Shown: positions 1 through 36,857 of the stretch, piece by piece | How positions within the stretch are numbered: position 1 is the first letter of the stretch | How the letters are laid out: every line of letters starts with the position of its first letter | Origin: a virus | Lineage: Duplodnaviria; Caudoviricetes | DNA: 36,857 nucleotides | Reading direction: 5' to 3' (one strand) | IMG/VR virus record: IMGVR_UViG_3300030330_005067 | Location: 1-36,857 of that record | The notes under the pieces: generated by a model | The model's database searches: none | What the model was told of the DNA's origin: nothing | Seen by the model: the letters and a program-made list of their open reading frames with translations, nothing else | Translations under genes and position numbers: made by a program

Positions 1-15
1 ACGCTCTTGATTGTC
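1..15. repeat. Terminal overlap, copy 1 (ACGCTCTTGATTGTC)
   Basis: Identical to 36842-36856; indicates a circular or circularly permuted contig. Confidence 0.9.
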
Positions 16-360
16 GATGAAGTCTTCAACTGCTAAACCTAAGCCGCCTCTAAGGATTAAATCTAGTAGTTGATCATCATCAAATGATAACAAAAGCATT
101 GGGTCTTGAGACACAGAGGCCATCTCTAAAGTAGTGATGAGCTGCCTGCGAGCTTTGTTTAAAGCAGTCTTAAAAGACTTCTCAGCTGAGACTTCTGCTA
201 TGAGCTGGTCACGCCTAGCTTTTGTTAGTGTAGCCATAGGACCGGATAAGCGTTTTGCTTGTCTGCCTAGATCATCAATCGCCCTTTTATCAGCATCCTC
301 TTCACTTAAGTGAGTGTGCTGAGTGGTTAAGAGCTGGCCACAGCTAACACAAGTAAACAT
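1..360 (-). CDS. 5' part (120 codons) of head morphogenesis protein spanning the contig junction
   Basis: ATG at 360 overlaps the capsid stop (TAATG). Open frame MFTCVSCGQLL...FIDNQER continues in frame at 36841 (IRSAIERSLE...) into the 36269..36748 ORF; total about 310 aa. Confidence 0.85.
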   Translation of the reverse strand, partial: MFTCVSCGQLLTTQHTHLSEEDADKRAIDDLGRQAKRLSGPMATLTKARRDQLIAEVSAEKSFKTALNKARRQLITTLEMASVSQDPMLLLSFDDDQLLDLILRGGLGLAVEDFIDNQER

Positions 361-1352
361 TATGCTAACGTGTTTGTAAGAACATGACCAAGTGTTGAAT
401 CAATCGCCTGGAATGACTGAACCTCTTCAGCGTAAACATAACGGCGGGTTTTGTCTAGGCTGTCATACTGGCCAGCAACCATGTTGCCAAACTGGAAGTT
501 AAGAGCCGCTACTGGCATAGCTTTGACGCCACCTGATTTCTGTACAATAGCATCAGAGCCTCGAAGAATACCCATAAAGATGGTCTCACCGTTCCAGATG
601 TAACTCTCTGAAGATGTAGCACCTGGTACAGCTGTGTCTTGACGAGCCTGACCAACGTGGATATTGGGGATGCCTAGCACGTCGCGAAGTACAGCAATAA
701 CAGCCTCATCATTCAAGATTCTGTTACCAGCTGCAATACCAGCCCCACTAGTACCGACATAACCTCGAATCTCAGGGTTACGCGCTAACACTCGAAATAC
801 ATCACGACCAAGAATCATGGTGTCAGGGTTAATTCCATGAGCCGCCGCGAAGACTGTATCTTTAAGCTCATGTAAGTTTGTGAGTGGTTCAGCACCAACG
901 GCATCATACTTCTGTGTAGGTGATGAAGTGTTAAAAGCTGTACTATCAAACAACACATCGGCACAGCGTTTTTCTCTAGCTAGCTTCATTACTCGGCTAA
1001 CTTTGCGAGCCATGCGTTGCTCTTCACTTCCGGGGTACTGACTATCAAAGATGTCTTCCATCGCGATGGAATCAGAAGCCGCGTAAATCTTCGCCTTGAA
1101 TGTGGTAGATGTACGATCAAAACCACCAATTGTAGTACGTGATGCACCAGGAGCGCGCTCTAGATCGAGGCCAGCACCTGCACCCATAAAGTTTCGAGTC
1201 TCCTCTAAAAGTAGAGTCCCTGATCGCTCTGGAATGGTTATGTTTTCAATGACCTTGTCAGCGATAAGCTGATTATCACTAGGCACAGCCTCAACAACTA
1301 GACTGCTTAAAATCTCGTCGACTGGGTGTAAATTAGAATATGAACGAGCCAT
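360..1352 (-). CDS. Major capsid protein (HK97 fold)
   Basis: 330 aa; follows protease/scaffold and decoration genes; PDTMILGRDVFRVL-type motif; strong RBS (AAGGAG). Confidence 0.85.
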   Translation of the reverse strand: MARSYSNLHPVDEILSSLVVEAVPSDNQLIADKVIENITIPERSGTLLLEETRNFMGAGAGLDLERAPGASRTTIGGFDRTSTTFKAKIYAASDSIAMEDIFDSQYPGSEEQRMARKVSRVMKLAREKRCADVLFDSTAFNTSSPTQKYDAVGAEPLTNLHELKDTVFAAAHGINPDTMILGRDVFRVLARNPEIRGYVGTSGAGIAAGNRILNDEAVIAVLRDVLGIPNIHVGQARQDTAVPGATSSESYIWNGETIFMGILRGSDAIVQKSGGVKAMPVAALNFQFGNMVAGQYDSLDKTRRYVYAEEVQSFQAIDSTLGHVLTNTLA

Positions 1353-1363
1353 GTTTTAACTCC

Positions 1364-1756
1364 TTAAGTATTGAGGCTGGTAGGACCAACAAACAAGACT
1401 TTGATCTGGTCACCTGATGATGCTGAGGTTTGATTGATATTTGGGATAACTCTAGCGATGGGATAGAAGGTAGTATCGCCAGATTCACAAGGTTGAACTT
1501 TTCCGCCTGTGGTCGCTGAGAGAATTGGGCTTGTACTAAATGTAATTGTATCTCCAGCAATAACGCGAGTGATACCACTTACAAGTACCTCAACAGATTC
1601 ACCAGATGCACAAGCGCGCTGAGCCACACCAACAACTTTTTCATCTGTGGCCGCTGTGGTGATAACGACTTTACCGGCCGCGTTGAGTGAAACAATAGCA
1701 TACTCTGTGATAGCTTCAGCAGAGACAAAACTTACAAGGTTATCTGTGTTAGCCAT
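1364..1756 (-). CDS. Capsid decoration/cement protein (DUF2190-like)
   Basis: 130 aa between scaffold and MCP; pattern AEAI..Y.IV...G.V...VVGVA...GE.V.V...GI..V.AG typical of this family. Confidence 0.75.
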   Translation of the reverse strand: MANTDNLVSFVSAEAITEYAIVSLNAAGKVVITTAATDEKVVGVAQRACASGESVEVLVSGITRVIAGDTITFSTSPILSATTGGKVQPCESGDTTFYPIARVIPNINQTSASSGDQIKVLFVGPTSLNT

Positions 1757-1758
1757 GA

Positions 1759-2427
1759 TTAGCCTCCAAACACTTGATTGTAAAAGTCAGCGTTATTAGC
1801 TCTGAATTGAGTTAACGCCTCTGAATATGAAATGCTCTTTTCTTTAGATAGCTTCTTTACTTCAGCATCTAGAGCACGTTTATTAATTTCACGACGACTG
1901 GCACCATGACCAACCTCAGCGAGTGGTACAGTTGAACCGGTGCTACGCTCGTTAAACATCTGCCAAAATTCAGGTTGTAGCTCTCTGAGTTGCCAAGCTT
2001 TACCAGCTACAGTCTCCTCAGCCGGTGAGATTCGACCATCACGTAATAAGGCACCAACGGCCTCACGCTTTTCAATCTCGGCCTTTTCGGCTTCAATCGC
2101 TTCAATTCGTGCGCTCATCTTAGCGTTGTTCTCTCTGAGTGCGTTAATTTCAGATAGTAAAGTTGGTGATAGTTGCTCACTCATCTTGTAATCCTTCTTT
2201 TCAGCCATCTTTTCTTTATCGTCTTCAGACTCGGCCATCTTCTCTTTATCATCGTCTTCAGATTCGGCCATCTTCTCTTTATCATCCTCATCACGCTCTT
2301 TACGCATGGAGGCTTCAGAATCTTGCTTCATCTTCTTAATCTGGTCTTCAAGTTCTTTGACCATCTCATCTTTTGCGATGAGCATAGATCTAAGCTCATC
2401 GGCAGACATACTTTCAATGTTATCCAT
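1759..2427 (-). CDS. Putative internally initiated scaffold protein (222 aa, MDNIESM...)
   Basis: In-frame ATG at 2427 preceded by GAAAGG, right after the protease domain; mirrors the Mu I/Z arrangement. Confidence 0.5.
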   Translation of the reverse strand: MDNIESMSADELRSMLIAKDEMVKELEDQIKKMKQDSEASMRKERDEDDKEKMAESEDDDKEKMAESEDDKEKMAEKKDYKMSEQLSPTLLSEINALRENNAKMSARIEAIEAEKAEIEKREAVGALLRDGRISPAEETVAGKAWQLRELQPEFWQMFNERSTGSTVPLAEVGHGASRREINKRALDAEVKKLSKEKSISYSEALTQFRANNADFYNQVFGG

Positions 2428-3729
2428 CTCAAGCCTTTCGTTTAATATGACCCGGTCTATCTGGTCATGTGATTGTGCCGGTCTAGGCGTTAAAGTAACG
2501 GCTAAGAGTTGAGCATCACCAACTTTAGCACCGCCTAAACGGTCATAGACTTCACCGGCTAAGAACTCTGGAGAACTCCACAATACACCACCTGCATCTT
2601 TCACAACTTTTAAGCCGCGTTCGTTGTATGCTGGGATTGCATAAAGCCCATCCTCTTTTAGTTCTAAGTCGATGATTAAGCCTAAGGCGTTCCCTGACTC
2701 TGGTGGAGCTGGTGAGCCGCCTTGATAGGGAGAGGTTGCGTGTTGCCAGTCTATGACTACAGGGTCCTGGTCTTTACGCTCTTTAAACACTCTGACCATC
2801 TCAGCCAGCATAGACATATCAATTTCTTTGCCAACGTTCTCACCACTCATTCTAGATGATACTTGACCAAGACCTAAGGTTTTAAACGGTCGGCCCACTG
2901 TGAGATTCTCAGGTATATTATATGCAAATACTGAAGACTCTGAGAGTGCTCTCAAAGCTTTTGTTTTAGAGTCAGCTGTGTTCATTTGTCTTACTACTTT
3001 CTTTGCCCATGTAAAACCAGCATCACCGCCCCAACCATGCCAAGCCTGCCAACCTTTACCCTGGTCAGACCAGGTAGAGCCTTGCTTGTCGACTTCGTGC
3101 CTGGTGAAGTAATTGAGCATACGTCTAACTGTATCCGGGCTCATCGCTTTACCGTTGGCTAAGTCTCTGGCTCTGGCGATGCCTACACTGGTCATTCCAC
3201 GCTTGGATTGTGGTTTAGATGCTCTAACTTTTAAAGCTCGTTCACCGGCCTCTTGAGCACCTTTAGGTGGAGTAAAGTCGATATGAGAGTATTTATCAGG
3301 AACCGCTAAAAGCTCAGCTTTCTTATCTGATTCTCTGTGTTGTGGGTGTCCCTTAGGCAGTAGATCTAGATCACTAGTGTAAGCCTTCTTACGTTGGCCA
3401 GTAGCTACCAGTTTTAAGAATGTTCTCACCCTTGCTAACGCCCATTGATTTCTAGTCATGCCTGGTCGATGAGAAACACTAAAAGCACCGGCTCCACGTC
3501 TATAAACGGCTTTGAGTGCACCTAGATCAATACGACGTTTGGCCGCTTTGAACTTAGCATTATGCTTGTCTCTCATGTTCTCTAGAGCTTTAGTAGCTTG
3601 CTCACTGATAGAGATGCCACCACGCGCCCCACTAGCCGAGCCCTTAGGGTTCGCTTTACTGCCCTTGATCCGGTCCTTTTTTGGTGCTGGTGTTTGGGCT
3701 TGGGTGCGCTTCTTAATTGCTTTTACCAT
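1759..3729 (-). CDS. Mu gpI-like prohead protease/scaffold with ~270-aa N-terminal extension
   Basis: VIDWQH, SSPEF and LLAVTLTPRP motifs as in Mu-like protease I; coiled-coil acidic C-terminal scaffold; lies directly after the portal. Confidence 0.8.
   Translation of the reverse strand: MVKAIKKRTQAQTPAPKKDRIKGSKANPKGSASGARGGISISEQATKALENMRDKHNAKFKAAKRRIDLGALKAVYRRGAGAFSVSHRPGMTRNQWALARVRTFLKLVATGQRKKAYTSDLDLLPKGHPQHRESDKKAELLAVPDKYSHIDFTPPKGAQEAGERALKVRASKPQSKRGMTSVGIARARDLANGKAMSPDTVRRMLNYFTRHEVDKQGSTWSDQGKGWQAWHGWGGDAGFTWAKKVVRQMNTADSKTKALRALSESSVFAYNIPENLTVGRPFKTLGLGQVSSRMSGENVGKEIDMSMLAEMVRVFKERKDQDPVVIDWQHATSPYQGGSPAPPESGNALGLIIDLELKEDGLYAIPAYNERGLKVVKDAGGVLWSSPEFLAGEVYDRLGGAKVGDAQLLAVTLTPRPAQSHDQIDRVILNERLEMDNIESMSADELRSMLIAKDEMVKELEDQIKKMKQDSEASMRKERDEDDKEKMAESEDDDKEKMAESEDDKEKMAEKKDYKMSEQLSPTLLSEINALRENNAKMSARIEAIEAEKAEIEKREAVGALLRDGRISPAEETVAGKAWQLRELQPEFWQMFNERSTGSTVPLAEVGHGASRREINKRALDAEVKKLSKEKSISYSEALTQFRANNADFYNQVFGG
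2195..2290 (-). repeat. ~30-33 bp tandem repeat encoding DDDKEKMAESE x3
   Basis: Three copies of GCCATCTTYTCTTTATC in the scaffold linker. Confidence 0.85.
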
Positions 3730-5140
3730 GTCGTTTCCTCGCTATAAGTTGCTCAGCAAGTGCAGACACTCCACCTGATCCACCTTGACTAGATACCCTT
3801 AACATTGGTGAGCGTTGGGCATCCTCAGGTAGGTCACCAGCTCCTAGCTTAGCTCTGATAACTCTCTCTAGTTCATCATCAGGAGTGATAAGACCAGACT
3901 GAACTAGACCAGGTAGCATTTGAAGAGACTCAGCCAACTCATCAGTATCAAGGCCAGTATGAACTAATCTTGGCAGTTTACTTTGATCCACCGCCCCATA
4001 ATTCCAGCGAATCAAACGGCCTATAGTACCACCTCCACGCCTATCAGGTCCGCTTACCTGAGCCGCTACCAAGTCACATAGGTTAATGGCTGCACGTCTA
4101 AACACTGATAAGTGGATTTCACCAACTGATCTAGCTCCAGTTTCAGTATTACCTAAATCAGCAAACTGAGCTAAGAAGGCCGCCGCTATTTGTGAATCAC
4201 ATTTAGTGATGATATTGATGGGGCCATCTGCGTACAAGTTTGGCTGTGATGCATATGTATCAAACTTAACAGCCGCGTTTTCTACTAGATAGCTTTGCTC
4301 AGCACTAATAAAAGCTTGTGCTTGTGACTCTGCATCATCAATCATAGCGTCGATGTCACCATCACTTAAACCGATTGATTCAGCCGTTGAACGGTCTACA
4401 ACAACTTTAGGAGTAGGCACCGCCCAACGGTCTAAACCTACACACATCAAGTTACTAACTCTCTGCTTAGTACGCCACCACCACCACACTGGGCGCAACA
4501 TTCCAACACCCTCAAAGTTAGAGCCCGTCTTGTTAAGTGTGAGGAGTAGTAGTTTATTAGCTGGGATGGGTTCAGGAACTTTACCAGAACCAACCATGTT
4601 CTGTAGTACCCCATCTAAGTGTTGGTCATCCCTCGATAACCATCTTGAATGTGCTGAGGGTTCTCTATCTGCATAGTGGCTTAACCACACTCTAACCTTA
4701 CCAGTAGAGTCAGGGCCTACCTTGTAAATCTCTTCAGCGTAGCGATAACCAACCGGGACAAACTCAAATAGATAACTTAGTTGGTCCTCCCAACTCATTA
4801 CCATCTGGCCGCTGTTACCATCAAAACCAAAAGCCTCATTCGCGTACCTAGCTAACTCCTCGCTTACTATGTCACCCTCTACACCTGGTTCAAATCTCCA
4901 AGTGGCAGAGAGCAGAGTCTGTCTAAGCATATGCCAAGATCGTCTAACTATCGGATCAGTCCTAAGCATATCCTCAGCCTCTTGCACCCAGTTGAGGCCG
5001 GTCAGCTGTGGGTTGCTCTCTTTAGAAATCACTCCACCGTTTAATTGGGTTCCGCTTATGCCTTTAGTTCTGAATCGTGGCGATAGGGCTCTAATGTGTC
5101 TTGGAGCCTTACCATCATCATGGGGATTAGACATAGCCAA
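3713..5140 (-). CDS. Portal protein (DUF935/Mu gp29-like)
   Basis: 475 aa; GY...E.IY, PIPANK, FEGVGMLRP.WW.W..K and GARSVGEIH motifs; upstream of the protease. Confidence 0.85.
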   Translation of the reverse strand: MAMSNPHDDGKAPRHIRALSPRFRTKGISGTQLNGGVISKESNPQLTGLNWVQEAEDMLRTDPIVRRSWHMLRQTLLSATWRFEPGVEGDIVSEELARYANEAFGFDGNSGQMVMSWEDQLSYLFEFVPVGYRYAEEIYKVGPDSTGKVRVWLSHYADREPSAHSRWLSRDDQHLDGVLQNMVGSGKVPEPIPANKLLLLTLNKTGSNFEGVGMLRPVWWWWRTKQRVSNLMCVGLDRWAVPTPKVVVDRSTAESIGLSDGDIDAMIDDAESQAQAFISAEQSYLVENAAVKFDTYASQPNLYADGPINIITKCDSQIAAAFLAQFADLGNTETGARSVGEIHLSVFRRAAINLCDLVAAQVSGPDRRGGGTIGRLIRWNYGAVDQSKLPRLVHTGLDTDELAESLQMLPGLVQSGLITPDDELERVIRAKLGAGDLPEDAQRSPMLRVSSQGGSGGVSALAEQLIARKRHGKSN

Positions 5141-5171
5141 CCCTTCAACGTGATTGATTAAAATTGAGCCT

Positions 5172-5200
5172 ATTATATTATTTTACTGAACAGTTGTCTA
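5172..5200 (-). promoter_or_regulatory. Sigma70-type promoter for the portal/head operon
   Basis: TAGACA-17 bp-TATAAT on the minus strand, about 30 bp upstream of the portal start. Confidence 0.65.
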
Positions 5201-5204
5201 GTAG

Positions 5205-5239
5205 TTGACCACTGCAGAATAAAAGCATACATTTATAAT
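5205..5239 (+). promoter_or_regulatory. Possible divergent plus-strand promoter
   Basis: TTGACC-17 bp-TACATT, with TATAAT at 5234-5239; no plus-strand ORF follows. Confidence 0.35.
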
Positions 5240-5376
5240 GTTCTTTCCTTGCTGGTATTGGGGTTAACGACTCACTAGAATAGATCAAAACTTTGGACGG
5301 TCTCTGACTGCTCTAGTGACTATTAGTAGTTATTAAGATAAGAGATGATGGTCCATCCCTTAATGACTACCTATGT

Positions 5377-5820
5377 TTAATCCTCTGGCTCTGGCTGTGT
5401 CGGTAGCCACTGATCAACCACCTCAGGCAACTTTACCTCGTCGTCATTGGCTGGGTGTTCAAAGCCATTGAGGACGCTAAGACGCTCGATAATAGCAAAC
5501 TGCAAAGCCGCTTGTTGTTCTCTCAATAGTTGCATCTGTATGTTTGCATCTCTGAGACGCGCTATAAGTGCAGCTCTATCAGACTCTTGAAATGCTAGTT
5601 TATCCTTAAGGTCCTCAACTTCAGATGGATCACGACCGCTGGCTATAGCAATCATTGAAGAGATTGAACCTGTTATCATACCGAGTATTCCCACGAGTAC
5701 ATCACGATTCTCATCTACTATACTAACTCTGGCTAAGAAGACAATCAACCCCATCACGAGCAACATAAAGAAGATTGAGAACCACCACCCACGTTTATTT
5801 TTTTCATGATCTTCATTCAT
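5377..5820 (-). CDS. Membrane protein, 2 predicted TM helices plus coiled coil
   Basis: WWFSIFFMLLVMGLIVFLA and VLVGILGMITGSISSMIAIA hydrophobic segments, then a heptad-rich helix; start overlaps the cyclase stop by 8 nt. Confidence 0.7.
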   Translation of the reverse strand: MNEDHEKNKRGWWFSIFFMLLVMGLIVFLARVSIVDENRDVLVGILGMITGSISSMIAIASGRDPSEVEDLKDKLAFQESDRAALIARLRDANIQMQLLREQQAALQFAIIERLSVLNGFEHPANDDEVKLPEVVDQWLPTQPEPED

Positions 5821-6577
5821 TCCACCACTCCTTAAGCCATTGTTTAATAAAAGGGTAAAGTAAACAGATGATATACCCTAAGCTCAACCAAAAGGATCGC
5901 CACAGTATCCACCATGCCCACTCTTTAAGTCTTCTATGTTTAGCTTTAGATTTAATCTTACCGGGTCCGCCTATCCTCTTAACCTTCTCATTACCCTCAG
6001 GAGGCTGTAGTGATTCGATGGTGACACCCACCGCATAAATGGTCTGAGGTTGTCTGACACCTTTAAACTGATAGAGACCAACACAAGCATATCTAGTACC
6101 CTTAGGTGTATGGGGATTAGCCCGGCCTTTAATCACTTGAAAAGCTTGTTTAGTTAGCAGCACTTGACCAGCTCTACACATCGACATAGTTCTAGCCGCT
6201 AAGTTCTTACTTAGTCCCTCTAGTTCAATCGGTTTGGCTCCTGAGAGCACTAGTAACTCATGCTGAGTTACTTCAATCACTTGGCCCCAATGGATACCGA
6301 TTCTAGCTTCTAAATGTGTTTTAGCTGGTATTGTCTTCTGATAGTTGAGAGCAAAGTTGAGAGCATCAATAGGACGTTCAAACGATAGAAGAAAACCATC
6401 GGACCTATCTATTTCTCGACCGTTAAACTTGTAGAGCATAGAACGGCTAAGCCTATCATGATATTGTAACCATTCAGCCGCTTTCATTGCACCCACTCGT
6501 CTTACAAAGTCGGTTGAGCCAATGAGGTCTAGTAATACAATGGCTAACAGTCTTTCTTGATAATGCTCTTGCTCCAC
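5813..6577 (-). CDS. Class III (adenylate/guanylate-type) nucleotide cyclase with C-terminal TM anchor
   Basis: LLDLIGST (D17), DRSDG (D60), ARIGIHWG, NLAAR (N125/R129), GQVLL and FKG motifs; C-terminal WAWWILWRSFWLSLGYIICLLYPF. Confidence 0.9.
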   Translation of the reverse strand: MEQEHYQERLLAIVLLDLIGSTDFVRRVGAMKAAEWLQYHDRLSRSMLYKFNGREIDRSDGFLLSFERPIDALNFALNYQKTIPAKTHLEARIGIHWGQVIEVTQHELLVLSGAKPIELEGLSKNLAARTMSMCRAGQVLLTKQAFQVIKGRANPHTPKGTRYACVGLYQFKGVRQPQTIYAVGVTIESLQPPEGNEKVKRIGGPGKIKSKAKHRRLKEWAWWILWRSFWLSLGYIICLLYPFIKQWLKEWWNE

Positions 6578-6582
6578 TGGTA

Positions 6583-7032
6583 TTACTCCCAGCTGATCAC
6601 CGTAATGTTATGCTCGATAAGGTAAGCACAGCCAGGCGAATCTCGATCATGCTTAGTAGTGTATACCTGAGTTATACCGGCGTGATGAATTAACTTAGCA
6701 CAATTTAGACATGGTGGCCTAGTCACAACCAACCACGCGCCCTTAGTGGCATGACCATACCTGGCCGCGTTACAGATGGCGTTAGCTTCAGCATGATGAC
6801 AGCCAACTTCTACCCTAGTACCACTAACAATTTTTTGCTCATCTCGATGGCAGACAGTCCCACCACATAAATCACCTCCACCTCTAGGTGCCCCATTGTA
6901 TCCATCTGCTAAAGTCACCCATGTATCTGGCTGAAATAGCATAGCCCCAACCTTAGCGCGTGGGCATGGTGAAGCCTGAGCTAACTGTTGACTCATTCTG
7001 ATCTTAGTCCAGATGTGTTTATGTTTGCTCAT
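6583..7032 (-). CDS. dCMP deaminase
   Basis: SPC...VGA, GYNG, HAEANAI and PPCLNC zinc motifs. Confidence 0.9.
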   Translation of the reverse strand: MSKHKHIWTKIRMSQQLAQASPCPRAKVGAMLFQPDTWVTLADGYNGAPRGGGDLCGGTVCHRDEQKIVSGTRVEVGCHHAEANAICNAARYGHATKGAWLVVTRPPCLNCAKLIHHAGITQVYTTKHDRDSPGCAYLIEHNITVISWE

Positions 7033-7685
7033 AGTAGTGAACCTAAGCTAACCGGGAAACGTTCAAGCAATAACTCTTTAATAGCTATAGCGGCTAATCT
7101 GGTCTCTAGTTGAGCATGATCATCACATCTAAGCCTTAAGAACTTTGACCAATTCAAGAGTGAGCCGGTCATCCAAAAGGATGTATAGAGATTAACTGGT
7201 AAGACTGTCCTAGCCGTTTCACGTGAAACACCACGATCTAGTAAGTTGAAATATACTGACTCGGTGAGCTTGCTGATACTGTCGATGATGTCTCTGGCTT
7301 CATCTGGTTGATGTACCTCTTCATCAGATGAGCACTGTAAATTCAACTGAGCTTGTTTATTAATTACGATGGGTGAGTAGAACTGAATACGCTCTGAAGT
7401 ATACCGCCTGCTCACTTCATTGTAACTAAACGTCCTATGACGCTGAATCTGTGAGCGAACAAATAGAGGCACAGTTAGAAGAAATGTGGCTGTGATGTGC
7501 TCGAATGGTGAAGTGTGTTGATGATTAGCTAAGAACTTAATTAACTTCTCATCACGCTCATTAAGCTCATCTGAGTGAGACAACTTAGCAAAGCTCACCC
7601 TTGCACTATGAGCCGGTGTAGCGTCATTACCCATAGTTGCTACCAGCTCCACACCACCAATGTCATCGTCATAAATGTATTCCAT
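7029..7685 (-). CDS. thyX: FAD-dependent thymidylate synthase
   Basis: HTSPFEH, RHRTFSYNEVSRRY (RHRx7SxR), RETAR.VLP and HAQLE.R motifs. Confidence 0.95.
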   Translation of the reverse strand: MEYIYDDDIGGVELVATMGNDATPAHSARVSFAKLSHSDELNERDEKLIKFLANHQHTSPFEHITATFLLTVPLFVRSQIQRHRTFSYNEVSRRYTSERIQFYSPIVINKQAQLNLQCSSDEEVHQPDEARDIIDSISKLTESVYFNLLDRGVSRETARTVLPVNLYTSFWMTGSLLNWSKFLRLRCDDHAQLETRLAAIAIKELLLERFPVSLGSLL

Positions 7686-9106
7686 CAGAACCTCCTTTTC
7701 TTAGATCCACCTACATTAACTTTCCTAGTCCTAGTGATGCCTCTAGATTGATAGCGCCTCTGATCAACTATGGCGTCATCGTCCCACCTCCACATGATAC
7801 AGTCATATCTAAGTGCGTCGAGTGGGTCCTCTCTGCCGTCTTTCTTGGGCTTCTCTTGTCGCGGCTCCCAACTGTAAGTAAGCAAAGCTTTCCTGATTGA
7901 GTTATTAGTTGAACGCTCGCCAGCGTCCCATACCTCACGAGTTATTAAGTATTGACCTCGACTAAAGGCTCTCTTTAAACGCTGCACACCATTAAGAATA
8001 TCAGTTCTAATTGGATCAGTGTTAGACCTTAGAGGCATACCTAGACCCTTAGGCGGTGGTAGTCTCATCGCTCTAAAAGCACTAGCACCGGTCTGATCAT
8101 TGCGAGCTTTACCGGCCTTATCAGCACAGCCAGAATCTAACCAAATTCTAGGACCCGGTGCCTTACCCTTATTTTTTCGAGGCCAAGCAATGGAGAGAAT
8201 GAGCTGTGCTAGTTGCTCGATGGTGACTTCAGCCGGGTTAATCTCTGCTGCAATTATATCAGCCTTTAGCAGTGGATCATGGCAGATGATGAGTACCGAT
8301 GGTTTTCTAAAGCCCCAATCAATAGCAATCCTTGAACTCATAGTTGGTTGATACTGCCAACCATCGAGGACCATCTTGGCCGGGTCAAACTCATTATAGA
8401 CTAGGCCGGATGGTGGTCTAGGCTGATTCATTACCATTGCTAGACGCTCAGCTTCTGGTAACAGTTTGGTAGCTTCAAACCACTCTTGACTCAGGTTAGC
8501 TTCATTAACATAGCTGGTATAGAGTAGAGGCTTACACTCACTTCTCTCAGCTAATCGACACCACCAGGCATCTGCCACCGGTAGACCCACCAATATCATG
8601 ATGGGAGTAGGTCCACTCCTTAGGCGTCCTAAAGCTTTGTGGGCTACCTCTTCAGTAAGTGTCTGACATTCATCGATGAGGCATACACCACTAGTTACAT
8701 TTAGACCTTCTAGTGGGTTGTGGGTAGCGTCTCTGGTACCTGGTCGATAGTAAGACCTAGTCCAAACAGTAGAGCCGGTCTCAGGGTCTGACCATTGTTT
8801 GAGGGTGTGATTGTAAGTCCAACCCAGTGGAGCTAACCACTTTTCGATTTCAGGCATCAATACAGAGTTATAGCGTGGTGTTGTGTCAGTAACTAGTAAG
8901 GAGCTGGTACCTGGTCGAATGTGGCTGATCGTAAGCAGAGACAAGACCAAAGCAGATGTTTTACCAGACCCCCATCCACATCTGGCCGCTATGATCTTAT
9001 TCTCTTTTCTAATCTGGGTGATAATGTCTAGTTGCAATTCATTAAGTTTTAATGAGTCCATCCTCACCAACTTTCCAGCGTTCAGAGTGGGAGAAACCAG
9101 CATCAT
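7685..9106 (-). CDS. terL: Terminase large subunit (true start probably MDSLKL at about 9061)
   Basis: Walker A GWGSGKT, Walker B CLIDECQ, nuclease motifs IDWGF and DPLDALRY. Confidence 0.9.
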   Translation of the reverse strand: MMLVSPTLNAGKLVRMDSLKLNELQLDIITQIRKENKIIAARCGWGSGKTSALVLSLLTISHIRPGTSSLLVTDTTPRYNSVLMPEIEKWLAPLGWTYNHTLKQWSDPETGSTVWTRSYYRPGTRDATHNPLEGLNVTSGVCLIDECQTLTEEVAHKALGRLRSGPTPIMILVGLPVADAWWCRLAERSECKPLLYTSYVNEANLSQEWFEATKLLPEAERLAMVMNQPRPPSGLVYNEFDPAKMVLDGWQYQPTMSSRIAIDWGFRKPSVLIICHDPLLKADIIAAEINPAEVTIEQLAQLILSIAWPRKNKGKAPGPRIWLDSGCADKAGKARNDQTGASAFRAMRLPPPKGLGMPLRSNTDPIRTDILNGVQRLKRAFSRGQYLITREVWDAGERSTNNSIRKALLTYSWEPRQEKPKKDGREDPLDALRYDCIMWRWDDDAIVDQRRYQSRGITRTRKVNVGGSKKRRF

Positions 9107-9305
9107 TAATTTTTAAGATGAGCACCAAAGCACCTACCTCAATAGACAGTGTACGCTCATAACCTCGTAGCCAACCATCACTAATATCAGTCTCAGCTAT
9201 GATTGAGTATTCCCCATTCATGATCAGATAGCTCTCTTGATAATGACTAGCAAAATGCCACATCTTCTTAAGCTTAATCTTTGTCAGAGTCTTCGGTGCT
9301 TTCAC
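9042..9305 (-). CDS. Hypothetical protein between terS and terL
   Basis: 87-aa ORF overlapping both neighbours; fills the gap. Confidence 0.55.
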   Translation of the reverse strand: MKAPKTLTKIKLKKMWHFASHYQESYLIMNGEYSIIAETDISDGWLRGYERTLSIEVGALVLILKINDAGFSHSERWKVGEDGLIKT

Positions 9306-9693
9306 TTAAGCTCTCCTCTCTAAGCTCAGCTTTTAAACGCTCGTCAGTCTGCTCTAACATAGTGAGCACCATACTTTGCCCGGCGTTGGCTTTGCTCTGT
9401 GTGATTTCAATCTCTCGTTTGGGTCCCCATCTGTCTGGGTGTCGACGTTCTAACAGCCAAGCATACGCTCGCCAGTCTCCACGCTCGTCACCTAAAGCCT
9501 TGACCCTTGCAACGTTGACAGCCTCAGCAAAGTCTATGGCCTCTTGCACTTCAGCCTTCCACTCCTCACACTCTTCTAGCCACCTGTAGTAAGTGGGTCT
9601 GCTTATTAAACTCAAACTACAAGCCGCCTGAACACTCATTCCGGTTCTAAGGTTGTCTAGTAGTCGTTCTCTTGTCTCTCTGCTTTTAGTCAT
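9274..9693 (-). CDS. terS: Terminase small subunit
   Basis: N-terminal HTH (G.SVQAAC....SRPTYYRW) and DWRAYAWLLERRHPDRW motif; upstream of terL. Confidence 0.8.
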   Translation of the reverse strand: MTKSRETRERLLDNLRTGMSVQAACSLSLISRPTYYRWLEECEEWKAEVQEAIDFAEAVNVARVKALGDERGDWRAYAWLLERRHPDRWGPKREIEITQSKANAGQSMVLTMLEQTDERLKAELREESLSESTEDSDKD

Positions 9694-9759
9694 GTCGCGC
9701 GCCCACGTTAGTGTATTGTTTGTTATTTTATATATTACCCTTGATCTCTCCTTAAGGCT

Positions 9760-9977
9760 TCACTTTGTATATCCCTCATACCAAAGTGCTCTAAGTCGTC
9801 TTCTCCTTTTGACGTCTTCATGACTATAATAACGTTCAAACTGTGTTACGAAGTCCTCATCATCCAACCATCTATTATAATGCCCTATACCAACATCACG
9901 CCCTATAAGCAAGCAGTTTGCACATCGTAACCCTTGCTAATATATGAAAGAAATCGTTTTTGTCTATTATCATCCAT
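9760..9977 (-). pseudogene. Frameshifted small HTH gene resembling the TerS N-terminus
   Basis: ATG at 9977 gives MDDNRQKRFLSYISKGYDVQTACL then TAG (9903-9905); the -1 frame continues LIGRDVGIGHYNRWLDDEDF...EGYTK to TGA at 9760. Confidence 0.55.
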
Positions 9978-10257
9978 TTCTAACCTCTATCATTTGTTTC
10001 CGGCTAAGCAATATATCACGCTCGATAAACACCCTCTGACCAGCCAAGCTCACAACCACCATATCTAAATTCCGAATCTTCTTAGACTGCCTAATAAACT
10101 TGTCCTCTCCTATCCTCCAATTAGGATGGAGTAGAGTAACCTTAGTAAACTGTGGCCAAGTGATTTCACCAGGTGGTTTATTCTTCCACCTTAGATATCT
10201 GGGATTAACAAACACTACCTCTCTGGCTAGATATAACTCAGTCCCTGCGCTGACCAT
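9970..10257 (-). CDS. Hypothetical protein
   Basis: ORF track 9970..10284; ATG at 10257 (MVSAG) is the more likely start given the upstream ORF. Confidence 0.6.
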   Translation of the reverse strand: MVSAGTELYLAREVVFVNPRYLRWKNKPPGEITWPQFTKVTLLHPNWRIGEDKFIRQSKKIRNLDMVVVSLAGQRVFIERDILLSRKQMIEVRNG

Positions 10258-10405
10258 GCCTAGCCTCTTGCAACACTTTCTCAATGTGGCTCATGAGTTC
10301 TTCAGAGTGTTTAGCTATCTTAGCATCATGATCTTTAGCAGAGAGTACGATTAACTTTTTTAAGCGCTCTAGTATTTGGATGGTGTCGTCTTTTCGCTCG
10401 CTCAT
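10238..10405 (-). CDS. Small hypothetical helical protein, 55 aa (not in ORF track)
   Basis: MSERKDDTIQILERLKKLIVLSAKDHDAKIAKHSEELMSHIEKVLQEARHGQRRD; ATG overlaps the upstream stop (TAATG). Confidence 0.65.
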   Translation of the reverse strand: MSERKDDTIQILERLKKLIVLSAKDHDAKIAKHSEELMSHIEKVLQEARHGQRRD

Positions 10406-11979
10406 TATTTACGCCCTAAGTGATTAATATCTATTTGCCTAAGAACACAAGCTCGCGCCAGGCTCATGGCTGAATCCTTTTCTACTTTACTTAGATGGGG
10501 ATGCCCTGAAAGCATTAGAAGAAAGCTAGACAAGTCAACTTCAACCCCGTTTATGGAGATGTAGCTAGGTTTATCAAATAGTAGAGTTTGTCCTGATTTA
10601 TCTGTGACAACATCTGGCTTAACTTCTAGCTTAGGCTCTGGCTTAGCTTTTGGCTTAGCTTTTGGCTTAGGCTCTGGCTTAACTTCTGGCTTAGGCTCTG
10701 GCTTAGCTTTTGGCTTAGCTTTTGGCTTAGCTATGGAATGAATAGGGAAATGCTTACAAGCTGTGCTGTAGGGGGTAACAGGTGCGATTGTCCTTGAAAT
10801 AGCCCTAGCTAAAAATATATATTTTTTAAGATTGTTTTCTTTTAAACACTCCAAAAAATAATGTAAATAAGATGGCCCCGCATAACCATAAGCAAACGCA
10901 GAATAAGCAACTGTGTGACTAAAACGAGAGCTCAAAAGCTTTCTGAGGTTGAGTGCCTCTACTAACTTTGAGAATAAAGTAAATGTTATCTCTTTTGGTA
11001 GTGAGTTAGATAAGTTTAAATTATCTAAATCAACTTCTAATGCGTACTCTTTGCAGATTCTAAAACCATTATCAGAAATATAAAGCACCTTGCTGTTTTT
11101 TACCATAGGCCACAATAAATTATAAAGGAGAACATAGCGTTTTTTGTTATCAAGCTGAAGTTTATCTCTTATCTTTTTTTCTGAACTCAAGAGGCCCATT
11201 AAGCTCCAAGCCCCACCACGCGATGAAATCTCAGAATCAGCCAGTGTTTCTATTATGTCTTTGGCTTTATATAAACCAAGAAGATCAGCGCTTAACTTAG
11301 TTATTCTAAAATCTTTTCTAATATACTTCTCATATGGCTTTAATGAGTCAGAATCATCTAGCTTAGGCTCTGGCTTAGCTTCTGGCTTAGGTAGTTGAGG
11401 TAGTTCTCTTTTAGCTTTAACTAGCGAGGTGATAAAGCTACACCCTCTAGTCAAGAACTCTTTTATATCTAGCCTATGATATTCACCCTGTTTATCATAT
11501 TTATTAAAGTGATGAAGTATCACGCCATCATATTCAGATAAATAATCCACGTATGTGAATCTTTCCTTTTCAGTTTTTGGCGGGTTTAGTCTGTGTGCTT
11601 GATATTCTTTGGCACACTCGTGTTGATGCTCAACATCATTGCTGTATACTCCTACAAGGAGAAATAGTTCACCATCATGAGTATTCTTCCCAGCCAAAAG
11701 CCCTTTATGATCTGTCAAAGAACCCTCGACCAAATATCTAGATTCCTCAAACGGTGAGGATGAATATATATCCAGATTAAGAAAATTTCTATCCATCTGC
11801 CTAGTTGATTTAACTTGAATAAAAATATTCTTTTTAATAGCAATATCAACGTGAGGAAAAGTTGACTTAATTGGTCTAGAACCTTCTGTTCTAGTGTGTA
11901 CAAGCAATTCTCTAACAGCGTCCTCAAAAGCCATCCCACATTCGGCGGCTAAACTTTTTTTATTAAGTCGTGCGTTCAA
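10405..11979 (-). CDS. Putative PD-(D/E)xK-fold nuclease with Pro/Lys-rich linkers
   Basis: G.AFE helix followed by VD(x8)QVKS; TTG start with AAGGAG RBS; visibly AT-richer than the structural genes. Confidence 0.55.
   Translation of the reverse strand: MNARLNKKSLAAECGMAFEDAVRELLVHTRTEGSRPIKSTFPHVDIAIKKNIFIQVKSTRQMDRNFLNLDIYSSSPFEESRYLVEGSLTDHKGLLAGKNTHDGELFLLVGVYSNDVEHQHECAKEYQAHRLNPPKTEKERFTYVDYLSEYDGVILHHFNKYDKQGEYHRLDIKEFLTRGCSFITSLVKAKRELPQLPKPEAKPEPKLDDSDSLKPYEKYIRKDFRITKLSADLLGLYKAKDIIETLADSEISSRGGAWSLMGLLSSEKKIRDKLQLDNKKRYVLLYNLLWPMVKNSKVLYISDNGFRICKEYALEVDLDNLNLSNSLPKEITFTLFSKLVEALNLRKLLSSRFSHTVAYSAFAYGYAGPSYLHYFLECLKENNLKKYIFLARAISRTIAPVTPYSTACKHFPIHSIAKPKAKPKAKPEPKPEVKPEPKPKAKPKAKPEPKLEVKPDVVTDKSGQTLLFDKPSYISINGVEVDLSSFLLMLSGHPHLSKVEKDSAMSLARACVLRQIDINHLGRK
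10614..10732 (-). repeat. 12-bp-unit tandem repeat (KPKA/KPEP) with a ~60-bp higher-order duplication
   Basis: Repeated GGCTTAGCTTTT / GGCTTAGGCTCT units. Confidence 0.9.
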
Positions 11980-11996
11980 AGTAAGTCTCCTTTTAA

Positions 11997-12425
11997 TTAG
12001 TTACCCCATTGAGGTGGCATAAGCTCACCTGGATTAGTCCACTGATTATTCTGTGCAGCTGGTGACTGATTCCAGTCTCCTGAGTGCTCTGGTTTTGGGT
12101 CTAGTGATCGCCATTTATTAGCGATAATTTCCCATCGTCTAGTGTTGGGCTCATCTGGGTTTGGTGCATAGCTCTTTAGACTGCCCTCGATATAAACTTT
12201 AGAGCCTTTCTTAAGCTGTGATACTGCTCTATCTGCTGATTGCCCCCACACCTTAATATTGTGCCATTCAGTAGTTTTCTCCCATCTACCATCTTTCTGA
12301 TAATTCTCAGATGTAGCTACTGAAAAGTAAGCGTATTGTTTGCCGTTATTGGTTACTCTTAGCTCCGGAGCTTTGCCAAGATTCCCAACTAATGTAATCG
12401 TGTTAATCATTCTTTCGTCTTCCAA
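11997..12425 (-). CDS. ssb: Single-stranded DNA-binding protein
   Basis: INTITLVGNLG, FSVATSE, TEWHNIKVWG and LKKGSKVYIEG motifs; likely start at MIN (12410). Confidence 0.95.
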   Translation of the reverse strand: MEDERMINTITLVGNLGKAPELRVTNNGKQYAYFSVATSENYQKDGRWEKTTEWHNIKVWGQSADRAVSQLKKGSKVYIEGSLKSYAPNPDEPNTRRWEIIANKWRSLDPKPEHSGDWNQSPAAQNNQWTNPGELMPPQWGN

Positions 12426-12603
12426 TTCGTCTTGAGATCACTTGAACACAAGCCCCACCTCTAGCTCTAGTCTCTCGATACTCTAGTAGTACCTCTCTGA
12501 CTAGTGCAGCGCGTGAACATTGATGAGAGTTAGCCGCTGACTTTAGCCAGGCGTATTCATCGGGTGTTAAGCGTAGTCCTACAACTTTTGTGAGTGACTC
12601 CAT
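12403..12603 (-). CDS. Ribbon-helix-helix (CopG/MobC-like) DNA-binding protein
   Basis: VVGLRLTPDEY..LK.AA.....SRAALVRE pattern; AAGGAG RBS. Confidence 0.7.
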   Translation of the reverse strand: MESLTKVVGLRLTPDEYAWLKSAANSHQCSRAALVREVLLEYRETRARGGACVQVISRRIGRRKND

Positions 12604-12623
12604 TTGTGTCTCTCCTTATAAAA

Positions 12624-12694
12624 TTGACCTCAGACTTTAGGGTCTCTCTCTAAACATTTAATACAGAAAATATAATAAATGAGTCTGAGGTCAA
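12624..12694 (-). other. 13-bp perfect inverted repeat (5' leader hairpin)
   Basis: TTGACCTCAGACT (12624-12636) / AGTCTGAGGTCAA (12682-12694), 45-nt loop. Confidence 0.8.
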
Positions 12695-12698
12695 GGCC

Positions 12699-12742
12699 AT
12701 CATAACAGCCTCAAAAGTTGAGTCAATAAATTGTTTACAATT
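12699..12742 (-). promoter_or_regulatory. Promoter P1 with palindromic operator box
   Basis: TTGACT-16 bp-TATGAT with extended -10 TG; 27-bp box at 12716-12742. Confidence 0.65.
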
Positions 12743-12936
12743 AAACGAATCCTCATCACAGCCTAGCTATAATATAAAGTTTCAAACTAGATCTTTTCGA
12801 TCTTTGGCCGGCTTAAAACTCTATATCAAACCCCCACAAAGCTTGCAGGCAAAAGGGGAAAGTGGACGACAAACTAAGCTGTGATGAGGTATCCAAACCA
12901 CAAAATGACAAAAGCAAGTGCTTAAGTACCTTATTG

Positions 12937-12981
12937 ACTATATAACAGATTAATAGTTGAGTCAACAAATCGTTTACAATT
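12937..12981 (-). promoter_or_regulatory. Promoter P2 with second copy of the operator box
   Basis: TTGACT-17 bp-TATAGT; box at 12955-12981 matches 12716-12742 at 25/27. Confidence 0.65.
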
Positions 12982-13192
12982 CTTTCAGTACTACAGAAAA
13001 ATAGAGGTGAGTCTAGATCACCAGCCAGATAATTAGCTCACCAGGTGTTACCGTCTCATCACTCGATTTGTGAGATAAGTGTATTGAGTCCGCTTAACCT
13101 TCATTGTTCCTTAGAACGTTAAAAGAAAAGAGTGAGTGACAATAGGGTAACTTACTAATGATGCCCCATGAGCTTATCTGGTGTCAACACAT

Positions 13193-13232
13193 AAAAAAAG
13201 CCAGTAGAACCCATATGAAACTACTGGCTTTT
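13193..13232 (-). terminator. Rho-independent terminator (possibly bidirectional)
   Basis: AAAAGCCAGTAG / CTACTGGCTTTT stem; 7-U tail on the minus strand. Confidence 0.8.
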
Positions 13233-13269
13233 AGTAACTCTCAAGGGGAATGAGACTCACTCTGAACAC
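13193..13269 (-). ncRNA. Candidate trans-acting sRNA
   Basis: TATACT -10 at 13276-13281; 5' seed complementary to two translation-initiation regions; ends at the terminator. Confidence 0.5.
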
Positions 13270-13285
13270 ATAAGTAGTATACTAA

Positions 13286-13591
13286 TCAAGTACAGCTGTA
13301 AAGAATCATTCTAGTTATAGAGCCGTCCTCTCTCTCTCTGTATGTTGCCAGAACTGCACCATAGTACAAGTTAACACAGTGAGCTGAGAAGTTCTGACTA
13401 CGTGAGAACTTTGGTAGCTCTCTAATCTGTTGAGCGTCCCCTTGAATTAGTTTCCATGTCCATTGGCCAGAGCCTACCAAGTAAGCAGATGACAAGACCT
13501 CAATGTCATGGTGAGAATCAACGATATAAACATCTACAAAGAAATCTTTGGTTATATAGTGGTATGGTCCCTCGATCATCTTAAACCCCAC
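13286..13591 (-). CDS. Hypothetical protein
   Basis: 101-aa ORF overlapping the end of the DnaC-like gene. Confidence 0.6.
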   Translation of the reverse strand: MGFKMIEGPYHYITKDFFVDVYIVDSHHDIEVLSSAYLVGSGQWTWKLIQGDAQQIRELPKFSRSQNFSAHCVNLYYGAVLATYREREDGSITRMILYSCT

Positions 13592-14514
13592 TTTGCCCTT
13601 AGTGCTTCACGATTTGGCCCAGTACGTCTACTCTGGCCTACCATCTGAATGGGTGTCAGCATCTGAAGTAAACGATCTTCACTAGCTCGATTAAGAAGAG
13701 TTGAGAATAGTTGCTGAGGATGAATATTAGTTGTCATGAGTACACAGAGCTGGCCACCTTGCCAATAATCATGGATCTTACCTATAATTTCGTTAGTCCT
13801 CGACACCATCCAAGCGGATTTGCTACCTGATCCACCTCTACCGCCTATCTCATCGAGTAATAGTATGGTCCTCCTCTTGTTGCCATAACCAAACAGCCAA
13901 TACTCGACCGGGTCTTTATGTCGCTTAGAATCGTAGTTGTCTTTGATCTCCTCGAGGAGTTTGTCATGGGTCGAGTAGATAACGCGATAACCAGCGAGAC
14001 AAGCCCACCTGGCCACAGCATAGAGTATAGAGCTCTTACCGTTACCTGGCTGGCCAAACATAAAAGCACCTGGTCCCTGATTGTTTTGAGGCTCCATCAT
14101 GTGGCTGATGAGCTGGTTGATGACTTGCTCTTGAAGTGGATTATCCCACTCATACTTATCTAGATGCATGTTCACAGCACCAGCAGGTAAACTGAGCCTA
14201 TTTAGAGCTTTAATTCGTCTACGTGGTATCTCGCAATAAGGGCACATCCTTGTAGTAGTACGATCTACTCTCAAGAAGCCATCATCACAACGACCACAAT
14301 AATCAGGTAAAGTGACTGTAAAGCGTGGTGCTTTGCGCTCTACCATGTCATTGTCTTCTAAGTTCTGCCCGGTAAGATGGCTGTAATCTTTGAGTGGTGC
14401 TGAAAGTTTCTTAGTCGAGCTTCTCAGTTTACTCATAGCTTTAATGTCTTTAATCTGCTGATTAATAGCATTGAGTGTTTTAGGGTCGCCTAGTTTTACA
14501 AATCCATGTGTCAT
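13576..14514 (-). CDS. DnaC/IstB-like ATPase (helicase loader)
   Basis: CxxC...CPxC zinc finger, Walker A GQPGNGKS, Walker B LLLDE, sensor TTN; follows the initiator. Confidence 0.85.
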   Translation of the reverse strand: MTHGFVKLGDPKTLNAINQQIKDIKAMSKLRSSTKKLSAPLKDYSHLTGQNLEDNDMVERKAPRFTVTLPDYCGRCDDGFLRVDRTTTRMCPYCEIPRRRIKALNRLSLPAGAVNMHLDKYEWDNPLQEQVINQLISHMMEPQNNQGPGAFMFGQPGNGKSSILYAVARWACLAGYRVIYSTHDKLLEEIKDNYDSKRHKDPVEYWLFGYGNKRRTILLLDEIGGRGGSGSKSAWMVSRTNEIIGKIHDYWQGGQLCVLMTTNIHPQQLFSTLLNRASEDRLLQMLTPIQMVGQSRRTGPNREALRAKWGLR

Positions 14515-14525
14515 AATTCGTCTCC

Positions 14526-15365
14526 TTAGAATCTTTTATATGGATCATAGCTAGTCTCTTTTCGGGTAGAGCTAGCTTCTGTTTGATAACGCCAATTTAA
14601 TTTAGCTGATAAGCGTCTGTTGTTCATTACAGCTCTGACTAAGAATTCCTCAGTATGTCCATCAGCTTTTAGCTCTGCTACTACTTCAGCTTCTTTATCA
14701 GAGAGATTTAAATCATCTAGTGTTTTAGGGTCAGCTGGTATGTCACTCATGACAGTGCTGTCATCACTGACAATAGTAGAATCAATCTCAGCTGTATTAT
14801 TATTGTTTTCCTTAGTTGTCTCCTTAGTTGTTATATCCTTAGTTGTATTGTAGCTCACTTCGAGCTTAGGGGTCTGCGCTCTATTTGGGCTAAGGGTACT
14901 CTCCTTTTGAACTAACTGGTTAGCCTGCTTTGAGCTTTCTTTGTCCTCGATCGCTCTATTTGGGCTAACCTCCTCAATCATAACCTTAGCTCTATTTGGG
15001 CTAACATCTTTAATTGTGGTCTTAGCTCTATTTGGGCTAACCTTTCTAGGCTGGTAAGAATCCACAGAGTTATCTAGAACCATATTTATGTTTAAGACTG
15101 TAACAGCTCGATGATGATAAACGGTTCCTTTTGGGCTCTCTCTTCTCTGTGCTGTCCTCGATATATAACCCAGCTCTACAAGTTCTTTAAAAGCTCGTCT
15201 TACTGATGAGGCTTTCATGTTCATGTCTTTACTTACATCATTAGAACTTACCTGGCCTTCCAGCGTATCCCAATTAACACGCAGAAGCACACCCAGAAGA
15301 GTTAGCTTAGTGTTTGGCTTAAGTGGTAGTGAATAGACTTTGCGTCTAATATCAATCTCATTCAT
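14526..15365 (-). CDS. Replication initiator (lambda O-like, N-terminal winged HTH)
   Basis: SVRRAFKELVELGYI wHTH; internal DNA repeats; upstream of the loader. Confidence 0.8.
   Translation of the reverse strand: MNEIDIRRKVYSLPLKPNTKLTLLGVLLRVNWDTLEGQVSSNDVSKDMNMKASSVRRAFKELVELGYISRTAQRRESPKGTVYHHRAVTVLNINMVLDNSVDSYQPRKVSPNRAKTTIKDVSPNRAKVMIEEVSPNRAIEDKESSKQANQLVQKESTLSPNRAQTPKLEVSYNTTKDITTKETTKENNNNTAEIDSTIVSDDSTVMSDIPADPKTLDDLNLSDKEAEVVAELKADGHTEEFLVRAVMNNRRLSAKLNWRYQTEASSTRKETSYDPYKRF
14809..15040. repeat. Putative replication origin: 4 iterons plus three 11-mers
   Basis: GCTCTATTTGGGCTAA at 14878, 14953, 14989 and 15025; TCCTTAGTTGT at 14809, 14821 and 14836, next to an AT-rich run. 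Confidence 0.75.
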
Positions 15366-15378
15366 GAAAGAATCCCCT

Positions 15379-15452
15379 TATCACAAAAGTGTGATATTTA
15401 ACTTGACAGTGATTTTTTATTATGTCAATAGTTATATCACAACAATGTGATA
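15379..15452. promoter_or_regulatory. Symmetric divergent control region with two operators
   Basis: TATCACA-N4-TGTGATA at 15379-15396 and 15435-15452, flanking TTGACA (15403) and TGTCAA (15423). Confidence 0.75.
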
Positions 15453-15464
15453 AAAGGTAATTAC

Positions 15465-15896
15465 ATGATTGAGTGTAAGAAAGATCTTATTAAGAATAAA
15501 ATAGGCATAGGTAAACTTGCTTTGTGTGTAGAGATAGACCGCTCATATCTTAGCCGGATTATCTCAGGTAAAGACATATGTGATAAGAAGTTAGCCGTTA
15601 ACCTCTCACGCTTTGCCAACGTATGGACCGAGTACGATGTATTTGAGCCAAACGATTTTAACCCTAACCTAAACCCTAACCTTAAGAATGTATGTGATGA
15701 GGTTTGCTTTGTGGTTACTGACCGCGTCAACGGTCGGAATCGCTCTGTTAATACATACACATCTAAAGAACTACATGAGCTTTATGCAGATGACATAGAC
15801 TTCATTCAGGCTCTACATAACTGTGTGAGTGTTGATGGTGTCCACTGTGTACATAACCGCTATTTAATTGAACTAGGAGATAATGACAATGACTGA
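15465..15896 (+). CDS. XRE/Cro-like HTH transcriptional regulator
   Basis: GKLALCVEIDRSYLSRIISGK HTH; ATG at 15465 after AAGGT. Confidence 0.7.
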   Translation: MIECKKDLIKNKIGIGKLALCVEIDRSYLSRIISGKDICDKKLAVNLSRFANVWTEYDVFEPNDFNPNLNPNLKNVCDEVCFVVTDRVNGRNRSVNTYTSKELHELYADDIDFIQALHNCVSVDGVHCVHNRYLIELGDNDND

Positions 15897-16173
15897 GAAT
15901 CTAACTAACAAACAACTATTGACCCTGTGGGCTTTATGCTACATCGCCTTCTTTGGCTCGATTATCGCTTATGCTGCTAACTGTGCTCCTGTTGATGATG
16001 CGCGTGAGTGTGCAATTCAAATAAAGGACCGTCTTTCACCATATCAATCACGTGTGTTGATGGGGCATGGTTACACTTACAGATCAGCTTTATCATGGTG
16101 CCATCGTAATGAAGACCATCAAGAGCTTATTGATCAAGCTCAATCAACTATCCCAATGTTCCCAGCTCACTAA
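15883..16173 (+). CDS. Hypothetical membrane-anchored protein
   Basis: N-terminal hydrophobic helix LLTLWALCYIAFFGSIIAYAA; AGGAG RBS. Confidence 0.6.
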   Translation: MTMTENLTNKQLLTLWALCYIAFFGSIIAYAANCAPVDDARECAIQIKDRLSPYQSRVLMGHGYTYRSALSWCHRNEDHQELIDQAQSTIPMFPAH

Positions 16174-16190
16174 GAAAAGAGAGACTTACT

Positions 16191-17321
16191 ATGAACGCTA
16201 TTTACAAACCAGTACCTAAATCAATTTGGACCCCGTCCGATGTACAAGAGGCCATGAATATGGCTCAAGTGCTCGAACCAGCCAACCCACAAAACTTACT
16301 ACTTATTCACGCTGCACATGGCCATCACTTCAATGGTGATATGGGGCTTTGCATGAGTCAAGGCTACTGTCTAAAAGGTAAGCCCACCCTTAGCGCTGAT
16401 GCAATGGCCGGTATTTGTAGACGTTCTGGCCTAATGCGATATATGCAAATCACTGAATGGGATGAAACTAAATGTACAATGATCATGGCACGCAATGATG
16501 AGCCGGCTGATATTGTGCATACATTCACTTTTACCATCCAGATGGCTAAAAAGCAAGGGTTAACTCGTAACCGCAACTGGGATCAGATGCCTAAGCAGAT
16601 GTTAAGAGCTCGATGCCTTACAATGGCTCTGAGAGCAACTTTCCCGGATGCAGTTAGTGGCATTTACTCACCCGATGAGATTGCTGATAACACCCAGATG
16701 AACGACCATGAACGGGCCATGTTATCAGCTCATAGTCTTGGTGAGGAGTTGCACACCTCACAGCCACCTAGATCACAGCCACCAGCTGCACAGCCTCACC
16801 CAACCCAACACCAGGCACAGCAACAATCACAGCCTCCAATGATGAAGCCAGAACCAAATCGCTTACATGACTTCTCAACTATGGAGGGATGGCAAGCCGC
16901 TCTAGAATCCACTGGGATTGACTTGGAAGAAATTGTCGACTGTGTACAGCGATGTTCTCAAACACCCGTCAAGCTTATGTCACCACAGCATAGAGAATTT
17001 TTCTTTTATCGCTATGTGATGAGCCGGGCCACACGAACAATACCCCATGATCCTACCTGGTGGAGCGCAAAGCATAACGAGATTCAGAAGATGAGAGCAG
17101 AGGTTGAAAAGGACTATCCACTGTTAAAAGGCAACCAGCCGAGAACCTATGGTCATTTGTTCCAGCATGGTGCTTGGCACGAAACACTAAGAGTAGCTCA
17201 TCAGCTCGATAGAGAAGGCCAGAAGAAAGCACTAGGCATACTTGGGACTATGCACCCGGACGAGTGGACCGCCTATGATTTAGTGTGTTCATTTAAAGAT
17301 CAAGATAGCAGTAGTACTTAA
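16191..17321 (+). CDS. RecT/Redbeta-like single-strand annealing protein with C-terminal extension
   Basis: KGKPTLSA, AKKQGL, NW..MPKQMLRAR and FPDAVSGIYSPDE motifs; Q/P-rich linker. Confidence 0.75.
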   Translation: MNAIYKPVPKSIWTPSDVQEAMNMAQVLEPANPQNLLLIHAAHGHHFNGDMGLCMSQGYCLKGKPTLSADAMAGICRRSGLMRYMQITEWDETKCTMIMARNDEPADIVHTFTFTIQMAKKQGLTRNRNWDQMPKQMLRARCLTMALRATFPDAVSGIYSPDEIADNTQMNDHERAMLSAHSLGEELHTSQPPRSQPPAAQPHPTQHQAQQQSQPPMMKPEPNRLHDFSTMEGWQAALESTGIDLEEIVDCVQRCSQTPVKLMSPQHREFFFYRYVMSRATRTIPHDPTWWSAKHNEIQKMRAEVEKDYPLLKGNQPRTYGHLFQHGAWHETLRVAHQLDREGQKKALGILGTMHPDEWTAYDLVCSFKDQDSSST

Positions 17322-17726
17322 AGCCGCTGCACCTACTCCCACGCTCACCCACTGCCACACTTTAGTGTTTTCTTGGCTAGTTGATAGCTCTATCTGAGTA
17401 TCAGTAAGCTGAGATTGTAGAGTTTTAATCAGAGCCTCTTGATTTACTCTGGTGGCCTCTGCATCTGCTAAAGCTTCTCTTTGTGCTTCTATTGAACCGC
17501 GTTCACACTCTCCAACTGCTGAGTTGATGGCTGATCTACAGAAATCAGGAGAACCTTCAATCTTTTGTTTAGCACGTATAAAGTCGCCCACGCTCATCAT
17601 CATCATACGCTCGTTAGGTCGCTCTGTAAGCTCGATGGGAAAGCCAACCACCGGTCTACCACTACCCATATCAATCGAGTAAGAATCAGATGACCAGGGT
17701 ATTAAAAATGGTAGTAACCAAATCAT
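17289..17726 (-). CDS. Membrane protein, spanin-like (coiled coil plus C-terminal TM)
   Basis: Short hydrophobic N-terminus, coiled coil, WVSVGVGAAALSTTAILIF; last gene of the late operon. Confidence 0.45.
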   Translation of the reverse strand: MIWLLPFLIPWSSDSYSIDMGSGRPVVGFPIELTERPNERMMMMSVGDFIRAKQKIEGSPDFCRSAINSAVGECERGSIEAQREALADAEATRVNQEALIKTLQSQLTDTQIELSTSQENTKVWQWVSVGVGAAALSTTAILIFK

Positions 17727-18070
17727 TTCACTTTAACCTCAACGGCTTCACCACAAGCAATCTCTGAGCAGAGTTTTAAGCTCTCTTCAATTTTTTGAGT
17801 GCAAATACTTTCACATGATAGAGCTTTGTTAGCACACTGTTGAGCACACTCAGCAACATTACCAGCTCTAGACTTGATGAGCTTTTCTTTTAGCTGTGCT
17901 ACCTCAATTTTAACAGGGTCACACTCTTTACTAGCTTTCAGTTGCCCGTCTTCAAAGCCTTGCGACACACCGAAGACATAAGCAGACATAAGCAGAGAGA
18001 AACCCATGATTAAGCTAACTACTACCATCACTGACTTATCACTGATTTTATCAAAGTTTAGTGCAATCAT
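17723..18070 (-). CDS. i-spanin-like membrane protein
   Basis: N-terminal TM followed by a Cys-rich helical region; ATGA-coupled to the next gene. Confidence 0.45.
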   Translation of the reverse strand: MIALNFDKISDKSVMVVVSLIMGFSLLMSAYVFGVSQGFEDGQLKASKECDPVKIEVAQLKEKLIKSRAGNVAECAQQCANKALSCESICTQKIEESLKLCSEIACGEAVEVKVK

Positions 18071-18429
18071 CTGATATTAACTCTCACTAAATCGCCTGTA
18101 TTGCGTTGAGTTTTGCCAAGCTCATTAGGTAATATAACAAGCCTTGAATCGGACTGATTCACAACATAAACAGCTCCATTGGCAACACTTAAAGCACCGC
18201 CTGAGTCTGGTATTGATTGTGAGGCTTTTGCATAGCAAACACCAGAAAACACAGCCTCACAAGTCCAGGCTGTTACACCCTCTGATATTTCCCACTCAGC
18301 CGCGTCTGTTCTAGCTATGCCAATAACGTTGTTACCATTGGCTGCCAGTATCCACTCGTTAGTATTTGAATCAAATGATAAAACATCACCTGAAATAATT
18401 GTATTTGGGCATTTTACTCTGATAAACAT
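18067..18429 (-). CDS. Putative tail-fibre-associated structural protein
   Basis: 120 aa; GDVL...VIGIA...G...AKA pattern reminiscent of DUF2190. Confidence 0.5.
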   Translation of the reverse strand: MFIRVKCPNTIISGDVLSFDSNTNEWILAANGNNVIGIARTDAAEWEISEGVTAWTCEAVFSGVCYAKASQSIPDSGGALSVANGAVYVVNQSDSRLVILPNELGKTQRNTGDLVRVNIR

Positions 18430-18430
18430 T

Positions 18431-19081
18431 TTAAACCTTTAGCTTCCACACGTTAATAGAAATAAACTCTCTGGCAGTTTGCTCCATAATGTCAACAGTA
18501 CCAGAGATATTATCGACTATGAGCGCAAAAGTAGTTGAGCTAGTAATTGTTTTGATACCATAAACTGCATCACCAAACTTACCCTCAGTAGACACATGAA
18601 GACGATGAGAGAATGAGTTTGAGGTGTCACTTAGCTGTACATCACAACTATCATTACTAGTGAAGCTACTACCAAAAGCTGGTCGAATCATCCAAAGATA
18701 AGTACCTGACTCTGAAAGTGTTATATCTTGTTTCCAAGTTCCGTTACTTGTTAAAGGGCTATCAGCTGAGCTAGCTGCACTTAAACTCACTGATGAGTGC
18801 ACAAACTCATCAGGTTGAACTGATAATGTAGTACGCCAGACGAAATAATCACCATTAGAATAAGTACGTGACGTGGTGCCCGGATTAGCCACATAATAGT
18901 ATTTAGAGTAATACAGCCTTCTAGTCTCAGGAGTAAATGCTTGATTAGACCAACTAGCACCTCCATAAGTGGGAGTATGTCCATCGGCTGGCACAGAATC
19001 TAATAGATCCTGTAGAGACAAATCTACAGAGCCTTGCCTGCTTGGTTCTTGGCTATCAACTTTAATAATATTATGACTCAT
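18431..19081 (-). CDS. Putative receptor-binding/tail fibre tip protein B
   Basis: Starts MSHNIIKVDSQEP; beta-rich C1q-like pattern (ITLSESGTY). Confidence 0.55.
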   Translation of the reverse strand: MSHNIIKVDSQEPSRQGSVDLSLQDLLDSVPADGHTPTYGGASWSNQAFTPETRRLYYSKYYYVANPGTTSRTYSNGDYFVWRTTLSVQPDEFVHSSVSLSAASSADSPLTSNGTWKQDITLSESGTYLWMIRPAFGSSFTSNDSCDVQLSDTSNSFSHRLHVSTEGKFGDAVYGIKTITSSTTFALIVDNISGTVDIMEQTAREFISINVWKLKV

Positions 19082-19082
19082 C

Positions 19083-19712
19083 TCAATCAACTTTCTCGAT
19101 GAAGATAGATGAGTACTGAGAGGGTGTTGTCGTTTGGTTTGCTACGCTATCAACAGAGCTGACTGCTATGATTCTAAATACAAGCGTCTCAGTCTGAGTA
19201 ATCTTAAATGTAGATATTAAACTACTAAAATAGGAGTAGCTCGACAAAGATTCACCAATAGCCGCCCGGCCGCTTCTGTAAGCTGTGGCTGTGTTAGAAT
19301 AAAGCCTCCATTGAAACTCACCACTAGCACTAAATACAACTCTTGCATTAGAGATTATTGTGTATGTCCCAGCTGGTAAAGTGAAAGACTCAACCCAGTC
19401 TGTGGCACCTATTTTAGTAATGGATGCCCCGGTGATAGCGTTAATGGGTGTTGTATCATATAGATAAAACTCATCGTTAACAGCCAGTGAGGTTGCTCCA
19501 GAGTTAGAATAATTATCAGATTCACCTTGACCGATAAGCATATATTGAGCGTTATTTAGCGCGCTCGCTACATACTCAGAACCATTATATTTAAGAATAT
19601 CGTTAGTGCTTGGACTCGATGCATTTACATCACTTAAGTCAGTAACAGCTTGAGAAACTACACCCGTTCTTGCTGGCTCTTGAGAGTTGACTTTTACTTG
19701 ATTGTGACTCAT
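19083..19712 (-). CDS. Putative receptor-binding/tail fibre tip protein A
   Basis: Starts MSHNQVKVNSQEP (ATGA overlap with the fibre stop); DLSDV...DILKYNGS and FTLPAGTY motifs. Confidence 0.55.
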   Translation of the reverse strand: MSHNQVKVNSQEPARTGVVSQAVTDLSDVNASSPSTNDILKYNGSEYVASALNNAQYMLIGQGESDNYSNSGATSLAVNDEFYLYDTTPINAITGASITKIGATDWVESFTLPAGTYTIISNARVVFSASGEFQWRLYSNTATAYRSGRAAIGESLSSYSYFSSLISTFKITQTETLVFRIIAVSSVDSVANQTTTPSQYSSIFIEKVD

Positions 19713-22700
19713 ATGATCTCCCATCCATTCGAGCCGTTGCTTACTAAAGTGATAGCTGAGTATTGTACATCCATCGTGTAATCAGTGGTTGAGCCATCGA
19801 TAGTATCAGTACCCGGATCAATGGTTATCGTACCAGTCCCCATATTTTTTACTCGAATCTCTGAGCCAGCTGAGGCACCTGAGGCCGCTGGAAGAGTTAT
19901 AGTAAAACTGCCAGATGTACACGAGTAATGATAGCCCACTTGAGCGTTGGCCGGGTCAGCTGTGATAGCTGAATAAGTCCAGCCTCCACCTCCACTAGCT
20001 TGATCAACCCAAGCTAATTGAACAGTGTTAGGCGAGCCCCCATCACCCCCATCAGTTTTAAGCACTTGACCACTTGTACCAACACCAGTTGGTAAAATTA
20101 AGTTGTATGTTGCTGATGCTGAATGCGCAGGGCTTTGAATCTGTACACCATGACTATTTGACTCACAATTTAAACGAATAGCACCGGGATTAGTGTTTCC
20201 TTTTATCTCAACATATCCGGTACCGTTGGGAGCTAAACCGATATTAGCGTTTCCCGTTGTTACCAAGTCATTACCATTAAGATCTAGGTCACCTCCTAGC
20301 TGTGGAGTAGTATCATCTACAACACTCAGAGAAGCATCAACCCACGCTGAGCCAGAATAGCGCAAGTACTCACCAGCCGCCGCCGCTGTAATTGTTACAT
20401 CACTTAAGTCATTGATGGCCGCTGTGGATGCCAGAAAGTCAGTACTAGCACTAGTGGCCGCTGTGCCTAGACCAAGAGTTGTACGCTGAGCCGCTGCATC
20501 TGCATCATCGAGTAAAGCTCTACCAGCTGTTGTCAAGTCAGCCACTGCATAAGTGTCAGATGCAGTAGTATAGATCATTTTATCAGCCGCTGTAGTAAGG
20601 CCGCTTATGCTAGTTAGCCCAGCGTCAAGAGGTTGATAGCTCAAGTCATCGTTGAATGATGATAATGCTATTGAGCTGATATTGCTCGGTACCAGTGCTT
20701 TATCCGTTGCTGTGGCCGCTGTGGCTTCTGCGTTGGTCGCTATCTCGATGATCCCTTTAGTAGTCTCACTGGCATCTGAGGCCGTTGGTAAGTTAGTTAA
20801 CTGTGAACCATCCACCGCTGGTAATCGTGATGAGCCATCCAGCTGAACTACATCATTGGCTGTAGTACCTACATCCTGAGTAGCCGCTGTGCCTAGTCCT
20901 AAGGCTGATCGTGCTGCACCTGCATCATTGGTTGATACTAGTGTACGACCATAGGAAGTTAGAGAAGCTACTGCATAGGTATCAGAGGCAGTAGTATAGA
21001 TGAGCTTATCAGCCGCTGTCGTTAACCCACTTATACTAGTTAATCCAGCATCTAAGGGCTGGAAACTTAAGTCATTGTTGAATGATGATAATGCTATTGA
21101 GCTGATGTTACTCGGCACGAGTGCTTTATCTGTTGCTGTTGCCGCTGTGGCTTCTGCGTTGGTCGCTATCTCAATGATACCCTTAGTGGTCTCAGATGCA
21201 TCACTAGCACTAGGTAAGTTAGTAAGCTGTGAACCGTCAACCGCTGGTAATCGTGCTGACCCATCTAGCTGTACTACATCATTGGCAGTAGTACCCACAT
21301 CTTGAGTTGATGCTGTCCCTAGACCTAAGGTGGTACGTTGAGCCGCTGCATCTGCATCATCGAGTAGAGCCCGGCCTGCTGTCGTCAAGTCTGCTACTGC
21401 ATAAACATCAGAGGCAGTAGTATAGATCATTTTATCAGCCGCTGTCGTTAAGCCGCTTATACTGGTTAGGCCAGCATCTAAAGGCTGATAAACTGAGCTT
21501 AGATCATTGTTAAACGAGCTTAAGTTGATTGAGCTTAGTGCAGTACTTACAGCTTGATTAGATGCATCACCTAAGAAGATCTTATCTTGATCTAGGTTTG
21601 GGGTTGCTGCTGATCGACCAGCCCCACCAACTTTTATGATACCTTCTGTGGCTGAGGCTCTGACCACCTTACCAATATTCTGAATAAGATTACTCTCACC
21701 CGTTGGGGCTGTGTTAGTCAGTGCGCCGGCTGTACTACTCGACACATACACAGTATCACCAACACTTAATGAATAAGTAGTTGTGTTGTATGCTGTGAGA
21801 TTACCAAAGCTCACAACCTGAACCTCAGCTTGATCATTAGCATTAGAAGCCGCTAAGCCGAAAGCCGGCATAGTAGACGCGCTGTTTGAACGTGCTAAAT
21901 CAACCGTTGGGACATCTCCACTGATACCAGTAATGTAGACGGCTTGCCCCTTGCTGATTACTCCGCCTGAATCATTCTTGGCCTTGAATCGCACAGCCCC
22001 ATTTAGGTCTGAGAAGGTGGTGATATATCGCTTATCTTCTGAGCCTAGATTGTTCGTGTTGTTAGTCACTGGTACCAGGTCGGCACCAATCGTTATGTCT
22101 GAGCCTCCTGAGGTCGTGAGGCTAAAACCACCAACAGATGAAGTGATACCATTACCAACGGTATCTAAATCACTTGCAAGCTCAGGAGTTGCATCATCAA
22201 CCACAGCTGTCAAAGCTGTATCAAACGATAAAGTACCCGAGCCTGAGGTTTTGAGGAATTGGTTAGCACCACCGTCTGCCGTTGGGAATGTAATGGCAGA
22301 GTTGATAGTAAGCCCACCTACATCAACAGTGTTAGATGTGGTTGAACCGCGTGTTGTTACACTGTCGAGTGTGTCCGCTTCTGTATTGTCGATAACATCA
22401 AACATGGCTGAGGTAACTGGGTTAGCCGCGTTCTGATTAAATACAATATGGTCACCAACTGCCAAGCTAACGCCAGCCAATGAACCGGCAACACTCACTA
22501 TATAGAAGTCGCCTTTTAAGGCTGTAACTAGGCTGGGTGTTGATGTGGTTGCGTTATAGCTACCCTTGTATGTTAGCCCACCTGTAACACCGCCGAAAGA
22601 GATATTGCCACTGCCATCAGTTTTGAGAAACTCACCAGTCGAACCGTCTGAGGTAGGGAGAGTGTAAGCAGTACCAACACTTAGACCGCCTACTGTAATA

Positions 22701-22798
22701 GCGTTTGTAGTAGTGGCACCACGTCCGGTTACATCATCGAGGGTGTCCGTACCAGCTCCACCCCCACCGCCTGTAAATGTTTTGGCTTTGATTGTCAT
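19709..22798 (-). CDS. Long tail fibre protein
   Basis: 1029 aa, G/T/A/S-rich; ASETTKGIIEIAT, RTTLGLGTAA, PQLGGDLD and ITLPAA...IDG fibre motifs. Confidence 0.85.
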   Translation of the reverse strand: MTIKAKTFTGGGGGAGTDTLDDVTGRGATTTNAITVGGLSVGTAYTLPTSDGSTGEFLKTDGSGNISFGGVTGGLTYKGSYNATTSTPSLVTALKGDFYIVSVAGSLAGVSLAVGDHIVFNQNAANPVTSAMFDVIDNTEADTLDSVTTRGSTTSNTVDVGGLTINSAITFPTADGGANQFLKTSGSGTLSFDTALTAVVDDATPELASDLDTVGNGITSSVGGFSLTTSGGSDITIGADLVPVTNNTNNLGSEDKRYITTFSDLNGAVRFKAKNDSGGVISKGQAVYITGISGDVPTVDLARSNSASTMPAFGLAASNANDQAEVQVVSFGNLTAYNTTTYSLSVGDTVYVSSSTAGALTNTAPTGESNLIQNIGKVVRASATEGIIKVGGAGRSAATPNLDQDKIFLGDASNQAVSTALSSINLSSFNNDLSSVYQPLDAGLTSISGLTTAADKMIYTTASDVYAVADLTTAGRALLDDADAAAQRTTLGLGTASTQDVGTTANDVVQLDGSARLPAVDGSQLTNLPSASDASETTKGIIEIATNAEATAATATDKALVPSNISSIALSSFNNDLSFQPLDAGLTSISGLTTAADKLIYTTASDTYAVASLTSYGRTLVSTNDAGAARSALGLGTAATQDVGTTANDVVQLDGSSRLPAVDGSQLTNLPTASDASETTKGIIEIATNAEATAATATDKALVPSNISSIALSSFNDDLSYQPLDAGLTSISGLTTAADKMIYTTASDTYAVADLTTAGRALLDDADAAAQRTTLGLGTAATSASTDFLASTAAINDLSDVTITAAAAGEYLRYSGSAWVDASLSVVDDTTPQLGGDLDLNGNDLVTTGNANIGLAPNGTGYVEIKGNTNPGAIRLNCESNSHGVQIQSPAHSASATYNLILPTGVGTSGQVLKTDGGDGGSPNTVQLAWVDQASGGGGWTYSAITADPANAQVGYHYSCTSGSFTITLPAASGASAGSEIRVKNMGTGTITIDPGTDTIDGSTTDYTMDVQYSAITLVSNGSNGWEII
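20455..21520 (-). repeat. 426-bp (142-aa) internal tandem duplication, about 2.4 copies
   Basis: QPLDAGLTSISGLTTAADK starts at 21487, 21061 and 20635. Confidence 0.85.
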
Positions 22799-22806
22799 TG
22801 GTCACC

Positions 22807-23190
22807 TCAACTATTAAAGCCGGCTATGATTGTGAACTTGTCACCACCAGCCGCCTTCTTATATGCGATTGAAGTTACTGAAGTGCCGTTGACCAACGCT
22901 TGAACATCAACAGAGTATGAGCCCATGATGGGGATAACTCCATCTGTGTTACCGGTTCCATCACCAGCACCACCGGCCGCTCTGAGCTTACCAAAGCTGA
23001 CTGTGTTGGTGGAGCTTGAAACAAACTCGACATAAGCAAACTTAAGACCGGCTGATAGTTGTGTACCAGCCTGAGCATCATAAAAGTCAGTAGAGCTTAA
23101 ACTGTGCCAGTCTGTATCATTGACAGCTGAGGCATCATAGGCCGCTGCATAGCCACCGGCATGAATTGGATATTGAACGCCTAATCTCAT
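22807..23190 (-). CDS. Hypothetical virion protein
   Basis: 127 aa, G/A/S-rich, directly upstream of the fibre. Confidence 0.55.
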   Translation of the reverse strand: MRLGVQYPIHAGGYAAAYDASAVNDTDWHSLSSTDFYDAQAGTQLSAGLKFAYVEFVSSSTNTVSFGKLRAAGGAGDGTGNTDGVIPIMGSYSVDVQALVNGTSVTSIAYKKAAGGDKFTIIAGFNS

Positions 23191-23417
23191 GATGGCTTCT
23201 CCAGTCTTGAATCAGGTTGTTGTGGTTGAACTGGTGAGTAGCGTTTCGCTACTACATTGGCACCAGCATAAATAAAAAATAGGGTGTCGATTAATCCTAA
23301 CACATGAGTCTCAGCTTTTCCGCTGATTGCTAGGATGAAGGTTACTAAGAGACAAGCATAGAACGCGCTAGCTTTACGGCCTCCTAGTTTCTCTGATTGA
23401 GTTGTTTGTTCACTCAT
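23187..23417 (-). CDS. Putative holin
   Basis: 76 aa, two hydrophobic helices after GGRK; overlaps the endolysin end. Confidence 0.65.
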   Translation of the reverse strand: MSEQTTQSEKLGGRKASAFYACLLVTFILAISGKAETHVLGLIDTLFFIYAGANVVAKRYSPVQPQQPDSRLEKPS

Positions 23418-24108
23418 CTAAATCACTCGCTAGAATACGATAGACCCATGCTATTTGTGTCATTGGTCGCTCATGTTGAATTACACCTTCACCGCGTTCA
23501 CCGTTGCCTAGTATGCCCCATGCATTTCCTTCCAAAGTCTTGAAAGTGCCGTTGCAAGGTGGCTCTAAACAGATTGTGATGTGATCACCTGTCTTAGCTC
23601 TGTTACTGTTGAAAATGACAACAATGTCACCAGGTAGCATTTCCTCAGGTTCTACTTTGCGTGATGTATTAACCCAGTTGTTATACAGCCTATAACATGA
23701 TGGTAGTATCTTTTGACGTGCTGTAAAGTTGAGATAAGGACCCCAAAAATAAGCCGCAAAAGCTCCACACCATGCGAATTGTTTATTTTTTGTGTACTGC
23801 TTTTCCCATGTCCAGCCAAGACAATCACGACTTCTAATGTAATAGTCGATGCGTTCCCAGTTTTTACCAGGTGGTTCAGCTACAACTTGAGACCATTCTG
23901 CTAATGCACGCCTTATAAGTTCTGGTACTTGAGGTAAAACAGATGGTGAGACATTGGTTATAAGTCTCTCTTGCTGATAATCCCGGTCTAGTTCAGCTTG
24001 ACCAATGGCCCTATCGAGTCTTCTTATCTCATGGGCTTGTGCTTCATTAACTGCTTTGAGTTCAGCTAGCTGGTTTTCTAGCTGTGCTTTTGTAAGCTTG
24101 CTCATCAA
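23410..24108 (-). CDS. CHAP/NlpC-P60-type endolysin with N-terminal coiled coil
   Basis: AWCGAFA (Cys), PGDIVVIF, DHITI (His) and TLEGN motifs. Confidence 0.75.
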   Translation of the reverse strand: MMSKLTKAQLENQLAELKAVNEAQAHEIRRLDRAIGQAELDRDYQQERLITNVSPSVLPQVPELIRRALAEWSQVVAEPPGKNWERIDYYIRSRDCLGWTWEKQYTKNKQFAWCGAFAAYFWGPYLNFTARQKILPSCYRLYNNWVNTSRKVEPEEMLPGDIVVIFNSNRAKTGDHITICLEPPCNGTFKTLEGNAWGILGNGERGEGVIQHERPMTQIAWVYRILASDLDE

Positions 24109-27100
24109 TTATACTCCTGAGCATCTGTAGAGACTGCCAACCTATCAGAACTATCTGCTAAGTATGCATCCTCCTGGTGGATAGTAGAGGCATTGGCGAA
24201 GGTGGTTGGCTCGATGGTACCACCGACTGAGCTGATACCATGAGTGGAGGTGAAGGTGATTAGATTGCCTACCACGCTCAATATAGTCAGGTTTGTTATT
24301 GCTGAGTCATGATCTCCCTTAGGGAGATAATCAACCACATCATCAGCTTGAAAGAATGAAGCATCTGAGAGTGATGAGCCGCTAAAGTCATTAGCGTTGA
24401 CTGTTACTGAGCTAGTTGAGGTGATCGAGCTTACTCTTGCTGAGCTATTCCAATTCACTGGACTTAAGCCGGTGGTGATTAGTTCAAGTTGGCAACCCTC
24501 AGTCATTAACTCTTGACTGATAGCCCGAATCATCCCCACGCCATCTGTAACACCATATGAGTCTGAGTAGCCTCTTAGATGAGGTGAACTTACTTGAACG
24601 TATGAGCCAACGTCTAAGAAGATGCTAGGCCCGGTTCCTATGGAGCCCGACCACGTCCTTAAGGGGTTGCTAAGAAGGTTAAACAGTCGGCTTGATGTGG
24701 GTAGAAAGTAGTTGAACACATCGCCAGCATTTCTACCAAATGACCTACTAGTTACACCAGGCAACTCTAAACTAATTTTAGATCGCTCGTCACCATAGCG
24801 GCTAATTGCTTCTTGGTTATTGAATATGGTCTGAGATGTTAACTTATCCTCAGTCGGGTCATACTCATAGTTGTACTCAATCTGAGTAACTATATCTTCA
24901 TAGATTCCCCATGTTGGTGGGGTAGATGCTAGCCAGTCACCTGAATTAATCGTTGTGGTGCTTTGGCTGGTTTTCTCGTTACCCACTGCGACCAATGAGA
25001 GTTTAGAGTTACCAGTGGACGCATCACGCTTCATAACGAGCACAGCACCCAGAGTCTTTAGTAAGCTGTCAATCATGCTTCTGAGGTCTGCACCATCACC
25101 AAAGATGTTACCACTCATGACCAGCGTTGAAGCTGTATCTACTGATAAGAATGAGTCTTCATCTATATTAGCAGATGAAATGTTTAGGCCTATGTTCATC
25201 ACGTCATAAGTCCCATTTATCCCATCACCCCCGCCGGACTGTAAGATTTTAAGGAGAGCTACACCTGGTCTCTCATCTTCTAAGTCACCACCTCTAAACA
25301 ATAGGGCTCTATCTTTGTCGGGCCAGTCTCCAAATGATAAGGTGTCAAGGTGTCTGTGATCATCTGCCAAGTGTAACAACACACCAACATCAGAGCCTCC
25401 AAATAACGCCGTGCTCTCATGAGTTACTTTAAACGCCTGATGACGTGTCTCATCTAAATCCCAGTCATAGAATACAACTGTGATATAGTAAAACTCTCCG
25501 GCTGTGGCTGTGGTAGGTAGGCCAAGAGTTGACTCTACTAGTATAGCTCCCTCGAATTGTTGATAGTATGCTCTCGGTAGCTCTCTAATCTGCTCGCCTG
25601 CTGTGGCTTCTGAGCTAGCCATATTCAGCGTGATATATTCCGTTGGTGCTTCATCTCCTAAAGTTTGTATCACTGGTGTATCACCACTGGTAAAGCTGAG
25701 AGGATAGCTGAGACGCGCTATAGAGTTTAGAGGCTGGCTCACTCCATAGCTACCCCACTTAAGCGGCTGGCTAACTCCAAATCTTTCTAAGGCTTCTCTG
25801 AGTATTGAGAACCCACCAAAGTTAGGCCAGAGATAGAGTTGAGCTGTAAAGGGTGACTCACTCAACTTCTCGGCTCTGATTAAGTTATCTGGTGTCAATC
25901 GCCATCGAGCAAACCCACCGGCTACACCTGAGGTTGAGCTAGGACCCGAATTGATCAGCGTATCATTAACAACGTCAGGCCATTCCTTAACCTCTTCATT
26001 ACCTAGTTGGTGCTGTTTAAGCTCTACCAATGGCAATCTAATTTGCAGTGATTCAGCTGCACTAATCTCACTAGCGTTTAGAGCGTTGGAGGGTGTGTTA
26101 TCGGCTGTGACGTCATAGCCTGGTAAACTACTGTTGTAAGTTAGTGTGCTAGTGAACACACCATCATTATCAAAGCGGCTATCTTGTGAACGTCTAAATT
26201 TAGGGAATCTAGGATGCTCTCTTGGGAACTCGTCTGACTCAGGCCCCTCAGGTAAGCTTGTGTCAAAGTCGGCAAGGTATGAGCTAGAACCCTGTAAGTT
26301 TTCTACTATCACGCTAAATGTTGAGGCTGTGATGGTGCCTGATGTGTCAGGAGTTACTTGTAGATTAGATAGGTTTTGTTGAGCAAAAGTTAAACCCAGG
26401 GCATACTCTAAGCTACTCCCATGAATACCATCATAGTAGTGATAACCTTGCAGTAGTCGAGTCTGACCAATGCCCTTATCACTCAAGCTAGTATCAATTA
26501 ATGCTGTTAGAGGTAGTAAACTAATAGATACTGTGTCACCCTCTTCAACATAAGGAGATTCAGAGATGAAGCCATTGACCACTTCTACATAGTTTGATGT
26601 GTTCCCATTGGGAAATTTATGAGCCATAAATAACTTGGCCCGTCTACCCCTAAAAGTTGTGATTTCTGCACTAAGCTCAGGAGCAAAAGAACCCTCTAGG
26701 CCCACTGAATGAGTCTGGCGAGTTGAACCAGCTACACCACGACCAGAGATAAGTACAGTAGTTGAAGTTGCTGAGCTTGCTCTTATCGTCTCAGCTCCAA
26801 TGTGCAAGAGTCGAGGGTAGCTCAGACTAGTTAAGCTCGATGAGGTTCTAGCTATTGAGCCAGTACGATTTAAGCTCTGGCTTAGCTGTGCTTTAGTGGT
26901 GGCTGATCTAGCTCCACATCTTCCAAATATGATGCCAGGATCACCAACCCCACCCCGCCTATTGATCTGTAGAGTGATAGTCACTGCACTATAATCAGCT
27001 ATTCCTCCGCTTGGATCTATTGAAGCTGAGAAGGTGCTAACCCCCATGATACCTTCAGAGTCAACATAGGGTATACTTGTTGCTACATTACTATCTAAAC

Positions 27101-27197
27101 TTGATGTAGTTGGTGGTGTGTTTGAGTGGTAGCGATACTCCAAACCAGCCACTTGAAGCGCAAATACTCGCCGGCCATGTTCACTAGATACGCTCAT
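24105..27197 (-). CDS. Tail tip/central hub protein
   Basis: 1030 aa, fourth gene after the tape measure; S/T-rich, AISRYG motif. Confidence 0.65.
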   Translation of the reverse strand: MSVSSEHGRRVFALQVAGLEYRYHSNTPPTTSSLDSNVATSIPYVDSEGIMGVSTFSASIDPSGGIADYSAVTITLQINRRGGVGDPGIIFGRCGARSATTKAQLSQSLNRTGSIARTSSSLTSLSYPRLLHIGAETIRASSATSTTVLISGRGVAGSTRQTHSVGLEGSFAPELSAEITTFRGRRAKLFMAHKFPNGNTSNYVEVVNGFISESPYVEEGDTVSISLLPLTALIDTSLSDKGIGQTRLLQGYHYYDGIHGSSLEYALGLTFAQQNLSNLQVTPDTSGTITASTFSVIVENLQGSSSYLADFDTSLPEGPESDEFPREHPRFPKFRRSQDSRFDNDGVFTSTLTYNSSLPGYDVTADNTPSNALNASEISAAESLQIRLPLVELKQHQLGNEEVKEWPDVVNDTLINSGPSSTSGVAGGFARWRLTPDNLIRAEKLSESPFTAQLYLWPNFGGFSILREALERFGVSQPLKWGSYGVSQPLNSIARLSYPLSFTSGDTPVIQTLGDEAPTEYITLNMASSEATAGEQIRELPRAYYQQFEGAILVESTLGLPTTATAGEFYYITVVFYDWDLDETRHQAFKVTHESTALFGGSDVGVLLHLADDHRHLDTLSFGDWPDKDRALLFRGGDLEDERPGVALLKILQSGGGDGINGTYDVMNIGLNISSANIDEDSFLSVDTASTLVMSGNIFGDGADLRSMIDSLLKTLGAVLVMKRDASTGNSKLSLVAVGNEKTSQSTTTINSGDWLASTPPTWGIYEDIVTQIEYNYEYDPTEDKLTSQTIFNNQEAISRYGDERSKISLELPGVTSRSFGRNAGDVFNYFLPTSSRLFNLLSNPLRTWSGSIGTGPSIFLDVGSYVQVSSPHLRGYSDSYGVTDGVGMIRAISQELMTEGCQLELITTGLSPVNWNSSARVSSITSTSSVTVNANDFSGSSLSDASFFQADDVVDYLPKGDHDSAITNLTILSVVGNLITFTSTHGISSVGGTIEPTTFANASTIHQEDAYLADSSDRLAVSTDAQEYN

Positions 27198-27805
27198 GGT
27201 GTAACCTCCGGTTGATATAGATCATAGATGTGACAACCTAAGACCAAACAGTTACCTGCTGTAATTTTCACATTAAGTAACTGGCCACGATTAGCAGATG
27301 GTACAAACAGTGGTCTAGGCGGATCAGGTGAGGGGTTACTTGGCGCGCTGATTAATTCAGCACCGCTAAAAGCTATAAGGGCGGTATTAGGGTCTGATTG
27401 TAGCTCAGTCTCTGCCATCCTTATACCAACGTCTAACACTGTGCCAGTATAACTATTACCGGCTGTGTTCCTTAGCTCTACATCGAGCGTTACAGGTAGA
27501 GCATTGCTAAAGTTACGAGTGACATATTGTATAACTAAACCTAGTTGGGTGCTTATAGGTGTAGACTGATAAAGGAAGTTATTTACTGTACTAGTCTTAA
27601 TATCATCACGTCTAATTATGAAGCGTCTACCAGTGTTTAAAGGTACCAACTGACCTACATAATAATGTGCCTCACCTAACATTTTGACTCTGGTCACTTG
27701 AGCGAGTGTAGACGCTATTTGACTGACAGTAGCACCAAACAAAAGAGCACCATTAAAGCATCCTCTAGAATCCGGTAGGCGTTGAATTGATGTAGGTACT
27801 AACAT
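27194..27805 (-). CDS. Minor tail protein
   Basis: Position in the tail module; translationally coupled. Confidence 0.55.
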   Translation of the reverse strand: MLVPTSIQRLPDSRGCFNGALLFGATVSQIASTLAQVTRVKMLGEAHYYVGQLVPLNTGRRFIIRRDDIKTSTVNNFLYQSTPISTQLGLVIQYVTRNFSNALPVTLDVELRNTAGNSYTGTVLDVGIRMAETELQSDPNTALIAFSGAELISAPSNPSPDPPRPLFVPSANRGQLLNVKITAGNCLVLGCHIYDLYQPEVTP

Positions 27806-27807
27806 GA

Positions 27808-28878
27808 TTAAACCGCTATAATAGCTAAACCTTTAATATAAGGGTCTGAGGTTGTAGAGACTGCCCCACTCAATAAATTATCTTGATTTATCTGGCCTTC
27901 CTCTAGACCCACTCGATACATAGATAGCCTGAAATCACTAGACAGCTCATGCTCTGGTATCCTGAGGTCGACACCATAACTTGACCAACCATTGTTGGTT
28001 ATGTTGAACCTATAACCAAAGATCTCTACTTCTATTGAGCCGCTTGATAGGTTCGCCACATTAATAAAAATGTCCACATTTAAATCATTATGGTTCATGC
28101 CTAAGCTCAAATGAGACAGAGAAAAGAGTAAAGCCGGGTCCGCTGTACCTAATCCTTGAGCCGCTTGATAGATAGAGTTCTGAGTATCTGAGTCTGATAC
28201 ACCAGACCAGTTAAGCAGCACTCTACCACGTTTTCTAAGCTTAGTGATGTTAGCCAGTGAGTCTACCCCAAACCTAGACGTGAGTGGCTTGTCATCGCCT
28301 AGTCTACCAGCTCCCATTGGAATAAACTCTTGACCATATTGACCGAGTGCACCGGCTGACAATGGAGAGCTTAAAGCAGTCCAGCTACCAGCCAGACCAG
28401 CCACCTCAATAACCCCACTAGATGGAGCATTAAGCTTTAGAGTAAGTATAGCTACGGTTTCAGTCTCCACCGCTGTTACTGTGGCAGTGAGCACATCAAA
28501 CACACTGTTAAATCTTGATGTGTCTGTAATACTAACAGCTGATGAGCTGTAACTGTTACCAGAGAGTGGGAAAGTTAAAGTGATCTGAGCAGTACCACCA
28601 GCCGGGTTACTGTATGCCATTAATCTAAGCTTAAACTCTGTATGCTCTTCAGATGGGTGAGGGATGTACCACTCACACACTGAGGTCATGCTGTTAGTCG
28701 AGTATTCCCACACGCCAGCTTCCCAGAATTGGTTTACACAGTCGTGAGTACCAGCGTGAGCAAAAGCATAGTTTTGCATATCGCCTAACCGGCCCGCCTC
28801 CTCACTTCTGATAGTGAGGCCAGCAGTAGGCCGGGCCGGGTCTACTAGTACAGGTGGAGAAGTAAATGAGTTACTCAT
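27808..28878 (-). CDS. Minor tail protein
   Basis: Position; beta-rich composition. Confidence 0.55.
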   Translation of the reverse strand: MSNSFTSPPVLVDPARPTAGLTIRSEEAGRLGDMQNYAFAHAGTHDCVNQFWEAGVWEYSTNSMTSVCEWYIPHPSEEHTEFKLRLMAYSNPAGGTAQITLTFPLSGNSYSSSAVSITDTSRFNSVFDVLTATVTAVETETVAILTLKLNAPSSGVIEVAGLAGSWTALSSPLSAGALGQYGQEFIPMGAGRLGDDKPLTSRFGVDSLANITKLRKRGRVLLNWSGVSDSDTQNSIYQAAQGLGTADPALLFSLSHLSLGMNHNDLNVDIFINVANLSSGSIEVEIFGYRFNITNNGWSSYGVDLRIPEHELSSDFRLSMYRVGLEEGQINQDNLLSGAVSTTSDPYIKGLAIIAV

Positions 28879-30077
28879 AAGTGTTCAAGCTCCATTGCTA
28901 CCGGTACCCGTCGCCTTAACCTATTGGGATAAGTCAGCTCAAACTCTGAAGTGATCATCGAGCACCTTAAACGCCCATACTCGCCATTGTCCTCGCTGGT
29001 GTAGAGGTCATCATAAGCATATTGAGTACCGGTGACTTGAGCAGTTCTTAAAGCCCGCCTAGAATCACCCCATGCCTGATAAAAGTTGACGCGCTCACCA
29101 GCTGAACAGAGTGGTAACCATCTGTTTGAGAAGTGCTTATAGTCATCAACTAGGTCTAGTAGTCCGTCTAGATCAAAGTTAAGCATAGAGCTAACATATG
29201 ACCCTATGTGATTAGAGACATAACCACCGCCTATTTTGCGCTTACTCTGACTCTCATTCATCACTTTAAGGTGGTGAAATTGATAGGGCCTCGATGGTAT
29301 GAGAACGCCTGCTATCTTATGAGTTGAAGTTAGGATAGAGTAGACACCATCCGCTACCGGACTCTCTAAGCCGGTGAAGCCTAGCGTCTCTCTGGTTGTG
29401 TTATCATTCCAAGTAATATCACCCAGAGAGGTCAGATAGTAACATCTACAGTATCCATCATTGGTTACTAACCATGTGATATTACTGTTACTGAGTGCAG
29501 CCTGATCTAGTTTCTCTATCGAGTCTAAACCAAATGAGTCAGCATCTGAAACGCTAGCACGATCTCTAATAAATACACTCACGTCTTGAATCTGTAACTT
29601 AATAGCCGGAAAGTTGAATTGGTTAGCACCTCCTGATTCGTCAATTTGATATGTAGTATCAGAGAGATCTAGTAAACCTCTTGACCAATCATGGGGGGCA
29701 ACCACTACATAATCAGAGCCGGACGCGCTCGCTGTGATAGTCGATGATCCAAAGCCTAAAGGGTCATCACTCCCCGTCTTAGTGAGTGTAAATTGTACAT
29801 TGGCTTTGATCTCTATCTTATCGTTGCTCGTTATTGATGCTGACCAGGTGGATCCAAAGGTTTTAGTGTTTTGTAGTTGGTTGGTGGCCGCGTTGGTGGT
29901 GTTAGACGTGCGACCATTGAGGAGAAATACAGCATCTTCATACACTCCTTCACCAGTGCCAAAGGTTGGCACGTTGACTGCCGTTGAACCTCTTGTAAAT
30001 AGCTTGGTGGCTGATTGATCTCTCATATCATAGGCTGTGAGTAGTCCAAATTGTGGAGCCGGATTATTTAAAGGCAT
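28875..30077 (-). CDS. Minor tail protein (distal-tail position)
   Basis: Immediately downstream of the tape measure. Confidence 0.55.
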   Translation of the reverse strand: MPLNNPAPQFGLLTAYDMRDQSATKLFTRGSTAVNVPTFGTGEGVYEDAVFLLNGRTSNTTNAATNQLQNTKTFGSTWSASITSNDKIEIKANVQFTLTKTGSDDPLGFGSSTITASASGSDYVVVAPHDWSRGLLDLSDTTYQIDESGGANQFNFPAIKLQIQDVSVFIRDRASVSDADSFGLDSIEKLDQAALSNSNITWLVTNDGYCRCYYLTSLGDITWNDNTTRETLGFTGLESPVADGVYSILTSTHKIAGVLIPSRPYQFHHLKVMNESQSKRKIGGGYVSNHIGSYVSSMLNFDLDGLLDLVDDYKHFSNRWLPLCSAGERVNFYQAWGDSRRALRTAQVTGTQYAYDDLYTSEDNGEYGRLRCSMITSEFELTYPNRLRRRVPVAMELEHL

Positions 30078-30079
30078 GA

Positions 30080-32137
30080 TTACCCCCTGAACGGTAGCTG
30101 AGGTGCGCCTCGTCTACGCCTTGACATAGTTCTAATTACTTGGTCAGTAAAGGCATCAGTAGCCGCTCTTTTAGTGTCGTAAATAGTCGAGTTACCAAAG
30201 TTGATATTAAATACCATTGGTGTGTTTTGGGCTTGGGTGCGCTCTGGTGTGGCTGTCTGTGGTGAACCGGTTGGTGACCCTCCACCGGCTGATGTAGATG
30301 GTTTTGGGGGAGTTGCCATAGAGCCACCCCCTAAACCTTTACCAGCTTGACCAGCCGCCGCGGCCGCTACAGTGAAAACACCAGCCGCTTTAAAGTGATT
30401 AGCCGCTAACACTGGGTTTAAGAATAAAGCCGCTGTACCTTTTGCCAGCTCCATTAATGCCTCAACTGACGCCTGTCTACCTAAACCAACCAATACCTCA
30501 CCAATGCTATCTTTAAAACTATCACCAAATAACACAGCGTTATATGTTGCGATAGCAAACCCATCTGAGAAGCTTTTAGCCATCTCTTTTGTTTGTTCTA
30601 TAGCCATGTGAATGGGTGCCTCTATAAGACGTTCTCTCTCTATGCTGTGTCTTCTCGCTAGCTCTGTTATCTCTTCCTCAGAGTGTTCTCTAAGTCTCAA
30701 CTCTCTCTCATAGCGTAGTTCTAAGAGCTGTAGTTCCTTGTCTATGCCATCACTTAGAAGATTAAGGTCAAACTCCATTGAGTTAAATATAAACTCTTGA
30801 CGCTGTTTAGCTCTATCAGCTTCATCTCTGGCCGCCTGGCTGGCCGCCTCTTGTCGTTTGCGCTCGGCATCCTTTTCTAGTTTTAACCGTTGGTTTTCAA
30901 AGTTCATCTGAGCAATTAACAGAAGGTTTTGATTCTGACCGGCTAGCTTAGCCTGTTCTTCATATTGAGCTTCTAATACCTGTATTTCAGTGGCTCCATT
31001 TATCCGCATCCGGCTGATTTCTAATTGTCTTATTCTAGCTTGCTCAGATGCAAGCTGCCTTTCAGCCGCTAATCTTTTGGCCTGATAAATCCGAAACTTT
31101 GCTAGTCTTTTTTGTTTGTCTGCCTCTTCCACCTTCATCACCTTAGCATTATGATCTGCCGTTATTCCATCGAGGATTTTTCTATACCCTTCTCTAGTCA
31201 CCTTCTCCTCTTTTAGCATCTCATTAAGCTTACCTAGTCGTTGCATAAATTGAGCGTCTAAGAGTTTCCTCTGACCTTCTAAAGTATTCGCTTCTAGGCT
31301 TAGTACTTGTAGCTGTGCCTGTGCTACCAGCTCGGCCTCTTTAGCTGCTAATTCTTCTCTTACCTTTAGAGACCTCTTAAGAATCTCCTCCTTCATCCGT
31401 TCGACTTCCCCCGTTATCCGCCCACCTTCTTTTATCTTCTCAAAAGCCTTCTCTTCGATGGGTGCTACCTTAGCTCTAATCTTATTTTGCTTTGCAAGTA
31501 TACCGATAAGTCTAAGTCTATTGTCAGCTTCAAAACCAGTTGCCTTCATCAATTTACTTCTAGCATCCTCACCGGCCTCAATAAGTTTATATTCCTCCTC
31601 AAGTATCGCTAGCTCGTTATATCTAGTTTTATTTCTCTCTCTTAATAACTCAGCCTCATTTAAAAGTTGTTGAGCTTGCTGAGACTTTATTTTTAGGTTT
31701 TCTAGTTCACTATCAGTTAGTTCAACTTGGGCCGCTGCTAACTCTTCGACTATAGATGTAATGTCACTTAATGATGCTTGATAAGCTTCTATCCTAATTG
31801 CTGTACCGTCTACCTCGTTTGAGTACTCTCTAAATGCTTGTATTAGCTCAAATACAGCTAAAGCCACAGCACCAATGGGGCCCAGTAAAGCACCAAATGT
31901 TACACCAGTCTGTTTACTGGCGTCTGCTAAATCTATAAAAGCATCAACGGTACCACTCGCAGTTTCACCGATTCCCCCCATTACCTCACCAAGTTCTGTG
32001 CCACTTGTAGCTACAGCCTTACCCATTGTGCTAAAGCTCTCACCTACTGCTGAGCCAGCACTTTCTAAATCATCTAAACCTTTCCTAGCTTGTTTAGCGT
32101 CTAACGTTACCTCAATCTCTATCTGACTTTCAGCCAT
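30080..32137 (-). CDS. Tape measure protein
   Basis: Start MAESQIEIEVTLDA after GAGGT; long coiled coil with Ala/Gly hydrophobic segments; follows the chaperones. Confidence 0.85.
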   Translation of the reverse strand: MAESQIEIEVTLDAKQARKGLDDLESAGSAVGESFSTMGKAVATSGTELGEVMGGIGETASGTVDAFIDLADASKQTGVTFGALLGPIGAVALAVFELIQAFREYSNEVDGTAIRIEAYQASLSDITSIVEELAAAQVELTDSELENLKIKSQQAQQLLNEAELLRERNKTRYNELAILEEEYKLIEAGEDARSKLMKATGFEADNRLRLIGILAKQNKIRAKVAPIEEKAFEKIKEGGRITGEVERMKEEILKRSLKVREELAAKEAELVAQAQLQVLSLEANTLEGQRKLLDAQFMQRLGKLNEMLKEEKVTREGYRKILDGITADHNAKVMKVEEADKQKRLAKFRIYQAKRLAAERQLASEQARIRQLEISRMRINGATEIQVLEAQYEEQAKLAGQNQNLLLIAQMNFENQRLKLEKDAERKRQEAASQAARDEADRAKQRQEFIFNSMEFDLNLLSDGIDKELQLLELRYERELRLREHSEEEITELARRHSIERERLIEAPIHMAIEQTKEMAKSFSDGFAIATYNAVLFGDSFKDSIGEVLVGLGRQASVEALMELAKGTAALFLNPVLAANHFKAAGVFTVAAAAAGQAGKGLGGGSMATPPKPSTSAGGGSPTGSPQTATPERTQAQNTPMVFNINFGNSTIYDTKRAATDAFTDQVIRTMSRRRRGAPQLPFRG

Positions 32138-32138
32138 G

Positions 32139-32555
32139 TTAAACCTCTTTGCTTGCTCTCTCAGTAGCTCGAATCTGAGCCGCTTCATGATTATAGTGTA
32201 GTGTGTCTAATGCTTCAATTATAGCACAAGTGGGTTTTGGGTAGACTTCACTGATATTATATAGACCGGCTCTATGTCGTCTATAAGCCATAATTAAAGG
32301 TGCTAGTTTGTTAGAACTAGCTACCGGGCATGATCTGACTTTTAAATCACTGAAATCATCACCACAGTCAGGTGCCACTCGATAACCAGGCACCCACCGG
32401 CCTATGTCGTCTACCTGAGATTGAGGCAAACCTTTTTTAAAGGGTCCTCCACAGTTGCCTCTAAGACTTCTTAGCCTGGTGTCTGATTTGCATTGGGCAC
32501 AATCCCAAGCGCGGCCTCTGGAATGACCTAGCCAAACAGAAGCCGCTAAGGCTAT
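32139..32555 (-). CDS. Tail assembly chaperone T segment reached by -1 frameshift
   Basis: The -1 frame is open from the G GGA AAA slippery site (32561-32555) through IALAASVWLG...KKGLPQSQ to the stop at 32139. Confidence 0.75.
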   Translation of the reverse strand: MALAASVWLGHSRGRAWDCAQCKSDTRLRSLRGNCGGPFKKGLPQSQVDDIGRWVPGYRVAPDCGDDFSDLKVRSCPVASSNKLAPLIMAYRRHRAGLYNISEVYPKPTCAIIEALDTLHYNHEAAQIRATERASKEV

Positions 32556-33061
32556 TTTCCCTCAGTACCTAGCAGGCTGATTCGCTGCAAGTGTAGCACT
32601 AACTCAGATATTGTCTGTGCTCGATGGGCATCCGGTCTAATTTGTTGGATGTCATCAACTGAGCCGGGCTTACTGTCGATCATGGTTAGGCCAGCTCTGA
32701 TCATCTCAATGTAAACACGATTAAGATAACTGTTATATTGGCTCATTGCCTCACGCTCATCATCACTTAAAGCATGGTGCCACCTGGCACGCTCTCTAGT
32801 GTCCGTTGGTGCCTCAACCCAGAGAAGCCTACCAAGTTCCGAACGGGTCATAGCACCGGCCTTTACTTCAGCCGCTTCTCTCTCAGAGGGTGATAAAGCT
32901 TTGAGTGTAAACTTGGTGGCGTTCCCAATGTTCTCTAACTCGTCTAGGTTGCCAGTTTGTAAATACTTACTAACACTCTCAGAGTCAGCTTTGACTTCAG
33001 GATCACAACTTACAACTACCTCAATAGTTGCATCTGATGAAGTGAGGAATGATAGAGCCAT
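32552..33061 (-). CDS. Tail assembly chaperone (G-like)
   Basis: Between tail tube and tape measure; ends in ...EGK*. Confidence 0.75.
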   Translation of the reverse strand: MALSFLTSSDATIEVVVSCDPEVKADSESVSKYLQTGNLDELENIGNATKFTLKALSPSEREAAEVKAGAMTRSELGRLLWVEAPTDTRERARWHHALSDDEREAMSQYNSYLNRVYIEMIRAGLTMIDSKPGSVDDIQQIRPDAHRAQTISELVLHLQRISLLGTEGK

Positions 33062-34369
33062 TTACACACCTAAGCCCAGTCTAAACGGTGAGTTACCTGC
33101 ATTAGCCTCATAAGCCGCCGTAGTGAAGTCACCTGAATATCTACTCTGTTGATAAGTCAGAGTCTGCCTGACAATATCATTACCGGTCACATCATAAGCA
33201 CTTGGATCATTTGTCAACATGGCCGCTGGTAACATAAGAGCACAACCTTTACCGTCACCCGTTGGACCAGTGCCTACCAAGACTTGTCTTACTGTTCGGT
33301 TAAAGTAATCATCTGCTACTGTTGAAGATGGAGAGCTTAAAGTTAAGCTAAGCTCTACACTCACATCAGTTATATCCATACCAGACATTGCTAGAATGTC
33401 ATTACTATGACCAAGTGGTGTGAGAGTGTTAGTGAGAGTTAAGCTGAAGTCTTCACAGCTCAAAGCCACCCGGCCTTGTGTCTCTCCAACTGTGCCATCG
33501 CTTAAACTGGCTGGTGAACCGTTGCTAATAACAACATATGAACCTCTAAAGAATGGTGGAGCTCCATCATTATAAGCAGGCTCAACCGGTCCACTTGCTG
33601 AGCTGTGATCATCTTGAATGAGAGCCGCTTGATAAGTGAACTCCCCCATAAGGCGACCATTGTCTAGTGTGATTGAGAGTGACTCTAAAACGCATCCATA
33701 AGCGTATGATCTGAAGTTAACGCCATCCACCTTGAAGCTAAGAGAGTGTTCCTTTGTGCCAGTGTTCGACCGGCTAGGTACATACCATGTAGCCATCGGG
33801 TAAACGGTAGGTGTGCCAGTAAAACCAGCTGAGAAAGCAGGTGATACAGTAACATCACCACTCACATCATTGTCAGTAATTGCGCTGTATTCAGCTCGGC
33901 CGCTAAGCTCAGCACTGATTAAACAGCCAACGTCTGCTACTGCATAACCGGTCGTTGGTGTGAACTTGTTAACGCTAGCTATAGCAGTAACCGCGTCACC
34001 ATCGACAATAGACGGTAGTTGAGTCTTGAGACCACCGCCCAATAAATGGCCAAGATAATTCGAGGCATAAGTATCAGCACCAGAGCCAATAGTTGTAAGG
34101 TCGACCCTACAAACAACTTGGCCAGTTCTACGACGAATTCTAGACCCACTTGAGTAAACTGTGTCAGGCTCAGGAGGTACAAAGTAAGAACCATCTCTAG
34201 CATCATTACGCTCACTCGCTACCGGTTCGCCTGGTATGATAATAGGGTCGCGTTCACAAGGGATTGAGATGTAAGTTAAACCGCTGTTGTCAGGTAAACC
34301 AGTGGTTGAGCTGATAGAACCAAAGGTTGACTCTACAGCTACTGATAGAGATCTGTGAGTAACAGTCAT
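33062..34369 (-). CDS. Major tail (tube) protein
   Basis: AVESTFG start, YGCVLESLSI and FSLTLTNTL motifs; position. Confidence 0.75.
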   Translation of the reverse strand: MTVTHRSLSVAVESTFGSISSTTGLPDNSGLTYISIPCERDPIIIPGEPVASERNDARDGSYFVPPEPDTVYSSGSRIRRRTGQVVCRVDLTTIGSGADTYASNYLGHLLGGGLKTQLPSIVDGDAVTAIASVNKFTPTTGYAVADVGCLISAELSGRAEYSAITDNDVSGDVTVSPAFSAGFTGTPTVYPMATWYVPSRSNTGTKEHSLSFKVDGVNFRSYAYGCVLESLSITLDNGRLMGEFTYQAALIQDDHSSASGPVEPAYNDGAPPFFRGSYVVISNGSPASLSDGTVGETQGRVALSCEDFSLTLTNTLTPLGHSNDILAMSGMDITDVSVELSLTLSSPSSTVADDYFNRTVRQVLVGTGPTGDGKGCALMLPAAMLTNDPSAYDVTGNDIVRQTLTYQQSRYSGDFTTAAYEANAGNSPFRLGLGV

Positions 34370-34372
34370 TTG

Positions 34373-34834
34373 TCACGCCTCCAAGTAAAGTAAGATGAAA
34401 GGAATAGTCAGTAGTAGAGCACCGGTATCATTCACCGGGTCCACCGGTAAAACGCTTGGTGGTTCTGGTATCACTGACACAATACCAGTACTGGCAAAGT
34501 CATACTCAGGCCCTTTAAGCTTAACTAGTAAGCTCTCAGCATCCTCAGCTATCAGACGCTGAAGAAACAAAGCATCATGGGGGATGTCATAACGCACATT
34601 TAAATTGATAGTTGCTCGACGTCTACCAGAGAGACCAGCTGCACCATCATCAGAAGTGAATGAGGAAATAGCTAGCTCAAAGTATCTAGTGGAGTGACTA
34701 CGCTGGGTGAGTGGGATAGTAGAACCACCGGCCCTAGCCAGCGCAACAAAACCATGATGAGTATCACTTTTTGGTGTGATCTCCATCAGCTTATCTTCTA
34801 AGTGAGTTAATGCTGAGTTGATACCCTGACTCAT
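34373..34834 (-). CDS. Tail terminator-like protein
   Basis: 153 aa, directly upstream of the tube gene. Confidence 0.5.
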   Translation of the reverse strand: MSQGINSALTHLEDKLMEITPKSDTHHGFVALARAGGSTIPLTQRSHSTRYFELAISSFTSDDGAAGLSGRRRATINLNVRYDIPHDALFLQRLIAEDAESLLVKLKGPEYDFASTGIVSVIPEPPSVLPVDPVNDTGALLLTIPFILLYLEA

Positions 34835-35328
34835 AGTTTTCTCCTCAGCTCTATATCAATAGTATTGACTAGTATATTTACATCCTGATCACTTAAGCCT
34901 AGAAACTCTCTATCAGCGTTAACAAGATAACCGTATTGGGCGTGCTGAGTTAGGCCAATAACAAAGCCTTTAGCCGTAGCTGACTTCACCACCAAGTTAT
35001 TCATCATGTTGCCAGATAACACCAGGTCAACTTCAGCACTATCACCAGCACCTCTACGCCTTGATTCATGCTTGTACTGTTTATAACCACCCTCATAAAA
35101 CACAGACTTACCATCCTCAGTAGGCTCACCACCTTTAGGTGTTAGTCTAGCTCCTCGTTTCGCCACATAGAGAGGCCTAGTAGAATACCCTTTAAATGGT
35201 CGCCTGTCAGCGTCTAGACCTTGACTGGTTCTAAGTTTAATCATGGCCAATGTATCACTAGCCACAGTTAAAGAGTCTTGAGCAGTCCACAGAGACTTAG
35301 GCAAGTTTAGATTTACTTTAACGGCCAT
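34831..35328 (-). CDS. Neck/tail completion protein (Mu gpG-like)
   Basis: VDLVLSGNM, AQY and REFLGLS motifs. Confidence 0.65.
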   Translation of the reverse strand: MAVKVNLNLPKSLWTAQDSLTVASDTLAMIKLRTSQGLDADRRPFKGYSTRPLYVAKRGARLTPKGGEPTEDGKSVFYEGGYKQYKHESRRRGAGDSAEVDLVLSGNMMNNLVVKSATAKGFVIGLTQHAQYGYLVNADREFLGLSDQDVNILVNTIDIELRRKL

Positions 35329-36272
35329 TAGTGTCTCATTGCTCTTTTGGGTGTGAAGTTAGCATCTCTATCAGTCTTGACATAACTTGACCAGGAGGCC
35401 CTAAAGTCTGTGGAGCTACCACCGGACCGCCTAAGATTTTCCTCACCAGTATCAACAACACCATCACCATCTAGGTCTAGTGTAACACTCCTTAGAGCCA
35501 CATTAAGCAGTTCCTCACAGCGTTCTCTCATGGCAGTAGCTACATCTAATTGTAGTGATAGTTCATATATTAAAGCCGCTGTACAATAAGCATGGGCTGA
35601 GAGGAATGAGGTTTGATTAAATACTTCATCCTCACTCACATTATCAGCGATGACATGGTCTCTAATCGCTAAGATAAGCTCATCTAGACTAGCTTTAATC
35701 TGAGGTAGAAAGTCAGATTGCCTTCTAGGTACCATATCGGCCAATGATGGGAATCGAGCAACCAGTTGGTCATGATCTAGGCCAGTGTCAAAAGGTCGAG
35801 GAGTGATTTTTAATAGGCCACTCTCAGCACGTTTAGCACTTGATTGATCTGTGTAACTAATGGTGTAGGGATAAAGGCCACTAACACTAGTTGAGCTATC
35901 AGGAATATCAACATAAGCTGAAGCAAAGTTAAGTGTAGCTGATGAGCTTAAGTCTAGCTCTCTGGATAGAGGCTCTGACAAAATAGCAGTAGTACCACCC
36001 AACCTACTTACTTGAACTGAATACCAGGTGTCACGATCTGTTTTAAGAAATGCTCTAACTTCATCACGCTCTAAAGCAGTAGCCACAGCACCGGATAGTG
36101 TTAGTGTACGTCTATCATTGGCCACCGCTGTCACAGTTGCATCTGCTCTAAGCTGTGTAAAGTTTCCACTGAATGCAGAGCTAAAGCCAACAGATAGAGT
36201 AGGGGTGTCAGTGTATGGTGTTGGTGGGTGCCACACGAACCGATAAGCTTTATTAGTTACACCTTTTCTCAT
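35328..36272 (-). CDS. Putative head-tail adaptor with N-terminal extra domain
   Basis: Position; helical C-terminal half; DLDGDGVVD motif. Confidence 0.5.
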   Translation of the reverse strand: MRKGVTNKAYRFVWHPPTPYTDTPTLSVGFSSAFSGNFTQLRADATVTAVANDRRTLTLSGAVATALERDEVRAFLKTDRDTWYSVQVSRLGGTTAILSEPLSRELDLSSSATLNFASAYVDIPDSSTSVSGLYPYTISYTDQSSAKRAESGLLKITPRPFDTGLDHDQLVARFPSLADMVPRRQSDFLPQIKASLDELILAIRDHVIADNVSEDEVFNQTSFLSAHAYCTAALIYELSLQLDVATAMRERCEELLNVALRSVTLDLDGDGVVDTGEENLRRSGGSSTDFRASWSSYVKTDRDANFTPKRAMRH

Positions 36273-36841
36273 CGTCTTTTAGCCCTTTTACTATTAGCCG
36301 CTAATATGTCGGCTTGGGTTGCTCGGTCTAGATCTGCTGATATGATAAAGCCTTCTGATACCGGTGACCAACTATGTCTACAATTATAACCGCCTCCACT
36401 GGTTTTCACTGCTAAGCCTTGACCATTGTTTAACCTGGTCATTTGCTTCTCAGTCACCACCTTATTTACTAAGGGAACACAAAAGGGCCTAGTTAATCCA
36501 TCCATAGGCCCAGTGTAGAGATAGTTCTCTAAACCAGCCGCCGCCGCCGCCGCTGCATTAATAGACCGCCCATATTGGGAGATACTAGTTTTAACTTCTG
36601 TGAGCTGTCTACCTACCGATTTTTTAAGACGCTCATTAAGATCTGAGAAGACAACAGAGGCCGGTATATCAAGCGTGATAGATGTTAGTGCGTCCCTCAC
36701 TGCTCTCTTAGTATCTGGTAGGATTATATCCTCAAACACCTGAGCCACAGCTTGACCTTGAATAAGGTCTAACTGTGGTAGATTATTTAAATTAAAGTCA
36801 GGCTCTATAACTTCTAAAGAGCGTTCTATCGCTGATCTGAT
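36269..36841 (-). CDS. 3' part of head morphogenesis protein (Mu gpF/SPP1 gp7-like)
   Basis: Y.GP.D..TRPFC and GGYNCRHSW motifs; frame open to the contig end. Confidence 0.85.
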   Translation of the reverse strand: MRSAIERSLEVIEPDFNLNNLPQLDLIQGQAVAQVFEDIILPDTKRAVRDALTSITLDIPASVVFSDLNERLKKSVGRQLTEVKTSISQYGRSINAAAAAAAGLENYLYTGPMDGLTRPFCVPLVNKVVTEKQMTRLNNGQGLAVKTSGGGYNCRHSWSPVSEGFIISADLDRATQADILAANSKRAKRR

Positions 36842-36856
36842 ACGCTCTTGATTGTC
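36842..36856. repeat. Terminal overlap, copy 2
   Basis: Identical to 1-15; the final base (36857) mismatches. Confidence 0.9.
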
Positions 36857-36857
36857 T

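Follow-up and report, generated by a model that had tools for sequence, protein, structure and literature searches.

A class III nucleotidyl cyclase and a two-helix membrane protein encoded by a core gene pair of ~36-kb marine phages

We analysed a stretch of DNA, referred to as the window, that makes up a complete virus record (36,857 bases, CheckV 100%, 44% GC). All of its sampled words occurred in two sequencing runs, both marine metagenomes, from which it may derive; no RNA run was listed as containing it. It encodes a protein of 254 aa that, on its modelled fold and its catalytic residues, is a class III nucleotidyl cyclase, for which cNMP formation is predicted. The stop of this gene overlaps the start of a gene encoding a 147-aa membrane protein, which we have designated the partner. 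Both are core genes, kept as a pair, in a widespread group of ~36-kb marine phages. As far as was searched this is a known kind of enzyme in a gene pair with no known counterpart, and the pair is undescribed in the literature covered, a search that had most subscription journals outside its scope. The explanation that we favour, tentatively and at a little under even odds, is that the pair makes cGMP late in infection in a membrane complex, tying a cyclic-nucleotide signal to the control of lysis. Known roles of cyclic mononucleotides are signalling in bacteria and raising the alarm against phages; in this case the cyclase belongs to the phage itself, as a core gene.

The gene pair, its setting and its conservation

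The genes of the minus strand were ordered terS, terL, thyX, dCMP deaminase, cyclase, partner, portal, a 656-aa protein, cement and major capsid. The features referred to below were as follows.

5813–6577, minus strand: class III nucleotidyl cyclase, 254 aa (TIGR04510 profile, AlphaFold2 model, residue alignment)
5377–5820, minus strand: partner, 147 aa, two membrane helices and a coiled coil (hydrophobicity, predicted structure)
6583–7685, minus strand: dCMP deaminase and ThyX, variable cargo between terminase and cyclase, outside the pair
7685–9693, minus strand: terminase large and small subunits, upstream core context
3713–5140, minus strand: Mu-type portal, downstream core context
5172–5200, minus strand: sigma70-like site, TAGACA-17-TATAAT, located between the partner and portal genes (promoter scan)
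23187–24108, minus strand: separate lysis-like cassette, a CHAP-type endolysin (23410–24108) and then a 76-aa two-helix holin-like gene (23187–23417)

The cyclase ORF had a GTG start with GGGAG upstream, and its stop and the partner start shared 8 nt (ATGAATGA). The span of the two genes (5377–6577) and the stop overlap given in the initial annotation, made from the sequence alone, were right. Both frames were under strong purifying selection with a dN/dS of ~0.03; five comparisons with close relatives, in which two pairs were near copies, gave 0.023–0.032 for the cyclase and 0.024–0.036 for the partner, and thyX and dCMP deaminase had similar values in the same comparisons.

A gene-neighbourhood survey revealed the partner to be kept next to cyclase homologues. 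It was found in 76 of 80 cyclase loci, the other four ending 11–172 nt after the match, and the cyclase was found in 79 of 80 partner loci, the remaining locus starting 128 nt before it. Among metagenome contigs the pair was present in 70/80, with nine of the misses having ≤215 nt of room; the intervening genes of L530 were also those of L009, which has its partner gene 1,439 nt downstream. The two genes overlapped or were ≤60 nt apart in 112 of 116 distinct pairs, three being split by inserts and one reversed. The partner was found in none of the 66 genome loci of cyclase relatives. A portal-based search was used to avoid selecting on the pair itself, and 72 of 80 portal-selected loci had both genes, two the partner only and six neither, all eight of these being short of upstream DNA. 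Both genes were present in each of the 67 portal-selected loci that spanned terL to portal, and thyX, dCMP deaminase and methylase-like genes varied within the same interval. The loci were not independent, as 78 four-gene loci reduced to 39 at <90% cyclase identity. The initial annotation had called such a module unexpected in a 37-kb phage, a statement that has to be reworded: the pair is core in widespread ~36-kb marine phages (67/67).

Partial rank correlation of pairwise identities among the 39 representatives was 0.72 between cyclase and partner, −0.004 between cyclase and terL and −0.125 between partner and portal; this does not show binding, because overlapping genes are co-inherited by linkage alone. 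Mean identity was 0.73 for the partner and 0.67 for the cyclase. The pair was also found in phages of ~60% GC, where a divergent CHAP endolysin adjoins it, and on contigs of 100–312 kb, and 35 distinct pair loci had no relative of the window's terminase or portal in the available DNA. Annotated phage genomes gave one weak, unannotated cyclase match (27%), portal matches of ~25% and no match for the partner; since only weak matches were obtained there, no cultured relative is proposed. A portal match of 41% was found on one 7.3-kb contig in one of 301 genomes of the phylum of G006; a search of this set for the partner, run without a positive control, found none.

The sigma70-like site before the portal gene was conserved in the window and in its close relatives L001, L002 and L003, and a scan of the window returned 14 such sites against 11.6 ± 3.3 expected by chance. 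Of 87 distinct loci only 15 had a TAGAC-type site before the portal gene, and a stricter pattern placed none before terS (0/60), so no late-promoter class is claimed. Approximately 180 nt of extra non-coding DNA (5215–5373) lay between partner and portal in the window and L001 and was absent from L002 and L003. No integrase was found among the annotated ORFs of the window. Two other ORFs were of note: the 656-aa protein between the portal and capsid genes (1759–3729) had DUF5824, a phrog_2859 region and acidic repeats, and a 524-aa ORF of no clear family (10405–11979) had Pro-Lys-Glu repeats near its C-terminus.

The cyclase and its cellular relatives

Re-reading of the sequence placed D17, D57, R58, S59, D60, E118, N125 and R129 where the initial annotation had them, and the class III catalytic set (D17, D60, N125, R129) was intact. 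As it had also reported, the GD motif reads SD, with a loop one residue shorter than those of Rv1900c and Ma1120 in the alignment. The base pocket residues were D57/R58/E118; D57 aligned with the Lys slot of Ma1120, which is Glu in the Ma1120 KDA-to-EGY mutant. The AlphaFold2 model of the cyclase had a pLDDT of 91.7 and its structural matches were class III cyclases (Foldseek E 1e-13). The best was 1ybt (Rv1900c), with Z 23.8 and an rmsd of 1.8 Å over 166 residues; Rv1900c/LipJ and Ma1120 (PDB 1ybt, 5d0e) had TM-scores of 0.87–0.90 by target. These proteins differ from the phage enzyme in that they share 20–25% identity with it, are adenylate cyclases, have Asn or Lys where it has D57, and have no membrane partner. 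The catalytic domain (~6–200) is followed by a basic linker and by the C-terminal membrane helix anticipated from the sequence (~221–247), with almost nothing beyond. This helix was only moderately hydrophobic in the window member (KD19 1.39); KD19 was ≥1.6 in 99 of 118 relatives, and the median net charge before the helix was +7.

The initial annotation had noted a resemblance, in need of confirmation, to the NCBIfam family TIGR04510 ('putative peptide modification system cyclase'). This kinship was borne out, as the profile matched residues 8–201 with 164.8 bits (E 3e-48). The match covered profile positions 3–204 of 814 and was below the whole-protein cut-off (164.8 vs 400 bits). The N-terminal cyclase domain of the subtype and then one membrane helix were present; the C-terminal TPR region was absent, the protein ending at 254 aa. 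Cellular members have the order cyclase, basic linker, membrane helix and long TPR region. In 118 relatives ≤52 residues followed the helix, and the median was 31 in phage and 638 in cellular proteins. On its sequence, then, the enzyme is not a full TIGR04510 protein; sequence and model identify it as the front part of a TIGR04510 receptor cyclase, consisting of the cyclase and the helix and truncated ahead of the periplasmic TPR domain. Two cellular members (L099:1246–2448 and L148:7893–9191) had the cyclase, the membrane helix and, in place of TPR, a PEGA domain.

A protein search returned 621 related clusters among 1,236 candidates of similar length, and the best 120 of the 621 were 61–97% identical to the window cyclase; these 120 listed relatives were counted as phage-type, classed without their genomic context. 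The longer relatives (40) were named TIGR04510 or TolB-like/class 3 cyclase, and the 66 genome loci encoded mostly long proteins of 800–1,400 aa. The cyclase cluster in the ESM Atlas had 1,722 members, 99% of them viral. Alignment showed D17 and D60 in 247/247 rows and, among 212 distinct phage-type domains, D57 and R129 in all and N125 in 210. D57 was common to 97 of 98 cellular domains, and D57, E118, K124 and R129 were common to both groups. The transition-state Asn (210/212 phage-type domains) was in 0 of the 98 distinct cellular domains, which had Pro (78), Ala (14), His (3), Ser (2) or Gln (1) in this slot, and in 0/20 further domains from the phylum of G006, one of which repeats L099. 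Two giant-phage-type cyclases (L035, L039) had Ala at the Asn slot and kept the partner. A divergent lineage (L051, L054, L082) had 40–42% identity in the cyclase and 63–64% in the partner. Three census rows, probably these three, had Ser at R58 and Ser or Asn at E118, a changed pocket that hints at an altered nucleotide specificity.

Two trees of subsampled rows (38 and 40) were made with near copies removed. The phage domains formed one clade in both (100/100). Its sister group was open in the first; in the second the clade, on a long branch, grouped with membrane-anchored TIGR04510 domains of Lysobacterales (gammaproteobacterial) type (96/92). Of the 301 genomes from the G006 phylum (Myxococcota by tree label), 20 had the cyclase subtype, and their domains did not group with the phage clade.

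The suggestion of a possibly non-cAMP output was strengthened by the Asp (D57) at the adenine-specifying Lys slot, which the family of XC_0250 also has. A fragment of this protein from Xanthomonas campestris, XC_0250(1–220), was reported to make cGMP and not cAMP (PMC3770947). Twenty-five TIGR04510 loci from the order of G010 were checked against the six residues quoted for XC_0250 (D41, D71, L73, A150, L157 and A161), and six of the 25 reproduced all of them. One, L401, had all six and Met1 in the numbering of the paper, and the gene upstream of it encodes cNMP-binding and GGDEF domains, as XC_0249 does; XC_0250 is therefore a TIGR04510 protein. L401 had 42% identity to the window cyclase over 187 aa. 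Like TIGR04510/XC_0250 proteins, the phage enzyme has the ID(R/K)(S/T)DG loop, the GAKPxExEG motif, the D57/E118/K124 pocket, the basic linker and a single membrane helix. It differs from them in having no periplasmic TPR region (it is ~600 aa shorter), in its Asn at the transition-state slot and in having a dedicated two-helix partner and no cNMP-GGDEF neighbour. PucC, a cGMP cyclase of another clade, likewise carries an acidic residue in its first base slot (10.64898/2026.08.12.744502).

Homology and pocket residues thus make cGMP the likely product of the phage enzyme. The cGMP assignment, here as for the whole TIGR04510 family, rests on one paper (PMC3770947), and the phage enzymes differ from XC_0250 at the Asn slot. 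A search for a retraction notice for that paper found none. In the L401-type alignment the first metal Asp was D28 and the transition-state slots were P141 and R145, which differ from the residues assigned in the available text of the paper, and its structure-function account therefore needs care (PMC3770947). Many TIGR04510 genes in L397–L421 were behind a GGDEF gene (cNMP-GGDEF in L401). With these neighbours a role in cGMP signalling fits TIGR04510 at least as well as the name 'peptide modification'.

The partner protein, its family and the lysis genes

The two membrane segments and coiled coil first noted in the partner were confirmed as hydrophobic segments at 16–34 and 41–59 and a predicted helix at 65–117. 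The second membrane helix had a small-residue face, G47-x3-G51-x3-S55. The model was all-helical, a membrane hairpin and a coiled coil (pTM 0.35), and a fold search returned generic coiled coils only, the best at Z 6.9 and none at 8 or more. No Pfam or PHROGs family matched the protein, PHROG 502 included, and its look-alikes in the ESM Atlas were unnamed viral clusters.

A profile search found 126 representatives, many of 110–140 aa. These short proteins are true homologues of the partner (hhalign 99.5%, E 4e-23) and mostly match phrog_9990, of unknown function. The C-terminal tail V-x-L-x3-V-x2-W was present in 20 of 22 cyclase-linked members and in none of 30 short members. The contexts of the short relatives were surveyed with 8 of the 31 diverse rows of a broad alignment, so the survey covers one branch of the family. 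No cyclase was beside them in 80 loci of this branch; an M15 peptidase or amidase was ≤1.2 kb away in 32/80, neither cluster was within 1.2 kb in 48/80, and an annotated holin (phrog_3427) adjoined them in 11/80. A weak holin/anti-holin PHROG match (E 0.0036) was obtained for one of 30 relatives (P0180) and none for the window protein. The small family DUF5872, also unexplained, recurred beside the short relatives. Five complete small phages each had one member of the family, the cyclase-linked form.

In the window the partner lies ~17 kb from the CHAP endolysin, which has an N-terminal coiled coil and for which a search returned no named host. A CHAP-type endolysin followed by a small two-helix gene was found in the window and in all five complete relatives. 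The 76-aa product was named holin-like by size, topology and position only, there being no family match, including to PHROG. With a holin-like profile built from two of these loci, a CHAP endolysin was nearby in 8 and a holin-like gene in 8 of the 35 distinct pair loci outside terL–portal, and 19/35 had neither in the available DNA. The partner is a small predicted inner-membrane protein, as a holin would be, and is not beside the endolysin. It is probably not the holin of this phage, because a separate CHAP endolysin and holin-like gene are ~17 kb away. The contexts of its short relatives, its cyclase-only tail and this separate cassette make it look, from sequence and gene order, like an accessory protein of lysis cassettes to which a tail and a cyclase were added. 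Elsewhere in the window (17289–18070), two overlapping genes with one N-terminal and one C-terminal membrane helix, and no family match, could be spanin-like.

Proposed role, known systems and alternative readings

The initial annotation had noted that a class III cyclase with a membrane effector is the architecture of Pycsar anti-phage systems. Membership of Pycsar did not hold up. PADLOC at E≤1 gave no match for the cyclase or the partner (2023 library, which predates Pucsar), PycC structures matched the cyclase model below ordinary cyclases (Z 15.6–17.1, 12–18% identity, ranked 19th–22nd; 1ybt Z 23.8) and the partner, with its two hydrophobic segments, differs from the three-helix pJV1-spdB3 effectors. 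OptS of Panoptes (9mnr) aligned to the model with Z 10.3 over 106 residues, compared with 23.8 for a class III cyclase. The pair falls outside Pycsar, Pucsar and Panoptes as these are set out in the available text of the reports, PucC being compared by description (PMC11224242, PMC12657218). The likeness to Pycsar and Pucsar is a class III cyclase adjoining a membrane protein, and to Pucsar also a cGMP product, predicted for the phage enzyme, and an acid at the first base-recognition slot (10.64898/2026.08.12.744502). The differences are another cyclase lineage, a phage cyclase that is itself membrane-anchored and a two-helix partner unrelated to their effectors, which are three-helix pJV1-spdB3 or CNBD-TIR proteins (10.64898/2026.08.12.744502); those systems are also bacterial defence loci, whereas the pair here is a core phage gene set. 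The synthase of Panoptes is a minimal CRISPR polymerase, whereas the phage enzyme has the class III cyclase fold.

The curli (T8SS) modules of pelagiphages carry an annotated adenylate cyclase, so a class III-type cyclase has been annotated in marine phages (PMC9599517). In the available part of that article the cyclase is an optional member of a CsgG/CsgF/FecR module, and none of those genes flanks the pair. The holin–antiholin systems of lysis inhibition, T4 T/RI and ICP1 TeaA/ArrA, are, like the partner, small conserved membrane proteins and tune lysis timing; no cyclase part is described for them in the text available, and no sequence match was found (PMC7182436).

In the explanation that we favour, the enzyme is, as sequence, tree and model show, a sensor-less, membrane-anchored TIGR04510-type cyclase with the full Asp/Asp/Asn/Arg set. 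Class III chemistry would have it act as a homodimer carrying two active sites, and by homology its product would be cGMP. The partner, which probably binds it in the inner membrane, may stand in for the missing sensor by packing against the helix of the cyclase, which it would gate via the coiled coil and the added tail. The output would delay or trigger lysis via the partner or a host cNMP-binding protein, the weakest step of the scheme. As no cNMP-binding domain was found in the four phage genomes searched, the signal would act on the partner through an unrecognised site or on a host protein. Expression late in infection is suggested by gene order only. Three roles had been offered in the initial annotation, superinfection exclusion, lysis timing and manipulation of host signals. 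Lysis control has the most genomic support, and superinfection exclusion fits poorly because the pair is fixed, slowly evolving and inside the packaging gene block.

The signal may instead reprogramme the host, with cGMP feeding a CRP-like or cNMP-GGDEF regulator of the cell and changing motility, surface or metabolism, the partner being an anchor or activator only and lysis having no part. Cellular relatives sit behind cNMP-GGDEF genes, as XC_0250 feeds XC_0249, no receptor was recognised in the phages (0/4), the lost periplasmic sensor and the Asn are as for an unregulated signal source, and the pelagiphage curli module offers a phage-borne adenylate cyclase (PMC9599517). We nonetheless consider this reading unlikely, as it leaves unexplained both the origin of the partner in a lysis-cassette family and its conservation (0.73 vs 0.67 for the enzyme). 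Host-takeover genes are also usually early and outside the packaging block, in which this pair lies. A guard of Pycsar or Panoptes type, in which the partner would be a membrane toxin, opened or held shut by binding of the cyclic nucleotide, and would block competing phages, is less probable again. The layout of a cyclase gene and a membrane protein gene is that of such a guard, the cGMP-making PucC with its membrane effectors exists (10.64898/2026.08.12.744502), Panoptes shows that a constant signal can keep a membrane effector inactive (PMC12657218), and the small-residue face on helix 2 of the modelled partner suggests oligomers. Set against these are the PADLOC result and the rank of the PycC structures (19th–22nd), a partner model that is all helix with no known ligand domain, and the lack of an integrase among the annotated ORFs of the window. 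The pair is, moreover, fixed and slow-evolving, and immune cyclases are reported with long branches (10.64898/2026.08.12.744502).

There is a slim chance that the domain binds GTP, hardly turns it over and relays the nucleotide state to the partner purely through its conformation. The shortened SD loop and atypical base pocket, the lack of a recognised receptor in the phages and the retention of the partner by L035 and L039, with Ala at the Asn slot, would suit such a sensor; all four catalytic residues are kept, however, the Asn missing from cellular relatives is present in the phage clade, and the same loop occurs in the family of XC_0250, which was reported as active (PMC3770947). That the partner is an ordinary holin beside an unrelated metabolic gene is very improbable, although short relatives occur in lysis cassettes and P0180 had its weak holin/anti-holin match (E 0.0036). 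Pairing is near-absolute across different phage types, one reversed order included, a separate holin-like gene is beside the endolysin in 5/5 relatives, and some short relatives themselves adjoin an annotated holin (phrog_3427, 11/80 loci). The position of the pair between terL and portal in 67/67 loci could point to an aid to head assembly, the partner tethering portal or procapsid assembly to the membrane. To this we give hardly any credence: the 35 distinct pair loci have no relative of the window's terminase or portal in the available DNA, partner identity tracks the cyclase and not the portal, and the partner has no PHROG 502 match.

If the pair makes cGMP and acts via the partner, as we favour, these phages would be running a second-messenger circuit of their own and feeding a new input into lysis timing, which is a key trait for viral turnover in the ocean. 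A broader account, more doubtful than the favoured explanation itself, is that phages took a bacterial cGMP receptor cyclase, dropped its sensor and wired it to a lysis-cassette protein, so that a cyclic mononucleotide reading host GTP or membrane state would time lysis in 36-kb and 300-kb phages. Upstream of the cyclase, 12 of 116 distinct pair loci, the window not among them, had a Cys- and Asp-rich ORF of 56 aa (L208:1458–1628).

Follow-up and report, generated by a model that had tools for sequence, protein, structure and literature searches.

A candidate multi-target antisense RNA at the 3' end of a phage replication operon, with seeds that match lineage-specific tags at early gene starts

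The c4 antisense RNA of phages P1 and P7 has the antirepressor operon as its target. The accessible text of its description presents c4 as a phage-encoded RNA of about 77 nt that acts in trans on phage mRNA and covers the ribosome-binding site, with variable pairing regions that give phage-specific recognition (PMC5320573), features that the candidate RNA described below would share. GcvB, in the accessible part of its report, silences many mRNAs with one seed through A/C-rich elements at the start region (PMC3879156). The rac prophage encodes the RalR/RalA pair, in which, by the portion of the source available, a trans-encoded RNA has a 16-nt match to a nuclease mRNA (PMC4041452). Cluster K mycobacteriophages carry start-associated sequences (SAS), asymmetric tags that overlap the ribosome-binding sites of non-structural genes; one copy is reversed and lies away from any start, and the available parts of papers from 2011, 2024 and 2025 state that their function is unknown (PMC3203893, PMC11373665, PMC12699233). 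A 2025 review, in its accessible sections, describes phage RNAs that act on phage genes as mostly single-target or cis-antisense (PMC12197685). Our literature search, with most subscription journals and supplements outside its coverage, found no phage sRNA that acts on several early-gene starts.

We analyzed a whole virus record of 36,857 bases, henceforth referred to as the window. Based on protein-family matches, it encodes a capsid protein, portal, terminase, ssb, a ribbon-helix-helix gene, a DnaC-like loader, a lambda-O-like initiator, an HTH gene and a RecT-like annealase; the RecT-like label had been proposed in an earlier note made from the sequence alone and is borne out by matches to PF03837 and phrog_561. 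A scan of 41 of its proteins recovered no integrase. The record occurs at full length in two marine metagenomes. No close named phage was found for this genome, and a search of 185,579 genomes recovered no close prophage, the best match reaching 38% identity over short stretches. We gathered about 160 related loci via RecT alignment and 17 via DnaC alignment, across which gene order is well kept.

The operon of interest (13286..15365, minus strand) comprises the initiator gene repO (14526-15365), the loader gene dnaC (13576-14514) and o101, which encodes about 100 amino acids (13286-13591), in the order repO-dnaC-o101. A repeated iteron-like motif lies inside the initiator gene (14905-15046), and an 18-nt operator-like pair (15379-15396 and 15435-15452) sits between the divergent early promoters. 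In some sister lineages, o101 and the HTH gene (15447-15896) are inverted relative to dnaC and repO. Elsewhere in the genome, a class III nucleotide cyclase-like gene with a weak PF00211 match (5813-6577, minus strand) is widespread in the family at about 60-70% identity.

The earlier note had reported an 18-nt motif in three copies, and we recovered all three: 11972-11989 on the minus strand, and 16181-16198 and 13252-13269 on the plus strand. Shuffled controls gave a mean of 0.04 matches and reached three copies in 0 of 100 cases. The first copy (target 1) marks the start of whichever gene follows ssb, a position that we call the cargo slot, and the second (target 2) marks the start of the RecT-like annealase gene (16191-17321, plus strand). 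The pairing proposed for the minus strand of the third copy held as well. It extends over 18 of 18 positions at the start at 11989 (15 Watson-Crick and three G-U pairs) and over 17 of 18 at the recT start at 16181. When G-U pairs were allowed, this minus-strand 18-mer had only two partners in the genome with at least 16 of 18 positions paired, besides itself. A longest-helix test was passed narrowly, with 16 Watson-Crick pairs (0 of 150 shuffles reach 16) against a shuffle maximum of 15 and a value of 15 on the opposite strand. An exposed seed is complementary to starts at unlinked loci, as is expected of a trans-acting sRNA.

The candidate RNA (RNA1, about 77 nt, 13193..13269, minus strand), as delimited from the sequence, lies in the 3' region of the repO-dnaC-o101 operon, between the o101 stop and the terminator. 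The predicted fold of the 77-nt element consists of a free 5' end, a hairpin and a terminator (-29.2 kcal/mol, z -5.8). The seed (13252..13269, minus strand), defined by complementarity and fold, is divided between the first two of these parts. Eight free bases pair with the start codon and first codons of the targets, and the remaining 10 of the 18 pair with the ribosome-binding site and form the 5' arm of the hairpin (13233..13261, minus strand), which has a C-rich loop, UUCCCCU, and was overlooked in the earlier note. The 3' arm of this hairpin is almost a copy of the target tag and leaves a mismatch at a place where the target itself would pair perfectly, an arrangement that would suit entry through the free end followed by strand displacement. 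In three relatives the hairpin changes are one-sided only and the pairing is kept. The intrinsic terminator was confirmed as a terminator-like 12-bp stem with arms at 13196-13207 and 13221-13232 and a U-tract on the minus strand (13193..13232 in all); the T-tract is weaker on the plus side.

The 5' end of RNA1 may lie anywhere in 13267-13276. The TATACT at 13281-13276 that had been put forward as its -10 element is present in the window but is kept neither in L004 nor in L003/L207, so that the end would derive either from an own promoter or from processing of a 3' UTR. A possible weak promoter (13274..13302, minus strand) overlaps the last o101 codons. Here, TTTACA stands 15 nt from TATACT, in the window only, and 17 nt from TACTAC, a combination with a TGTACA/TATTAC counterpart in L004 and L207; relatives retain this second register, which, however, overlaps codons that are themselves conserved. 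The promoter hexamers near RNA1 are weak and partly coding-constrained. An Rfam scan of 11900-16300 gave seven weak matches (E 0.7-4.7), none of them over the element, and scans of L207, L208 and L210 gave no family at gathering score.

We ranked the potential targets of RNA1. Plain duplex energy and ungapped or gapped G-U-permissive scores were noisy over 47-56 distant loci, where only the window, L004 and, weakly, L013 stood out. An accessibility-aware scan was therefore needed, in which opening costs are included and the RNA is compared with all gene starts of the same genome. The earlier note had predicted that the post-ssb start and recT would lead such a scan, and they ranked first and second of 44 in the window, with energies of -18.0 and -10.5; the lead of recT over third place (-9.8) is small. 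When the whole 638-nt non-coding stretch was scanned, the same two targets ranked first and second of 45. Among the 25 starts of L002, recT ranked first and target 1 third, and target 1 ranked second of 22 in L207, where the contig lacks recT. These three loci and L004 belong to one lineage, hereafter lineage A. Four of the five lineage A substitutions in the seed or target 1 keep the pair and one breaks an end pair; a single 1-nt deletion yields a bulge. The seed has no listed change in four further runs, and the element is conserved about as well as the genome background (roughly 90% identical).

Eight genomes carry o101 behind dnaC on the same strand, and they form three lineages: A (the window, L002/L004 and L207), B (L208, L209 and L211) and C (L086 and L210). 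Compared with the window, lineages B and C are about 77% identical in the terminase and about 45% in DnaC. For each genome we scanned the non-coding stretch from o101 to the next promoter against all of that genome's own starts. Most of the top matches within a lineage come from a single short segment, whose sequence is different in each of the three lineages. At the equivalent place, the seeds of B and C match their own dnaC, post-ssb and recT-region starts. The top four of 32 starts in L208 are dnaC (-22.0), an HNH cargo gene after ssb (-18.4), the gene before recT (-17.6) and recT (-17.0), and dnaC also comes first in L209 (-27.4, of 25 starts) and L211 (-18.5, of 14). The third seed, that of lineage C, accounts for the top four of 32 starts in L086 and the top two of 18 in L210, in both genomes with dnaC first and the post-ssb gene next.

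We then compared RNAs and targets within and between lineages. In a cross test against dnaC, post-ssb and recT starts, a target set that was picked after seeing the data, RNAs and starts of the same lineage averaged -19.5 kcal/mol (22 cells, -11.5 to -28.6), those of different lineages averaged -11.3 kcal/mol (42 cells, -7.5 to -17.0) and the opposite strand gave -5 to -11; because of the post hoc choice of targets, and because B and C share part of the motif, the lineages count as only three partly independent cases. With a crude G-U-permissive score, non-cognate pairs reached values as high as cognate ones and lineage C was not distinct from background. The operon strand folds more stably in all eight genomes. 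The seed of every lineage is located within or ahead of a weak hairpin, with a strong hairpin after it. An extended -10-like motif is conserved immediately before the seed hairpin in lineage B, and lineage C has its own TTGAC-type promoter, with a variable 17-nt spacer, 171 nt ahead of the seed. Covariation of seed and targets, which the earlier note had proposed as a check, is thus visible as matched turnover of seed and tag across the three lineages, but no two-sided compensatory change was found within lineage A (0 of 25 pairs in consensus folds of three sequences, a comparison with little power).

The gene behind target 1 varies. In the window it is a 524-aa cargo gene (10405-11979, minus strand), which the earlier note had called a nuclease. 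That label survives as a lead only: the protein has a DpnI-like feature match (0.92, with a low shared count of 148) and a possible PD-(D/E)xK motif near its start, read by eye, but no Pfam match, and it otherwise has only a weak match to a PHROG of unknown function and a structure model with a pLDDT of 40. One search for similar proteins gave four others and another gave one, with one relative cluster. In L004, DNA identity extends through the final base of the motif and no further, and the same start is followed by another gene, of 451 aa. The cargo is absent from L207, where RNA1 is intact and the same start opens a 55-aa gene; in the window, this gene lies behind the cargo (10238..10405, minus strand). 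It is a top target in lineage C, and its protein has no atlas match above 0.76. A contig of run X3 diverges into still another sequence behind the target 1 start. Across the family, the slot contents scanned (26 proteins) comprise six GHKL ATPases, one HNH protein, one ERCC4-like protein and many unknowns. The hypervariable slot (10405-11979 in the window, and also in L006-L144) includes GHKL/MORC-like ATPases of about 655 aa and HNH, ERCC4-like, ATPase-GNAT and sigma-like proteins. The putative nuclease is swappable, dispensable cargo. Since the cargo is replaced or missing behind a start that is kept, the conserved target is the start site and not the gene.

Shared start tags are common in the family, so the similarity of targets 1 and 2 in the window is a family-wide property, comparable to the SAS of cluster K mycobacteriophages (PMC3203893). 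When recT and post-ssb starts were compared, pairs from one genome were more similar than pairs from different lineages in 12 of 15 lineages, counting that of the window (Wilcoxon p 0.012). In 6 of these 15, at least one genome has the post-ssb start as the best match for its recT start. Tag matches extend up to 32 bases (L157), and the tag marks other early starts too. Tags can also exist without a detected RNA, since L012/L157 and L033/L144 share start tags without a visible antisense copy, none being found in the non-coding interval scanned in L012/L157. The tag of L035 and L115 is a short tandem repeat for which no antisense copy was found. A usable non-coding stretch was present in 24 of 28 distant representatives, and in most of these it contained no such seed; only L008, L102 and L074 reached -14 or better. 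In the non-coding stretch behind dnaC of L008 and L102, the recT and dnaC leaders rank first and second through different segments, and these loci may represent a fourth lineage with a similar RNA.

A second candidate RNA (RNA2, about 150 nt, 12996..13187, minus strand) is suggested by a conserved promoter, the fold and a terminator-like end. Its promoter, TTGACA-18-CATCAT, lies just beyond the RNA1 terminator, with hexamers that are kept and a spacer that varies, and the stretch is structured (z -3.3). The initial 13 nt of RNA2 (13152-13140) are complementary to the region of the ssb stop (11999-12011), immediately upstream of target 1, and this region is the best target of RNA2 in the window (-14.1) and in L002 (-12.3). 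The same 5' bases also pair within their own stem, which makes RNA2 the weaker candidate. An eight-codon micro-ORF (13132-13158, plus strand) lies opposite the RNA2 seed and shows a TAA/TGA stop swap and two synonymous changes in relatives; it may be due to chance. Nearby, a 30-nt direct repeat (12713-12742 and 12952-12981) with a leftward promoter and a palindrome is a promoter-flanked insertion slot: L004 and contigs of two runs lack the 239 bases that separate the repeat copies. The leader of the ribbon-helix-helix gene contains a hairpin (12603-12715) whose arms change together in L004 and L207.

Taken together, the locus probably encodes a multi-target antisense RNA that co-evolves with a lineage-specific start tag and brakes translation of early genes. 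A small RNA from the 3' end of the replication operon would pair with the tag of several early starts and block their translation. Its free 5' bases would land on the start codon and then oust the 3' arm of the hairpin, so that the Shine-Dalgarno sequence is covered and ribosomes cannot load on the tagged early starts. Being stable, the RNA would accumulate with early transcription and act as a delayed brake, or negative feedback, on recombination, replication-loading and cargo genes. The strong predicted targets are the post-ssb start and recT in lineage A, and dnaC, the post-ssb start, the gene before recT, recT and the HTH gene in lineages B and C. Genes inserted behind ssb would inherit this control because they take over the resident start and first codons.

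The earlier note had likewise proposed a trans-acting antisense RNA, and target ranking, strand-biased structure and the turnover of seeds and targets support that part of its reading. It had further likened the joint silencing of a potentially toxic nuclease and an annealase to the logic of RalR/RalA, a reading in which the RNA would be a type I antitoxin dedicated to a toxic nuclease, with recT as a side target. The best window target is indeed a possible nuclease, the L208 cargo targeted by the seed is an HNH protein, and several slot genes are nuclease- or GHKL-ATPase-like. However, the candidate RNA is unchanged where the nuclease gene is absent (L207) or replaced (L004), dnaC takes first place among the targets of lineages B and C, and the nuclease activity and toxicity of the cargo are putative. 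As the cargo is swappable, the comparison with RalA fails on this point; we rejected an antitoxin tied to one toxin gene and regard this part of the proposal as very improbable. A cis-acting attenuator is equally improbable. In that model, an early mRNA would bind the 5' arm of the hairpin and the freed 3' arm would serve as an anti-terminator, allowing read-through into ssb and the late genes. A truncated transcript with a blocked seed can form an alternative hairpin with the 5' arm of the terminator (-4.2 to -9.1 kcal/mol), but in the full-length RNA with the seed blocked the terminator still wins (-17.1), and we rejected the anti-terminator on folding energy. Moreover, the downstream genes have their own promoters and the layout differs in lineages B and C.

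Two further explanations dispense with a regulatory RNA. The early starts could have been copied or homogenized by recombination in a phage that has an annealase, leaving the third copy as an orphan plus-strand ribosome-binding site of a lost or inverted gene, or as a hairpin arm built from a copy of the tag. This fits the family-wide start tags and their within-genome likeness, the gene swaps that stop at the motif, the hairpin 3' arm, which accounts for 10 of the 18 seed bases, and the sister lineages in which o101, with a start of its own, is encoded on the other strand. Nevertheless, we consider it unlikely because the copy matches the current tag in three lineages with differing tags, no conserved plus-strand ORF was found after the copy, the differences between copy and tag are mostly G-U compatible, and the fold favors the antisense strand in eight of eight genomes. 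In the terminase tree, lineage A falls outside B, C and two lineages with inverted o101, in which the element was not seen; this suggests that the o101 inversion is derived and argues against a leftover ribosome-binding site, an inference that is limited by the mosaicism of phages. The copies could instead be binding sites of a phage protein, such as the ribbon-helix-helix protein (12403-12603), the HTH protein or an RNA-binding repressor, with the non-coding copy as operator or plus-strand decoy. Tandem-repeat tags without an antisense copy in distant lineages such as L035 and L115, and a GGA motif displayed in the plus-strand hairpin loop, would be in keeping with protein binding. This is quite unlikely, given that the motif is non-palindromic and extends into the first codons, that separate operator-like repeats (12713-12742/12952-12981 and 15379-15396/15435-15452) already flank the promoters, and that the plus-strand hairpin loses its G-U pairs (-20.3 against -29.2 or -30.5 kcal/mol for similar stretches).

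A broader and more doubtful extension of the antisense-RNA reading is a phage-wide lock-and-key layer, in which a private tag marks the starts of early genes, one stable RNA is complementary to that tag, and the pair drifts together between lineages. If so, it would time the shut-off of early translation, bring a captured cargo gene under control once the tagged start is taken over, and possibly extend the silencing to co-infecting phages from its own tag group. Such a scheme would also account for the SAS of cluster K mycobacteriophages, with their single reversed copy in a hairpin loop, and gives a concrete hypothesis for those sequences. We examined the Adephagia genome (JF704105) in this respect. 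Between positions 30,000 and 59,646 of the record, 15 of 16 SAS matches are forward. The single reversed SAS, at about 58,660-58,715 (L223:28660-28716), sits in the loop of a rightward-strand hairpin in the non-coding DNA that separates genes 92 and 93, and is antisense to the SAS when read rightward. The region is matched in 166 mycobacteriophage records. Across eight aligned phages, the loop is anti-SAS in three, a related C/U-rich sequence in two, deleted in one and different in two, and we take the reversed-SAS hairpin as a possible lead only.

If the main reading is right, a phage would have a new means of timing early genes and taming acquired ones, namely a multi-target RNA in co-evolution with a private tag, and the seeds and targets of the three lineages provide natural positive and negative pairs. 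Compared with the described systems, the pairing of RNA1 with target 1 (18 of 18 positions with three G-U pairs) is within the range of complementarity, about 16 nt or more, that characterizes RalA-like RNAs; RalR/RalA is one toxin and one antitoxin, whereas here the nuclease is dispensable and the candidate is multi-target. The SAS belong to an unrelated phage family and are unrelated in sequence, the window motif differing from the 13-bp consensus in the accessible text of PMC3203893 when compared by eye; they occur in 11-19 copies as against 2-5 looser copies here, where the tag changes between lineages together with its reverse copy. Rfam C4 gave no match at E up to 5 in 11900-16300. The c4 RNA has three stem-loops, with a' and b' loops, and is processed by RNase P, whereas RNA1 would have two hairpins and a free 5' end, and its predicted targets are several unlinked replication, recombination and cargo starts rather than an antirepressor operon. 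As with GcvB, the seeds of lineages B and C are rich in G/U and face leaders rich in ACA/ACC, but GcvB is a host regulator of amino-acid genes without sequence match to the candidate, whose pairing is 16-22 bp long and phage-private. By analogy, the candidate RNA would work like P1 c4 or GcvB while belonging to neither family.
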